A program made the translations under genes and the position numbers. From the NCBI RefSeq assembly GCF_037042905.1, contig NC_087245.1:14820001-14884000 (forward strand): a DNA stretch of 64,000 nucleotides, in the 5' to 3' direction. A model generated the notes under the pieces. That model was given only the letters and a program-made list of their open reading frames with translations, was not told the DNA's origin and searched no databases. This DNA comes from Lytechinus pictus. Its lineage: Eukaryota. Of this stretch, positions 1-64,000 are shown piece after piece. Position 1 is the first letter of the stretch; the number at the start of each line of letters is the position of its first letter.

Positions 1-114
1 AATGCTCATAACTTTCTTATTATTCATTCAATCTTCCTCAAACTTTCAACAATATGTTTCTTTGATTTTTCTCTTTGATGTGGATTCAGCTGGTTTCAAG
101 GGTTTCATTCTCCT
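1..114. mobile_element. Right end of a TTAA-flanked palindromic MITE, truncated by the window edge
   Basis: 1-114 resembles 588-701, the right arm of the adjacent MITE. It ends ...TTCATTCTCCT followed by TTAA (115-118). Confidence 0.75.
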
Positions 115-117
115 TTA

Positions 118-701
118 AGGAGAATGAAACCTTTGGAACAAGATAGCTTGTGTGAAAATACAAAAATCAAAGAAACAGATCAACGAAAGTTTGAGAAAAA
201 TCGGACAAATAATGAGAAAGTTATGAGCATTTGAATATTGCGATTACTAATGCTATGGAGATCCTCAAATTGGCAATGCGACAAAGATGTGTGATGTCAC
301 TTGTGAACAACTCTCCCATTACTTTAGTATATATTTCACTTAAATTGCCTCTTTTATCACTTCTATCAGTAGATCATGTGTTCTTTCTATGGGAGGGCAT
401 GTAATACAGTATTTTAAAGAATACATCATGGATAAAGAGTTTGTATCCCCACAAGAAAAAGCAGAAAGAGACATTTTGAGGGTATTTCATAGTCCATCAA
501 AGGGAAAGTTGTTCACATGTGACATCACACATCCTTGTCGCATTGCCAATGGGAGGATCTCCATAGCATTAGTGATTGCAATATTCAAATGCTCATAACT
601 TTCTCATTATTTGTCCAATTTTTCTCAAACTTTCTTTGTTCTCATTCTTTGATTTTTCTGTTCCGACACAAGCCTACTTATTCCAAATGTTTCATTTTCC
701 T
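118..701. mobile_element. Long-TIR palindromic MITE with TTAA flanks (Kolobok/piggyBac-type target site)
   Basis: Arms of about 190 bp are imperfect reverse complements (GGAGAATGAAAC...GATGTGTGATGTCAC vs GTGACATCACACATC...GTTTCATTTTCCT). TTAA at 115-118 and 702-705. Confidence 0.8.
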
Positions 702-2347
702 TTAACTCAAATCACACAACACAAAGTGGGGCTGGTAAGCAAGAATTTGGAATGCTTCCAGACATGTTAGATACCCTCTACATATGACTCCATTATTGTT
801 GTGTTTTCACTACTTTCATTACACAGAAATAAATACAATGCTTTAGATAATGTCAAGGACAGTGCATACATCTTATACTGTAAAGATAATGGAATGTTCC
901 CATTACCTGCACAGTTTGCTGCAGTACCGAACCATTGTGCACAACCAAGCTAAACATCTCCCATAATGTACTATAGCTGTCAAAATGCTTGTTTTGTGTA
1001 AAGGCTGATTGCATGTTTGGTATAAACACATCTTGAGTAGCACAACATAATTTGTCATGCTGCATTGCAATGAAATGTTTTGCTCTACTCTTTTATAACG
1101 TTTTCCTGATAAGAGGCCCATTAGCTTGCACAAAACATCGCAAGGACCTCCCAATGGAACTAAAATCTGATCAAGGCATCCATTCATTTCCTCCAAACCG
1201 TGTAATTTGTGCTTTATGTTGACTATTTGCTGCAGCTTTACAGAACATCAAACAAGACACTAAGGTGCAGTTGGGCATGTGGAAAACAACATCACATGGA
1301 CATGGATAGAATGTTCTAGACACAACTCTTTTGTGTTCACTGGACAGGAACTCCTGTTCATGTTTTATTCCATGTTTACCAAGCGGTCCCCCATCGTGAG
1401 CTGTACACATTCAATCATGTTGAAGAAGTAGTTTATGAAAATTCTGACCACTTCAGAGGCCAAGACTGTTTCATAAAGCTCTTGGTACGTCATCTACAAG
1501 AGATCTTCCGAATGATTGGAATTATCAAGTGCCACAATATAAGCTCAATATTTGTAAGACCATTTTTCTACGGATGTGGATGATTTAACTAAGTGTGATA
1601 TATTTGAATGTTAGCCGTCTACATACTCTACAATGAAAAATTTAAATGTTAATCAATATATGTATATTTCAACTTTAGGTGAATACATGTAGGTTTTAAC
1701 TTGTTTGGCTTATTCTACACCATTCATTCGTTAAGTCAAACTTCACGAACAACTCGTCATAAATCCCCTGGATCGTGTGAACGGACCAGTTACAATGCAG
1801 CCCCATGGAGAATGCAATTTCCTCTCTCCATTCTACAAACCAGTTGAAAGGAGGGTTGGCGGTATCTTCAATTGGGGAAGGCATATGCTTTCTTTGTTCC
1901 TACATACTACATAATTCAATTCTACCTTTTCACTGCATAGGGGAGAGCCTAAATAAAAGATGTCTTATTATCAGGGCGGGAATATGACAACAATAGAAGC
2001 CACTCTCTTGAAAATTGTCATCATTTGATTGAAGATAGTGATGTGTGCTGTGATTCAAGTGCCTATGGATGTCTGATTGAATAGGACTGAATTATTCACA
2101 ACATAACCACTACACTGGGGAATTTTATTTTGGGAAATAATGAGCAGTTCTTTGCATCCTAAACAATCTGAGATAATTTTTTTTGTCAATATTTTGAAGA
2201 GAATATATGAGAGAGAAAAAAACAATGACAAACTGGTAGTAGTGCATTGAATGGTTTGTTCATTATAAGAATTAAAAAAAAACTTTGTCAGTCTAATGAT
2301 ACTTTGTTAGCTCTCATCAGAATATCATATGAAATATGAGCACTTAC

Positions 2348-2389
2348 TGCTTCATCATGAGTTGCTCTTTCTATTGAAAGTCCATTGAC
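2348..2389 (-). CDS. SNTG1: Gamma-syntrophin-like exon (PDZ: VNGLSIERATHDEA)
   Basis: Minus strand cacag|GTC AAT GGA ... GAA GCA|gtaagt. 42 nt, phase 0/0. Continues the PDZ domain after GDAILK. Confidence 0.85.
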
Positions 2390-2584
2390 CTGTGTGAATA
2401 GACAAAAAAAGGGGGGTGAAAAAAAGATAAGGATTAAAAATGAAATAGAGAAGGAAATGAGGAAGAGGAGTAGGGGTAGGAGGGGGAGGAGGTAGTAAAA
2501 GTAGATATATTCCTCTCCATGAAACCAGATACATTCTGAAAATGTTCAACGTCATTTATAAAACATTTAAGAATTGTATTCTAT

Positions 2585-2818
2585 AAAAGGTAATGATCAT
2601 TTTCAGTGATCAGTAAATTTTTGAGAGAAACAAGTGTTAGGTTCATAGAGGAATATAATGTGTAAAACTCCAAATCGATACAGATTGTGCATGTGATCAC
2701 TAACCGGATAACATGTGATCTAATCACAGCGGGAAACATGTGCGTTGTGGAATATACTAGTAACGTGTGCACGTAATAAAGCCATTGCAGTCTGAAATTC
2801 CTTCGAGGCAACAAATTT
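2585..2818 (+). repeat. Split direct repeat A1 (234 bp)
   Basis: Identical by eye to 7190-7423 (AAAAGGTAATGATC...GGCAACAAATTT). The ORF track gives the same minus-strand translation for both copies. Confidence 0.95.
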
Positions 2819-2915
2819 ATTAGGAGGTCGCAACGTTTTTGTTTTCCCCAATGACGGAATAGCGATATTTGTCTTCTATTTTAGTCATTCCATAATCGAA
2901 CAGAATCGGAAAACA

Positions 2916-4130
2916 ATGGGGAAGAGGAGAAAGGCCACCACTGAACCGGCTCAGACGCGTTCTCGGGCAAAACGAGGTAGAAGTCGAGGCACCCGCCAGA
3001 CAAAAACGACAGCTGCCTCACACGCAACTCGGACGGTAGCTCCACCGGGAAGCGGTAGGCCTACGAGTACGACGGGAAATGAGCCCGGACAAGCCCCCGC
3101 AGCCACTGCAGTAGGAGCAGCGCCAGAACCCATTGACGTTGAGCAGGGTCGTTCATCCGGCCGTTCACCCAGCCGTCCAGCTAATAAGAGGCCAGCAGCT
3201 TCACAAGGGCCTGTGCTGCAATTACCATCCACTCAGGGTCAGACTCAGAGTTGTCCCAGGCCCAGCACTAGTAATAATACCGCAGGTGAGCCTTCTCGAC
3301 CTGAATACATGTCAGTACAAATACAAGATCATACAGATTCGTTCTACGTACCTGGCCATACTAATAATAACATTACAGGTCACGAATCGCACAATATTAG
3401 AGAACGAAGTCAGTCTGGGATGGTACGAGAGACCCCATTCACATCATCCTTCCCCGCAATTGTACCTCCTAGTGTTCAGATAAGAACTGACCTAACTCAA
3501 AATTCACACTGTGTCCATGATAATGAGGCCACAGGGCCAAATAACCAAACCATAATCAATACAGAACGTAGACCTAACACAGAGAACATGAATAGAGGCT
3601 ATCACCACCCTCACCATTCCCCGTTAAACCCTGTAGGTGACACACTGGGTGTATCTATTCCCCAAAGCATAAAAGAAAAGATTTGGAAGGGGGAGTATGT
3701 GAATCTAAATCTGTTAGTTAACGCCCAAGATGTAGCCTCCCACACACTGCGCGAAGCAGCAGAACAGAGAACTAATCTGGCAATAGCCGAGGAGGAAGGA
3801 AAATGGGTGTTAAAGCCCTACAATGCCCCCTCCAAAAACAAAATCATGTCCATTGAAATTTGGACAAATGCCTTCCTAATATACATGAGCGTCTATCTGG
3901 CAGCAAATCCACGACACACTCATGAAATTCTGAAGTACTGTCACCTCATTCGTTCTGCTGCTTCACGCTACTACGGATATGGTTGGAGGGACTACGATAT
4001 AGAATTTCGGCACCGATTTCATGCCACAGGGGGTTCCTGGGCGGAGATAAACGGGGAGTTGTGGCTCCTCCACGTAGTAGGGGGTGGTGTTCGGCAAGGG
4101 GCCCTGCCCCCATTCATCAACAGTGGGTAA
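2916..4130 (+). CDS. Gag-like ORF1 of the YR retrotransposon (404 aa)
   Basis: Basic, low-complexity N-terminus (MGKRRK...RSRAKRGRSR). The C-terminal block IKEKIWKGEYVNL...IEIWTNAFLIY...YGWRDYDIEFR...W...ELW resembles DIRS/Ngaro ORF1. Lies directly after A1. Confidence 0.8.
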   Translation: MGKRRKATTEPAQTRSRAKRGRSRGTRQTKTTAASHATRTVAPPGSGRPTSTTGNEPGQAPAATAVGAAPEPIDVEQGRSSGRSPSRPANKRPAASQGPVLQLPSTQGQTQSCPRPSTSNNTAGEPSRPEYMSVQIQDHTDSFYVPGHTNNNITGHESHNIRERSQSGMVRETPFTSSFPAIVPPSVQIRTDLTQNSHCVHDNEATGPNNQTIINTERRPNTENMNRGYHHPHHSPLNPVGDTLGVSIPQSIKEKIWKGEYVNLNLLVNAQDVASHTLREAAEQRTNLAIAEEEGKWVLKPYNAPSKNKIMSIEIWTNAFLIYMSVYLAANPRHTHEILKYCHLIRSAASRYYGYGWRDYDIEFRHRFHATGGSWAEINGELWLLHVVGGGVRQGALPPFINSG

Positions 4131-4160
4131 ACAAAGAGGGCAAACGCCCAGGCGTGCCGG

Positions 4161-4687
4161 CTGCAAATCTCGAGGTATGAGTCAATGTTTCAAGCAGCAT
4201 TTTGTTGGCTTTCTTTGGCTTCTTGAGGGTTGGATAATTCACGGTTCAGAGTCAGAGTGATGATGGGAGGAAGATATTGGCTATAGATGATATCCAATGG
4301 GGTCAGGAAGAAAATTCACAATTCATGTTGGTACAGATTAGATTTTCAAAGACAGACCAATACGGGAGGGGTACCACGCTTAAAATCAAAGAAAATAAGA
4401 CAGAGGGCACATGCCCTGTCAAGGCTATGGAGACGTACTTACGGGTACGGCCTAAAGGGAGAGGGCCACTTTTCTGCTATATGAATGGCTCCCCCCTTTC
4501 CAGGTATCAGTTCAATGCAGTATTGAAGAAGGCACTGTTTGTGTCGGGGGTCGGGGGTAACCAATATGGAACACACTCCTTTCGCATTGGGGCAGCCACA
4601 ATGGCAGCCCTAAAGGGTATACCTCCCGAGCAAATTATGACCATGGGTAGATGGCGTAGTGATGCCTATCTACGTTACATAAGGTGA
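4161..4687 (+). pseudogene. Tyrosine recombinase C-terminal catalytic domain, N-terminally truncated, with a frameshift and a premature stop
   Basis: YESMFQAAF, then a 1-nt shift at the T-run 4200-4203, then LLAFFGFLRVG*FT (TAA at 4235-4237 where E is usual). Then SKTDQ, CPV, HSFRIGAAT and GRWRSDAYLRYIR, giving the R-K-HxxR-W-Y catalytic set. Confidence 0.9.
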
Positions 4688-5251
4688 CCTATTGCGACAT
4701 TGTACCACAGCTAACTATGTGGGAAGGTTATGTAAGCTATGGGCAAACAATTATGGATGGTTCCTGTGGTTACTACTCAGGAAGCATACTTATAATTCGC
4801 TATACTTGGTCGCAGTTTCATCCACGTATTATTACATTTATTCATAACTATACAATAATAATAAAGGTAGAATCCAGTTAGCCGAGTAGTGGGTTTCTAC
4901 ATGGGGAGCACATTTGTAATTTGTCTAAACATGTATGTAAGCAGAAGTAACACAATAATAATAAAGATATATCTAGCCGGCTAATAACAATGTAGACAAT
5001 TGGATACTGCATAGGGTGCATATTTGTAATTACCCTTTGCGTGTGAACGGATATCCAAGTTCATGATGACAATAATGAGTAATAATTCAATATTCATATA
5101 GTGCCTTTTAAACTTTCTCAAAGCTCTTTACATAATACATCCTAACCTACTTATCAACTTAACTACAATCAGTTGTCAAAGTACAATAACAGAGATAATA
5201 GCCAATCAGCTATAAATGTAATATGACAAGAAAGATGTCAGTGCACTGGGC

Positions 5252-5887
5252 ATGTGTACATGTGTAGAACATGTTACTTCCGGGAACTCTCATTTTTTTA
5301 TTGCAGAGGGGACTGGAAACTGGATCTGGATTGTAGGGGATAGCCTGGTCAGAAGAGCAAAAGAACGAGCTTCACAACGCAACTATCAGCAATTTGGAGA
5401 GCGAGGTATCGTGGTCCGCTGGCATGGGCAAGGCGGCACCACGCTCCAGGATCTCCCCAGGATGGTCTCTAACCGGCTGAGATGCGGCACTCCTCCTGCA
5501 TTAGCTATTGTCCACTTAGGATCAAATGACATCGGACAGTATGATGTCTGCCGGTGCAGGATGGCAATTGACACAGCCATCCAAGATCTACGCACGAGAA
5601 TGCCGCACACCCATATCACCTGGTCTGGTATTTTACCGCGGCTCTTCTACTATGGTCGCAAGCAAGGCTCTAATTCACAGGAGGCCTTGGATGGAGTTCG
5701 TAAGTCTCTTAACAAATACGCTAGGAGGAAACTAGCCAGGATGTCGGATACCACCATCATCAAACATGAATTTGACCCCACAATCCACAGCCTCTTCAAT
5801 AGAGATAGAGTGCACCTCTCTGATTCGGGTTCAGACATTCTCATTGACAGTTTCAGAACTGCAGCAAGGGAAGCAGGATTTGTTTAG
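5252..5887 (+). CDS. SGNH/GDSL hydrolase (esterase) of the retrotransposon; true start probably the splice acceptor at 5306/5307
   Basis: Block I IWIVGDSL, block II HGQGG, block III IVHLGSNDI, block V DRVH. The Ser/Asp/His triad is intact and there are no stops. Confidence 0.88.
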   Translation: MCTCVEHVTSGNSHFFIAEGTGNWIWIVGDSLVRRAKERASQRNYQQFGERGIVVRWHGQGGTTLQDLPRMVSNRLRCGTPPALAIVHLGSNDIGQYDVCRCRMAIDTAIQDLRTRMPHTHITWSGILPRLFYYGRKQGSNSQEALDGVRKSLNKYARRKLARMSDTTIIKHEFDPTIHSLFNRDRVHLSDSGSDILIDSFRTAAREAGFV

Positions 5888-6810
5888 ATATGGAGAGGAG
5901 AGGAGCTTGAGAAACATTTTGGGAACTCGAGGCTTCTGGCAAGGTTTTTTTTTTTTGTAATGTATCTTAGTGTTATTACGTTTATTGTTTCTAGTCGTTT
6001 ATGTACATACTTCATTTTACGGGCTTTGTGAAGGGCACCGTCGACAGTACTACCTTGCCATTATCAATAATGATATGCACGTGTCTGGATTGAGGATAAT
6101 AACACTTGGAAGTAAAAAGAAAGAAAGAACAACTGAATAGAATGAATAGATAGACGAACAATTCTTTTTTATTCTTCATATTTTAGGGGTGAGAAGCAGG
6201 GACTGCACGGGAGAGTGTATAGGTCAATTATGACAAACCAATTCTTTCGAATGAATCAGCTTGGTAAAGCTTATTAAGTTTATTGTAGTAGTACAATACA
6301 TTATTTACTCTTGGAATTGCTTAGTTGATCAGAAATCGCAAGACGGGGCTGTCCCTGTGGTGACGTGCATAAATTTGAGAACCGAAAACGAACTGGGAAA
6401 GAAAGGACGATAATTAAGACAGGAGAGCAAAATATACTGTTTTGTTTATACTCTTTGAAAGGATACTGATGGTCTTTGGAAGGTTTTGCTGTAAGGGCTA
6501 CATGATAATGTTTGTAAATGGTGTGTAATACTAATGCCTTATCCAGGCCATTGTGCTCAGTATCCTCCATCTTATATGCATTTAGTCCTGAGATGATTAT
6601 ATCAACTAGAAGTTGCTTTAGTTTACCCTAGAAAGAACGTCCTTTTATAGGCATTTTGCATCTATTCATGTGAGGTTAAGTGTTTAATGCAGCTCCATGC
6701 CAATATATTAGGTAGCTTTATTTGCAAGCATGACAAGTTCATGTATGCTCCAGAATCATGCGACTTATGACGGGGCAAAAAAAAAAAAAAAAAAAATTAT
6801 TAATTGGGTG

Positions 6811-7193
6811 GAAGGTTTTTGTTCAGAAACAATTTGTTTGAAACCTGACAGATCACCAATATTGATATCAAAGTATATGCTCCAAAGATGTTGTTTACCA
6901 AGATTTAGGGAAACACCCGTGGGAACTACTATCCTGCGGGTGGGTCACGTGATCAACAGTCCCAGGGAGGAGTTACTACCCTTCCTGGCGATCACGTGAC
7001 CATATCTTTCAGTAAGATTAATAGGATGCCACAGATGTAGTTTTTCGTTATGTCTTACGACATTGTTCAGACTGTTTTGAGGTTTATCACCTCTTATGTT
7101 ATTTAGGCATATTGCCTCTGTGTTTTGATGCCTCGTACGGAATTAAACGGCGAGCAATGGCATATCATTTGTCCACGTGTTTTCTTCTCAAAA
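6811..7193 (+). repeat. Split direct repeat B1 (383 bp)
   Basis: Identical by eye to 8309-8691 (GAAGGTTTTTGTTCAG...TTTCTTCTCAAAA). Confidence 0.95.
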
Positions 7194-7423
7194 GGTAATG
7201 ATCATTTTCAGTGATCAGTAAATTTTTGAGAGAAACAAGTGTTAGGTTCATAGAGGAATATAATGTGTAAAACTCCAAATCGATACAGATTGTGCATGTG
7301 ATCACTAACCGGATAACATGTGATCTAATCACAGCGGGAAACATGTGCGTTGTGGAATATACTAGTAACGTGTGCACGTAATAAAGCCATTGCAGTCTGA
7401 AATTCCTTCGAGGCAACAAATTT
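7190..7423 (+). repeat. Split direct repeat A2
   Basis: Copy of A1. Overlaps B1 by AAAA (7190-7193). Confidence 0.95.
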
Positions 7424-7680
7424 TTCCCCTCCACTCCCACCCAGGTACATTGGTAATATATTATCGGGATGGGAGGACCTGGCGTCAATACAGAATTTAG
7501 TCACGGGATCGTTAAGGAGGTTGCATATTTCTGAGGCAATGCAGTGTAGCGGTGACTTTAGCACATATGTTACCATACAAGCTGATATCTTAGTCCATGC
7601 GTAGAGCTGAATTACTGTTGAGAATTACCGTGTGTAGGACATTTTGTGTATCACGATTTATGATATTCTTATTAAACATC

Positions 7681-7935
7681 TCATGGTTGGGAGGTTGGGC
7701 AGAGTTACGACAGTAGATCAGCATGGTTGGTAGGTTGGAAAGACATGGATTTCTGCATTAAGGCTGGGAGGTTGGGCAGAATTTAGACAGTCAGTCATCA
7801 TGGTTGGGAGGTTGGGCAGAGTTACGACAGTAGATCAGCATGGTTGGTAGGTTGGAAAGACATTGATTTCTGCATTAAGGCTGGGAGGTTGGGCAGAATT
7901 TAGACAGTCATTCATCATGGTTGGGAGGTTGGGAG
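7681..7935 (+). repeat. G-rich tandem repeat, 117-bp period (three sub-units of about 39 bp), in the A2-B2 spacer
   Basis: TCATGGTTGGGAGGTTGGG starts at 7681, 7798 and 7915. Confidence 0.9.
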
Positions 7936-8308
7936 AGATATTGAATTATTTTATGATTTTATGTTTTAGATTAGGAACAAGGACATCTGGAGGTAACTTA
8001 TTGGCCTGCATAAGGTTGGAAGGTTGGGCAGGGCACTTACGAGTTTATCAAGAAGGCAGATATACAACATTGTTGAATAGATGGCCATAGGATAGAGGTA
8101 TACTTTTATATGTCATACATATTATATTCTCAGGTTTAAAGAAGTCCACTGTCCAGATAGTCATATTAAAGTGACTATGCCTACAATATGGCTGGGAGGT
8201 TGGGTAGGACTTAAGGACAGGCAGCATAGAGCATTATATGGCTAATTATGACTTTTATATGTAAATGGTAAGGAGGAGCATGTCATGATACATTGCTTTA
8301 GAAGTGTA

Positions 8309-8691
8309 GAAGGTTTTTGTTCAGAAACAATTTGTTTGAAACCTGACAGATCACCAATATTGATATCAAAGTATATGCTCCAAAGATGTTGTTTACCAAG
8401 ATTTAGGGAAACACCCGTGGGAACTACTATCCTGCGGGTGGGTCACGTGATCAACAGTCCCAGGGAGGAGTTACTACCCTTCCTGGCGATCACGTGACCA
8501 TATCTTTCAGTAAGATTAATAGGATGCCACAGATGTAGTTTTTCGTTATGTCTTACGACATTGTTCAGACTGTTTTGAGGTTTATCACCTCTTATGTTAT
8601 TTAGGCATATTGCCTCTGTGTTTTGATGCCTCGTACGGAATTAAACGGCGAGCAATGGCATATCATTTGTCCACGTGTTTTCTTCTCAAAA
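8309..8691 (+). repeat. Split direct repeat B2 (right terminus)
   Basis: Copy of B1. Followed by the unique flank TATGTTCAT. Confidence 0.95.
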
Positions 8692-9183
8692 TATGTTCAT
8701 AACTATATTGACATGGGCATCATTATCTCAATATATTTTTACTTATTCAATGCTACTGATAATTGCTACAACTGCTACAAGTGCTGTAAGAATTTGATAA
8801 AACAATTAGAAGATTTAGAAATTTTTCTAGTGCGCTGTATACACATCTGAAAGATTTATATACTCCCATTTTCCAATATACTGCAAGTCTAAAAATGATT
8901 TCAAATGGATATTTACCCCTTTGGGACTTTCCTCATTTATCAGACCCATTCAGTATTTTAGTACGGTACTAAACATTATTTTAAAACTGCATTTCCATTA
9001 CAATAATGAAAGCTATATTGGAAATAAGGATAACAAAAACTCATGTGTAGCAAAATTACTCAATAAGAATATTTAAAAAAAATATTTTTTCACATCGAGA
9101 GTCTTAACATCTAGATCAAAATTTGATAATAGTATTTTCAACAGACCCTAGCCTGAGACAAATGCTAAATGAGTTAAACTTAC

Positions 9184-9227
9184 CTTTAAAATTGCATCAC
9201 CAACATATAGTTCACCGGTCTGATCAG
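9184..9227 (-). CDS. SNTG1: Gamma-syntrophin-like exon (PDZ: (A)DQTGELYVGDAILK)
   Basis: ttttcccccag|CT GAT CAG ... TTA AAG|gtaagt. 44 nt, phase 1/0. Confidence 0.9.
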
Positions 9228-9826
9228 CTGGGGGAAAAGGCATAAAGGTAGGAAATATTTAAGTTTCAGATGAAACACATTACAAATTGGAAATAATCAT
9301 TTTACTTAAAAAAACATGCGTAAGCAGGCATGTCTGCTTCTGATATAAAAATCCACTGGAATACATCTCCATTTTTTTTTTTTTTAAATGAACACCTCAA
9401 TACATAGGATACCATCCCTTTCAGAGAATTGATCTGAACATACACCTGTATCACATTAAGACAACAGCACAGCAACGAACCTCAACAGCATTTTATGTAC
9501 AAACTAAATGGGACATGAGGTATTTAAAAAATGTTGCACGATATTTTTATGTCAAAGGTACACAAAACAAATTGTGAACCAATCAACTTATTTAAAAAGA
9601 GATAAGTTCTGATATTTCTCCTATATAAATGAATCATGACCTCATAACACAGTATTGATCATGATGATGTTTTCAGTTCACCCAAGTAACATTTCTTTTA
9701 GACTTCAAGCATGAAGAGCATGAGTATTAGAATAAGAGGGGCAATTCATCTCACCAAGTCTCAACACTATGACAAAGATGCTAATTAAAATGAAAGATTT
9801 TATTTTTTCTTTCTTTTTGTATATAC

Positions 9827-9884
9827 CTGCTTGGTCTTTGAATATCCTTGATACAAGAATGGGTATATTGTGCTCTGCTCCTCC
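9827..9884 (-). CDS. SNTG1: Gamma-syntrophin-like exon (PDZ: GGAEHNIPILVSRIFKDQA)
   Basis: tattag|GGA GGA GCA GAG CAC ... CAA GCA G|gtatat. 58 nt, phase 0/1. GGAEHNIP is the gamma-syntrophin PDZ signature. Confidence 0.9.
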
Positions 9885-10719
9885 CTAATAACATGATGGA
9901 ATACAGGAGAGTGATGGAGGAAAGATGGGAGAGAAGAAGTGAGAAACAGAGAGAGACAGAGAAAGATATAGAGACAGAGACAACCAGAAAAGGGTTAAGG
10001 GAGAGAGGGGATAAGGAGGGAAGAGAGGATGAGAGAGGTGTGTGAAATGGTAGGAGAAAGAGAGAGGGGGAATAAGAGAGAAGGGAGAAATAAAAGTACA
10101 AAGTTAATATCTTTAATCAAAATAAAAGTTCATACATATAAATTAAATGTCATTTGTAATTGCATATCTGGACTATGTAATTGATATTTCTCAATGATTT
10201 TGAGTAAACAAAACTTCAGATATGACCACATAAGAGAAATAAATATGAATTATCCATTCAGCCAACAAACGAGGCAACAATTTCAAAATCGGGAGCTGCT
10301 ATTTATATTTCTTACATCACTTTGCTGTTCACAGTGAAAACGTGTAAGTTTGCAACATGCAACTTGCAACTTTATACCCTGTGTGACATTTTAAACGGGA
10401 TGACGATTAAATGTTTCAGCTTAAATTACACTCTAGGCTTCTTAAAGCCTAGTAAAGATGGCTGAAAGGCAATTGCTTGCCATTGCTGCTTAGAGTCAAG
10501 TTATATCTCCAAGTTTAAAGGTAGAATCAGGAATCTTGCTGAAACATCACTCCCTGTTTCAAGATTTTCTTATAATCGCTTCTTGGTATAATAATTATCA
10601 GGCCCTGTACAATAATGATCACATTGATATTTATGAATTGAAGAAAAAAAAATCGAAAATCCAGATTTTATTGTTTGAAACAGAAATCCTTAGAAAACTT
10701 GTTTTGCCCAATTAATCAT

Positions 10720-11150
10720 GTGCTCGGCAGTTACTGTGCAGCGCCAAATCGACTTAGCTCTATCTCTTGTAATGTTGAATATCAAATGGAGTAGCAGCAA
10801 CTCACATCTTTTAACGTCTTTTGGTCTGACGCGGCCTGTTACAACCGATAATGTCGCAGCAAATGTCGCTGTGACATTATGCGTTGCAACATGTGATGTT
10901 ACGCATCGGTAATTTGTTGCGACATTATACGTTGCAACGTGTGATATTATGCGTTACTAATTTGCTTCAACATTATGCATTGCGACATGTGACGTTATGC
11001 GTTGGACGATCATCGCATAACGTCACACTCTGCGACATTATGCGTTGGTGTGACATCATACGTTGCTGCAATATTATCGGTTGTAACATGGCCAAGGTTT
11101 GACCTCCCTAACTCCTGGTTGAAAGACGGACGCTCTACCAACTGAGCCAA
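10720..11150 (-). mobile_element. tRNA-derived SINE fragment interrupted by a MITE
   Basis: Minus strand TTGGCTCAGTTGGTAGAGCG (A-box) ... GGTCAAAC (decayed B-box), resuming GCGTCAGACCAAAAGACGTTAAAA beyond the insertion. The 3' boundary is approximate. Confidence 0.6.
10837..11088. mobile_element. MITE with TGT...ACA termini and 5-bp TSD (Ginger-like termini)
   Basis: TIR TGTTACAACCGATAAT / ATTATCGGTTGTAACA. Flanks CGGCC and TGGCC. Interior made of GACATTATGCGTTG-like repeats. Confidence 0.75.
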
Positions 11151-13129
11151 TATACCGGTTCTATGACTGAATTTTTATTCTATGATTAAATTTTTTCCCC
11201 ATATTTTTCCACAGACTTGAACTTGCACTGAAATGCACAATTGATTACATTGTTTATCTTATTGGAAACTGGTTGTAGCATGTATCATCAGGAAACTAGT
11301 TGTGGCATGGTCATCATGTAGCTACCTAAACTCTTTTAAACAAAAATGCAAGTCAAGCTTGCTATCCACTTATAGTTGCTAATTTTTTTCTACAATATCT
11401 GTACATGCATATTTTATATTCCTACTCCATCCTTGCTTGAAAGGAAAAGGTCAGAACCACTAGACCAAAATGCTTCGAAGAGGATTCGTGAAGCAATGAC
11501 TGACAAACTCATCAAAATGGAGGAATCTAGCTTTAAAACATCCAGTCCATCTGCCATGTTTACATTTGACCAAAGGACTTCCTTCTGATGTTTACAAAAG
11601 GACAATTACCAAGCATATATTTTGAAAACCGCTGTAATATATCACATGCCAGAAAAGCGGTTATACTGTAATAGAAGATCAGAGAAAGAGAGATGACGAT
11701 CACAGAGAAAGACCTGGGTGAGAAAGGAAAAAAAAAGAGAGGAGATAGAGACTAAGCAAGGGAGATTAGGGGGAGGGGGAAAAGAGAGGAGGGGGGGGGG
11801 GGGGTAAGTGAGTGAGCACGTGTGTGAGAGAGTCAGAAACTGAGAAGGTGAGGGAAAGAGAGAGTCAGAAACTGAGGAGGCGAGGGAAAGAAAGAATCTG
11901 TCAGAGACAAACAAACCTAGGAAAGACAGAGAGAAGAAAACTACAAAATAATTACTTAGCAAAAGGATGAAAAGGGAGAACAGAAAGGAGGGGAGTCAAA
12001 GGTAATACAGTCTCTTTTTTTAGGGGGGGGGTGCCTGTTCCTTTATTCGAGAAATGGGAACAACTTTCTATGTTTTCTAGAAAAAAATAATACTGAAATA
12101 AAAAGACTGAGCATCTCTGAGGTAAAATAAATGCTCCAGCTATCAGCCAGGTGATTTTGACAGATTCAAAGGGACTAGCTTTCATCAAAGTCAATCTCTG
12201 TATTTGATACTTTGATCTCTATACACAAACACCATCACCATGATAGGGGCTTTTCATGTCATCTTTGTTACTCATCCCTTTCTCAACATAATAGCCTCAT
12301 CCCAAGCCACTCTTCTTCGTTTCAATGATTGATATAACCTGTCCTTAAACAAGTTGATTTTGAGAGATATTTCTTTTTTTACCATTGTTCTGAGCAGGAA
12401 GAGCATCCTATATGTTGCAATACTTAAGTAAAGAGGGAAATGAATTGGATATTCTAATGTTCTTCCCCAGCTAAAACCACTCTTCAACTTTTATTCAGTT
12501 TCTAAATTAAAGTGTACATTAAACTTGCCAAATTCCAAGCTTGGAAGAATGAAGTTTATAGTGACCCATCCAAAAAAGTATTTTTTCTTTGTATCAACAA
12601 GATACCATATTAAACATTTACATTTTCATACATATCTAAGTATATTATTAGAGATATTAAGAGAAAATTTAGTAATGAATACTGATAAGAAATGTTGAGA
12701 ATGGTCCAGTGAGACTGGAAGCAATTACACTCTGGAGCAGCTTCAAGAGAGACTAACCTGGATAGCCATTCCTCATCTATGACTGATCTCTGTTCGCTTT
12801 AATCAAAGCTATGGGTCCATTATCAACAAACAGGTACAGAAGATCATGATTCCATCAACAGTAGGAGCTTGGACACATAAGGACAATATATTATATAATT
12901 TAGAGGAGAATTTACATCCTTCTTGCTCTCACTGGTCAGTATCACCCTATGACATTGGTGATGACTTCGGCACCATCCAATGCTAACCTTTGTCAAGTTT
13001 TGGTAGACCCAGTTTGATGAAGGTATAAACTGGAATCAAAGCATGATTCACGGTAGACCGATAAATAGGTATATTTCTGTCAGGGATATGCTCCGCTGAG
13101 ACTTCATCTAGCTCCGCGGCATCCCCTCT

Positions 13130-13446
13130 GTCAATAGACCGATGACGGCCATTGGGATCGTAATGGTGGAGCAAACGCCCACCACTTAACAACGTCTATG
13201 GAGAAAGGGTGCACTTTTGCACCCTCCTCAAATACTCCTAAATTTTGCTTTTTGACAGGGTAAAAGTATTGTATTTGATATAAATTCATCTTTATTATTT
13301 CTTCCTTTTTCCCCCTGTCAAAAAGCGAAATTTAGGAGTAATCGAGGAAGGTGCAAAATCACACCCTTTCTCCATAGATGCTGTAGTTAAGCGGCGTTTG
13401 TTTGTTCCACCATTATGAGCCCAATGGCCGTCATCTGTCTGTTTAC
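13130..13446. mobile_element. Palindromic foldback/MITE-like element
   Basis: 13130-13266 is an imperfect reverse complement of 13304-13446 (CTATGGAGAAAGGGTG / CACCCTTTCTCCATAG; TACTCCTAAATTT / AAATTTAGGAGTA). Confidence 0.75.
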
Positions 13447-14302
13447 GAGCAGGACCAAAAAAATCAGAATATGTTGAAAACCTCCTCCGAAACAGCGGTT
13501 GTATCAGTCTAGATTCACGGAAGACTGTCAAATACTGTACCTAATTCGCAAGGCCAGTATCACAACTTTAGAGCTTGATTGTAGAGAAGATAGTTTACAA
13601 TTGATTACAACTAATGTGCCATCAACTGTATGATCAATCGCTAAGCTTTATGTTACGGGTTCCAGGGGTATAACTTAGGACATTTTCATTTCTGAGTAGT
13701 TTTCCAACAGAGAAGTCTGACCCAAAGGTAATAGGTAGCTTTTGACAATAGAACTGTTCACATATAGCAGACTGAAGATTCAATAATCTCCACAGTTTGC
13801 TATGTCCTAAATTATCTTAGGCAAGAATTTGTGCAGATGAATTCTCATCTGAATCTTTTATCCACTGGGCCTTTCATCAGGTCTTGGAAAGCTCCCTAAT
13901 ATAACATTTTGTGACATGCTGTATCCCTGACAAAATAAAGACTTGAATCCTTTACATGGTTCAACATGGAAATTGCAAGTATGAAGTTGTATTTATATTT
14001 TTCATTCAGTCTGACTTAATTGGACTTAAATTCCTGCCCTCAATTCCTCCCTTGCGATAGACAGCATAGTGGGGATCGCCCGTAATGCGCCACTCCCAAG
14101 TCATCACCAATTGCAATAGATTGCAATAGGGAACCATTCATTCAGACATCACCACTTGCAATTGGCAATACATTTCTTTTCCTCATCAGCAGTATTTTAA
14201 CATATATAATGAGTCACAATACACAATGAGCAATCTCCATGGTGACAAATAATATGTCACAATAGCAAAAGAAGTTTACTTACTGCATGTGATCTTATTT
14301 AC

Positions 14303-14359
14303 CTTTATACTAAGTCCAAGACCTCCAACCTTTTGCCTTCTTATCGTGATAACTCTCTC
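14303..14359 (-). CDS. SNTG1: Gamma-syntrophin-like exon (PDZ start: ERVITIRRQKVGGLGLSIK)
   Basis: ccccatttag|GAG AGA ... ATA AAG|gtaaat. 57 nt, phase 0/0. Contains the carboxylate-binding loop GLGL. Confidence 0.92.
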
Positions 14360-14694
14360 CTAAATGGGGAAGTAAAAATAAGAACTTCTTGTAAATGATC
14401 TAGTAATTAAAAGAAAAAGACAGAGGTATATCACATGTTCACAGTTTGCAGAAAGAAATGCTACTGCTTTTGTCAAATATAACCATTCATTTTTTAGACT
14501 GAATTGTCATGAATTCTTCTGTCATAATTTCCTGAGAAAAAAAAATAGTAAATTTTTTTTTTCTTTTTGCTATTGCTGTATTAAATATTAATGTATTCAA
14601 TGTATTTTTAACAGTATTCAGAGACACAAGATAATGTTTTATCCTAATGACTGAAAAAATAAAGTTCCTATATACAATAAAATTTAACACTCAC

Positions 14695-14724
14695 CCTTGC
14701 TGAGTCCACTTCTGTTCCATTTGT
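14695..14724 (-). CDS. SNTG1: 30-nt symmetric microexon (TNGTEVDSAR) in the PH1a-PDZ linker
   Basis: Long pyrimidine tract, then tatttcag|ACA AAT GGA ... GCA AGG|gtgagt. Phase 0/0, open frame. Confidence 0.7.
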
Positions 14725-16915
14725 CTGAAATACAGGAAATAGAGAGAAAAGAAACCCAAAATATTAAAAGGTTGCAAGGAGCACTGGGAAAATGTGTGTT
14801 TTCTAGAGAAATACTAGAAACTTGCTGAAAAGTCTACATAATGAATTTCTAGTCAATAAGATATCTACTCTATTTCATTCATAGAAAACTTTCAAATTAC
14901 TTAAACAAGGCTGTGCAAGATACTTCTGACTGGTTCATACTAAAACATGTTTTGATATTTTTTTAATCTTGACTATTGGAAGAAGAGATTCTGCAAAAAA
15001 GAAAGAATCTAGCACTCTTATGACTTATCAACATCCTCATCAAAAAAGAAATTGTACTATCCAACTATCAACCTGTTCTCAAACTGGCCAACCCACTTCA
15101 TTACTACTACCCCAATAGTGAGATAGTATGTGCTAATTCATGAGATCATGATACCATTGATTGATAAAGAGCATGCTTATAGGGTGTGAAACTAATTAAT
15201 GAATTTCATTTCCGCACCTGCTTCAACTGCTTTTGAACAATATGAGAGCTGGATGGTAGGTCTGGGGATAACTCATGAATGTTAGATTATGAGGTAAGAT
15301 GTGAGAAGTCTGGAGCATGTTATCAACTCAGATGCGCTCTCCAATCAAAAACACATTCTGATGTATCCATATGGGATATGAATTTCTGTGGGTGGTGATG
15401 GGATATAGTGTTTTACGAAAGTTTTATGAACATCCCTTATAGCAAGTACAAGAATAACCCACTAACTAATGGATCAGCCTATTTCCATGTTCATGGGGGC
15501 CACCTGGTTCAATTAGCCAGTGGTTGAATACCTTAAAACAGTGGACTTACATGTATAAAGAAATTCTTAAAAAGCCTATTGAGGTTCAATCTTTAGTTGA
15601 ACCTCATATACGATGGTCTGCAAATGAATAATATGAGCCAGAACCAACGTTCTTCTAACTTTAAACATACAATATGCTCTGAAGATGGAACTCAAAACAA
15701 AACTTCCAAAGCAACAAAGTCTCTTTGCCTCTCCCCATTTTGTCTAGCAAGCCACAGTAGGGTTACCAGAGGGCATCCGACGGTAACAAAAACTTGCTGG
15801 AAGATGAAATGTTGCTAATCCCCACAATTGGATGAAGACACGTCTAAAACAGCTGCTCGTTGGTGATCAGGGAGGTGAAAATGAAATTAGCTAGTCTCGA
15901 GTGAGAGTGATTCCTACCAAGCCTTGGGTTACACGGTAAATTGGACTTAATAGGATCGACGATGAATTCTAACCTCGTTGATTTGTAGAAAAGCAAAAAA
16001 TGAAAAACAGAGGTAGGAAGAACATGGATCTACAAAGAAAGAAGAAGATGTTACCCCAGTACATAAAAGGAAAACAGTTTTGGTCTTCGGCTTTGGCAAT
16101 CATCGCCAAACTCAACAGAGTTCGCAAACAACCTAAAATCAAATACCTGGAGAATAAAATTAAAAATTCTGCAGGAAATATTCTGATATGTCATCAAAAA
16201 GGATCAAAATGAGACATAACATTTATTTCTGTACTATAGTGACATGACAATGGAAAAATGAAAACGGGGAATACAAAGAAATAGTAAATAAAATACAAGG
16301 CAAATACTAGTAATGTGTTATTCATTACCTATATGCCATGTGTTGTTCTCTTGATTCAAATTTGGAATGATAGATATGAGGTTTTATCCCCTGTTCCTAT
16401 TCCTATATGTAACAGAACTTCTATCATCTGATGGATGTACACTCACAAGAGTATTTGACCACTAACAGTAGGGGAGGATTATATAAAAAACTTTACAGAA
16501 CTAGAACACTACAGGATATTTCTGGGAAAGAGAGAGAAAGAAGGAGAGAGTGATGGCAAAGAATGGAAGCAGAGAGCGGCACCCAAAGAAGAAAAAACAC
16601 AAAAATATCAATAAGAGCTTGGTGTAATCTGTGCGCCCCATTTCCCCCTGAAGGAATTGAAATAGTTTTGTGAAGAGGTAGAACATTGCCGACAGCGCGG
16701 ATAGCGCTGGTATGAAAAGTGCAATTACGTGGGACCTTTTCTTGAAAGGGATGGCAAAGATTTGCTTGAAATGAGGGCATTTTGCTTCAGGTTGTTGAAC
16801 TTCCGATGGAGTAATGACTCAGAAGTGATCTGGTTTCTACACCTTCTGTTTTTATAACAAGCAGTGTTGGCTCAGAAACATTTTTGGGGACAGTGGTACC
16901 TGCTAGGAATATACT

Positions 16916-17080
16916 CCAGGGAAGCGTTTCATGAAAGGGCTTGTCGGACGTTTTATCCGACAAGCCCTGTTTTATCCGACATTTACCATAGCAACAGTGA
17001 CTATCAGCCAATCAGAATCAAGGAAAGTTGTCAGATCTGACAACTTGTCAGACAAAAATGTTGATGAAACGCTCCCCTGG
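16916..17080. mobile_element. Short MITE (Harbinger-like, CWG context)
   Basis: CCAGGGAAGCGTTTCAT ... ATGAAACGCTCCCCTGG. Internal hairpin GGGCTTGTCGGA/TCCGACAAGCCC. Confidence 0.7.
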
Positions 17081-18874
17081 TACCTTGTACAGCTATTGAG
17101 ATCCCTGGTACATCTGGCTCTGTATTCCCAATTTCAAAGAGACCCAATACTACATGTACACACTATAATCTATGACTTGAGGTATACCCTCATTTTATTC
17201 CCACATACCATCATGTTGTAGATAATTTCCATTTTATATTTGAATGAATGTATGGATTCATATTACAATGATCTGCATAATCACATTATGCCATTGATGT
17301 TTTGACACTACATATTGATGAAATTTGTTTTTTTTTTGTGATTGAAATATACAGTGAAACTTTCTCTTTTAGTCAATACATGTACCCTCCTAAATCACAC
17401 AAAAAATAATTCAACAATGGACCACACATCTACATGTAACCTAAAAACTTACAATTTAACATCAAATTTGCTAGGGACAACACATTTGTTCAAATGAAAT
17501 ATAAATTTCCCAGTGCAGAAAGAAAGTAGACTGATGCTCACAAACTGAAAACACCATTTAATGGTTTACACTGTATTCTAAATTATAAACTTTTCAATAT
17601 TCATATTTCAATATCAGAAGCATCAATATTGCTCTACAGCATTTTCATTTATTTGCAACTTTATGAAGAAAAAAAAGATAAAATCCAAGATGTTATTGCA
17701 GACAAGGGCCTGTGGGCAAATTGGATATCAAATTTCAAAAGACATATTTAAGGTTATTGAACTGATGCCTAAGATAAAGGTATATTATTAGCATTTCTTT
17801 GTGTCTGATCTGGGAGTATACTGTACTTCATGATACATGACATGCATAATAATGTGACTCTTGAGTAGCATAAACATGTTTGTATAAGGGAGGTGAATAC
17901 CCTCTATATTTCACCCATTTCATAAAGTATTAGATGCATGTAAAGCGTGAAAGGTATGCCTACCCCTTCCCCATGCCATCTTCACCCTCGGCAACTGACG
18001 AATCTGCCTCCATAAAACATGGATGCTTTAGGCAACATCTGAACAAACAGTGATTTGCATTTGATTGCTAAAAAGTAAAAGGGGATCCTGCACTTTCATT
18101 GAATTTTAAATTTCATGAAATTGTATTATTTGTGTTTTCCGTAAAATGACTTTCTAAAACAGCATGACCTTTTTTACCCTTCTTCATTAGATTCAAAGAA
18201 CAGTTTACTAGTGTTTCTAGTAGGGCCTGTTCTGGAAAGAGTTGCAAACAACTAATTCCCAATAAGAGATCCTGATTGGTTCAAAATCAAGTTGTATTTG
18301 ATTTTGGAATTGTTTGTACATTCTCCTGCAAAAGGCCCTTGTTTGACTGTTTAATTTGCATCAGCTGTTTAAACAATAATTGGAAGCAATATGTGTGTTC
18401 ACATCTTCATTAGATTTCTCTGAAGTATTTGAGATCTAGTCTCATAAAGACTCACAATTATGGTAAACTTTGAAGTTCATTTATTTTCTTTATTAAAAAC
18501 TCAAGTTAAGGCAAATATACATGCTAAATTTATAAACAAAATTGAAAGGACTCCCCCCCCCAAAAAAAATCCAAACAAACAAAGTAACCCCACCTAGTCT
18601 GCTGTGAAGACCCTCAGTCAGGTTAAAGGGTCTTAAATGCATAGCATACAATGACTTGTGTACTGAAGGCCCTATCATTCCATTTTTAAATGAGCTAGTC
18701 TTCTGTGAAGACCCACTTGTTGATTAAAGTTTCAATCAGGGCCTGTGCCTGAAGACTAACCACTGCCTACACACTTTTGTGTTGCCATTATCATTACCAT
18801 TTTTTATTCTGCTGAGCCCTGTCGTGGGGGGGGGGGTGGGAGGAGGAGGGATGCAAAACAGTGTACAAAAATAT

Positions 18875-20297
18875 AAAAAGTGGAACGCCTCTGGCAGACT
18901 CGCCTGCGTTATGCAATTCGATATAGCAGCAGTGCTAACTTTGGAAACAGCTAATGAATAATTATTCACAGAAGAAAACACTAATATGATAATAAAACAT
19001 TATGTCCATTGATCCAACATGACTTTGACCATGATCATGTGAACTAAGATATGTGCAAAACAATCATTCATACTTAAAGGTCAAGTCCACCCCAGAAAAA
19101 TTTTGATTTCAATCAATATAGAAAAATCAAACAAGCAATGCTGAAAATGTCACTAAAATCGGATGTAAAGTAAGAAAGTTATGACATTTTAAAGTTTCGC
19201 TTATCTTTCAAAAAACAGTTATATGCACAACTCAGTGACATGCAAATGAGAGAGTCGATGATGTCCATCACTCACTATTTCTTTTGTTATTTATTGTTTG
19301 AATTATACGATATTTCAATTTTTAACAATTTGACATTAAGGACCAACTAACTGAGCCATAAGATGTTATAACAATGGCAATACCACATGTTTAGGGAGGA
19401 ATAAAACTTTGTCTCACAGGACAATGAGAAAATTTGAATAATTCATATTTCATATAATAAAATACAAAAGAAATAGTGAGTGATGTCATCAGTTCCCTCA
19501 TTTGCATACCGACCAGGATGTGCATAAAACTGTTTTGTGAAATTAAGCGACACTTAAAAATGTCATAGTTCTTTCTTATTTTACATCTGATTTTGATGAA
19601 ATTTTTGGTGTTATGCTTGTTGGATTTTTCTCTTATTATTCAAATCAACTTTTTGCTGGGGTGGACTTGTCCTTTAATTATGTTGATGTTTCATGGACTA
19701 GATCCATAAACTTTTAACGTTACATGTATGATGACAATTCCACAAATACCCCCAACATTACAAAAGTTTTGTTTATTCCAAATGACCTTTGACCTTGGTC
19801 ATGTGACCTGAAACTCGCACAGGATGTTCAAGGATACTTTATTGCTCTTACGTCCACGTTTCATAAACTACCTGTAGATCCATAAAATTTCAAAGTTATG
19901 ATGACAATTCCTCAAATACCCCAACATAACCAAAGTTCGTTGACCCTAAGTGACCTTTGACCTTGGTCATGTGACCTGAAACTCGCACATGATATTAAGG
20001 GACACATGGATGCTCTTATGTCCAAGTTTCATGAACTAGATCCATAAACTTTAAGTTATGATAATTCCTCAAATAACACCAACATGGCCAAAGTTCATTG
20101 ACCGTAAGTGACCTTTGACCTTAATCATGTGACCTGAAAATCAAGCAAGATCTTCAGTGATACACTATTGCCATTATGTCTCAGTATTATGAACTAGGTC
20201 CATATACTTTCTTAGTTATGATGACATTTCAAAAACTTAACCTTGGTTAAGATTACAATGTTGATGCCGTCGCTCTGCTATGCAGGCACAACAAAAA
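18875..20297 (-). mobile_element. Helentron-associated (HINE/pearl-like) non-autonomous element with a ~163-bp internal tandem array, interrupted by a TTAA MITE
   Basis: Same end sequence (AAGTGGAACGCCTCTGGCAG...) and same monomers as 39089-40761. The opposite end is partly deleted. Confidence 0.7.
19078..19673. mobile_element. TTAA-flanked long-TIR MITE (Kolobok-like)
   Basis: TTAA|AGGTCAAGTCCACCCCAG ... CTGGGGTGGACTTGTCCT|TTAA. Same family as 53936-54528, in the opposite orientation. Confidence 0.88.
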
Positions 20298-21759
20298 CTA
20301 TTATCTGATTGTCATTTTTTGCATGGTCAGCCCCCCCCCCCCCACTTTCAAAACCATTCCATGTCCCAAACCTGTTACCATGGTAGTTAGAAATGGATCT
20401 TGAACGTGTCAAACTGTGTTCCAATTACATGTAGTGTAGTGCTGTTAGCCAGTCAGGGCTTTTAGCCAGACAGGGTTTTGATTCATGATAACACCACTAG
20501 GTTGAAGATGCAGATGGATATCTTTGTTTTTAAGCTAATCTACAGTGGGTGTGAACCAACCACCATCCATACACTCCTATCTTGCTTAAGTCATTTTCTT
20601 CTTATAAGCGTAGATGTAGTGCAGGTTTTTGTACCAAAAGCTACCATCCTACATTCATCAATTAAAAAAGAAAACAATGACTACACTCACTACAGCATTG
20701 TTGCATCCTCCACCTACATGTAGATTATATGCTACATTAGTCTAAATCCTAAGTATGTATCGGTACTTGATAATTTATCAAATATTGAAAAGCTAATGGG
20801 CAGACAATCGTAGAGGAACTGTAAATGGAGAGTACTGTAATGGGGTGGACTATTCTCGGAAAAAAAGTTGTTGTAATTTCTTGTTGTTACAACACAAATA
20901 TATTCAATATTAAAATGCTAAAGCACTGGCTCATTGGGGTATAAGAGTCTAGAAGTACAAAACAGTGTTGCATTCAATCCGATTAAATTGTAAGGGCAAT
21001 ATATTTAATGTTGAGAATGATTTGACCTTCCAAAATCCAAATCTTTGATAGATTAGGATATTTTGGCACCACTGAATGTAATCATCTTTGCCTTGGTGTA
21101 ACTGCTCTGTAATTATTGTGAGAGGGTAATTTTTAGCAATCAATTCAACCTTTGACCATCTTCTACAACTGTGTTAACAATAGCTACAGAATAAAATCAC
21201 ATATTTTGCGTTATTTTTGTTTGGAGTACATCTCAATAAATATCACACTTACATAATGTGTTTGACCATGGATCCATGGTATGACCCAGTGCTTGCACTT
21301 ATCAGATCCAACTGATTATTAAAGGTTAGTTTGGATATTAAAAGAGAATAAATCTCTATTAAAGGTTCATCATGTGTAATACTCGACCCACGTACTACGA
21401 ACTGGATCTTAATTCAGATCTACAGAGCATTTGACTCTAACCTCTAATTGGCCATTCCCATTAGCCGCATTCCCGGCAATTAAAGGTCATGTGATATCTG
21501 TCTGGGGAGTCCTTGCATCATAGTCTTATTGTTCAGTCTTCTACTCAAATGGGAGATTGTACAATTTTCTTTTGAATAACTGAATGTATGATCATTTCTC
21601 ACAAATAAGCATGACATATAAACCATTTCAATCCCATTCCCCAATTTTGAAGGTCAATGCATGATATACAAGTTCAACCCCAAAATAGACTATAAGTCCT
21701 ATCCAATTTCTTTTTATTGAGAGCATGTAAAAGGAAGGAAGTTGGTTAATAAATTCAAG

Positions 21760-21771
21760 TATGTATGTATG

Positions 21772-21811
<40 letters not shown>
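21760..21811. repeat. (TATG)n(TA)n microsatellite
   Basis: Direct reading. Confidence 0.9.
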
Positions 21812-21814
<3 letters not shown>

Positions 21815-23325
21815 CAAAGTCTAAAAGTTAGAGTTACTATATCCTTTGAATTTCAAAGTAATCTGTTTTCATACACAAAATGGCAAGTAAATAAACTTTG
21901 ACCTCTCATTCATTCAATTCATAGAAAATTAATTTCTATCACTAAATCATAACCAAGACAACACAATTTTGGACAACTCTAAATGACAAGTAGGAGATAT
22001 TTAGAAAATTATGGCCAATTTGTATAACATTGACATAACAGTGTCACATCACAAAGTTCCCCATTTTCAACAAGCACTTTCACTAATAATGATTTCCTGG
22101 TTTAATTCATTCAAAGATTTTCATATCTAGGGTAGATTCCCCTATGATTTACATGTTAACAGAAGTAACACAGCTGTGGTTCTAAATAAACAAAGACAGG
22201 GAAAGAAAGAGATGTATATAAACACAGACTAACTTGACAAAGTTTGCCCTCCTACAGTCTAACTAATCTAAATGAGAAGTTCAGGGGATCTCAAATCATA
22301 GTGCTACCTTATTTTAGTTGAGGCAGAGAGAATTGACTTTTAATGAGTGTGCTATAAATTTCAACTCCTTGTCTTATCAATTCATTTGTTCATTCATATT
22401 CCTCATGAGCAGATGTTCATTGAAACTCTTACCATGTGTAACAGATATTGCAAGTGTATGGGATTTAATGAATGTGTATGTTTGACATCAGTTTGTGACT
22501 TTTGCACTTTAAGTGTTAAAACTCTCATTTCTTCCTGGTCTGTCCTTTTTCATACATGTACTACCTCATAATCTATTAAACATTTCTCATGTTGAATTAC
22601 ATTTATCAATCTCATTAATATTTTGTAGTCAGTTATATAAATTAAAACAAAAGTTCTTATGTCTGTCATTACGATAATGGTCCATGGATGTTCCTCAAAA
22701 GATGACTTGAATTTCACAGATCACCTATTTTAGTTGCATCTATGCTTACTTTGCAACCAGATAATAAATTCACTAATAACCAAATGGTGACTCAACAAAC
22801 TTAACTATAACATGGAATCTATTTTTGAAATGTAAGTGGATCACATTTTTTTGCCAGGTGTTTGCATTTTTTTTTCAATTGTATGAGCCTTAAAAAACAA
22901 GAAGGGGACTTCAACCAAGATTTAAAATGATTCTCAGACAACTTCCCTGGTGACTACAAGTATTTTCAAAAGAGTTGTCATTTGGGTAAAGTGTCCTCCT
23001 GGGAGATTTGCCCTCTCTAGGGTCCTGTAACATAAACTTAGCATGACATAACTTTGATTGTGGGAATGATTTGTACCATTGATCACACTGATTACTGTGA
23101 ATATGATCAATCATTCCAATCAGTCTTAAGATCGATTGTGAAGCTTTATGTCACCGGGTCCAGAAGGCTCTCTTCTGTTGGAGATATGTGACAGGGTATC
23201 TTTCCTGGTGGAATCATGTCCAAGGAAAGTGTCCTTTCAGCAGAGTTGTCTCGTTTCTTTTTCAAACCTCCAATGCATATACCCTCCCTGATCAAAAAAT
23301 AAATGGAACATGAATTCAAACTCAC

Positions 23326-23466
23326 TTCATGACCCCCATGCGGATCAACTGGATTGACTACGAATGATTCTTCTTTCTGGAGAGTTATGGTTTCGGTTGA
23401 GAGTTGGACGCGGACTCGCTGGGCATTCTTAGGACCGTTACAGATGCTCAGGAACCCCGTCTTCAC
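23326..23466 (-). CDS. SNTG1: Gamma-syntrophin-like exon (split PH1 N-terminal half: VKTGFLSICNGPKNAQRVRVQLSTETITLQKEE...GGHE)
   Basis: gattgcag|GTG AAG ACG GGG ... CAT GAA|gtgagt. 141 nt, phase 0/0. KTG...RVxLS...LQKE matches the syntrophin PH1a pattern. Whether the gene is orthologous to SNTG1 or SNTG2 is not resolved. Confidence 0.85.
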
Positions 23467-25425
23467 CTGCAATCATCAGATAGAGAAAAAAAGAACAAAA
23501 AAATCTTTATTGACAATAACGAACAAAGATGATAAAGATTGAAGGATAAAGATTATATAATGTTTATTTGTCATTGAAATCTTTCCATTCCTTGATGGAT
23601 AAGTGCCCTGAATGGTGTCAAATTCTGCATGAAAGGTGACTATAATCACTTTAAATGACAACTGATGCTACTGGCCACAATTCTACAGTGTCACAGCTTT
23701 TGACTGAACATTACACATTTTACATTTAAATCCTACGATATCAACCAATTCAATATACATGTACCTGTTGGTTTTTAAATCCCCCTAAAACTTCCGGAAG
23801 GGATTATGAAGGATTTAGAGCAGTGTTGTAAAGCTGAATCTCCACCCAAATAAACTGAATATGTTTTTTATTACACTGATGAGGCATGAAATCTTTTCCT
23901 TTTACCCGTTCACAAAACAGGATCGATTAGCGACCATAAAAACTAAAAAGGTCGTTTTGCCTCAACAGTAGATCTTATGACTTTCTTGCAGGCAGCCACT
24001 AAAATGCATGCTAGCTTGTAATTAAAAACATGAAGGCATGTCCCAATAAAAATAATCAATTAGTACTCAATTCATGGTTTCAATAATTGATCATCTTTCT
24101 TGTGAGGCATGCATCATACATATACACTAATCATGTACAATTTAAGCATAATATGAAATACATTGTAAACCACACATGTGCATTATTGGCAAGCAATAAT
24201 GTCTCAAATAGATACAGCAGTCTAATTGGAAAGTCCCTTACACCAGTATTGCTTGCGATGGAAGTCTTCAGATACAATCTTAGGCAACATTTATTACATT
24301 ACAAATATGTGTAGCAGGATACATGTAAGCATACAGTGAATTTCCATTTCAGGGAAATTATTTTTTTCTGAAATATTTTCAGATCATGTCAAGAGGCTTA
24401 CGTTTACAAATAAACACATTTAAAAAGAAAGATAACAAAACATGAAAAAAGACAGGTACATGTACTTTAATAATGAAAATGTATGTGCTGAAAATGATCC
24501 ACACTTTTCCTTTCAGGGATACAAAGAACACCTGCAAACCTTTACCCACATACTCATACACAATACAGTAGGCACTGATCACACAATGAAAATAGAGGCT
24601 TATCTCACACAAATTACCAAAAGTAGGCCATAAATTCAAAATAAAGACTACATAATTGATCAATCAAGTCATAAATACCAAATGCTATTGGCATGTCTTT
24701 TGGGTTATCTTTATCTGATAATGGGGTAAATGGGATTTCACCAAGGAAATGGCCCCCCATTTGATATGCGGTGGGTAGTCTATCGATCTTCTTGATGGGT
24801 TAAATTACATTTCTTATATTACACACCCCAGCATAAAAAATAGGTCTCAAAATCTACATAGAAAGAAAAATAATTTGTGGCTATATGGAACTAGATAACA
24901 TTGTTATTAACATACATTCTAGTTTAAGCTCCCCCGTATCCTTATAATGTAAAAAGCACTAGAACTTTAATAGATATAAAGGAGATCTTCCATAGTCATT
25001 TAATTTAAGAGAACAAAATGAAAAAAAAATCATTCATTTTTTAAATGCACACATCCTACCAAGTAGCGATTGTGATATGGTTGAGTCAAGTCAGAATCTT
25101 TTCTATTCAGATTTTGATGGCATATCAACCAATCAGAATCCAGTGTTAAGAGAAAAATAACATTCTGATGACACCTGAGAATTTCTAATTCAGAACACTT
25201 AAATAACACAAGAATAAGAGAACTAAAGATAATTATCACGAGGATACAATGTGTTGTTTTATTTACCAATTATAGCCACTTGTTAATAAACTTCTTCCAG
25301 CAGGCCCTTGCATAACATAAAGTATGCTGAGTGCCTTGCTTGAAGACAGAAGGTCTCATTTTGTTAAATCTTTGGAGTGACTCGGCTGGGATTGAACCCA
25401 AGACCTCCTATTAATGAGGTCTCAT

Positions 25426-26023
25426 GGCCCTGTTGCATAAAAGTTACCATTATGGCAGCGCGCGACACTAACCCACTGGTCCGACGGTCCCAGACCAGTA
25501 AAAATTGCTGTCGGGCCAGTCACTTTTCAGAAAAAGCCAGATTTACTGGTCGGACATGACCAGTAAGATTATATCTAACTGATACAAAGTATATTTTCTT
25601 CTCTATTGTAAATTATAAAAATGGCTCTAGCATATCTGAAAATGGCTCTCATGAATTATAAATGCGTGTACTGTTTGTTTGTTGTTGTTCTTTTTTTTTG
25701 GGGGGGGGGTAACAATAAGCAATAAAAGACAGCAAAATAAACTTGAAGTCTTTTTTATATTTTTCTTTATTTTGGGGGACCAGTAAATTTCAGGTTTGGT
25801 CCAGTAACATATTGAAAAACTGGGTATGTACTGATCTGACATGATCAGGTCGCACCAGTAGAAAAAAGGGTTAGTGTGGAGCCCTGCATTATGGAAACTT
25901 TGCCATGCAAAGGTAACTTGCATGGAATCCTTGATTTTCATAAGCTGTTGATCAGCATTACCATGGTGTAGTTACCAATGGATGGCAAAGGTACTATAAG
26001 ATTAATTTTAATGTGACGGGGAC
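25426..26023. mobile_element. Decayed Harbinger-like MITE hosting a nested hAT-like MITE
   Basis: GGCCCTGTTGCATAAAA ... TTTTAATGTGACGGGGACC termini. The sequence reads through once the insert is removed. Confidence 0.55.
25456..25886. mobile_element. hAT-like MITE with a perfect 8-bp TSD
   Basis: CATTATGG|CAGCGCGCGACACTAACCC ... GGGTTAGTGTGGAGCCCTG|CATTATGG. Subterminal ACCAGTA repeats. Confidence 0.88.
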
Positions 26024-26187
26024 CTGATCAAGAGGAACATTGGCTAAATTAGCACTTATTATTGTTTCCGTAGCTCTGTAGACCTATATACAGTATAGAG
26101 TTTTATTCCACAGGTAGTTTCATCCCTCAAACATGAAAAACAAACTTTAAACGGCCAACAAAATTATGAATTATTCTCAATACTCAC

Positions 26188-26196
26188 CACAACCAT
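26188..26196 (-). CDS. SNTG1: Candidate start-codon exon of the syntrophin gene (MVV)
   Basis: aataaaATG GTT GTG|gtgagta. Good initiation context and a strong phase-0 donor compatible with the 23466 acceptor. Confidence 0.5.
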
Positions 26197-27650
26197 TTTA
26201 TTATTGTTTGCAGGAGATACAATCCTAAAGACCTGTTTAAGATGTCACAAATTATTTCAACGTGAATGAAAAGTCAAACTTGATTCCTGCCCAAATTCTG
26301 CTATTTCCTTCATTATTCAAAATTACAAGGCACCAACAGAGAACACTTCCCTGCCCCAAGTATCAATCACTGTATAAATCCAGTCTTGTTTTAAAGAAGT
26401 GATTCAGCTGAGCGAACATCAGCAAGAAAACCCTAAACAAATACTTAACATCCACTTCACGAAACCAAAGGTGGTATTGTGGACATTGTCAGATGAAGAA
26501 TATAAATGAAGGACCTCGATCCTATCTACATTCCTTACTAAGGCCTAGGCAACGTTTACATAATCAAGCCCCAAAAGACCTTCCGTCATAGAATATGTTT
26601 CATTCTCTCTTCAGGTAAAGATGCTCTTTCGTCCTTCAGTAGGTGAAAGGGATGGACAAAAGGCATAACTACTTAAAAAGAATATCCACATTGGACACAA
26701 AAAATAAAAGAAAAAAACCTACCAATTTTTACATGCTTGGTGAGTCGAATAACAACAATAACAGAGGTGATTTGGATTTCTAGATTTCCTAAAGATACCC
26801 CATCTAAAGACAAATTTTAGAGTGCTAAAAGTGATACCATGACATTTGCTCAAAATCTAATTTCTCCTCTGGAAATCTGCACCCCCCCCCCCTTAACCTA
26901 AGACCTAACCATAAACAAGGAAATGTTAGTGATATAAATGATACATACCCTATGTAACCCTAATCTATTCCTTATAATATTCTGAAGAATATAAAACCTA
27001 TCACAATTCTATTAACTCTAACATTATCATTTGCATCTTTCTGAGAATTTATTAGAGTTAAGAGATAGAGTAAATATTACATTGTAATGTAAGTTACTGT
27101 TAAATTTACTTGACTCCGGGCCCATTAAAGAAATAATAAAGAATAATAATGATTGTTCTTTAGTCACCTTTCCTGATGTTCTTTGAGTCTTGCTTTTCTC
27201 CCTCATTGCACCACTGAATACTTGACTGTAATTATTCCATCTATGATACTTGATCTCAAGCACTATGACATTTGATATTTTCTCTTGTAGAGAGGCGACA
27301 TAGAACACTAATGATTACTAACTGATGCTGGATTGAAATGAATATGTGCATACGAAATGTGAAATATTGAAACAGCATTGAAGAGTGCAGTTTTAAGAGT
27401 CCTTGACAGGCATGTTACTTGGAACTTGAGAAATAAGAAAGTCATTTGTCAATTCTGTCTCTTTTTTTTTGGGGGGGGGGGGTCCTATCACCAAAATAAA
27501 TTGATGGTTCTTTTCATCCACCATTCCATGCATGGCATTTCCATTTGAAAATGCCATTATTCAGATATCTTTTGCAACAGAATGGTGAATAATTTATAAT
27601 ATTTTTTTTTTAATGTATGGAACTTAACAGATATCGTGGACCGAGTCCAG

Positions 27651-27912
27651 GGGCCCGTCTTACGAAGAGTTGCGATTGATCTGACCAATCGCAACTATGG
27701 AAAGCCAGCAAAGTCAATGCATGTTTGTTCAAAAGATTTTCTAGATATGAATGTATATCCATGAATTCATTGATTTCTTGACAATTTGGTGTGTTCTCCT
27801 TTATTTACAAAGGACATTTTGCAAATTTCCTGTAGAAAAAAATATGGCACTGATGGATTTCCATAGAGTTACGATTGATTGGATCAATCGTAACTCTTAT
27901 TAAGACGGGGCC
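27651..27912. mobile_element. PIF/Harbinger-like MITE with CAG TSD
   Basis: CAG|GGGCCCGTCTTACGAAGAGTTGCGATTGATC ... GATCAATCGTAACTCTTATTAAGACGGGGCC|CAG. Possibly related decayed copies near 13550-13662, 18223-18338 and 23020-23161. Confidence 0.85.
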
Positions 27913-28328
27913 CAGACTAAACACTGACTCAACACAAAGTATAAACACAGCCTCTGTGAAAAGGAGAGAGGTGGGGGGGGGGGGTTGAGGGGCTGTTGAA
28001 ATTGTTACACAATAGGGAGGGTAATAGAAGAGAAAGAAAGAGAAAGAGGCCTGTACATGTACCCCCATCACATTTAGAGCCTTTTGACCAGCAAAAAAAT
28101 TTGGCCTGGACTGAGAGGTGATACTGGTTCGACCAAGGTCAGCATAACCCCAGATTGGAAAGGGTACAGAGCTTTTGGTCAATTCTCAAGGTCACACATG
28201 CGTGCCTGTGAGTGTGTACATGTATTTGTGACAAAAGTTTGTAACTTGTTACAACCACTTTTGGCGAGCCCAAATCTTGGTAATGCAGATGACTTTCGTA
28301 CTTCACAAAATTTGCACTGACCACTTAA

Positions 28329-28713
28329 GGGCCGTCTGCACCAGCCCGAGTTTTCAAATTAGCGTGCTATTTCTGATCCGGCAAATTATCCTGATCTGAA
28401 CAATCTCTAGATTATTTGTAATGGAGATGAAATAATTGCGCTAGTTCGCTGGATTAATTTCGAGATTGCAATCCCAAGTCAACTTCGGATTATTTGCAAA
28501 ATAGCGCGCTATTTTATGAATAAAGCAGGTGCAGACGCACTCAGGATTATTTATTCACGGTGTCAGACCAGAATGCATCGATGCCTTGCTCGAGCACTAA
28601 TCGCTCTTCTTGCGATGGTTGAGACGGTGTTTCTTGAATCTCGAGATTAATCGCTAAGAGATCTTATCAGGCTAAAATCTAACGATCGAGCAAACTCGGG
28701 CTGGTGCAGCACC
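28329..28713. mobile_element. CpG-rich MITE
   Basis: TIR CTGCACCAGCCCGAGTTT / AAACTCGGGCTGGTGCAG. Confidence 0.75.
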
Positions 28714-29461
28714 TTCTTTTGAGCTGGATGAGAAAGAAATATATATACATCCATGCCCCATCATAATCTTCACTAATCTTGTCAATTAATTTACCAACCC
28801 CCAATCTTACAATGAAAAGATCTTTGCCCAATTCAAGACATCGATCGCTCCTCTCATAAAAGATCCCTTTATGTGCACTTTCTATTTAGCCAGCATTATT
28901 CTTCTGTCAACAATACTCTTTAAATAGTTGCTATTGTAAATTTAGTGAATTCATATACTTCTTTATTGTTAGATCAAGGATATTTAGATGATAGTAGGAG
29001 GTAATTATAGGCAGAGCTCACCTTTTAAAAGGTATCTACTATACATTCCATGTTTTTAGTATGAGCTTCATGAAATTCTATTATTTATTAGACTGTGATA
29101 CAGATATTTATTTGACCAGTAATTTATATTACAACCTTTTTTCTACTGACAACAAAATAATCCTGTGTGTCACTGTCAACCAGTACCTTCAAATTTTATT
29201 TGAATTTATGCAATTAGCTCCATTGATGAATACTTCATTCAAGTGGGTAGATATGCGTATGATTGCCTAATATACATTTCATATTTTCATTTCTCTGCAT
29301 ATATCATCTCCTTATTCTATCACTGCTTCTCCTAAATTAAAAAAAAGTTTGATGTAATGATTTTCCTTGTTCATGTATTAACAGTACATCAATGCAAGCT
29401 ACAATCAGAGACAAATTCAAGAACATACGAGAGTATGGGGGTACATTTTCCCCTTCCAATA

Positions 29462-29465
<4 letters not shown>

Positions 29466-29493
<28 letters not shown>
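29466..29493. repeat. (TA)n microsatellite
   Basis: Direct reading. Confidence 0.9.
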
Positions 29494-29736
29494 CCAGTAT
29501 ACATGAATGCATGCACATATGAAAATGTACAATGTAGCTAAGTATGTTGCCAAATTCATGTATAAACAGAAAGATGAATATTGAGGGTAACCCCACTCTG
29601 AAACAAGAAGACAAAGTAACTTTATAGCCTGTATGCTCAAGTGGCAGTAATCATTGCATTCTCCTGCCCATTGCTACATTACATCAACATATCATGTTGA
29701 AATCTGAATTGCTCCAGATCTTTGCGATACAATATG

Positions 29737-29754
29737 AGGTTGCCATGGCAACCT
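29737..29754. promoter_or_regulatory. Perfect palindromic RFX X-box
   Basis: AGGTTGCCATGGCAACCT contains the consensus GTTGCCATGGCAAC. Confidence 0.55.
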
Positions 29755-30467
29755 ACCATTGTTAGTCTTGGTACGAATTCAGGCATCAGATTGCCAATCG
29801 ATGCTAAGAGAAATCGGAAGCGAAGTATGCCCTGGGTCGTAAGCTCATACACTTGCTCCATAATCAGTGACATTATGAAAAGCTTGGCTCATAAAAATGC
29901 ACCTTGCTCTAATGTGCAATATGAATTAAACTAATCCTCATGAAAACATGGTTCATATAGCACCAAGGTATGGAATAATTTCTGACTTCATATTCAAATA
30001 TATTACAAAAGTCTCTTAGGGGCACTTTGCCAGAACTTAAAATAAAATCTTATATTACAACCTTTTTTTTTTCTATTCACAAAAAAATCATGGACCAGTT
30101 CTTTCGATTTCAATTTTAACATGCAATAAGTACTCATGATGAGCTCGGTTTACTTCAATCCCTTGCAAACATACACCCTGTACTATACAAATGCATCTTT
30201 TTGAACATCTACAGTATAGTATTATTTAATTCTCCCTCCCATTCCCAAGAAAAATCCTGCTTATAACTGCCTTTATAAATTTCATCTATATTAAAATTTT
30301 AATTTCTCTTCAATCATCTTATTCTATCACTGTTTCCCCATTGACTTTAACTGAAAAAAAAAGCATAAAGTCCTTCGCATACACGTAAAAATCAAAATTG
30401 TCAAAATTAAAACACTATCTCCAATTATCAAAATATCAATTGAGCTGAAATTTGAAACACAAACACA

Positions 30468-30761
30468 GTATTCCATACTCAGGTTTAACTTTAATAGACC
30501 TTGGTCTGAGTCTGTGCTAAAATTATGGAAGCCAAAAATGTCAAAACTTTCCTTACATTGTATGTTTGTTATCTTTAATTGGTTCTTTCTTAACTCTTCG
30601 AAGGTGAATAAAGCTATTTATCCTTCCGAAACAGTTGAGAATGATTTGAGAAAAAAATTAGTTGATAATTTAAGTTTCACTGTAAAGATTTATGCCACTA
30701 GTGACTATTGGCTATCCATAATTAAACCACAACTTTAAAACCTGACTTTAGAATACGGGCT
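30468..30761. mobile_element. Decayed copy of the MITE at 62106-62419
   Basis: Shares TCAGGTTTAACTTT..AGACC..GGTCT and TTAAACCACAACTTTAAA...GAATACGGGC. Confidence 0.75.
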
Positions 30762-30843
30762 CAAGACATAACAATTCTGAGGAAAAGAACTGTTCTGATC
30801 TGTTTGGAAACCCAAGAGGGAACCTATATTTCTTAAACCTTAC

Positions 30844-31062
30844 CCCATGTGTGTGCCACAGAGGCTGTCTTGGCTCTTGTCTCACGATAGGCAAATCTCT
30901 GCTGAGGCGAAGGACGTATGGCTCCAGTCCAACCGACAGAATCAAATTGTCAAACCAAAGCGTCATTGGCAATGGGGCGGGCACTTCGTCCGAATTGCGA
31001 AAGATTTTGTGGCGGCGGCGTCTCTGCTTTTTACGGATCCAAAGAAGCTCGCCGATTCTCAT
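30844..31062 (-). CDS. Candidate alternative first coding exon of the syntrophin gene (73 aa, MRIGELLW...LWHTHG)
   Basis: ATG-initiated open frame in a CpG-rich patch, ending at a phase-0 donor GGG|gtaagg. X-box and E-box immediately upstream. Confidence 0.5.
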
Positions 31063-31119
31063 CCTTTTGTTTTTAACCTAGCGCTCTGGTCACTCACGCT
31101 TGGAATTGATCAGGGAGCA

Positions 31120-31200
31120 TATTTCCGGTTAGTACATGTCATGTGACCACTTCTTGTAATATTGCTATGGAAACGCTGAATTCCTGATGTGGAACCTCTG
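31120..31200 (-). promoter_or_regulatory. Candidate promoter upstream of the 31062 ATG
   Basis: GTCATGTGAC E-box (31138-31147) and X-box-like GTTTCCATAGCAAT (minus strand, 31161-31174) next to a CpG-rich segment. Confidence 0.4.
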
Positions 31201-34200
31201 CTATAAGTCATCATGATGATGCAATGAATCCATATAATATGTCACTTCCATCAAAATATGCAACAATTCAGAAAAATATGGTTTCAAATAGAGTGTTTCC
31301 TAAAGTAAAAACACATACCATATGCAATGATCAATTCTTCCAAGAAGCTTCTTTTTGAAGTTCCTTGATTCTTCACGATGGCTATCAGTCAGTTTGGGAT
31401 AAAGCTATTGTAAACAGGAAAGAATGCATCAAAAGCCCATCTGAGTGTCATTTCCACATTGGGAGTCATACATGATGTTCTGAAGCAGTCTCCATGCCAA
31501 TTACCAGATAAACAAGATATACCTCGAGTGGGGAAAACTTAAGGCTAAATAATTTCCTCAGCTAGTCTCCAAAAGTAAATTTGATTGTTATTCCTTCATA
31601 TCAAATCAAAAGAGCTGGTCTCAAAGAATAATTGGTCAGGTAGTTAAAGCGTTGTAAATGCATAGTGTGAATGTGTGAACATGAGTAACACTCAATAACT
31701 TAGATTTAAAAAATTGTTTTACTATCAATAGAACCTCATTCAATATCGCTGCCGAAAAGGATTCTTCAATTCAGAGAGAAGCACTTTAAAATAAAAAGCA
31801 AACAACTTTCACAGATATGCTATCAGTATTGTGGTTCCTCAATGCAAAGACATACTCCAGGGTACATTTCTGGATCACCCGTGACGAGACCGGATAGAAC
31901 GAAGGCTCTTAGAAATTTGGGAAAACAAAAAGAGCATCTCAAATTTACGAAATTGACCTGTCATCAGATGGGGACAACAAGACAAAGCAACTGACCGAAG
32001 AAGACGTATCACATGACCAAAGCCTCTTGACAGTCCGATGGCTGGATAATAACATTAGGGTTGGAAGTGTCAGGTAACATGGGATGTAATGACCACCTAT
32101 GGTAAGGGAAATAGATTTCTTTGAATAGCGTCAAGGGATGAAGAAGGGGGCAATGATACAGTATTGTCATAATGTCAGAAACTTACGGGTACAGGAAAAG
32201 GTCTGGGGGCCATTCCACAAAGATTTAAGTGTGACTTACATGTAGATTCAGATTTGCATGCTGCATTACAGCATTGGTCAGATCATGGTCAAGGGGCATG
32301 CCTACAACACAACGATCAATATTCATATTTTTTACATTCTAAAACTCTGCCATTATTTGTCTCTACGGGACCATTTCAACAACTCTTGTCTTCTGACAAC
32401 TTTCCATGATTTTAATTGACTGAGAAGCACAGTTCCTACATGTATGGTATCTGTCAGATAAAACAAGATCTTTATGAAATGCCCCCCCAACAGTTGAACA
32501 AGAGAAAATAGGCCCTGTCACACAATGCCACCTGACTAAACTGTCTGAGAAACAAGTACAAACATTTATTTGACTTTTTGAGTTTGTTCTTCAGCTGGTT
32601 CATAGACACATCAAGTCATCGACACACTTGGATTTTTGTGTGTGTCTTTAATATTGAGAATATTCAAAGAGACTTTACTACCATCTGATGAACATCCTAA
32701 GATGGAAGTAGACAGTACTTTAAGCCGGCTGCATGTGACAGGGCCTGATCTATATTAGAAGGCTGTTAGACAAAACAATCTAGCTGATATCAACACAGGC
32801 TTATCAAGCGACGAAAGACGGGTATCCAGGGACCAACGGCATGGGCATGGCAGGCATAATATGGGATGGTGGTGTATGAATCAGCATGAAGATGAAATAT
32901 TGTTGAGCATTTTGAGGAAGCAGGAAGATCTGAGCCCATGGAGAGGCTGAACAAGCAGTTAGAGAGAACATGATATGAAAAACATAGAGAGAGGGAGGAG
33001 ACAGAGGGAGAGAGAGAGAGAGAGACATAAAAAGAGAGAGACTGACAGAGAAGAAGAGGAAAACTACTGCTACCCTGGTGAAGGTAATACTAACAGCGCC
33101 CGAGGGGAGGGACGGAGATGTAGGAGACTAGAACAACCCATCCAGTGATATCCCAGCGAGAGGGGGAAAAATGATTGATCAAAGTGGTAATCTGGACCAG
33201 AGAATAGATCAATGCATGTATAGCATTGAATATCTTCCTTACCAAGCCACTTCAGTGTTGATTTCCACTAAGTTTGGCTACCGGTGTGAATAATATATCT
33301 AATCATTGACTTGAGATATGTTTATGCTCTTGAAACATTTTAAAGAAAAGGGATTTCAGCAATGCATCTTCTCCCTCATTTTTTTCTGTCAAGAGCGCTG
33401 ATTATAAATTCATAAACAGTTGCATGTAGTTGCTATTTACATGCAACTGATAATTCACTTATACTGTTAACATCCAGAAATATTGCGCAACATTGGTTCT
33501 CAAAGTAGCTCAGTAGACCAGCGTTACATGAGCATATACAAAATTATAAGGGGAAAAGCATGTATGAAAATAATTAACAAGACCAGTTTTCATAACAAGT
33601 CAACACTTTTAATGTGTCTTCATAAGGACGGAGTCCCATCAACCATTTGAACAGTTCCCAAAAGTTTGGATCTTGTGCATGCATTCAGTAACGTTCATGT
33701 TGAGAATCCTCAGACAAGTTTTTGAGGTTATGTATAAATATGTATGTGATTATAGCAAACAGTCTATTAATCTGCCCCCTTACTCCCTTTTCTTCACTAC
33801 CATTTTTTCTCCCCTCCCCATCTTCTCTTCCCCCTTCTCCAACTACATTATATTTCTTCCATTCTATCTCCCTCTCTTTATCCACCTTCTCTTTTTCTAT
33901 GTCTTTTACTCTGTCTGTTTTTCCCTCATTCTCCACCTCTCCCCCATTTATCCCCACTCATTTCCAGTCACTCTCGATTAATTGAAATGTCCTAAATTGC
34001 TCCTTTTTATCTCTCTTTTGTTTTCCCCCTTTTCTCCTATTTACCTTCCCTCATCTAACCTAATCCAACTTCCCATCCAGAACCTCTGCATAACAAACAC
34101 TCTCTCTTTCCGACTCTCCTTCTATTCATTTGAATTCAATAGGCTTCCCAATCTCATAAAGTGGTCTCTGCAATTGAAAATGGAAATTAAAACACAAACA

Positions 34201-34287
34201 ATTACAGTCAAGGTTGCCAGACAGAAAAGGCCAGAGAAAGGACTCTTTCCAGTTACGATGTTGACCGAGTCAACTAAAAGGCAAGCG

Positions 34288-34619
34288 CAGACCTGCCAAC
34301 CTCTGGGAATGAAAAATTGTATTATGTGAAGAAAAAAAAAACTGTATTTTTCCCCAAAAAAGTGTATTTCATAATAAAATGTGTGGCGCACTCGCTCATC
34401 GCGGCGCTCAAGCTGCAAACCCATTGAAACATGTGTATATCTCACCCTGGTTTTAACAAAATGATTGAGAAAAAAACAAGTTACCTGAAATTACATTGAT
34501 CTAATAACCATATTTGTGATTGTTTACAAAAACATATTTTTAAAAGAAAAAACGTACTGCCCTATTTTGGTTGTAAAAACGTAGTAAATACGCCAAAAAC
34601 GTACTGGTTGGCAGGTCTG
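34288..34619. mobile_element. Non-autonomous DNA transposon with TSD
   Basis: TIR CAGACCTGCCAACC / GGTTGGCAGGTCTG, flanked by CAAGCG on both sides (or 8-bp GCAAGCGC if the termini are taken 1 nt inward). Confidence 0.85.
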
Positions 34620-37600
34620 CAAGCGCTCACAACTTGTTTTCCAACTTGGAGTACAGGAATGCAAACAGACTATCGCAAATATTAGTTAGGTATTAAGATT
34701 GATAACTGATGTAACCCATTCACAAGAAAGTCACCATCATATTATGTGTTTTTAGCCTCTTAACTTTTGATACAGAGCCTTACAATGCACTTAAAACACA
34801 TCCATGATAAAAGTTACATTAAAATGCATGAATTATGCCTACATGTACGTTACATTTATTTTTGTTCAGTGCTACAAATGTTCATAAGAAAATAAATCAA
34901 CCAAATTATTCAAATTGGCAATAAGATGAAATTATCAAATATTGAATCAAATGCAAATTTCCAGCTTCAAATGATTTATTTCTGGTCCATAAATATTAAA
35001 AACGGAAAATTCAGCAATGAAAGTTGCGAACTTGAAGAATGAAAGCTGATCAACAAAAGCTTAAACAATTCACCATCCAACAAAAATTCAAAAATGGAAA
35101 CAACTTTGTGTGAGATAAAAAAATAGTACAATACAATACAATATTAGCAGTTTTATAGTGCTCTTGTCTTACAATGGGTGAAATCACAATGCATGGATGG
35201 GAGCTTTACTATCTGACAATGAGTGAATAAAATGTCGGGGAAGATTGCATGCCTCAATATGTAGATAGATAAGGTGTTGGCCTCTCATTGACTTTAAGAT
35301 TAATTGGATATGTTAGCTTAGAAGCTCAACATGTGTAGCCCATTATTCACACTGTCAGGTGAATTAAACAAGCAATATCAATCAGAAAACAGAGTGCAAC
35401 TATAAACAAGCTGCAATGCATCTTGGGTAGATATCATCCCTCAGCGTGAGGTCTAGGTGAATGAACACTGTCTATTTCGACTGACTTACGAGTGCTCCTA
35501 CGACAATCACTCATGTATCCGTATCTCAGTAGTTAGGCCTATAGGGTTAAGATTAGGGTAATGATTCGGTTTTGGGTCGGAATACAGTGACGATTGGGAT
35601 AATTAGACTTGAGGTCATATTTGAAGTTTGGCCGTTTGTGCAGACATTGAAGTAATTGTCAACGGTAAAGATGCCACAGAACCCTGTTTTCCTAGATATG
35701 AAAATTAACAACCTACTTGAAACCTAAATGAGGCATGCAATTAAATAATGGTTCATCAACATAAAAAAGGACTTTAACAAGTTTGAATGATATCCTGAAC
35801 AAAATGTTGTAACAAAGAAATTAATGATTATGTATGCATGTATATGAAGAGGTCCATAGAAGCAATATGTTTAAAGTCTCAGGAAATAAAAATACCAATT
35901 ACTATTGAAGGATTTTTTTTCACACATGCATTCTCACTGTAGACCTTACTATTAAAAGAAGAAAAAAAGAAAGCAACTCAGCTTTGAAAAACATGTCATG
36001 AAGACACAATCACTAAATAACAATTGTATGGCTGGAACTGGCATCTATAAAACTAAAAGTACTGAATTTACACTCATCAACATTAAATATGGCCAAACAT
36101 TAGTATGGAAACAAGTGGGCAAAGGCTTTTAGAGAGTGCTCTATCACCATAGCAACCAATTGGCGGAGCTGGCTAACCCATATTTTCCATCAATATCGAA
36201 ATTACATTATATAGGTGGAAACATTTCAGATGACAGGTAACTATATAGATATAGAACAGATCACTTGTATGGGTATATTACAGTGAGATGAAGTTGTTAG
36301 ATAGGAATTCATAGGCAGGAGTTCAATTTGAGTTTATACCTAATGGCCATCCACTAACTCAAGTGGGTTAATTTTTCAAAGCGCATATTGCAGACTGACA
36401 GATTTTCAAATATAGCTCTTAAGTTTTGTTATATCCCCCAAGATTTTGGTACTATTCCACTTTACTCTGCTACCATTATGGTATGGAGAATGAAATATAT
36501 GTGTTTAAGTAGATGAATTCTACTACTTTGAATTTAAAAAATATCTTGACCAAAATGAAAACAACTGTGTTGCTCTTCTTTCTTTTTTTTTTTTTTTTCT
36601 TTTTTGGGGGGGGGGGGTGGGTATTAAACCAATTATACTTCTCATTCTGGGTAATTAAATTTAGCTCTGGATAGAATGGATATCAATTCTACCCATTGTT
36701 TTTTTTAATCACTTTGACATAAATTGCATCAATCCGTTCAGTCAATGCAAATTCTGGGTTAAATTAATTTTGAAATCCTAAAAATCTTAGTCACTTTAAC
36801 TTGAAACAAGAGTTGTTGACTAACTGAAGTCTTTTTGAGTGCAATTTGACTACTTGAAGAAAAAAGTACAATGCCCTTTGGTACGGAATTAATGCTTAAA
36901 TACCATGTCCCTAGGAAAAAACTTTCGGTCATTTGTCCTCTGTGCTTACTTTGGGCATTTATGTTTTCCCAAAGGCACAGTCAGGTAAAAATAAAAATGT
37001 TGGAAAAGGTGAATGTTGCCAAATATCTCAATGTGAGGCTACATTCATTTAAGTTGAGCGGCATGGATATCAATCTTTAAGACTAGAGAGGCATGGTAAA
37101 TCTAAATTCAAGTCTCATCAAACAAACAAAACCAACACTGAAACAGTGTCATGTAATACTATACTATGTACAAGAAAGATGCAATACATTCATTCAAACT
37201 GATTCCTTTTTGTATTAAAAAAAAGTTGTTAAGTCATAAAATAGAGTGGTTATCTTGCAAGTCGAATCTACTGAAGATATTGAACTATCAAGCATACAAT
37301 TTTCAAGTCAATACAATTCTTGGAACAGATTTTAAGTAAAAGAAGCATCCACTATGTGATGTAAAATGTGGAATGCTCATGTATACCACTTGTTAAACTA
37401 CCAATATTATTTCGGGTAAAGTGCTTTATGGGTGTAAGATGAATCTACTGCTGATATGAAACTACCAAATCCTTCAAACCTATTTTATAATTGTCAATAA
37501 ATTCATCATTACTTGAAAATAAATCTAATATGGATTTTCAGTGAACACACAACCAAAGAAGATTCATTTTTACCCTATTTTACTAATGCAATCAATGAAT

Positions 37601-39088
37601 GTACAACTGGATCAAATGAAGCTTGATCACACACATGGTACCTCTATAAGATCCTGTAAATTTGATAGAATATGTATCTTATAGACCAATTCCATTTTCT
37701 CATATATATATCACCTTAAAAATCCTAACATATCCATTCACATATACCTTCCCAAACAGTTATTTCAGTAGCCTGCCTGCACACAGAACAATTGCCTCAA
37801 CCATTCAATAATTTCCCCTTTAAAAAACCCCAAACTGTATCCACAAATCACATTATTCTGCTGGTGCATAAATTATTTGACAGACCAAATTTACTTTTTA
37901 TTTACAGCAGATTCTCCCATGTATGACATAAGAAGTGTAAACACCAATATGGCAGTCTCATTATTTCACAGTATGCTTACTGAAACATATAACAAAATGA
38001 AATGGTTCAGAATGAAAATTCAGAAAATTGTGAAAACAGACAGAAAAAAAAATACAGTACAAAGTAGTATTCCATTCATCTGTGATTTATTTGTGATCAA
38101 AGCAAAATAGCAACCCTTTTTTTTTTTGGGGGGGGAAGGTCTTGAGTTTATGAAAGTGTGTAAAAATTGGCTGATGATCATATCCTGACAATTACTTTAT
38201 GTCTTAATATCCAAAATATTACCAAAAACATACAAAATGTTGGGACTGAACATCTGTGTGTATGCATCTCTGTGTGCTTTGCATATCATTCATATGAAAT
38301 GTAAATCTTAGTTACATTTGATTGTAAATTCTTTCGTTATACACAAATTCTTGAGTGCATTTCATTTTAATCAATATTTTGTCATCATTAGGAAGGGGCT
38401 TTTTTTTCATTTTAGTCTCATATCCGAGATTCATCTTTACCTTTAAAAAATTACTTTGCAACATACTAATGCTAGAAATCATAATAGATAGCAAAAAATA
38501 TTTTAAAAATCTACAAACACGAAAATTATTAAAACAATGGAAAAATAGAATATTATTTTTGTATGTGCAATCATCAACTTTACACCATAAGAAGGAAAAT
38601 AATGATGGCTATATCAAAGTAACAAAAATGCATCACTTCTTAATATCACACATCTTGTCTTGAGGACATAAAGTGCAAGACAGACTTAATTGTTTACCTT
38701 AAAAGAAGAATATCATCTCTCTTTTGGAGGTGATAATCACAAAACATAAAGAGGCTCGCATGGGGAAAAAAGTAAAGAATGTTTTTTTACCAAAGATGAA
38801 TTGGGAAATTTTACACACCGTGACAAAGTACTGTGTACATGTTATTGAATAAATAAACATCCTGCAACTGGGATGGGATTTGGTGAATTTGGACAAACTT
38901 CACTGGATACAATAACATGCAGGAAGAAAGGTTGTATACTCAGTCATAATGACGCAATATCCCTTATATTTAGAAAAAAATCACAGTGCAAATCAAACTC
39001 ACAAAATGTGCAGGAAAATCACTTTAAGACACTTGCTGGGCTACATTTGAACCATACTTCCTTTAGAGTTTCACAAACTCATTACTTC

Positions 39089-40761
39089 AACAAGTGGAAC
39101 GCCTCTGGCAGTCTCGCCTGCATTACGCAATTTAATATAGCAGCAGTGCTAACTTTGAAAACTACTATAAAATAATCATTCACAAAAACATAATTTATAT
39201 AATGACATGATACCACGTTCATTGACCATAAATGACATTTGAACGGAGACTTAAGACTGTCGACTACACCCATGTCCACATTTCATTCACTCTATCCATA
39301 AACTTTCAAAGTTATGATGGCACTTCAACAATTACCCCAACATGGCCTAAGTTTATTGACCTTAACTGACCTTTGACTTGGTTTTGTGACCTGAAACTCA
39401 CAGGGGATGTTCAGTGATGCTTGATTACTCTTATATCCCAATTTTCCATAAACATTCAGAGTTAGGATGGTAATTCAACAAATACCCCCAACACGGCCAA
39501 AGTTCATTGACCTTTAATGACCTTTGACCATGGTCATGTGACCTGAAACTCGTACAGGATGTTCAGTGATACTTGATTACTCTTATGTCCAAGTTTTATG
39601 AACTAGATCCATAAACTTTCAGAGTTAGGATGGTAATTTAACAAATACCCCCAACTTGACCAAAGTTCATTGACCTTAAATGACCATTGACCATGGTCAT
39701 GTGACCTGAAACTCGCACAGGATATTCAGTGGTACTTGATTAACCTAATGTCTAAGTTTCATGAACTAGATCCATAAATTTTCAAAGTTATGATGGTAAT
39801 TCAACAAATACCCCCAACTTGGCCAAAGTTCATTGACCTTGGTCATGTGACCTGAAACTCAGGCAGGATTTTCACTAATACTTGATTAACCTTATGTCCA
39901 AGTTTCATGGACTAGATCCATAAATTTTCAAAGTTATGATAGTAATTCAACAAATACCCCCAACTTGACCAAAGTTCATTGACCCTAAATGACCTTTGAC
40001 CTTGGTCACGTGACCTGAAACTCGAGCAGGATGTTCACTAATACTTGATTAACCTTATGCCCAAGTTTCATGAACTAGGTCCATATACTTTCTAAGTTAT
40101 GATGTCATTTCAAAAACTTAACCTTCGGTTAAGATTTTGAAAATAATTTTCCCAAAATGGTCTAAGTTCATTGACCCTAAAATGACCTTTGACCTTGGTC
40201 ATGTGACCTGAAACTAAGGCAGGATGTTTAGTAATACCTGATTAACCTTATGTCCAAGTTTCATGAACTAGGTCCATATACTTTCAAAGTTATGATAGTA
40301 ATTCAACAAATACCCCCAACTTGACCAAAGTTCATTGACCCTAAATGACCTTTGACCTTGGTCACGTGACCTGAAACTCGAGCAGGATGTTCACTAATAC
40401 TTGATTAACCTTATGCCCAAGTTTCATGAACTAGGTCCATATACTTTCTAAGTTATGATGTCATTTCAAAAACTTAACCTTCGGTTAAGATTTTGAAAAT
40501 AATTTTCCCAAAATGGTCTAAGTTCATTGACCCTAAATGACCTTTGACCTTGGTCATGTGACCTGAAACTAAGGCAGGATGTTTAGTAATACCTGATTAA
40601 CCTTATGTCCAAGTTTCATGAACTAGGTCCATATACTTTCTAAGTTATGATGTCATTTCAAAAACTTAACCTTAGGTTAAGATTTGATGTTGACGCCGTC
40701 GCCGCCGCCGTCGGAAAAGCAGCGCCTATAGTCTCGCTCTGCTATTCAAGCGAGACAAAAA
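39089..40761 (-). mobile_element. Helentron-associated (HINE/pearl-like) element with an internal 163-bp satellite array
   Basis: One end has the hairpin GTCTCGCT...AGCGAGAC plus AAAAA and a (GCC)n microsatellite. The other end is AACAAG...GTCTCGCC (subterminal repeat). About 8 monomers, with GTGACCTGAA at ~39387, 39538, 39701, 39847, 40010, 40203, 40366 and 40558. No conventional TIR or TSD. Confidence 0.75.
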
Positions 40762-43700
40762 TTCAAACAGAAATCGGATGGGTTATGTACAAACTTATGA
40801 GATACATTAATCTTGGACATGTGAAGAAAAAAAAAGAATCTCTTTGGAAACTTCTTTCAGCACTGCTATTCTATTACTGCATTGGGTTTCACAAAGAGTC
40901 TTTAGCGCTTGGAAAGAAACAAAACCTCCCTGGCATACTGGAGTAAGAATATGGATGAAACATTTAAAGAGAAATCCTTCCTCCTCCTCATGAAACTTTA
41001 AGAGAAAACCCTCCTTCCTCTTCCATATCATCATAAATGGATGAAACCTTTTTTTTTATATTAATGGAAGACCTTCCTCCTGAGCTGGTTCCTGAACCCC
41101 CCCCCCCCCCCCCCCCACCTTCCCTCTTTCTAATACATAGACATTAATGGGAAGAAATGTTACTCTCAATATAAAACTGGTAACAATAAACCATTAACCA
41201 AGTCACTATTTAAATAGACACAATAAAAAGCAAGAATGAATCATTGAGTTAAATGAATGGATAAACCAAGGAGGTATCACTTACATATATCTCCTTAATG
41301 CAACTCGTTCAATTATTGTTGAGATGTCCAGTTTTTTAGATAACTAGTCAAAATAAATGTTGATATTTCTTTTGAAAGAGGACAAGATATATTAGCTTGA
41401 ATAATTGTTGAGATGAGTCGAAATACTACATTAAAGATATATATTTTTCTGATTACAAACAGAAATCAAAAGTGTGTATCCAATAAAAACTACATGCCTT
41501 AAACACATTATTCCCAAGCACAACATATATCAAGCATATTTGTTTCTGCAGATCTGTGTCAAAAGCCAAATCTAATATATTTGTCAATATATCATTCCAT
41601 GCATTTTCATGATGAAATCACAAGCCAGTCAGTGATGTAGATTCATAACCACACCAACTGTATGTGGAAAGGTCAACATATCTCATATTCTAGATTGGGC
41701 CTGACCATAGATATATGAACAGGTTGATATATTGGTACGTACGGAGGATAACATATGGATATATGTCATAGAAAAACCCATTTCAATAAAGTGTCTGTGT
41801 TTGCCGAGTAAATTTGCAATATACCTATTAGATAGCTGGGTAAGGGATTTATCATTGCCCATTCTTTTGCGAGATGATTCATAACTAAATATTGCTTTCC
41901 CTAGGAATATTTATAAAATATATATATTTATAAAATATATAAAATTTGTACCATGGGAAACTGTTTTCAATATATACTATTACTATGCATGTAATTACAG
42001 TTCTATCTTTATAAACATTTATCTTTATTTATTTGACTACATCATATATGTTGAACGTCTTGTTTGAATTTTTTGTATTGTAACTGTAAACCCTGAAATA
42101 GCATGAAAAACATGTATCCTGGAATTGTATCCTTTTTAAACTTATTGTTGAAAGTAAAGGATTTAACAAAATAATATGACGTAATTATATGCATCATCTC
42201 ATAACGATGACTGAGAATCTAAGAGTTAAAGGCAAGCCTATAATTTTATTAGTGTAAAGTTATAAATATGCTCAATATATCTCCTATTGCTTTCAAGAAT
42301 TTAAATTCTGGTGTAAATCTTTGTTCAAAATCAGTGCCAGAACTCCGCAGTCCCTTTAAGAAAAGTGTTTCCTGTCTTGGAGTGTCCATTACGCAGTGTT
42401 AATGGCATTCTTTCATTAAGGAAGAATGTGGGCTAAATGATGCGATCCGACGTGCTTGGCGGTAGGTTGCTGTGAAGCACTTGGAGAGAAAGTGAATTAG
42501 TTCTAAACCGAGCAATGGAGTAAGATCATTATGCCCTTTCATGAGCAGCGTGTATGGTTTCAGCTTTTGTTGTTACACATCATTTTAAGTAAGATGAAAG
42601 ATTGATATGTATATGTCTAACAGGACCTGGGATTTTGGGAGAGACATTACACGGTGATATCTTTCAGTATCTCTGTATCGTACAGCATCAAGAAAATTCA
42701 GGAGAGTCAAATTCCCAGCTTTATTGCATTTCCCTTTATTTGGAAATCACCAAGTGAATATTTCCACGATTTCATTCCCCCAAATTAACAGGATGAAAAC
42801 ATAAACTAATGTTCTTGTTGGATATTGTCTCTTCACTATCCAAACCAGAATGTTCCAAGTGCATGAAAATATTTATTTCACATCTTGCTTTTTTGTTCTT
42901 GATACATATTACTTTATATATGTTTCATTGACTAGCCCCCCTCCCCAAAAAAAAAAAAAATGCCCTAATGGCAAAAGTGCCTGTAGATTGCCCTCAAGAT
43001 CGATACAAAATGTATTATAAAAATGTTTTTAAAAATAGGAAAAGTAGCACCTCACAAAAAAAAATTCTCCCAAAAGTTTACGCAGAATCAAAAAGCCAAT
43101 ACTTGATTGCACTCATGCCTAAATTGCCTATATTTTGATCCTTGAATATCAACTAGAAAGTGAAACAGTCATTGATTTTTAGGGTAAAATCAAGTGCAAA
43201 AATCCCAAGCCGGAGAGACAACATCAAAACAAACGACATCCTTAGAAGCATAATCTGATTAGGTTTAACCGTATAGGCTCATGGACTCGTCTCCCATCCC
43301 TGGGGCGTTCTCTAGACATCTAAAACCACTGCGCTCTTCGTTTACGCTCTCAAGACCTCTTCAACTCTTTGCTACTCCACAAGCCGTCTGCCATCTCCAA
43401 ATTGAAAAGAACTACAGTTTCGCTGGCACAAGCGGAAGCTAATGAGCAAAAGGTGCCGTTACCTAATATGAATCAAAACAGAAGGCAAATTCCTTTTCTC
43501 TGCCTCTCTCTTCTTCACCCCTACACCTACACCACCCTCTCCTGCCACCTCAATCTCTCATCTTCTCTCTTCCCTCTATAGTCCATTGCATATCTAAGTG
43601 CAGCCAATGCATAATGTGTCACATTCCTCTCTTCAGCTCCACCTTCACTTTGAAATTGAAACATAATACATTTGTAAGCTTTTAAGTTAGATCTACAACA

Positions 43701-46700
43701 CATGAATGTACGCATGCCCCCACTGCCATAACAAAAGCGTGAGCCTGCCAAAGTCATTTCCACGCAAGTAGCCTACATACCTGATTATTTTCATAGTGGG
43801 GCCACTCTGTTTTAGTTAGGTCCATGCTTATACAAATACATTTAGCAGGTCCTGATGTAAACAGAGTGTGTCTGGCACTAAAAACAAAAGTAAAAAGATG
43901 TATATGGGACTGGTCTGATTCTGTCGTTGTCTTGTATGTCGAGAGGTCTGATTCATCCTTGTTAAGTTTCTGCAGTCTGTGAGTCTATAGCATATCAACT
44001 GCCAAATGTATATAAATATACCAATTTGAACTCATAAATTATGGCTTCCATCTTCTACCCTACCGTTAGAAAATTGAAGCCATGGTATAAATCCCCACAC
44101 CACATCAAAGGGGACTCCATGCACCATACACATCTAGTACAGAAAGAAATGGCATATTTATCATTTTTACATGACAAATAGTTGAAAGTGTTCTGAAGTA
44201 CGCATAAATGTACATTCAATTACATAAAACTTTTCAATCAAATGCCACTATAAAACTTAAATGAGCACATTTTAAGTATATGGCTCATCTTAATTGGTTG
44301 GAAAGCAGATTGTGTAAACTTGAGTTTTGTTTTCATTTCATATTTCAAGTATTTGATGCTACTTTAATATAACAAACAAACAATCAGCATTTGAATGAAT
44401 TTATAACGTAAAATTCATCTTTTGATGCTAATTCTGATTCTAAGACCATAATAAATTTCAATATTTATAACAATAAAAAACAATATGCAATGACCAGCAT
44501 ATTCTGGAAACATCAACCTACATGTTAACTGAAGGGGCCAATGAAACAAAATCCTATAATAAAAAAGAAAAGGTACAACTTCACTTCGACTTGGCTTTAT
44601 CCAGAGCACAGCTCCATCATATAAGTAATGTCAGACAACAGCATATCTCGAGCTACGTCCGGAAGTGAGGATCAAGTAATTGATTGATCTCGATTTCTCG
44701 TCCATCCGTTAAAGTAGCCTGGATGTCGGTCAAAGAGTGGTAAGGTCAAGATACCATCCCAAATTCAATGTCCCAGGCTGTGCATCCTATTTCCATTCTT
44801 GATTTATGCTGCATCAGAATGGAAAGAGGATTGAATAAGAGATCTCCATTACTGAGAGTATTAGACGTAAATGCCTTGTCAAGTTGCCAACTTGTCTCGC
44901 ATGGAAAATGAGCCCTTGGAGATAAAAACGGAAGAAATCCATATTAAAGATTTTCCAAATCTCCTTTCAGGTTTGTTCTTAAAGCAGTAATGGGAACAAC
45001 CCTGGCAAAGTTGGAATTTTATCATCATACACCACAGAATTGTATCGCAACATTTGAACCCAAGAAATTCTGCAATATATGATTAAACTGTTGACCATGG
45101 CAAATTTAATTCATACACCAAAAAAAAGTGGAAGAATACAATAAACTTTTTGAAAAAACTACCCCACTGCTGCTGAGAAAATGCATTAACTACATTCATA
45201 CTATACATGTAGCTCATTATAAATGAGAAAAATTATCTTTTGATAAAAAAAGAAAAAGAGAAAAATAAATTGAACAGTGCCTCTGATCCTCCCACAACTC
45301 CAACTGCAAGAGTAAATCCAGTCAATATTTGTCAGGAGAAACATCCTAATTCAGTCCGTGATGCACATGACATCGCATGTTCCACAAGTGTACCGAGCGT
45401 GTTTGCAGCTGAAAATTGGACACAAGGCAGCCCTGCGGTGTCAGCGACGCTCTCCCCGCCAATATTTGCAAAGTAAATTCTTGCCATGGAGATGCTAGAC
45501 TAACTGAATACATGAAGAACAGTGAGACGGGGGGAAGTGTGGAGACAGACCGGGCATCATCGTATTATCAATGGAAACATATGTACATGTACATGTATGG
45601 TAGATATGTATGTGAGCATGCTTTGGAGATGTTATGTGTCAGTTTTGAATGGTGTAAGATTGTTTGAAATACAAAAGAAAAAAAGGATGCACTAAAAAAA
45701 AGAGAATATTCTGAAAGAAAGAATGAGTCCGGTGGTTTAGAATGAGAAATACCTGCAGAAATAAGACACTACAGATGGGGGCATATTGATCAAGATTGAA
45801 AATACAATCCTGCAAAACAAAAACTATGAGCTATCTGATTATCAATAAAAAAGAAAGATGTTTGATGATGGAGAGTAGCAGTCAGCTTCCAAAAATTTAT
45901 CATTCAAAAATGAAACTTACTTGTAAGTTTGTTTACCCAAGTGTGATTGATATTGATGAACCAAAAAACAAATTCTTTCCCAAGGAAAGTAAAAAGAATG
46001 GGCTGAGCAAATGCTAAACCCCAGATTAGAAATGAAGCATTTTCTGTTAGTCTAGACCAAATGCAGTCACGCTGATGAGAACATCTCAACCTGGTTAACA
46101 AAAACTTAGTTGACAAGCAACTGCTTATTTTCATGTATGATTACTCATTCAAAGGCTTGAAAAGGTCTACAAAAAGCAAATGCTATGATTTAAATGCATT
46201 CAGCCATATGAACAGTTTAAAATTTGACCAGTTTCATTAAAACATGTAAGACTTTTATTGTCCTCGCCAAGACACATCAGACTCATACATATCTTGGGTC
46301 AATTTGAATGAAGAACCATGACAAAGTCAGAGTACTTTGGACGGTCCCTGTTCAGATGGTCCCTCCCTTTTCACACAGATTGATTCCTAAGTCCCTCTCC
46401 AACTTTCATAACAAGTACATGTAGTACACTTTTCTATGTTCTGGGCCCTAATGGCTTAAGATGGCTCCTCATTTTTTTTTAAATACACCAACTCAAAAGT
46501 CACTTACAGCCATGGGTGAAGGCTCAATTTTAATACAGGCCCCTTTTTAAAAGATAGATTGTCCTTTTTTTTTATAGTAACTCCTTTAAGTTGATCTTGA
46601 ACTATCACATTTGATCTTGGGGGCCCCTGGCTATTACTTCCGCCCCATCCTCTGTCAAGATGGCCCTCCAAATCTTTTTGAATTCCTCAAGAACTTTCCC

Positions 46701-49700
46701 TTTAATAATATGCATAAGCCTCACTCACAATCCCACTTCACAGACTTTCTCTGCCGCCAACTGCAATTCTCACGACCAATTACTTCCACCTCTTTCCTAC
46801 TCCTGCAAATAGATGCAGAAATGAGATTCTTGATGCTCCCTGCCTTTCATAAATTCTGCTTTTCAACCTGAAGCAGTCTACTCGAACCCATTGTTTGTCG
46901 ATATAATTCATGGATGGATTCTCCATTGCTGCAAGGGTGCCGTGCAGACTTGTATGCAAAGCATTTGCTTCGACACACATGCTTTCCTGGTGATTAAACG
47001 GGATCTACACAGACAAGTACATGAAAAAAATGATAAAAAATAAAAAATAAATTTCATGCAAGGAAACTGTTTTATCAGTTTAAGTAATGTAGAATAGTCC
47101 ATGCTATTGTAATAATGTCAGTACATTATCCATACTTCAGTATGTACATGGAAGTTTTTATTCAATCGCGAAATGGATATCTTGCCTGCAGATCCACAAA
47201 TTTATAATAAGTGAATAAAATATTCCTAAGGCAGCATGTCATGAATACAGTACAAGATAGACAGTGTATGTTCACGAACCTGTTTCCCTTTTCTCTATTT
47301 ACACCCTCTCTCCATTTTGATTTCTACTTTCTTCAAATTTCTCCCTTTAATCTTCTAATTCTTCACTTGAAATGCCCAATTGATCCATTGTCCATTTATA
47401 TCAAAGTACATTGACATTTGTTGAAGCAGACCTTGTTTACTCCTGGTCTTCTACCTTCAAGTCATGCAGCATATTGCTCATAATTGTAAAGAGAGTGAGT
47501 TAAGCGGCTTTTTTGTAAAAGGGTGGAGAGAGTGCTCTGTTCAGAGGACACGGCAGGCAGTCAAATAATAAGGTGTGCCTGAAAATTGGCTTGGAGAGGA
47601 GTTCAAACATATTTGCTTTGCAGGAAAGAACTGATGGCTGACCTTGGAATGGATGATTGCCAGATAAGGACCTGGTTTCACGAGACGCGTTACTGTTACA
47701 ATGTACTGAAACGATGCAACCTCATTGGAAAAGAGCAAATTTGTTGTAGAAGTTTAGGTTTTCGCAAACAGGACCAAGATGATAATATGAGATGTGAAGG
47801 GCAAGGACAGGGAGTCTTCACAGAAAGCAAACCATTAAACAGGTTGAATCTCATGAAACTCAGCAGTCGTACATGGGCACGTGAACGAGAATTGCTTGAA
47901 TTGACGAATTTTATAGATAACTTAGAGAGAAACATGCACTCTGTTCAAAGAGATTTATAGACAGCTGCAATAGAGCCAAATTCAAATACTTCAATCTATC
48001 GGGGGTATTTTCAAATGGATTCATGGAGGCCTCACACCGTCATAGGGGTGCTTTTCCTTCTAGTAGTTTAAATGGCAACAAAGAAATGTCCAAGGTTTGT
48101 TGGGGGTGATTTTCACAAAGAAATCAGAGAAAAGCAGAAAATGAAACAAGTCACATTCATGAGAACACATAGGCAAAGCTTCAGCTTCCCCCAGCTCACT
48201 GTTATTCATGTATTCAAGCTGAATCTATCAGAGAAGGGTGAATGTTGCCAAAATGTAAAGAGCATCAGAACACACAAAAAAAAGATGGGGGAAATCCCTA
48301 AAACGGGTATTGTAATAACTGCTAGAACAGGTGGATGGTTCATTAAGCTGCTCATAGGTTACAAGTGACTTGACGAACAACTGGTGATCCTTTTTTGTGG
48401 TAAATGATAGACACCAAATTTTTGCTGATGTTGATTATAGCATCTAAGAGAGGTTTATCGTTTTTTAAGTTCCTCAAAACTGAACAGTTTTATGAAATAC
48501 CTACCAGGTGTTAAAGTTTTAACTAGATAAGGATGCCATGAACTTGTTCTAAGAAGCTAAAATAATCTTCGAGAAAAATGTACATGTAAAATAGCAGGGT
48601 GTTAAGCACTGTACAAACTATGGTGCTAAAACAACACAAGTCAGTGTTCTGACAGGACCACATCCCCATGGGCACACCATAGACATTGTACATAACTCCA
48701 ATGGGTGTTGCAAAGACACCATAAATTATAAATTTAATACTGGCATAAAATAATTGATGTGGTCCTCTGTTGACAGTGGTGGCATAGTTTTAACAAAACC
48801 AGTGTTAGAATTGGCTTGCAAGCAAGAAGGGGGTGTTTGTGTCAATGGTAAGTAGATAATCAGCTGGTGAGCTTCTGTCTCAAGGAATGATGACAGGTTC
48901 AAGTGCAGCTCTAAACTGGACAAAGACGCAATGTACTTGTTCCAAGAAGGTCCAACGTGATGTCATTCAGGTGTACGACATTTGGTTGAGCATTGGAGCA
49001 TGCAAGTCAATCATTCATGCAACTATGGGCATGATGCTTGAAAATCAATGGAATAAGCACATGCTGAGATTCAACAAAAACCTTGTCCCAAGCCTCATAT
49101 ACCTCACTTATAATACATTTGGATGACTCAAAATTGCAGGAAAATTTTAAATTTTTTCCACACTATAAAGAATTTTTTTGGGGGTAAATTTGTTCCCTGT
49201 GATAATGCAGTAAATCCATTTTCTGGGAGAATTGACTTTCTATACCTTTTAATAATGAAGTGACAAAACCAGTATAAAAAAAATTAATTAAAAAGATGTG
49301 TGGTACTACAAAAATCTCAACAAAAAGGGTGCTGAGTAGAATATGCATAGATTTTTTCTTTCTCATTTCTGTTTAGAAGTACAAGTTGAAAAGCTTCAAG
49401 CATTGAAATATGGAATCCATCTTTTTATACTGAAATGTTTATATATATATTTTTTATTGTATGATCTATTCAAATGTTCCCAGAGGAAAAATATTATAAA
49501 ATAGCATTTTCAATGAGATTTTTTTTCCACAAAAATTGCCTTAACATCCTCCCCAGGTAGCCATTGATCAGGTTATATGCATAAATATGCAGACCTTATT
49601 CATGAATAAATGGTCCGATAGCAGGGATAAATCAGAAGGAAACTTGAAATTCCCCTCCAGAGGAAGAATAGATACAGCAATGATCTGTTCACATATTGCT

Positions 49701-52700
49701 CATCATACAGCTACTATCAGCATAAGATGTGAACTGAGCAAGAAGTAAAATATAAATTACAGTCAATCCCTACTGTGGTTTTGACAACAATTCATCGGAT
49801 TAGTCACAAATCCTGGTTAACTGTCCGCCTCCATGGCAATATACATCACAATCAACTTCATATGTGTGTCATAATTTTATCCCCAATGAGCAAACCATAC
49901 AAATACAGTAATGTTCATACATATGTGTACATAAGCTTTCCACCCCACGCCTGGCATATACATATGTACCTACCTATAGCAGAGGGATTTAGTAGAGGAC
50001 AAGAAAATTAGCTCATTTTGAAGACTATACTAGATAAAATAGATTTAGAAAAAAATGCTCTGAAATTAAACATAGAACGAGTAAATCTGTGAATAACTGT
50101 TTAAAGTATTCCCTTGAGCCGGAAACCACAACTCCACGATAATGGCACTATTTTACAATCTAGGATATTTTGTAGTAATAACAAGATGAAATAGCTGAAA
50201 ACATGTAGCTGTATGTAGAATGAACAATCGCAGTTCAAAGCACAGAGAAAAAAAAAGCCAAGACAAATTTTATAAGATCCTTTGACAGTGGAAGTCTACT
50301 CCTGTTCCTGTTCTACAAATTTTAAAGAGAAATTCCAAAAGACTTGACTGAAAGCAAATTGCATGATTCATCCAAAGAAATTCAATAGGTAGTTGATAAG
50401 ATCCAAACCTCTGATAGCAATAACCAATTTTCCATTCAAACGATTAATAGAGAGCAATTAAATTGCATTTCATGCTACTATTCCACGACGACGGTGGCTC
50501 ATAATTAATCTTCCAACCGTAAAGCAACACAAAGGATCCAATTTCAAGTGGTGAATAACGGAGTAATATCACATATTCCAAACAGAAGATTTGATGTACT
50601 GTTAAGAGAGGTGTTGGACAGGTGAATCCTCGGTGCTCCAAGGAGCTGTCAACACAGCTTTTGATCATCCATCAAACCCGCCGTCGTCGTCGCAACCCCC
50701 CTCTCGATCCTTCCCCCGCATCTTTCCCTGCATGCCTACCCACTGGTATCCCTGGCACAAATGAGCCGTGCCTCCAGAATGCCACTCAATGCAGCAGAGC
50801 TTGATGCCCTCCGACGTTCGCACGTGAGAAGAGAGCTCCTGTGCAAAATTACCGGTAGGCACTCTGAACGTTGGTATACAGAACAGATCAGAGATAGACC
50901 GTATTACAACCTCCCCCACACTTGTCTGATCTCACCTTTCCATGTGTCCTACTTTTTTTTTGTCCTCCTCCTACTCATCTATGTACTAGTATTCATTCAT
51001 ATGATTTGTAAAGCATGTATGTTATTCCCTCCCCTAGTCAGATTCATTTGTATTTTGCCTCAAACAAATTTTTTTGGTGGCAAAAATCCATAATCCTTAG
51101 CCTATTTACATGAAGAAAAAAAAAATTGTTCCTATTATTTCTGTTTATAAAGAAGTTTACATAATATGAGATATGAATGGGATTCTATTTCTTTCTTTAA
51201 ATAACATTTAATTCTTTTTGTTTTACTTTCTCTCCCTCTCTAACACTCACCCTCTTTATCTTTGTCTCTCTACCAATCAGTCTTATTTGTCACTCCCTAG
51301 TAGGTCCATGCTGTTAGTAGGCCCCACAACATTTAGTACATGTGCATGAAAATTCCCCTAACCCATACGAATAATGAGCAACCATTTCATTTACTAGTTA
51401 AACTAGACTTATCATGAAAGTCTCATTAGCTCCAAAGTTTAATCATCACACTTACAATGTTCATTAAGTTTGAAACTGATAACCACTCACTTCCTCCTAA
51501 TAAACCATCTCCTTTTCTCAACACCCCCACCCCTCCCCTACAAAGTTGTTGTTTAATTTTTGTCCCTCATAAGTTCATGTATTTTCCTTCCTCCCTATCA
51601 TATGCAATTAACATTTTTCTATCTTCTGCTCCCATCTATATTCTATAGCTGAATATGATGTACTGTAGAATGTCTCAGAATATTTAACAAATCTCCCCAC
51701 TTTTGTAATCAGAAAAGACCACCAAAACGAAATCTTAAGCAAATGCAACACCCTGACACATCTCCATTTTGAAACAGATCTTGCTCATTTTTAACTTACA
51801 CCGTTAGCTATCTGATAGTAATATGCATACTCTAATGACACCAAAATTTGATTGCCGAGAATGCTTTCACGTTCCATTACTCTGAAATCATGAGCGCTTT
51901 CTCAACATATTCCTGATCTCTCAGACACCATCGCCGACCTTGATATTTGCTAGAGATCATCATGCATGTCCATCGCTTAGCTGTTGCATGAGGAAAAGAA
52001 AAGGCTTAATGAGCACACTCCCTAGTGACTTGTAGCCATGGGGTACCTATAATGCACATCGTAACTTGATTATGTCGTGAAAATATCAGGAACAGATTCA
52101 AGAAAACAGTATCTTGCATCTTCCTCATTTTATTAATTCATTCCATCAAATTTCTACCTTGTGAGTTTATCGTTTTGTTCACTATTGTGCAAGTTTTCAT
52201 TTTATACAAAAATAATTTGGCACACAATTAAACTAGAAAACAAGAAATGATTTTTTTAATTATTATAAATATTTTTCTAGTTTCGTTGTCCAGAAAGTGT
52301 TCACAGAATCATTGATAATTTTTAATTTACCACATCACTTTAAAGCTAAAGCGCATTATACATGCATTCAGGATACAAAATTTATTATGAGAATGGTTTG
52401 TGAATTTAAAAAAATTTGAAAAAGATTACATGTATTAAATAGGACTGAAGCAAAAATATCTTAAAATGACATTGTATATGATAAGCCTCCCATGTGTTAG
52501 AAAAAAAATTGTATTTAAATATAATAAAGAAAACTGGGTGGTTTGGCTATGAAAGGGAAAGTGGCATATTGCTGTAATAGCAATACATCAAATCAAATGA
52601 GAAATCAAAGCCATGCCGAGGAACAAGCTTTACAAGGCATAAACAAATTCATTATGACAGTTTATGCTTTTTTATTGCATCAGAGATGCAATGCTATTTT

Positions 52701-53087
52701 GAGAAAGAGAGAATACTAACACTGATATGCCTTTAAATGCAACCAAATTGTAACTTGAGCTGAAAATACATGACAAATTATTTGAAATGAAGCAATAATG
52801 CAACATAATTTTTTTTTACTAAAATGGTATTCGAAGAGACAATCAGTGTTGGTGATTTTTTCAAATGATACTTCTCTGGGGTCTTGAGAAATGCAAATAG
52901 ATCAATTGTTATTAAATCAAATCAATTCATACTTGTTGATGCAAGAAGCAAACCATCGATCAATTTCAAATTTGCAATAAAATAGATGAATTTCAATTGA
53001 TGTAAGGACTTAAAATTGACTTGCAATCAATTGCAATTTTCTTGCAACACCCACAAGTTAACAATCATTGCATAATAACTATATTGA

Positions 53088-53793
53088 TTTAGACATCCAA
53101 AAGGAAAAAAAAAAGCTTCTGAAAGCCAACAGCAACTCTATTACACCAGTTATTATTGAAGGAGAGGCCCTACAAGAGGTAGAATCTTTCAGGTACCTTG
53201 AAAGCATTGCTGACAAACTGGGAGGGACAGATGAAGATGTAAGAACTAGAATCGGTAAAGCAAGGGCAGCATTCATACAACTCAAGAACATTTGGAGTTC
53301 CAAGGAGATCAGTAGAGCAACAGAACTGCGTCTATTCAACACAAATGCCAAGTCTGTATTGCTCTATGGCGCAGAAACTTGGAGGACCACCAAAACTATT
53401 CTGCACAAGATTCAGACATTTTTCAACACATGTCTGAGGAGAATTCTCGGGATTCATTGGCCAGAGACAATCTCCAACACAGATCTCTGGCAACAACAAA
53501 AATCAAAGACCAATGAAAGAGATCCTGAGAAGAAGATGGAGGTGGCTTGGCCACACACTGAGGAAATCAAACAACAACAAAACAAAGCAGGCCCTTACCT
53601 GGAATCCTCAGGGGAAGCAACATCGGTCGCGGCAGACCCAGGAATACCTGGAGAAGAGATCTTGATGCCAACATCAAAGAGCTTGGAATGGGGTGGCAAA
53701 CCGTGGTGAACGCAGCCCAGGACCGAAGACGCTGGCGTGCTGTCGTCAATGGCCTATGCTCCAGTTGGAGTGACGGGCCATAAGTTACGTACG
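53088..53793 (+). mobile_element. 5'-truncated RTE-clade LINE (decayed RT C-terminus)
   Basis: [43 protein letters not shown], then after frameshifts [34 protein letters not shown] and a stop at 53781. Short TAxG tail. TSD TAACTATATTGA (53076-53087) / TAAATATATTGA (53794-53805). Confidence 0.88.
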
Positions 53794-53935
53794 TAAATAT
53801 ATTGAGCCACCATCCCTAAATCAGGTTAAAGGTGTTTGGGGCTTGCTCCTTACATGGTTTATCAATATTCTATAGTGTCAAAACAGTCACTCCATATCAA
53901 CCTTGCAGTAAATCTGAATCCTGCATACCTATTAA

Positions 53936-54528
53936 AGGACACGTCCACCCAACAAAAAATTGATTTGATTAAAAAGAGAAAAATCCAACAAGCATAACAC
54001 TGAAAATTTCACCAAAATCGGACGTAAAATAAGAAAGTTATGACATTTTAAATTTTCGCTTAATTTCACAAAACAGTTAAATGCACATCCTGGTTGGTAT
54101 GCAAATGAGGAGACTGATGATGTCATCCACTCACTATTTCTTTTGTATTTTATTGTATGAAATATTCTAATTTTCTCCTCATTGTCAAGTGAAACAGTGA
54201 TTAATTCCTCCCTGTACATGTGGAATTAGCATTGTTTAATACTAAATGATTCAGTCAAGTCGGTCCCTATGGTCATATCTGTAAAAAATGAAATATTGTA
54301 TAATTCAAACAATAAAAAACAAAAGAAATAGTGAGTGATGGACATCATCGACTGACTCATTTGCATGTCAGAGTTGTGCATATCACTGTTTTATGAAAAA
54401 TAAGCGAAACTTTAAAATGCCATAACTTTCTTATTTTACATCCGATTTCGATGAAATTTTCAGTGTTATGCTAGTTTGATTTTTCTCTTTTTATTCAAAT
54501 CAACATTTTGCTGGGGTGGACTTGACCT
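53936..54528. mobile_element. TTAA-flanked long-TIR MITE (Kolobok-like)
   Basis: TTAA|AGGACACGTCCACCC ... GGGGTGGACTTGACCT|TTAA. Confidence 0.88.
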
Positions 54529-54617
54529 TTAATGAAACATGTTGAATAAAGGTATTTTGATATTGAGACCTCATTGAAAATGACATGGATTCATAGACAA
54601 GGTATCTTGGAATGCAG

Positions 54618-54757
54618 TATAAGGTCAGCCACTATGACTGATTAACCTAGACGTAAAATGTTCCTATAGGTAATTGAGAATATACCAGCTTGGCGTTTAC
54701 CAGCAAAAAGCTGTCCTGCCGAGTTCCTATGGGAGTTACCATAAACAGAAACAGAAA
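54618..54757 (+). mobile_element. 5'-truncated copy of the SINE at 55389
   Basis: Matches about 55509-55650, including the (AAACAG)n tail. Confidence 0.85.
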
Positions 54758-54859
54758 AGCAATCAGACCCTTTCTATTCATTTGCGGACATGTTTTGAAC
54801 ATGCAATTGTGTTGATCATATCGTTACACCAATAAAAAAGAATGAACAATCTCTATATG

Positions 54860-55071
54860 CACTGGCGGATCGGGGGGGGGGGGGGAGCCAGCCCGTGCCC
54901 CCCCCCCCCACTTGAGAGGTAAATTACAATTTGTAATGTAAAAATGCTGTTAAAACAAGTGTTCCCCCCCTCCCCTCCTTTCAAAGGACCTTTTTTTTTT
55001 GGGGGGGGGCTTGAAAATTTTTCCTCTGGGAAAATGTGCCCCCGTTTTGGAAAATCCTGGAACCGCCCCTG
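54860..55071. mobile_element. hAT-like MITE
   Basis: CACTGGCGGATC ... GAACCGCCCCTG. 8-bp TSD TCTATATG / TCTGTATG. Confidence 0.7.
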
Positions 55072-55388
55072 TCTGTATGATTGAAATCTGTTTGATTGGA
55101 TATCTCAGTCAAAACAATAATGAAAGAATGGAGTAGATTTATCATGTACAGTATGTACTATGTTTTCATCCTAGGAACCATGGCTCATTCTTCCAATAAA
55201 GACAAATTGGTCAATGCATCATGGCTTTGTGATCCTGCCCCCACACAAGGATGTTGCCTTCATGTTTTCAATGAAAAATTAAATTTGCACTACATGTACA
55301 AGGGTCAGTTCAAGGAGGAGAGCCAGTGGACCCCCTTTTTTGCCCCAAAATGGGTACACTCATTACCAAGCATGCCCCTTTTTTCAGT

Positions 55389-55650
55389 GCAGTCGTGTGG
55401 TCCAGTGGTTAGAGCATTGGACTCATAATCGCAAGGTTGTGAGTTCGAATCCCAACTCTGCCATTGTTTCCACTTTGATAAAAAGGCCCGAGAGTGATAT
55501 TTGTCGTCTATAAAGTCAGCCACTATGACTGATTAACCTAGACGTAAAATGCTTCTTAGGTAATTGGTTATATACCAGCTTGGCGTTTACCAGCAAAATG
55601 CTGTCCAGCCGAGTTCCTACGGGAGTTACCATAAACAGAAACAGAAACAG
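55389..55650 (+). mobile_element. Full-length tRNA-derived SINE
   Basis: tRNA-like head (A-box TGGTCCAGTGG, anticodon loop CTCATAA, B-box GAGTTCGAATC), a body, and an (AAACAG)3 tail. A second, truncated copy lies nearby. Confidence 0.88.
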
Positions 55651-56843
55651 ATGTGAAAACCTTTATCCCATTCTTTTTTATTTGCTTGCCTGGAAAATCT
55701 TTACAAAACACTTTTTTTTTTAATATCCCCCTCCTTCATTTATGAGATCCAACATCCACCCATGTAGAGGAGCAAACTGGCTTTATAAAATGAAATGGCA
55801 TTGAAGATATATGTAGGGGTACACTTACATACTTTCAGGAACATTGTTCTATTGATGTACATACATGTAGTAAATTTTGAAGAGATATTTAAAGGAAAGG
55901 AGAGATAATGAAAGCAGCAAAAATCTATTTTGGGAGCCATTATATGAGCTCCTATGAAATCATCCTATAATGAAGGTGGCATGAATAAAACATGTATAAT
56001 ATTCTTTTTAAAAGACAAATGCAAAAAATCAGCCCTAAAACTTGCAAAAAGATAATACATAGTTTTACATGCATATATTTTCCAAATTACTGCCTTCTCA
56101 TCCCATCAATTATTCCTGATTCTGCCACATCCAAGAAAGTATTTTTTAAATACATAGAATTTGCTGTAATGCACTTATTTTAGAAAATTTAGAAAATTCA
56201 TAGTACCATGTAAAATTCATAATGTACTAAACTTAAAGTAAAAAACAATGAATATTTAGAAGGAAGAATTTCACAAGTCACTAAACTTGCAGTATTGCTG
56301 CAGATATTATACAGCAAGTTTGAAGAATAAAACAATATTTATATATTGATCAAAGGTCATTTGTTCTTGACATATCTTCTTTATGTCCAAGAACTCTTAG
56401 ATTTCTTAGTTTTCAAATGGCAATGTCTAATCAGAGACCGTCCCACCAAATTGAAGAAAATGAGGATCAAATGTCATCATCAACTCGATGGTACTTAATT
56501 TGAGAGAAATTGCAAACAGCTAAGAACAGAAAAAAAAGGTCATCCTTCTATCATGAAGTATCGTAAATGATGTTCTCAGTGAGTTCAAACCTCCAAGATC
56601 TTTTTACTAAGGCACTGAAGGCAGGAGAGGGGACAAGCCACAAATAGTCTCTCCTTTATTATGCATTCTTGAGCTTCGGGATTCAATTGATTCTTGCGGT
56701 CGGAAGCAGATGTGCTCAAGATGTTTACATCCCACTCTCTACCTAATGACAAATGGAATAAATACAGAAGTGGAAAACCCTTGAATGACAACAGATATAT
56801 TGATCAAAACTTTATTTCATATTGACAAAAAAATAATATTGTT

Positions 56844-56965
56844 CAGTGGTATAGGCAGAATTTTTTAAAGGGGTTTTCAAGCTGAAAGAAATGTTGACAA
56901 CCCCACCAAAAAAGGTCTTCACAACAAATTTTAGGTCGTTTTGTACTCCCCCGCGTACGCCACTG
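56844..56965. mobile_element. Small decayed hAT-like MITE
   Basis: CAGTGGTATA ... TACGCCACTG. TSD ATATTGTT / ATATGGTT. Confidence 0.6.
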
Positions 56966-59900
56966 ATATGGTTCACTACTTTTTAAATTCACAATGGCAT
57001 ACATGTGTATATGGAGATTGGGATGAAAAGAGAAAGCAGTTTTAATAAGATATTAAAAATTTCTATGATTTGATAACTCAAAATAATGTAAAGCATTTTC
57101 TGTAGATGTATGTACACTGTACCTCAGTGTTTCTTTCACTTTTGGTCAACCAAGGATAAAAAAGGAAGGAGTACAAGAAGGCACTGTTTTAACAAACTTA
57201 AATTAAATACATGTAGGCCCATAATTTGAGTATCAAATACTCCTCAATACACTATACATTTTGATTATTCATGATCTCTCTAATCATGTAGTTGTTTAGG
57301 CTTAAACTCACATACATGGCCCTTCGATGAATTGCCAACAGAAACTGACCAGAAGAATAACTAGAGGAAGATCTCTAAGTGGATGCTATTAACACAAGCA
57401 GCTGCTAATACAGGATCCCTGGAGACTCTTTTCTTCAGCTACACCGCCCTATCATAATCACTTATATTGGAATAAGTAAATTCAGTTAGCACTTGGAACT
57501 ATCTTCCCATGCCCCCCTAGTGGGTCACAAGGGGGTTAACGAACTCCTCCATCCCCAGGGCAGAGAAGGCGTGAGGAGCAATGGTTCAGGTTACTGACCT
57601 TTTAATGGAAGATGTGGGAAGTGTGAGGAATTAAATGGGAAATAACCAATGATAATGCTGAAGAAAAGTCAAACTTGTACATGTACAGGTTTGTAGAAAA
57701 TATAAATCAAATAAAGTACAACTCTCCTTCTACAGTATATGCAATATGCATATTTTTAAACATTGGGCCCCAAAACAAAATTTCAACAGCAAAAATAAAA
57801 TAATCTTGAAGCTCAAAATCAAATTGTAAAATCAAAATCTTTTGTCACTGTAGAGCTCTTTAAGTGTTGTGTATCTGTAGAGAATAAAACGAATGCAACT
57901 TTTTTTAAGAGAATAGTCAAGTGTTGATCTGAGAGCAGTGAGATAAACAACCAGTGGTCAAGAACAAGATCAGAGAGTGAGAAAATCTTGACCTAGAAGT
58001 AATATGAGCTACATAAATCATCATCCAATTCACGCAGCGACCTGCAAGCTAAAGCAAAGATTTCAAGTCAGGGCTCACAAGCGTGACAATTGCAATGCAA
58101 GCATGATGGTCATGAAATCATTTTAGGCTATGTCACCAAACATTATGTCTTCAGAAACAAACAGTTACCACCCCTTCTATTCCAAAACTAACAAAGAAAT
58201 TGTATTTTTGTCTCCTGAAGAATAATTAATGTATGCACAAATATCTGAAAGCCTGATCTGATGAGACATTGACAGTAACACTAGGGGTTATAACGAGAGG
58301 CACAATTCATACTAATATCTAAATTTGACTGTTTGTCCTCCAATAAAAAAAAACTATTTTATTATAAATTATTTATATTCATAATTAAATTTGCTCAAAA
58401 TTAAAACTATAAAGTGATATGAGTTTACAACTTTACACCCTCCCCCCTATAAAGGGTAACTTTGCTGCTGTTTATTATGTACACACTTTACACTTTCCAT
58501 ATATGCAAATGAATTATTACTTTCAAATAATTTTTAAAACCATGACCCTTAAACGTTTTTTTTTTCTTTTTTGCATAATGAACCATGGCTGTGTGCAATT
58601 GACATAACCCTAAACCTACATGTACAGTAGGACATAGTTTTCAGATCATGCTTAGTTTTGACCACAGGTGTGTTCAAGAGAGTTTTTTTTTTATCTGTCG
58701 CAAAGACAAGCATCCTTCAAAACACAGACATGAAACATAAACTGGTGTCACTTTAAAAAAAAAAGATTCTGTAGATGAAGGGTCAGTTAAATGCTTGAAA
58801 GTCAAGGTATATGTCAGAACTTCTTCTCATTTGGGCAAGCATTGCATATACTCCAAGATGACCAATACCTCCCATGTCCAGTGGCTTGGCTTGAAATGAA
58901 AGAATCAATGTTGATTTTTTTTTAAATGCTTGAATGCTCTCCTACAGTGAATACTAGTATGACTCGTGTTGCAAGATTGTTTTGTGATTCATATTGTTTT
59001 TTCTTTTTTAAAAGTTAGTTTAAGAAAACTGACTGTATGCACTCTTCAGAATTTCAAAGATCTTTCAAGACCGTAATACTCAAACCCTTCTGCACCACCA
59101 ACCCATGCTACTACACCCGTCTGTCACGGTAGATGTGTGAGAGTGGGAGTATAATCAATCGGGTCATATGAAGTGTCCACTTCAATTTGTCATAAACGCT
59201 ACCACCACGGGGCAAGCGCAAGGACTACTGGGGATTGAGTTTTAAAACTGGTTTTGGTTTCACAAGGAATCCTTCAAGGGGTACTGCTTTGGTCTAAAAA
59301 GTAACACATAATTAATGAGGTATATATGTACATGTAGCTAATATAACATGGATTATCCTCAAAAACTCTTAATACATGCAATACCCTCCAGATGTAATTT
59401 TGGCAACATACATGTACAGTACATGAACATTTTGCCATCGAATACATGTTTAACGAGAAACCTGCACATAATGGCCATCTACTAATAAAGACAATCTTCA
59501 ATATTTATCTAAAGAGTGTTCTCTTTGGAGTATGTTTGGGTCCTCTTTTATTAAAGACCATTTCCATGTACAGTACCTGTATTATAAGGCACAATGTTCA
59601 AGTATTTACTCCATAGAATCCGACCATAATCATATGTCAAAGGATTTCTCGTGTACTTCAAAATAACCTGTCTATAAGGACCATTTTTCGAGAAAGATCA
59701 TTCACAGCCCAAATTCGCATGTGAAAGAACTCTCATCTAGGCCTTAAAATATATAATATTAAAGTGCACTTAAAAAAAGTTGGGAGTTTCCTAACCCTTC
59801 CTACATGCGGTTCTTTGGGGTATTTCTTTTTTGCACAATCCTGTGTGGAGGCTTTAGAAATATAGGCATTAAAGTAGAAGTATCAGAATTTTGGCTTTAG

Positions 59901-62105
59901 CTTTATTAATAGTACAAATGCACTTGTCCATGCAGATCTCATGAAGATGTGAACCTATTATTAAGGAAATATGCCACAGCTACATCCAAACTTCATCAGC
60001 ATAAAAATAATTTCTCTCTATCAAAACTTTAAATACCATTATTGAACTGTGGCTGCCATACTGTTCAATAATCCTAAAGGTCATACAGTATCTCTTATTG
60101 AAAGTATTAGTGACACTCAGAACTATATTACTCCTCTCTTTTCAAACAATCTCTACTGACAACTGAGTCCCGTGTCCATCCAAAATCTCCTTCCCCACTT
60201 GTTCCCTCAATTTTCCATCACATGATATTATTTTCTTTCTTTATATGTAGTTGTGACCAATTCAATTAAATTGTGTAATTAAATATATGAATTGTAAAAT
60301 AATGAATAGCTGCGGTACATGTAATTCTCGTCTATGCCCAATCTTGATACCGTACATAACATACAATACATGTATATTGGACTGATGATGGGAACAATAT
60401 TGGGGCAACCCTGTTTTATGCAAATGATTACTTAACAAGACAAGAAAGCAAGCTCCAAATATATTAGTATGCCTAAATATTCATGTGTTTGCATCATTGC
60501 CAGCCAGGCACAGATCAAATTGTCAGTGAAAAGGGGGTCTTCCTCTTGTGCGCCAAGCGAAGGGATGAGAGGCGTGATGATGAACCAGCTAGGGTGAGCA
60601 CTCGGTGCCCCCACGAGGGCAGTAGGCAGATTAGGTTACTGGCAAGCCTGCTTGGAGATGGCACACAGGTGGGCAGAGACAAAGGCAAGATGAAGATGGT
60701 TGTAGATACATGCTAATGACAGGAAACGCAGATGGATAGCGATTACAAGTGGGATGATGAAACACAGTCGTCAGGGAATAATGTGGGTAGACAGATCATG
60801 TGCATACGTCTGAGGGGGGGGGGGTAAAAGAGAGGAAGAGATAGACAAACAAACAAAGAGAGGGGGTGCAAGAATTTAAGGAAAGGGGAGAGGGGTTTGA
60901 AAATACTAAGAGTAGATTTTAACATATACTGAATTTATTTAGCAAATACATGTGTGAACATACCTAGTAACCTATTTCACATCATAATAAATATATAGCT
61001 ATAATTCAATCACTGATACAATTACTGTTCAAACATTTCAGGGTTAAAAAGAATAATCCTACCTACCCTCTACCCCCCTCCACATTTTTTGTTGATACAG
61101 AAGAATGATAACATTTAGCTGGGAGAAAAGGGTACCATTTCACCCCCCCCCCCAAAAAAAAGGGACATACTTGTATTTAATACACAAATAATAAAAAGAA
61201 ATGTCTAGGATTGTACATAAATCGCATTTAAGCATGTGAAGTATTACATCCAGCCTCCAATCTCCATATCTCTGATTTTATAGCCTAAGCACAATGCTTT
61301 GGATATTTACGAGTCTCTGACTTTCATGATTCAGATATTATGATTGATACATACAACTATCATCTCCACATGGAAGAAGGCCTTAACATCGAATTCCAGG
61401 TAGATGGTCACATGTACAATATTCTATAGAATACCTGGAATTTTTTTTAGAGCTTAAGTAGTTTTGATCTAGATGAATAAATAGTTTTAAGCAGAATAAA
61501 AATAGGGCTGACATACATACTCTTGCTTTGCCACTAAATTCGAGTAGTAAAAAAAAAAAGCTATTGAGAGACTTTACCTTTACTCAAAGAGATTTTCTTA
61601 AGCGCTGAGAATGCACACAAGTACATTTTAGAATAAAGTTGCCAACTGCTCTGGCCTACATGTACTTTGACTGAATGAAGTAGAGAATCTTAACAAAATT
61701 TAATTTTGCTCTCTTACAAAAATTACAAAGGAAATGTTTTTTTAATATTGTAAGTATATACACGCTTGCTTTCTTTCTTCTTTTTTTTTGTAAGTAGGGG
61801 CAGTATGGACTAGTGCCCTTTTTCCAGCAAAAATGAATGAGCAGCAGGTCCACTTGAACTCCTACCCACCATGACATTAAACCAAGTTCCTATCTGTCAC
61901 CAGTGTTTTATAAATGCTGTCAAACATCAGGAGATATTGATAAACAATTACAGATGTGGGTTGATTTATCATGCACTGTAATGCATTCATGTATACATTA
62001 AACCACACATGAAGATGAGAGGTTGTATCAACTTGCATGACAGATGGTCTCTCCCACTTCTGTGTGGGAACAAATTTCAAATAATGTTGGAGAGGAAAAG
62101 TTGTA

Positions 62106-62419
62106 GGCCCGTGTTCTGAAGTCAGGTTTAACTTTATAGACCATGGTCTAACTCTGCGCTGAAATTATGTGAAGCCATAAGTGTCAAATTTTTTATCAAG
62201 TTGTATGTTTCTTATGTTTACTGTGCTCTTTCCTGATTCATCGATGGTGAAGACGATCATCTTTTTATACTTCCTAGACAATTATGAATGATTTGAGAGC
62301 CAAATGAGCTGAAATATAATATCTCTACCGTTAGTGATTTATGTAACAATTGGCTATCCATACTTAAACCACAACTTTAAACTTGAGTTTAAGTTAAACC
62401 CGACTTCAGAATACGGGCC
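62106..62419. mobile_element. Harbinger-like MITE
   Basis: TIR GGCCCGTGTTCTGAAGTCAGGTTTAACTT / AAGTTAAACCCGACTTCAGAATACGGGCC. Confidence 0.85.
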
Positions 62420-64000
62420 TGAGAGTCTACATTATTTTCATTTTCACTGGGCGCCTTAGAGTCTACAATATTTTCACTTTTAATGGGCGAGTTTTATTGT
62501 GGTGCTATCCCGGTGCTATACAAAGGCTCTGTGGCAGATCCCGGAGTGGATGTCAATACTCATCCCACTGTTATGATGACTGTGTATCATGAATAATAGA
62601 TTGAGCTACCAATTAATCAGAATGTGTTATTACATGTACTGTATTCAGATGAATCCATCACCATCCAAACAATTAACAATTCCAATTTTATAACAAACCC
62701 AGAGTCCATGTTAGACAACAATATGTCCTCCTAGTTAATTTTACAGTATATTGATACATTTACGAGCCACATCATTTCATTTCATAATTGCATAATTTTT
62801 TTCTGCCTTTTTTTTTTGGGGGGGGGGGGGAATATGTTTGTTTTTTCATTCTTTTTTTTCTGAGGACTGTATGATTACCTGTAAATATTGTAACTGCTTT
62901 TGATACATTATTTTATGTTTATATTTTGTTCTTGTTGACCAAAAAACAAAGAATATAAAGATAAATTAAATCCAAGAAACATAAAAAGGATTCAATATGA
63001 ACCCTCCTCCCCCCCCCCCCAAAAAAAAGAATACATTCATGTACATAATGTTATTGCTACCCTTAAATTGACTAGCTACTGTACATGTACACACATGCAA
63101 CAAAACCAATCACACCAAATTTCCTACTTTATCAAGCAATTACAATGCCCTTTTGCTGTAAAAATTATTTAACTAAATCACTCTCAAACCCTTAAGTTTA
63201 TCGCAGATTAGCATTGAGGTTTCCTCTTATGTCCAGTACATGTATGATCCTTGTAACCTGCCATGAGAGCCAACTCTCATCCTTTATAAACTTGACCACA
63301 AGAGGGTGCTGTGCCATGAATAATTTGAGGAAACATACATGTACATGTACAGGTTCGCTTGCCTCTTACAGATAGAATAAGTGAATACATTGCACCTTGA
63401 ATTATTCACAACAAATGCATATGATTGTGTTAATGTAGATCATTAACACCCCCCCCCCCCCCCCCCCGCCCCACCAACTAATGTTTTTAAGCCTGGAATA
63501 CTACAAAATAATAGTACAGAATGCCAATTACATGTATAATGATTCTGCAATTAGCAATGTTAATAAAATTCAAAGTTTTTACTATGTACAGCAAAATCAA
63601 TTTTAAATTTCAATATACAGATAAAATTTATTTCAGTCATTATTACCATTTTTTCTCCTCAGGTTGACTAATTTGACTAATTGACTTTGTCTGAAAAAAC
63701 CTTATTTCTGACTAGAATCATGACAATACATGGGTACATGTAGAAATACATACATGTACATGTAATACACTGATACGTAGAGGCACCAAATTGAGGTCAT
63801 TTAATAGCTATGCCATTTTTTTGGTTCTTGCACATTATTGCTATTAAAACAATGTTTCAAATTTGATGTGACATAAATAAACTTTAGGATGATTTCATCC
63901 AGTTCATCGACTTAAATGACTTTGACAGTATGATAACCATACACTGAGTATAATACATGTACATGTGTACATGACCTTTAAAAGTTATTGGCAAGAAGCA

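Follow-up and report, generated by a model that had tools for sequence, protein, structure and literature searches.

How the downstream ORFs of tyrosine-recombinase (YR) retroelements are expressed is poorly understood, because these ORFs often overlap and lack start codons. One such element lies in the 64,000-nt stretch of Lytechinus pictus DNA analysed here (hereafter the window) and raises the question of how an SGNH esterase encoded near its 3' end is translated. A previous, sequence-only reading had proposed an 'env-like' route, with the esterase made from a spliced RNA as a fusion to the basic N-terminus of ORF1. We compared this route with translation of the esterase from an ATG of its own and with readings in which the fusion protein is a functionless by-product of splicing or the sites are fortuitous.

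The element (window 2585-8605, 6,021 bp) is an internally deleted, non-autonomous Ngaro-type tyrosine-recombinase retrotransposon of the DIRS order (Table 1). Its split direct repeats run in the order A1...B1-A2-B2, a layout shared with a full-length relative (L031), whose ORF1 extends into a CCHC-like Cys/His cluster, unlike the shortened ORF1 of the window copy; a Pfam profile search gave no match for ORF1. The segment absent from the window copy corresponds to L031 2233-4479 and comprises the gag end, the reverse transcriptase/RNase H (RT/RH) region, the YR acceptor discussed below and the N-terminal part of the YR. This gap is not a splice product, since its flanks are not GT..AG, and they share a 5-nt microhomology. 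The window copy, with its deletion, has no RT ORF; L031 gave matches to RVT_1 (5.1e-13) and, weakly, to RT_RNaseH. It is the family that has the RT and RNase H required of a Ngaro-type element, and the window copy is non-autonomous. The full YR ORF of L031 matched Phage_integrase (Pfam, 9.6e-07), a tyrosine recombinase where other elements have a DDE integrase, with a SAM-like N domain just under threshold (4e-04; 21.0 bits against a Pfam cut-off of 22.3). RVT_1, RVT_thumb and RT_RNaseH were the sole Pfam matches in its 637-aa pol ORF, where no methyltransferase domain was found by this search, which a diverged domain could escape. The absence of a methyltransferase separates Ngaro from DIRS1 and PAT.

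Table 1. Features of the element in window coordinates; a slash within a sequence or between two positions marks a predicted cut.
Feature	Position	Strand	Remarks
Split direct repeat A1, element 5' end	2585..2818	+	234 nt, 100% identical to 7190-7423
ORF1, gag-like, 404 aa, shortened in the window copy	2916..4130	+	ORF list
Leader exon, coding part (predicted)	2916..3285	+	ORF1 ATG, 123 codons and first base of codon 124
5' splice donor CAG/GTGAGC (predicted)	3283..3291, cut 3285/3286	+	phase 1; context ...ACCGCAG/GTGAGCC
Predicted intron, 2,021 nt in the deleted copy	3286..5306	+	between donor and acceptor
Deletion joint	4168..4172	+	5-nt microhomology TCTCG; 2,247 bp missing versus L031
Tyrosine recombinase C-terminal remnant, 120 aa	4325..4687	+	Pfam Phage_integrase 5.1e-07, profile positions 75-160 of 172
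Rival start codons, three ATGs, one per frame	5252, 5260, 5271 (5252..5273)	+	a short way 5' of the acceptor
Pyrimidine tract and 3' splice acceptor TCATTTTTTTATTGCAG/ (predicted)	5290..5306, cut 5306/5307	+	phase 1
SGNH/GDSL esterase exon to stop codon (predicted)	5307..5887	+	Lipase_GDSL_2 3.9e-10 (Pfam)
Split direct repeat B1	6808..7107	+	300 nt, 100% identical to 8306-8605
Split direct repeat A2	7190..7423	+	100% identical to 2585-2818
Split direct repeat B2, element 3' end	8306..8605	+	genome-wide matches of the 6,021-bp unit stop here

The two splice sites of the sequence-only reading proved exact to the base, as did their phases. Given the limits of ORF1, codon 124 starts at base 3285, which places the donor in phase 1. 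The acceptor reads TTTTTTTATTGCAG/AG (wider context ...CATTTTTTTATTGCAG/AGGGG) and sits 8 codons ahead of the first strand of the esterase. Codon 19 of the SGNH ORF (ATG 5252 to stop 5887, 211 aa) occupies 5306-5308, so the exon begins at codon position 2, again phase 1. Across the joint, G + AG gives GAG (E), and the joined frame is open, as had been claimed, for 316 aa: 123 aa from ORF1 (2916-3284), the junction E, and 192 aa of the esterase ORF (5309-5884). The further statement that splicing removes the gag core, pol and YR needs correction for this copy, where the predicted intron contains the gag core, the deletion joint (at about 4168-4172) and only the C-terminal 120 aa of the YR, and pol is absent. 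In full-length L031 the corresponding sites (donor 1338/1339, acceptor 5588/5589) would delimit an intron of about 4.25 kb.

Such sites could arise by chance. We scored donors against MAG/GTRAGT and called strong those with 6 or more of 7 matches; the window donor is the only site with at least 6/7 on the sense strand of the element. Each of three elements has 1 strong sense-strand donor against 1.9-2.9 per element expected from dinucleotide shuffles, and one strong donor per element is therefore not remarkable by itself. An expectation of 2-3 strong donors by chance would suit an artefactual reading: sites that arose by chance and were then inherited, fusion models predicted ab initio and passed between annotations through protein homology, and a 3' ORF that is an unexpressed relic in this genome. 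Against this reading, a strong phase-1 donor fell within a leader-sized stretch in just 3.55% of 2000 shuffles. Adding a phase-matched, pyrimidine-rich YAG within ~60 nt of the domain start brings the expectation to ~1e-3 to 1e-4 by rough arithmetic.

Comparison among copies and families of the same genome bears more directly on the sites. The donor was intact in 16/16 locus records (11 distinct copies of family 1, that of the window element, and one 82-89% relative) and the acceptor AG in 17/17. Family 2 (8 copies, SGNH domain 46-48% identical) has a phase-1 donor at ORF1 codon 84 (CAG/GTGAGG) and a phase-1 acceptor ahead of the SGNH domain (TTTCTTTGTCATGCAG/GA), both read from the DNA of one copy (L035). 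In family 3, a phase-1 donor is present at codon 83 (CCG/GTGAGT, L036) and a phase-1 acceptor precedes a degenerate SGNH copy (...CTCCATACAG/AT, L038); no acceptor was found for another family-3 SGNH copy, which lacks the domain start (L037, on C3). The gag core can be aligned between the ORF1 of family 1 and family 2, and the leaders of the three families are unalignable past MGK[RH][RK]; near the donor only G/GTGAG is common to them. The retention of this motif where the flanks have diverged past alignment speaks against sites inherited by chance. The distance from acceptor to GDS varies by 1-2 codons among the three families, with no change of phase across the joint. Because the families are related by descent, their agreement does not amount to three independent events; the gag reading frame also constrains the donor's phase in part.

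The main competitor is a route in which translation of the esterase starts at an ATG of its own (5252, or 5260/5271 in other copies), the RNA being unspliced or initiated internally and the splice sites unused or marginal. ATG 5252 opens the 211-aa ORF and is in frame in 7/11 family-1 copies (it is lost in one and out of frame in one). The length of the T-run in the tract differs among copies and species, so the upstream frame changes, and with ATGs in three frames within 20 nt, copies with a differing T-run still have a start. Two copies (L005 and L006) carry a 7-nt deletion right after the acceptor that breaks the spliced frame and brings ATG 5260 into frame. Gene models also lean this way: among the 11 members of the database cluster labelled L. 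pictus or unnamed, 10 are models of 205-239 aa and 1 is a fusion, and the four of the ten examined by sequence (P0002, P0032, P0033, P0037; the other six by length only) start at such an upstream ATG. Against independent initiation, L035 of family 2 has a TAA five codons upstream of the acceptor and lacks an in-frame ATG ahead of the GDS serine. Models from various copies and species start at different ATGs (MCTCVEH.., MGRTCYF.., MLLPGTL..), and the peptides between these and the acceptor are mutually unrelated and resemble a translated pyrimidine tract. Strongylocentrotus purpuratus relatives are called either from an internal Met (173 aa) or as fusions. Initiation at an upstream ATG would also leave unexplained both the conserved phase-1 donor and the leader-sharing isoforms described below, and we regard it as unlikely, if the most serious of the alternatives. 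Donor, acceptor and phase, whose conservation had earlier been proposed as a test, are kept in three families.

The predicted fusion already exists in the databases. A RefSeq protein labelled L. pictus (P0038, XP_054771737.1, 316 aa) is identical to the window fusion throughout; the exact product is therefore public as an unnamed predicted protein, and the fusion itself is not unseen. Its reading as a retroelement expression strategy was not found in the literature searched. A 313-aa protein of Lytechinus variegatus (P0036) is the same leader-SGNH fusion. The 8 named members of the S. purpuratus cluster all have a length of 258 or 299 aa, and the four sequences examined are all leader-SGNH fusions. 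Gene models can be ab initio or copied across species by protein similarity, and those of these elements disagree with one another: two (P0001, P0006) present the same elements as fusions of a YR fragment to the SGNH domain. This mutual inconsistency fits an artefactual origin. Evidence from other annotation and assembly sources does not. Dreissena entries (KAH..., an annotation not labelled RefSeq XP) are likewise basic-leader-SGNH proteins, and in oyster one common leader is found in the gag ORF1 (P0361, 335 aa), a leader-SGNH protein (P0153, 269 aa) and a leader-YR-SGNH model (P0359), with the full 269-aa fusion encoded on short Logan contigs of 1,240 and 1,308 nt (P0224, P0222). Sea-urchin cluster members from Logan/ENA, considered as possible spliced transcripts, have no leader and begin within the domain or shortly ahead of it; this covers P0021-P0027 by length and P0023, P0024, P0027, P0040, P0044, P0047, P0356 and P0357 by sequence. 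Taken together with the shuffles and the retained donor motif, we consider it very improbable that the fusion is an artefact.

Isoform pairs in S. purpuratus and L. variegatus share a common leader from which one isoform runs into the YR and the other into the SGNH domain. Isoforms X1 and X2 of S. purpuratus LOC754287 are identical over 103 aa and then continue as D-GAIPQTS..YR and E-TTGDRIWIVGDS, respectively; those of L. variegatus LOC121415177 are identical over their first 83 aa. The present analysis adds a second acceptor, also in phase 1 and compatible with the same donor, where the ATG-less YR ORF of full-length relatives begins; it reads CCCTCTCTCGCTTCCAG/AT in L031 and CTCTATCCCGGTTACAG/AT in L035. 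Both junctions would encode D, the junction residue of the leader-YR database isoforms. This acceptor lies among the final codons of the RT/RNase H ORF (SR[F/L]Q/M), a conserved RNase H end whose coding alone would tend to give pyrimidine-rich codons and CAG. A third strong acceptor, inside the YR (L031 4820), is in the wrong phase by arithmetic. The sequence-only account of the donor did not include a YR-compatible acceptor.

RNA reads over the element were few. Two raw RNA runs (X19 and X20, ~6% of each sampled) yielded only 6 and 2 reads over window 2400-7150. All 8 map within 2559-3194, their first mates all on the minus strand; coverage is zero over 3195-7150, including both splice sites; the junction test therefore had no power. 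These figures are also compatible with an unexpressed relic. Two contig runs of a kind not on record (X1, X15) are flat and unspliced over the element. In their contigs, 39 letters link 7150 to the A repeat, in keeping with the B1-A2 order of the element, and the one other joint is a 79-nt skip in B1. None of the sequencing runs listed as containing the element is on record as RNA. Intronless retrocopies were looked for in the genome and not found, which weighs against the splicing model: 0/110 DNA matches break at the donor or acceptor, and 0/47 matches to P0038 span residue 124. The proposal that the esterase is expressed as a spliced fusion to the basic ORF1 N-terminus is strongly supported by comparison (among families, by frame drift and by RefSeq models), with no junction read, and we infer that the splicing occurs in vivo in L. 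pictus.

Splicing might be real and yet have as its main effect a reduced level of full-length genomic RNA, or a mark on the transcript, the fusion being a functionless by-product. A sense strand with a single strong donor and the lack of intronless retrocopies among the matches above are compatible with this, as is the description of the Ngaro hydrolase ORF as having 'no proven function' in the accessible text of PMC9210276. In the predicted structure of the product, residues 1-125 have pLDDT <50 and no secondary structure, no helix is predicted in residues 1-128, and residues 129-312 form an alpha/beta SGNH fold with pLDDT mostly >90, so that in the model the exon joint coincides with the fold boundary between a disordered leader and the esterase. 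The leader has 20 K/R in 123 aa, 12 of them among the first 35. SGNH blocks I (GDS), II (G), III (GxND) and V (DxxH) are present, and the Lipase_GDSL_2 match is above the Pfam cut-off. Against a functionless by-product, G134, S136, G167, G195, N197 and D290 show no variation across 18 echinoderm and bivalve fusion proteins, and H193 and H293 almost none, so that the columns of the catalytic Ser, Gly, Asn, Asp and His are (nearly) unchanged. The 221-aa stop-to-stop SGNH frame is free of stops in 7/11 family-1 copies of the deleted derivative (2 have a TAG and 2 a frameshift), and the phase, as noted, is kept in three families despite the shift in acceptor-to-GDS distance. We give the by-product explanation very little credence.

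Foldseek placed PAF acetylhydrolase Ib and GDSL esterases at the top (probability 1.00, TM (target) ~0.65). The esterase of the LINE L2 ORF1 protein (4C1B) was not among the Foldseek matches listed, so the link to it rests on sequence: 4c1b_A was the best of 2 PDB sequence matches (E 6.6e-4, query residues 6-181), with the GDS, GxND and DxxH blocks aligned. By this measure the window esterase appears closest to the L2 ORF1p esterase. Neither a signal peptide nor a hydrophobic membrane segment was recognised in the 316-aa product on reading of its sequence. The term 'env-like' therefore suits the expression route and does not suit the product, which has a disordered Lys/Arg-rich N-terminus and a single soluble-type SGNH domain ending at 316.

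From these comparisons we think it likely that a 316-aa leader-esterase is produced by 3285^5307 splicing, and that full-length relatives also produce a leader-YR protein from the same donor. The primary transcript would have one strong 5' splice site, which follows the first 123 codons of ORF1. Splicing from this site to the distal acceptor would take out the gag core and all sequence between it and the esterase, leaving the gag ATG as the first ATG of the mRNA, and translation would yield a disordered Lys/Arg-rich leader followed by an SGNH esterase with intact catalytic residues. In full-length relatives, use of the same donor with the YR acceptor would open the ATG-less YR ORF. Three proteins would then begin with the same leader: Gag would be translated from unspliced RNA, and two subgenomic RNAs would give leader-YR and leader-esterase. 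The leader may serve to target the nucleus or to bind RNA.

One coding leader, shared by two enzymes through splicing, would be a concrete and testable answer to the problem of downstream ORF expression, and such a programme, if true, would show how these elements come to express ORFs that overlap and have no ATG. The inconsistent annotation of these loci as many 'uncharacterized protein' genes would be accounted for as well. A pol-less deletion derivative such as the window copy can still encode the leader-esterase fusion, and the relationship of the Ngaro esterase to a LINE ORF1p esterase with measured lipid binding suggests a testable function. Whether, more broadly, the SGNH-bearing Ngaro-like elements of echinoderms and bivalves represent a retrovirus-like splicing programme that arose within DIRS, with a common leader, working as a nuclear-localisation or arginine-rich RNA-binding arm, bringing Gag, YR and a lipid-binding esterase to the element's own RNP, we judge to be evenly balanced.

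Ngaro elements with a 3' SGNH-hydrolase ORF have been described (Goodwin and Poulter, 2004, as cited in the accessible parts of PMC9210276 and PMC7192593). The elements studied here resemble them in the succession of gag-like ORF1, RT/RH, YR and then SGNH ORF, in their split direct repeats and in their presence in sea urchins; they differ in the proposed shared leader exon with two alternative acceptors, and the window copy in being a pol-less deletion derivative. The accessible text of PMC9210276 contains no word beginning with 'splic', 'intron' or 'subgenomic' and does not address the expression route of the hydrolase. Natural splicing of Ngaro or DIRS elements is likewise not mentioned in the accessible parts of PMC9210276, PMC7192593, PMC13465315, PMC4157794 and PMC2632668, a set that does not include the founding papers. 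In plant Ty1/Copia elements (PMC5580714) and cauliflower mosaic virus (PMC4498817), splicing similarly sets protein ratio or identity from a compact polycistronic RNA; these belong to other element orders, and the parts of the two papers available describe no coding leader fused to two downstream enzymes.

The route resembles that of retroviral and errantiviral env mRNAs, where a donor near or in 5' gag is joined to an acceptor before the 3' ORF, the gag start codon is borrowed, and unspliced RNA serves for gag and pol. The env message of avian leukosis virus uses the gag ATG and its first codons. In the present elements, by contrast, the borrowed part would be long (83-123 aa) and module-like, a second acceptor would serve the recombinase, the element falls outside the LTR elements, and the product would be a basic, disordered N-terminus joined to an esterase rather than an envelope. 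In architecture, a close parallel is the ORF1 protein of CR1/L2 LINEs, where a basic arginine-rich stretch also lies upstream of a homologous esterase in a retroelement. According to the available part of PMC3905857, the ZfL2-1 ORF1p esterase (PDB 4C1B) is hydrolytically active and binds negatively charged phospholipids, and L2 ORF1p is encoded by one continuous ORF1 of a non-LTR element and includes a coiled coil. The window esterase is instead the 3' ORF of a YR element, would be joined to its leader by splicing, and has a leader with no predicted helix. If this is correct, the CR1/L2 design of a basic arm plus an esterase would have been reached a second time, by splicing.

The two splice sites at issue can be placed to the base in the window copy of this Ngaro-type tyrosine-recombinase (YR) retrotransposon. 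ORF1 codon 124 begins at position 3285, and position 5307 is the second codon base of the 3' frame, so that both sites are in phase 1; joining the donor to the SGNH acceptor would create a GAG codon at the junction (G + AG). The donor, acceptor, phases and GAG codon claimed by a sequence-only reading, in which the N-terminal part of ORF1 (the leader) is spliced to the 3' esterase, all match the window sequence exactly. The 316-aa fusion of that reading is matched exactly by a predicted protein, P0038 (316 aa; XP_054771737.1, under the label Lytechinus pictus), which consists of the window leader, E and the window SGNH part.

Features of the window copy and its relatives in L. pictus (a slash marks the cut; the sites of the window copy were read directly from the sequence)
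Feature	Copy	Position	Sequence	Phase and codon	Length	Domain or context
5' donor	window	3285/3286	CAG/GTGAGC	phase 1
3' acceptor	window	5306/5307	TCATTTTTTTATTGCAG/AG	phase 1
ORF1	window	2916-4130			404 aa	without Pfam family
Tyrosine recombinase C-terminal part, short ORF	window	4325-4687				Phage_integrase, 5.1e-07
3' ORF	window	5252-5887; stop-to-stop from 5222			211 aa	Lipase_GDSL_2, 3.9e-10 (GDSL/SGNH hydrolase)
Donor	family 2 (L035)		CAG/GTGAGG	phase 1, codon 84		ORF1 starting MGKRKGARG...
Acceptor	family 2 (L035)		TTTCTTTGTCATGCAG/GA	phase 1		after TAA and five codons; before SGNH domain
Donor	family 3 (L036)		CCG/GTGAGT	phase 1, codon 83
Acceptor	family 3 (L038)		CTCCATACAG/AT	phase 1		before degenerate SGNH copy
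ORF1	full-length relative (L031)					gag-like; continues into Cys/His cluster
RT/RNase H ORF	full-length relative (L031)				637 aa	RVT_1, 5.1e-13
YR ORF	full-length relative (L031)				335 aa
SGNH ORF	full-length relative (L031)					same one as in window copy

P0036 of L. variegatus (313 aa) is the same leader-SGNH fusion. In Strongylocentrotus purpuratus the cluster has eight named members, each either 258 or 299 aa long, and the four sequences read are all SGNH fusions with a basic leader. Among the 11 cluster members that are from L. pictus or unnamed, 10 measure 205-239 aa; four of these short models were read and begin at a local ATG, the six others being known by length only. Models P0001 and P0006 fuse a YR fragment to SGNH. 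With fusion, local-ATG and YR-SGNH models side by side, the annotation is thus inconsistent. A search over 1.84 billion representative proteins gave 1005 hits at E <= 0.001, of which 27 with an N-terminal extension were inspected, and in about 12 of these a short Lys/Arg-rich head (MGKHK.., MPKSTRS.., MPRGKPARKR.., MPKVKKG.., MSGRGKPAGRKRK..) lies immediately ahead of the SGNH domain. Ten of the basic-head proteins were looked up and are predicted proteins of sea urchins, one starfish and six bivalve genera, several of them named 'isoform X2'.

An SGNH protein query returned 35 matches in the L. pictus genome, 11 belonging to family 1 (92-100% identity) and eight to family 2 (46-48%). The open frame is exactly 199 aa in all eight family-2 copies and starts with the residue one after the acceptor, which was read at the DNA level in one copy (L035). 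The leaders of the three families comprise 123, 83 and 82 codons ahead of the junction codon and can be aligned over their first five residues only, and the donor surroundings have G/GTGAG alone in common. Each of the three elements has one site with at least six of seven donor consensus matches on its sense strand, and this is the donor in question, against 1.9-2.9 such sites per element in shuffled sequences; a phase-1 donor fell within a leader-sized stretch in 3.55% of shuffles. Within family 1, every locus record keeps the donor (16 of 16) and the acceptor AG (17 of 17) intact, counts that carry little weight because the copies are very similar. Site and phase, which the sequence-only reading had proposed to compare among copies, are kept in families 1, 2 and 3, and the predicted splice 3285^5307 is well supported by this comparison.

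Start codons also lie just upstream of the acceptor. ATGs at 5252, 5260 and 5271, one per reading frame, occur within 20 nt immediately 5' of the pyrimidine tract, so that some ATG is in frame with the esterase at any T-run length; this set may be due to chance or serve as a back-up start. The 5252 ATG, whose conservation the sequence-only reading had proposed to check, is gone in one of 11 distinct family-1 copies (6-nt deletion) and out of frame in one (1-nt deletion), and the family-2 copy L035 has no in-frame ATG ahead of the catalytic GDS; on the other side stand the local-ATG starts of four short models, L. pictus or unnamed. The tract is one base shorter in an 82-89% relative of family 1. 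Since the stretch between the ATGs and the acceptor varies, database models start at different Met residues, those of different copies or species beginning MCTCVEH.., MGRTCYF.. or MLLPGTL.. before a common ..FFIAEGTG. The frame is unconserved upstream of the acceptor AG and conserved downstream, and the stretch between the ATGs and the acceptor is more telling than the counts of intact sites in family 1.

A 7-nt deletion just 3' of the acceptor occurs in two of the 11 family-1 copies. L005 (C17:238318-247340) and L006 (C17:4964520-4973046) have in common such a deletion 5 nt past the acceptor, which breaks the spliced frame and brings ATG 5260 into frame, as in model P0032. An interruption at element position ~498-506 is common to L006 and L007 (C16:24933623-24942153), which suggests a common nested insertion or a segmental duplication.

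The YR ORF may be reached from the same donor. With the YR ORF of L031, a full-length relative, as query, matching proteins named 'isoform X1' were returned. In S. purpuratus LOC754287, X1 (427 aa) and X2 have their first 103 residues in common, after which X1 continues as D-GAIPQTS... into YR and X2 as E-TTGDRIWIVGDS; in L. variegatus LOC121415177, X1 (408 aa) and X2 have 83 residues in common. The NCBI pipeline is not known to issue extra isoforms without transcript support. There is no ATG near the start of the YR ORF in L031 or L035, and in both this ORF opens with a pyrimidine-rich ...CAG/AT in phase 1, within codons of the RNase H end SR[F/L]Q/M. Joined to this acceptor, the donor would yield D as the junction residue, as in both X1 isoforms. 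In the window copy the YR acceptor falls in a deleted stretch. A third strong acceptor, inside YR, is in the wrong phase. In P0042, P0359 and P0006, the YR end (..RKMG/) or the YR N-terminal part is joined straight to the SGNH domain. Elements of S. purpuratus, oyster and starfish may therefore have a second donor close to the end of YR, unless these models are artefacts.

In oysters, one leader is common to a gag-like ORF1 (P0361, 335 aa), the leader-SGNH protein P0153 (269 aa) and P0359, a leader-YR-SGNH model; P0361 also shares its core motifs and a Cys/His cluster with gag-like ORF1, and oyster elements follow the same plan as those of sea urchins. Two Logan contigs (1,240 and 1,308 nt) carry the complete 269-aa form and are too short for the gag core, pol and YR, so that a contiguous oyster form exists, whether this is spliced cDNA or a copy that lacks the intron. 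On the window element, eight RNA reads from two runs all map within 2559-3194 and reach neither splice site, contig runs of unknown kind are unspliced over the element, and none of 47 genomic matches is an intronless copy of the fusion.

The element (2585-8605, 6,021 bp) carries two perfect pairs of direct repeats (A, 2585-2818 = 7190-7423; B, 6808-7107 = 8306-8605), whose order A1...B1-A2-B2 is that of Ngaro elements. The L. pictus genome (812 Mb) contains at least five end-to-end copies of this 6-kb unit at 98-100% identity, the window's included, together with interrupted and partial ones. Reverse transcriptase is absent from the window. L031, on another contig, has the full gene set and the same split repeats; its positions 2233-4479 (2,247 bp), covering the end of gag, RT/RH and the N-terminal part of YR, are absent from the window copy, and the joint (window 4168-4172) shows a 5-nt microhomology, TCTCG, the deletion having arisen between two such pentamers. 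The gap was ruled out as a splice product, its flanks not being GT..AG. The window copy is a pol-less, non-autonomous derivative that multiplied and retains leader, donor, acceptor and esterase. Pol, placed by the sequence-only reading in the spliced-out part, is accordingly missing from it: the predicted intron here, whose removal would shorten the product by 2,021 bp, would comprise only the gag core and what is left of YR.

In L034 (C18:25674000-25683900), the 82-89% relative, another internal deletion brings the N-terminal part of ORF1 directly up to that of YR, and the SGNH ORF is interrupted by a stop; L034 is a second, independent deletion derivative, with leader and donor again retained. 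In L031 (2191-2465 and 3996-4104) the RT/RH ORF shares 274 nt with the ORF1 end in a different frame, and its start shows no strong acceptor. A full-length relative on C17 has no match for some 530 bp of 3' untranslated sequence (window 6097-6631, element positions 3513-4047), reflecting either an insertion in the window copy or a deletion in that relative. Between A2 and B2, window 7681-7914 (and 7676-8213) holds two 117-nt tandem units, 98% alike, in a region where a 33-nt GGCTGGGAGGTTGGGCAGA-type motif occurs six times; in L031 the spacing of the B repeats (1380 vs 1498) points to one unit fewer. Upstream of the element, window 1-705 contains an inverted repeat (arms 114-354 and 465-705; 241 nt, 84% complementary) and further repeats (1-76 / 156-231; direct copies at 1-75 and 588-662), and resembles a foldback or MITE-like element of small size. 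Stop-to-stop frames of at least 150 aa number three in the entire window, the sole one elsewhere being of 215 aa at 53062-53709 (+).

Ngaro elements carrying a hydrolase ORF are known, according to PMC9210276 and PMC7192593, and leader-SGNH fusions are present in RefSeq as unnamed predictions. A reading of the fusion as an expression programme of YR retroelements was not found in the searchable literature, a scope that excludes the founding Ngaro papers and limits the claim of novelty to that extent; what would be new is this reading, the elements and fusions being already known. The splice model matters to retroelement researchers and is cheaply testable.

Retroviruses make use of spliced subgenomic RNAs. 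The Ngaro fusion lacks every hallmark of an envelope protein, and the term 'env-like' given to it therefore fits its mode of expression and not the product itself. In a structure model of P0038 built from an 18-sequence alignment, residues 1-125 have pLDDT below 50 and lack secondary structure, residues 129-312 are mostly above 90, and the exon joint (residue 124) coincides with the boundary of the modelled fold. Structural matches of the folded part are SGNH hydrolases (PAF acetylhydrolase Ib, GDSL esterases), and the catalytic Ser, Gly, Asn and Asp-x-x-His columns of the alignment are invariant or nearly so. Of the 123 leader residues 20 are K/R, and the first 35 positions hold 12 of these, a composition suggesting a nuclear-targeting or RNA-binding arm. 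The closest solved structure by sequence is 4c1b_A, the zebrafish L2 ORF1p esterase (E 6.6e-4). According to PMC3905857, this esterase has hydrolytic activity and binds to negatively charged phospholipids, and in CR1-clade ORF1 proteins the esterase follows an arginine-rich motif that has been linked to RNA binding. The spliced Ngaro product would differ from L2 ORF1p in having no coiled coil, and would have the same 'basic arm plus esterase' layout as CR1/L2 ORF1p.
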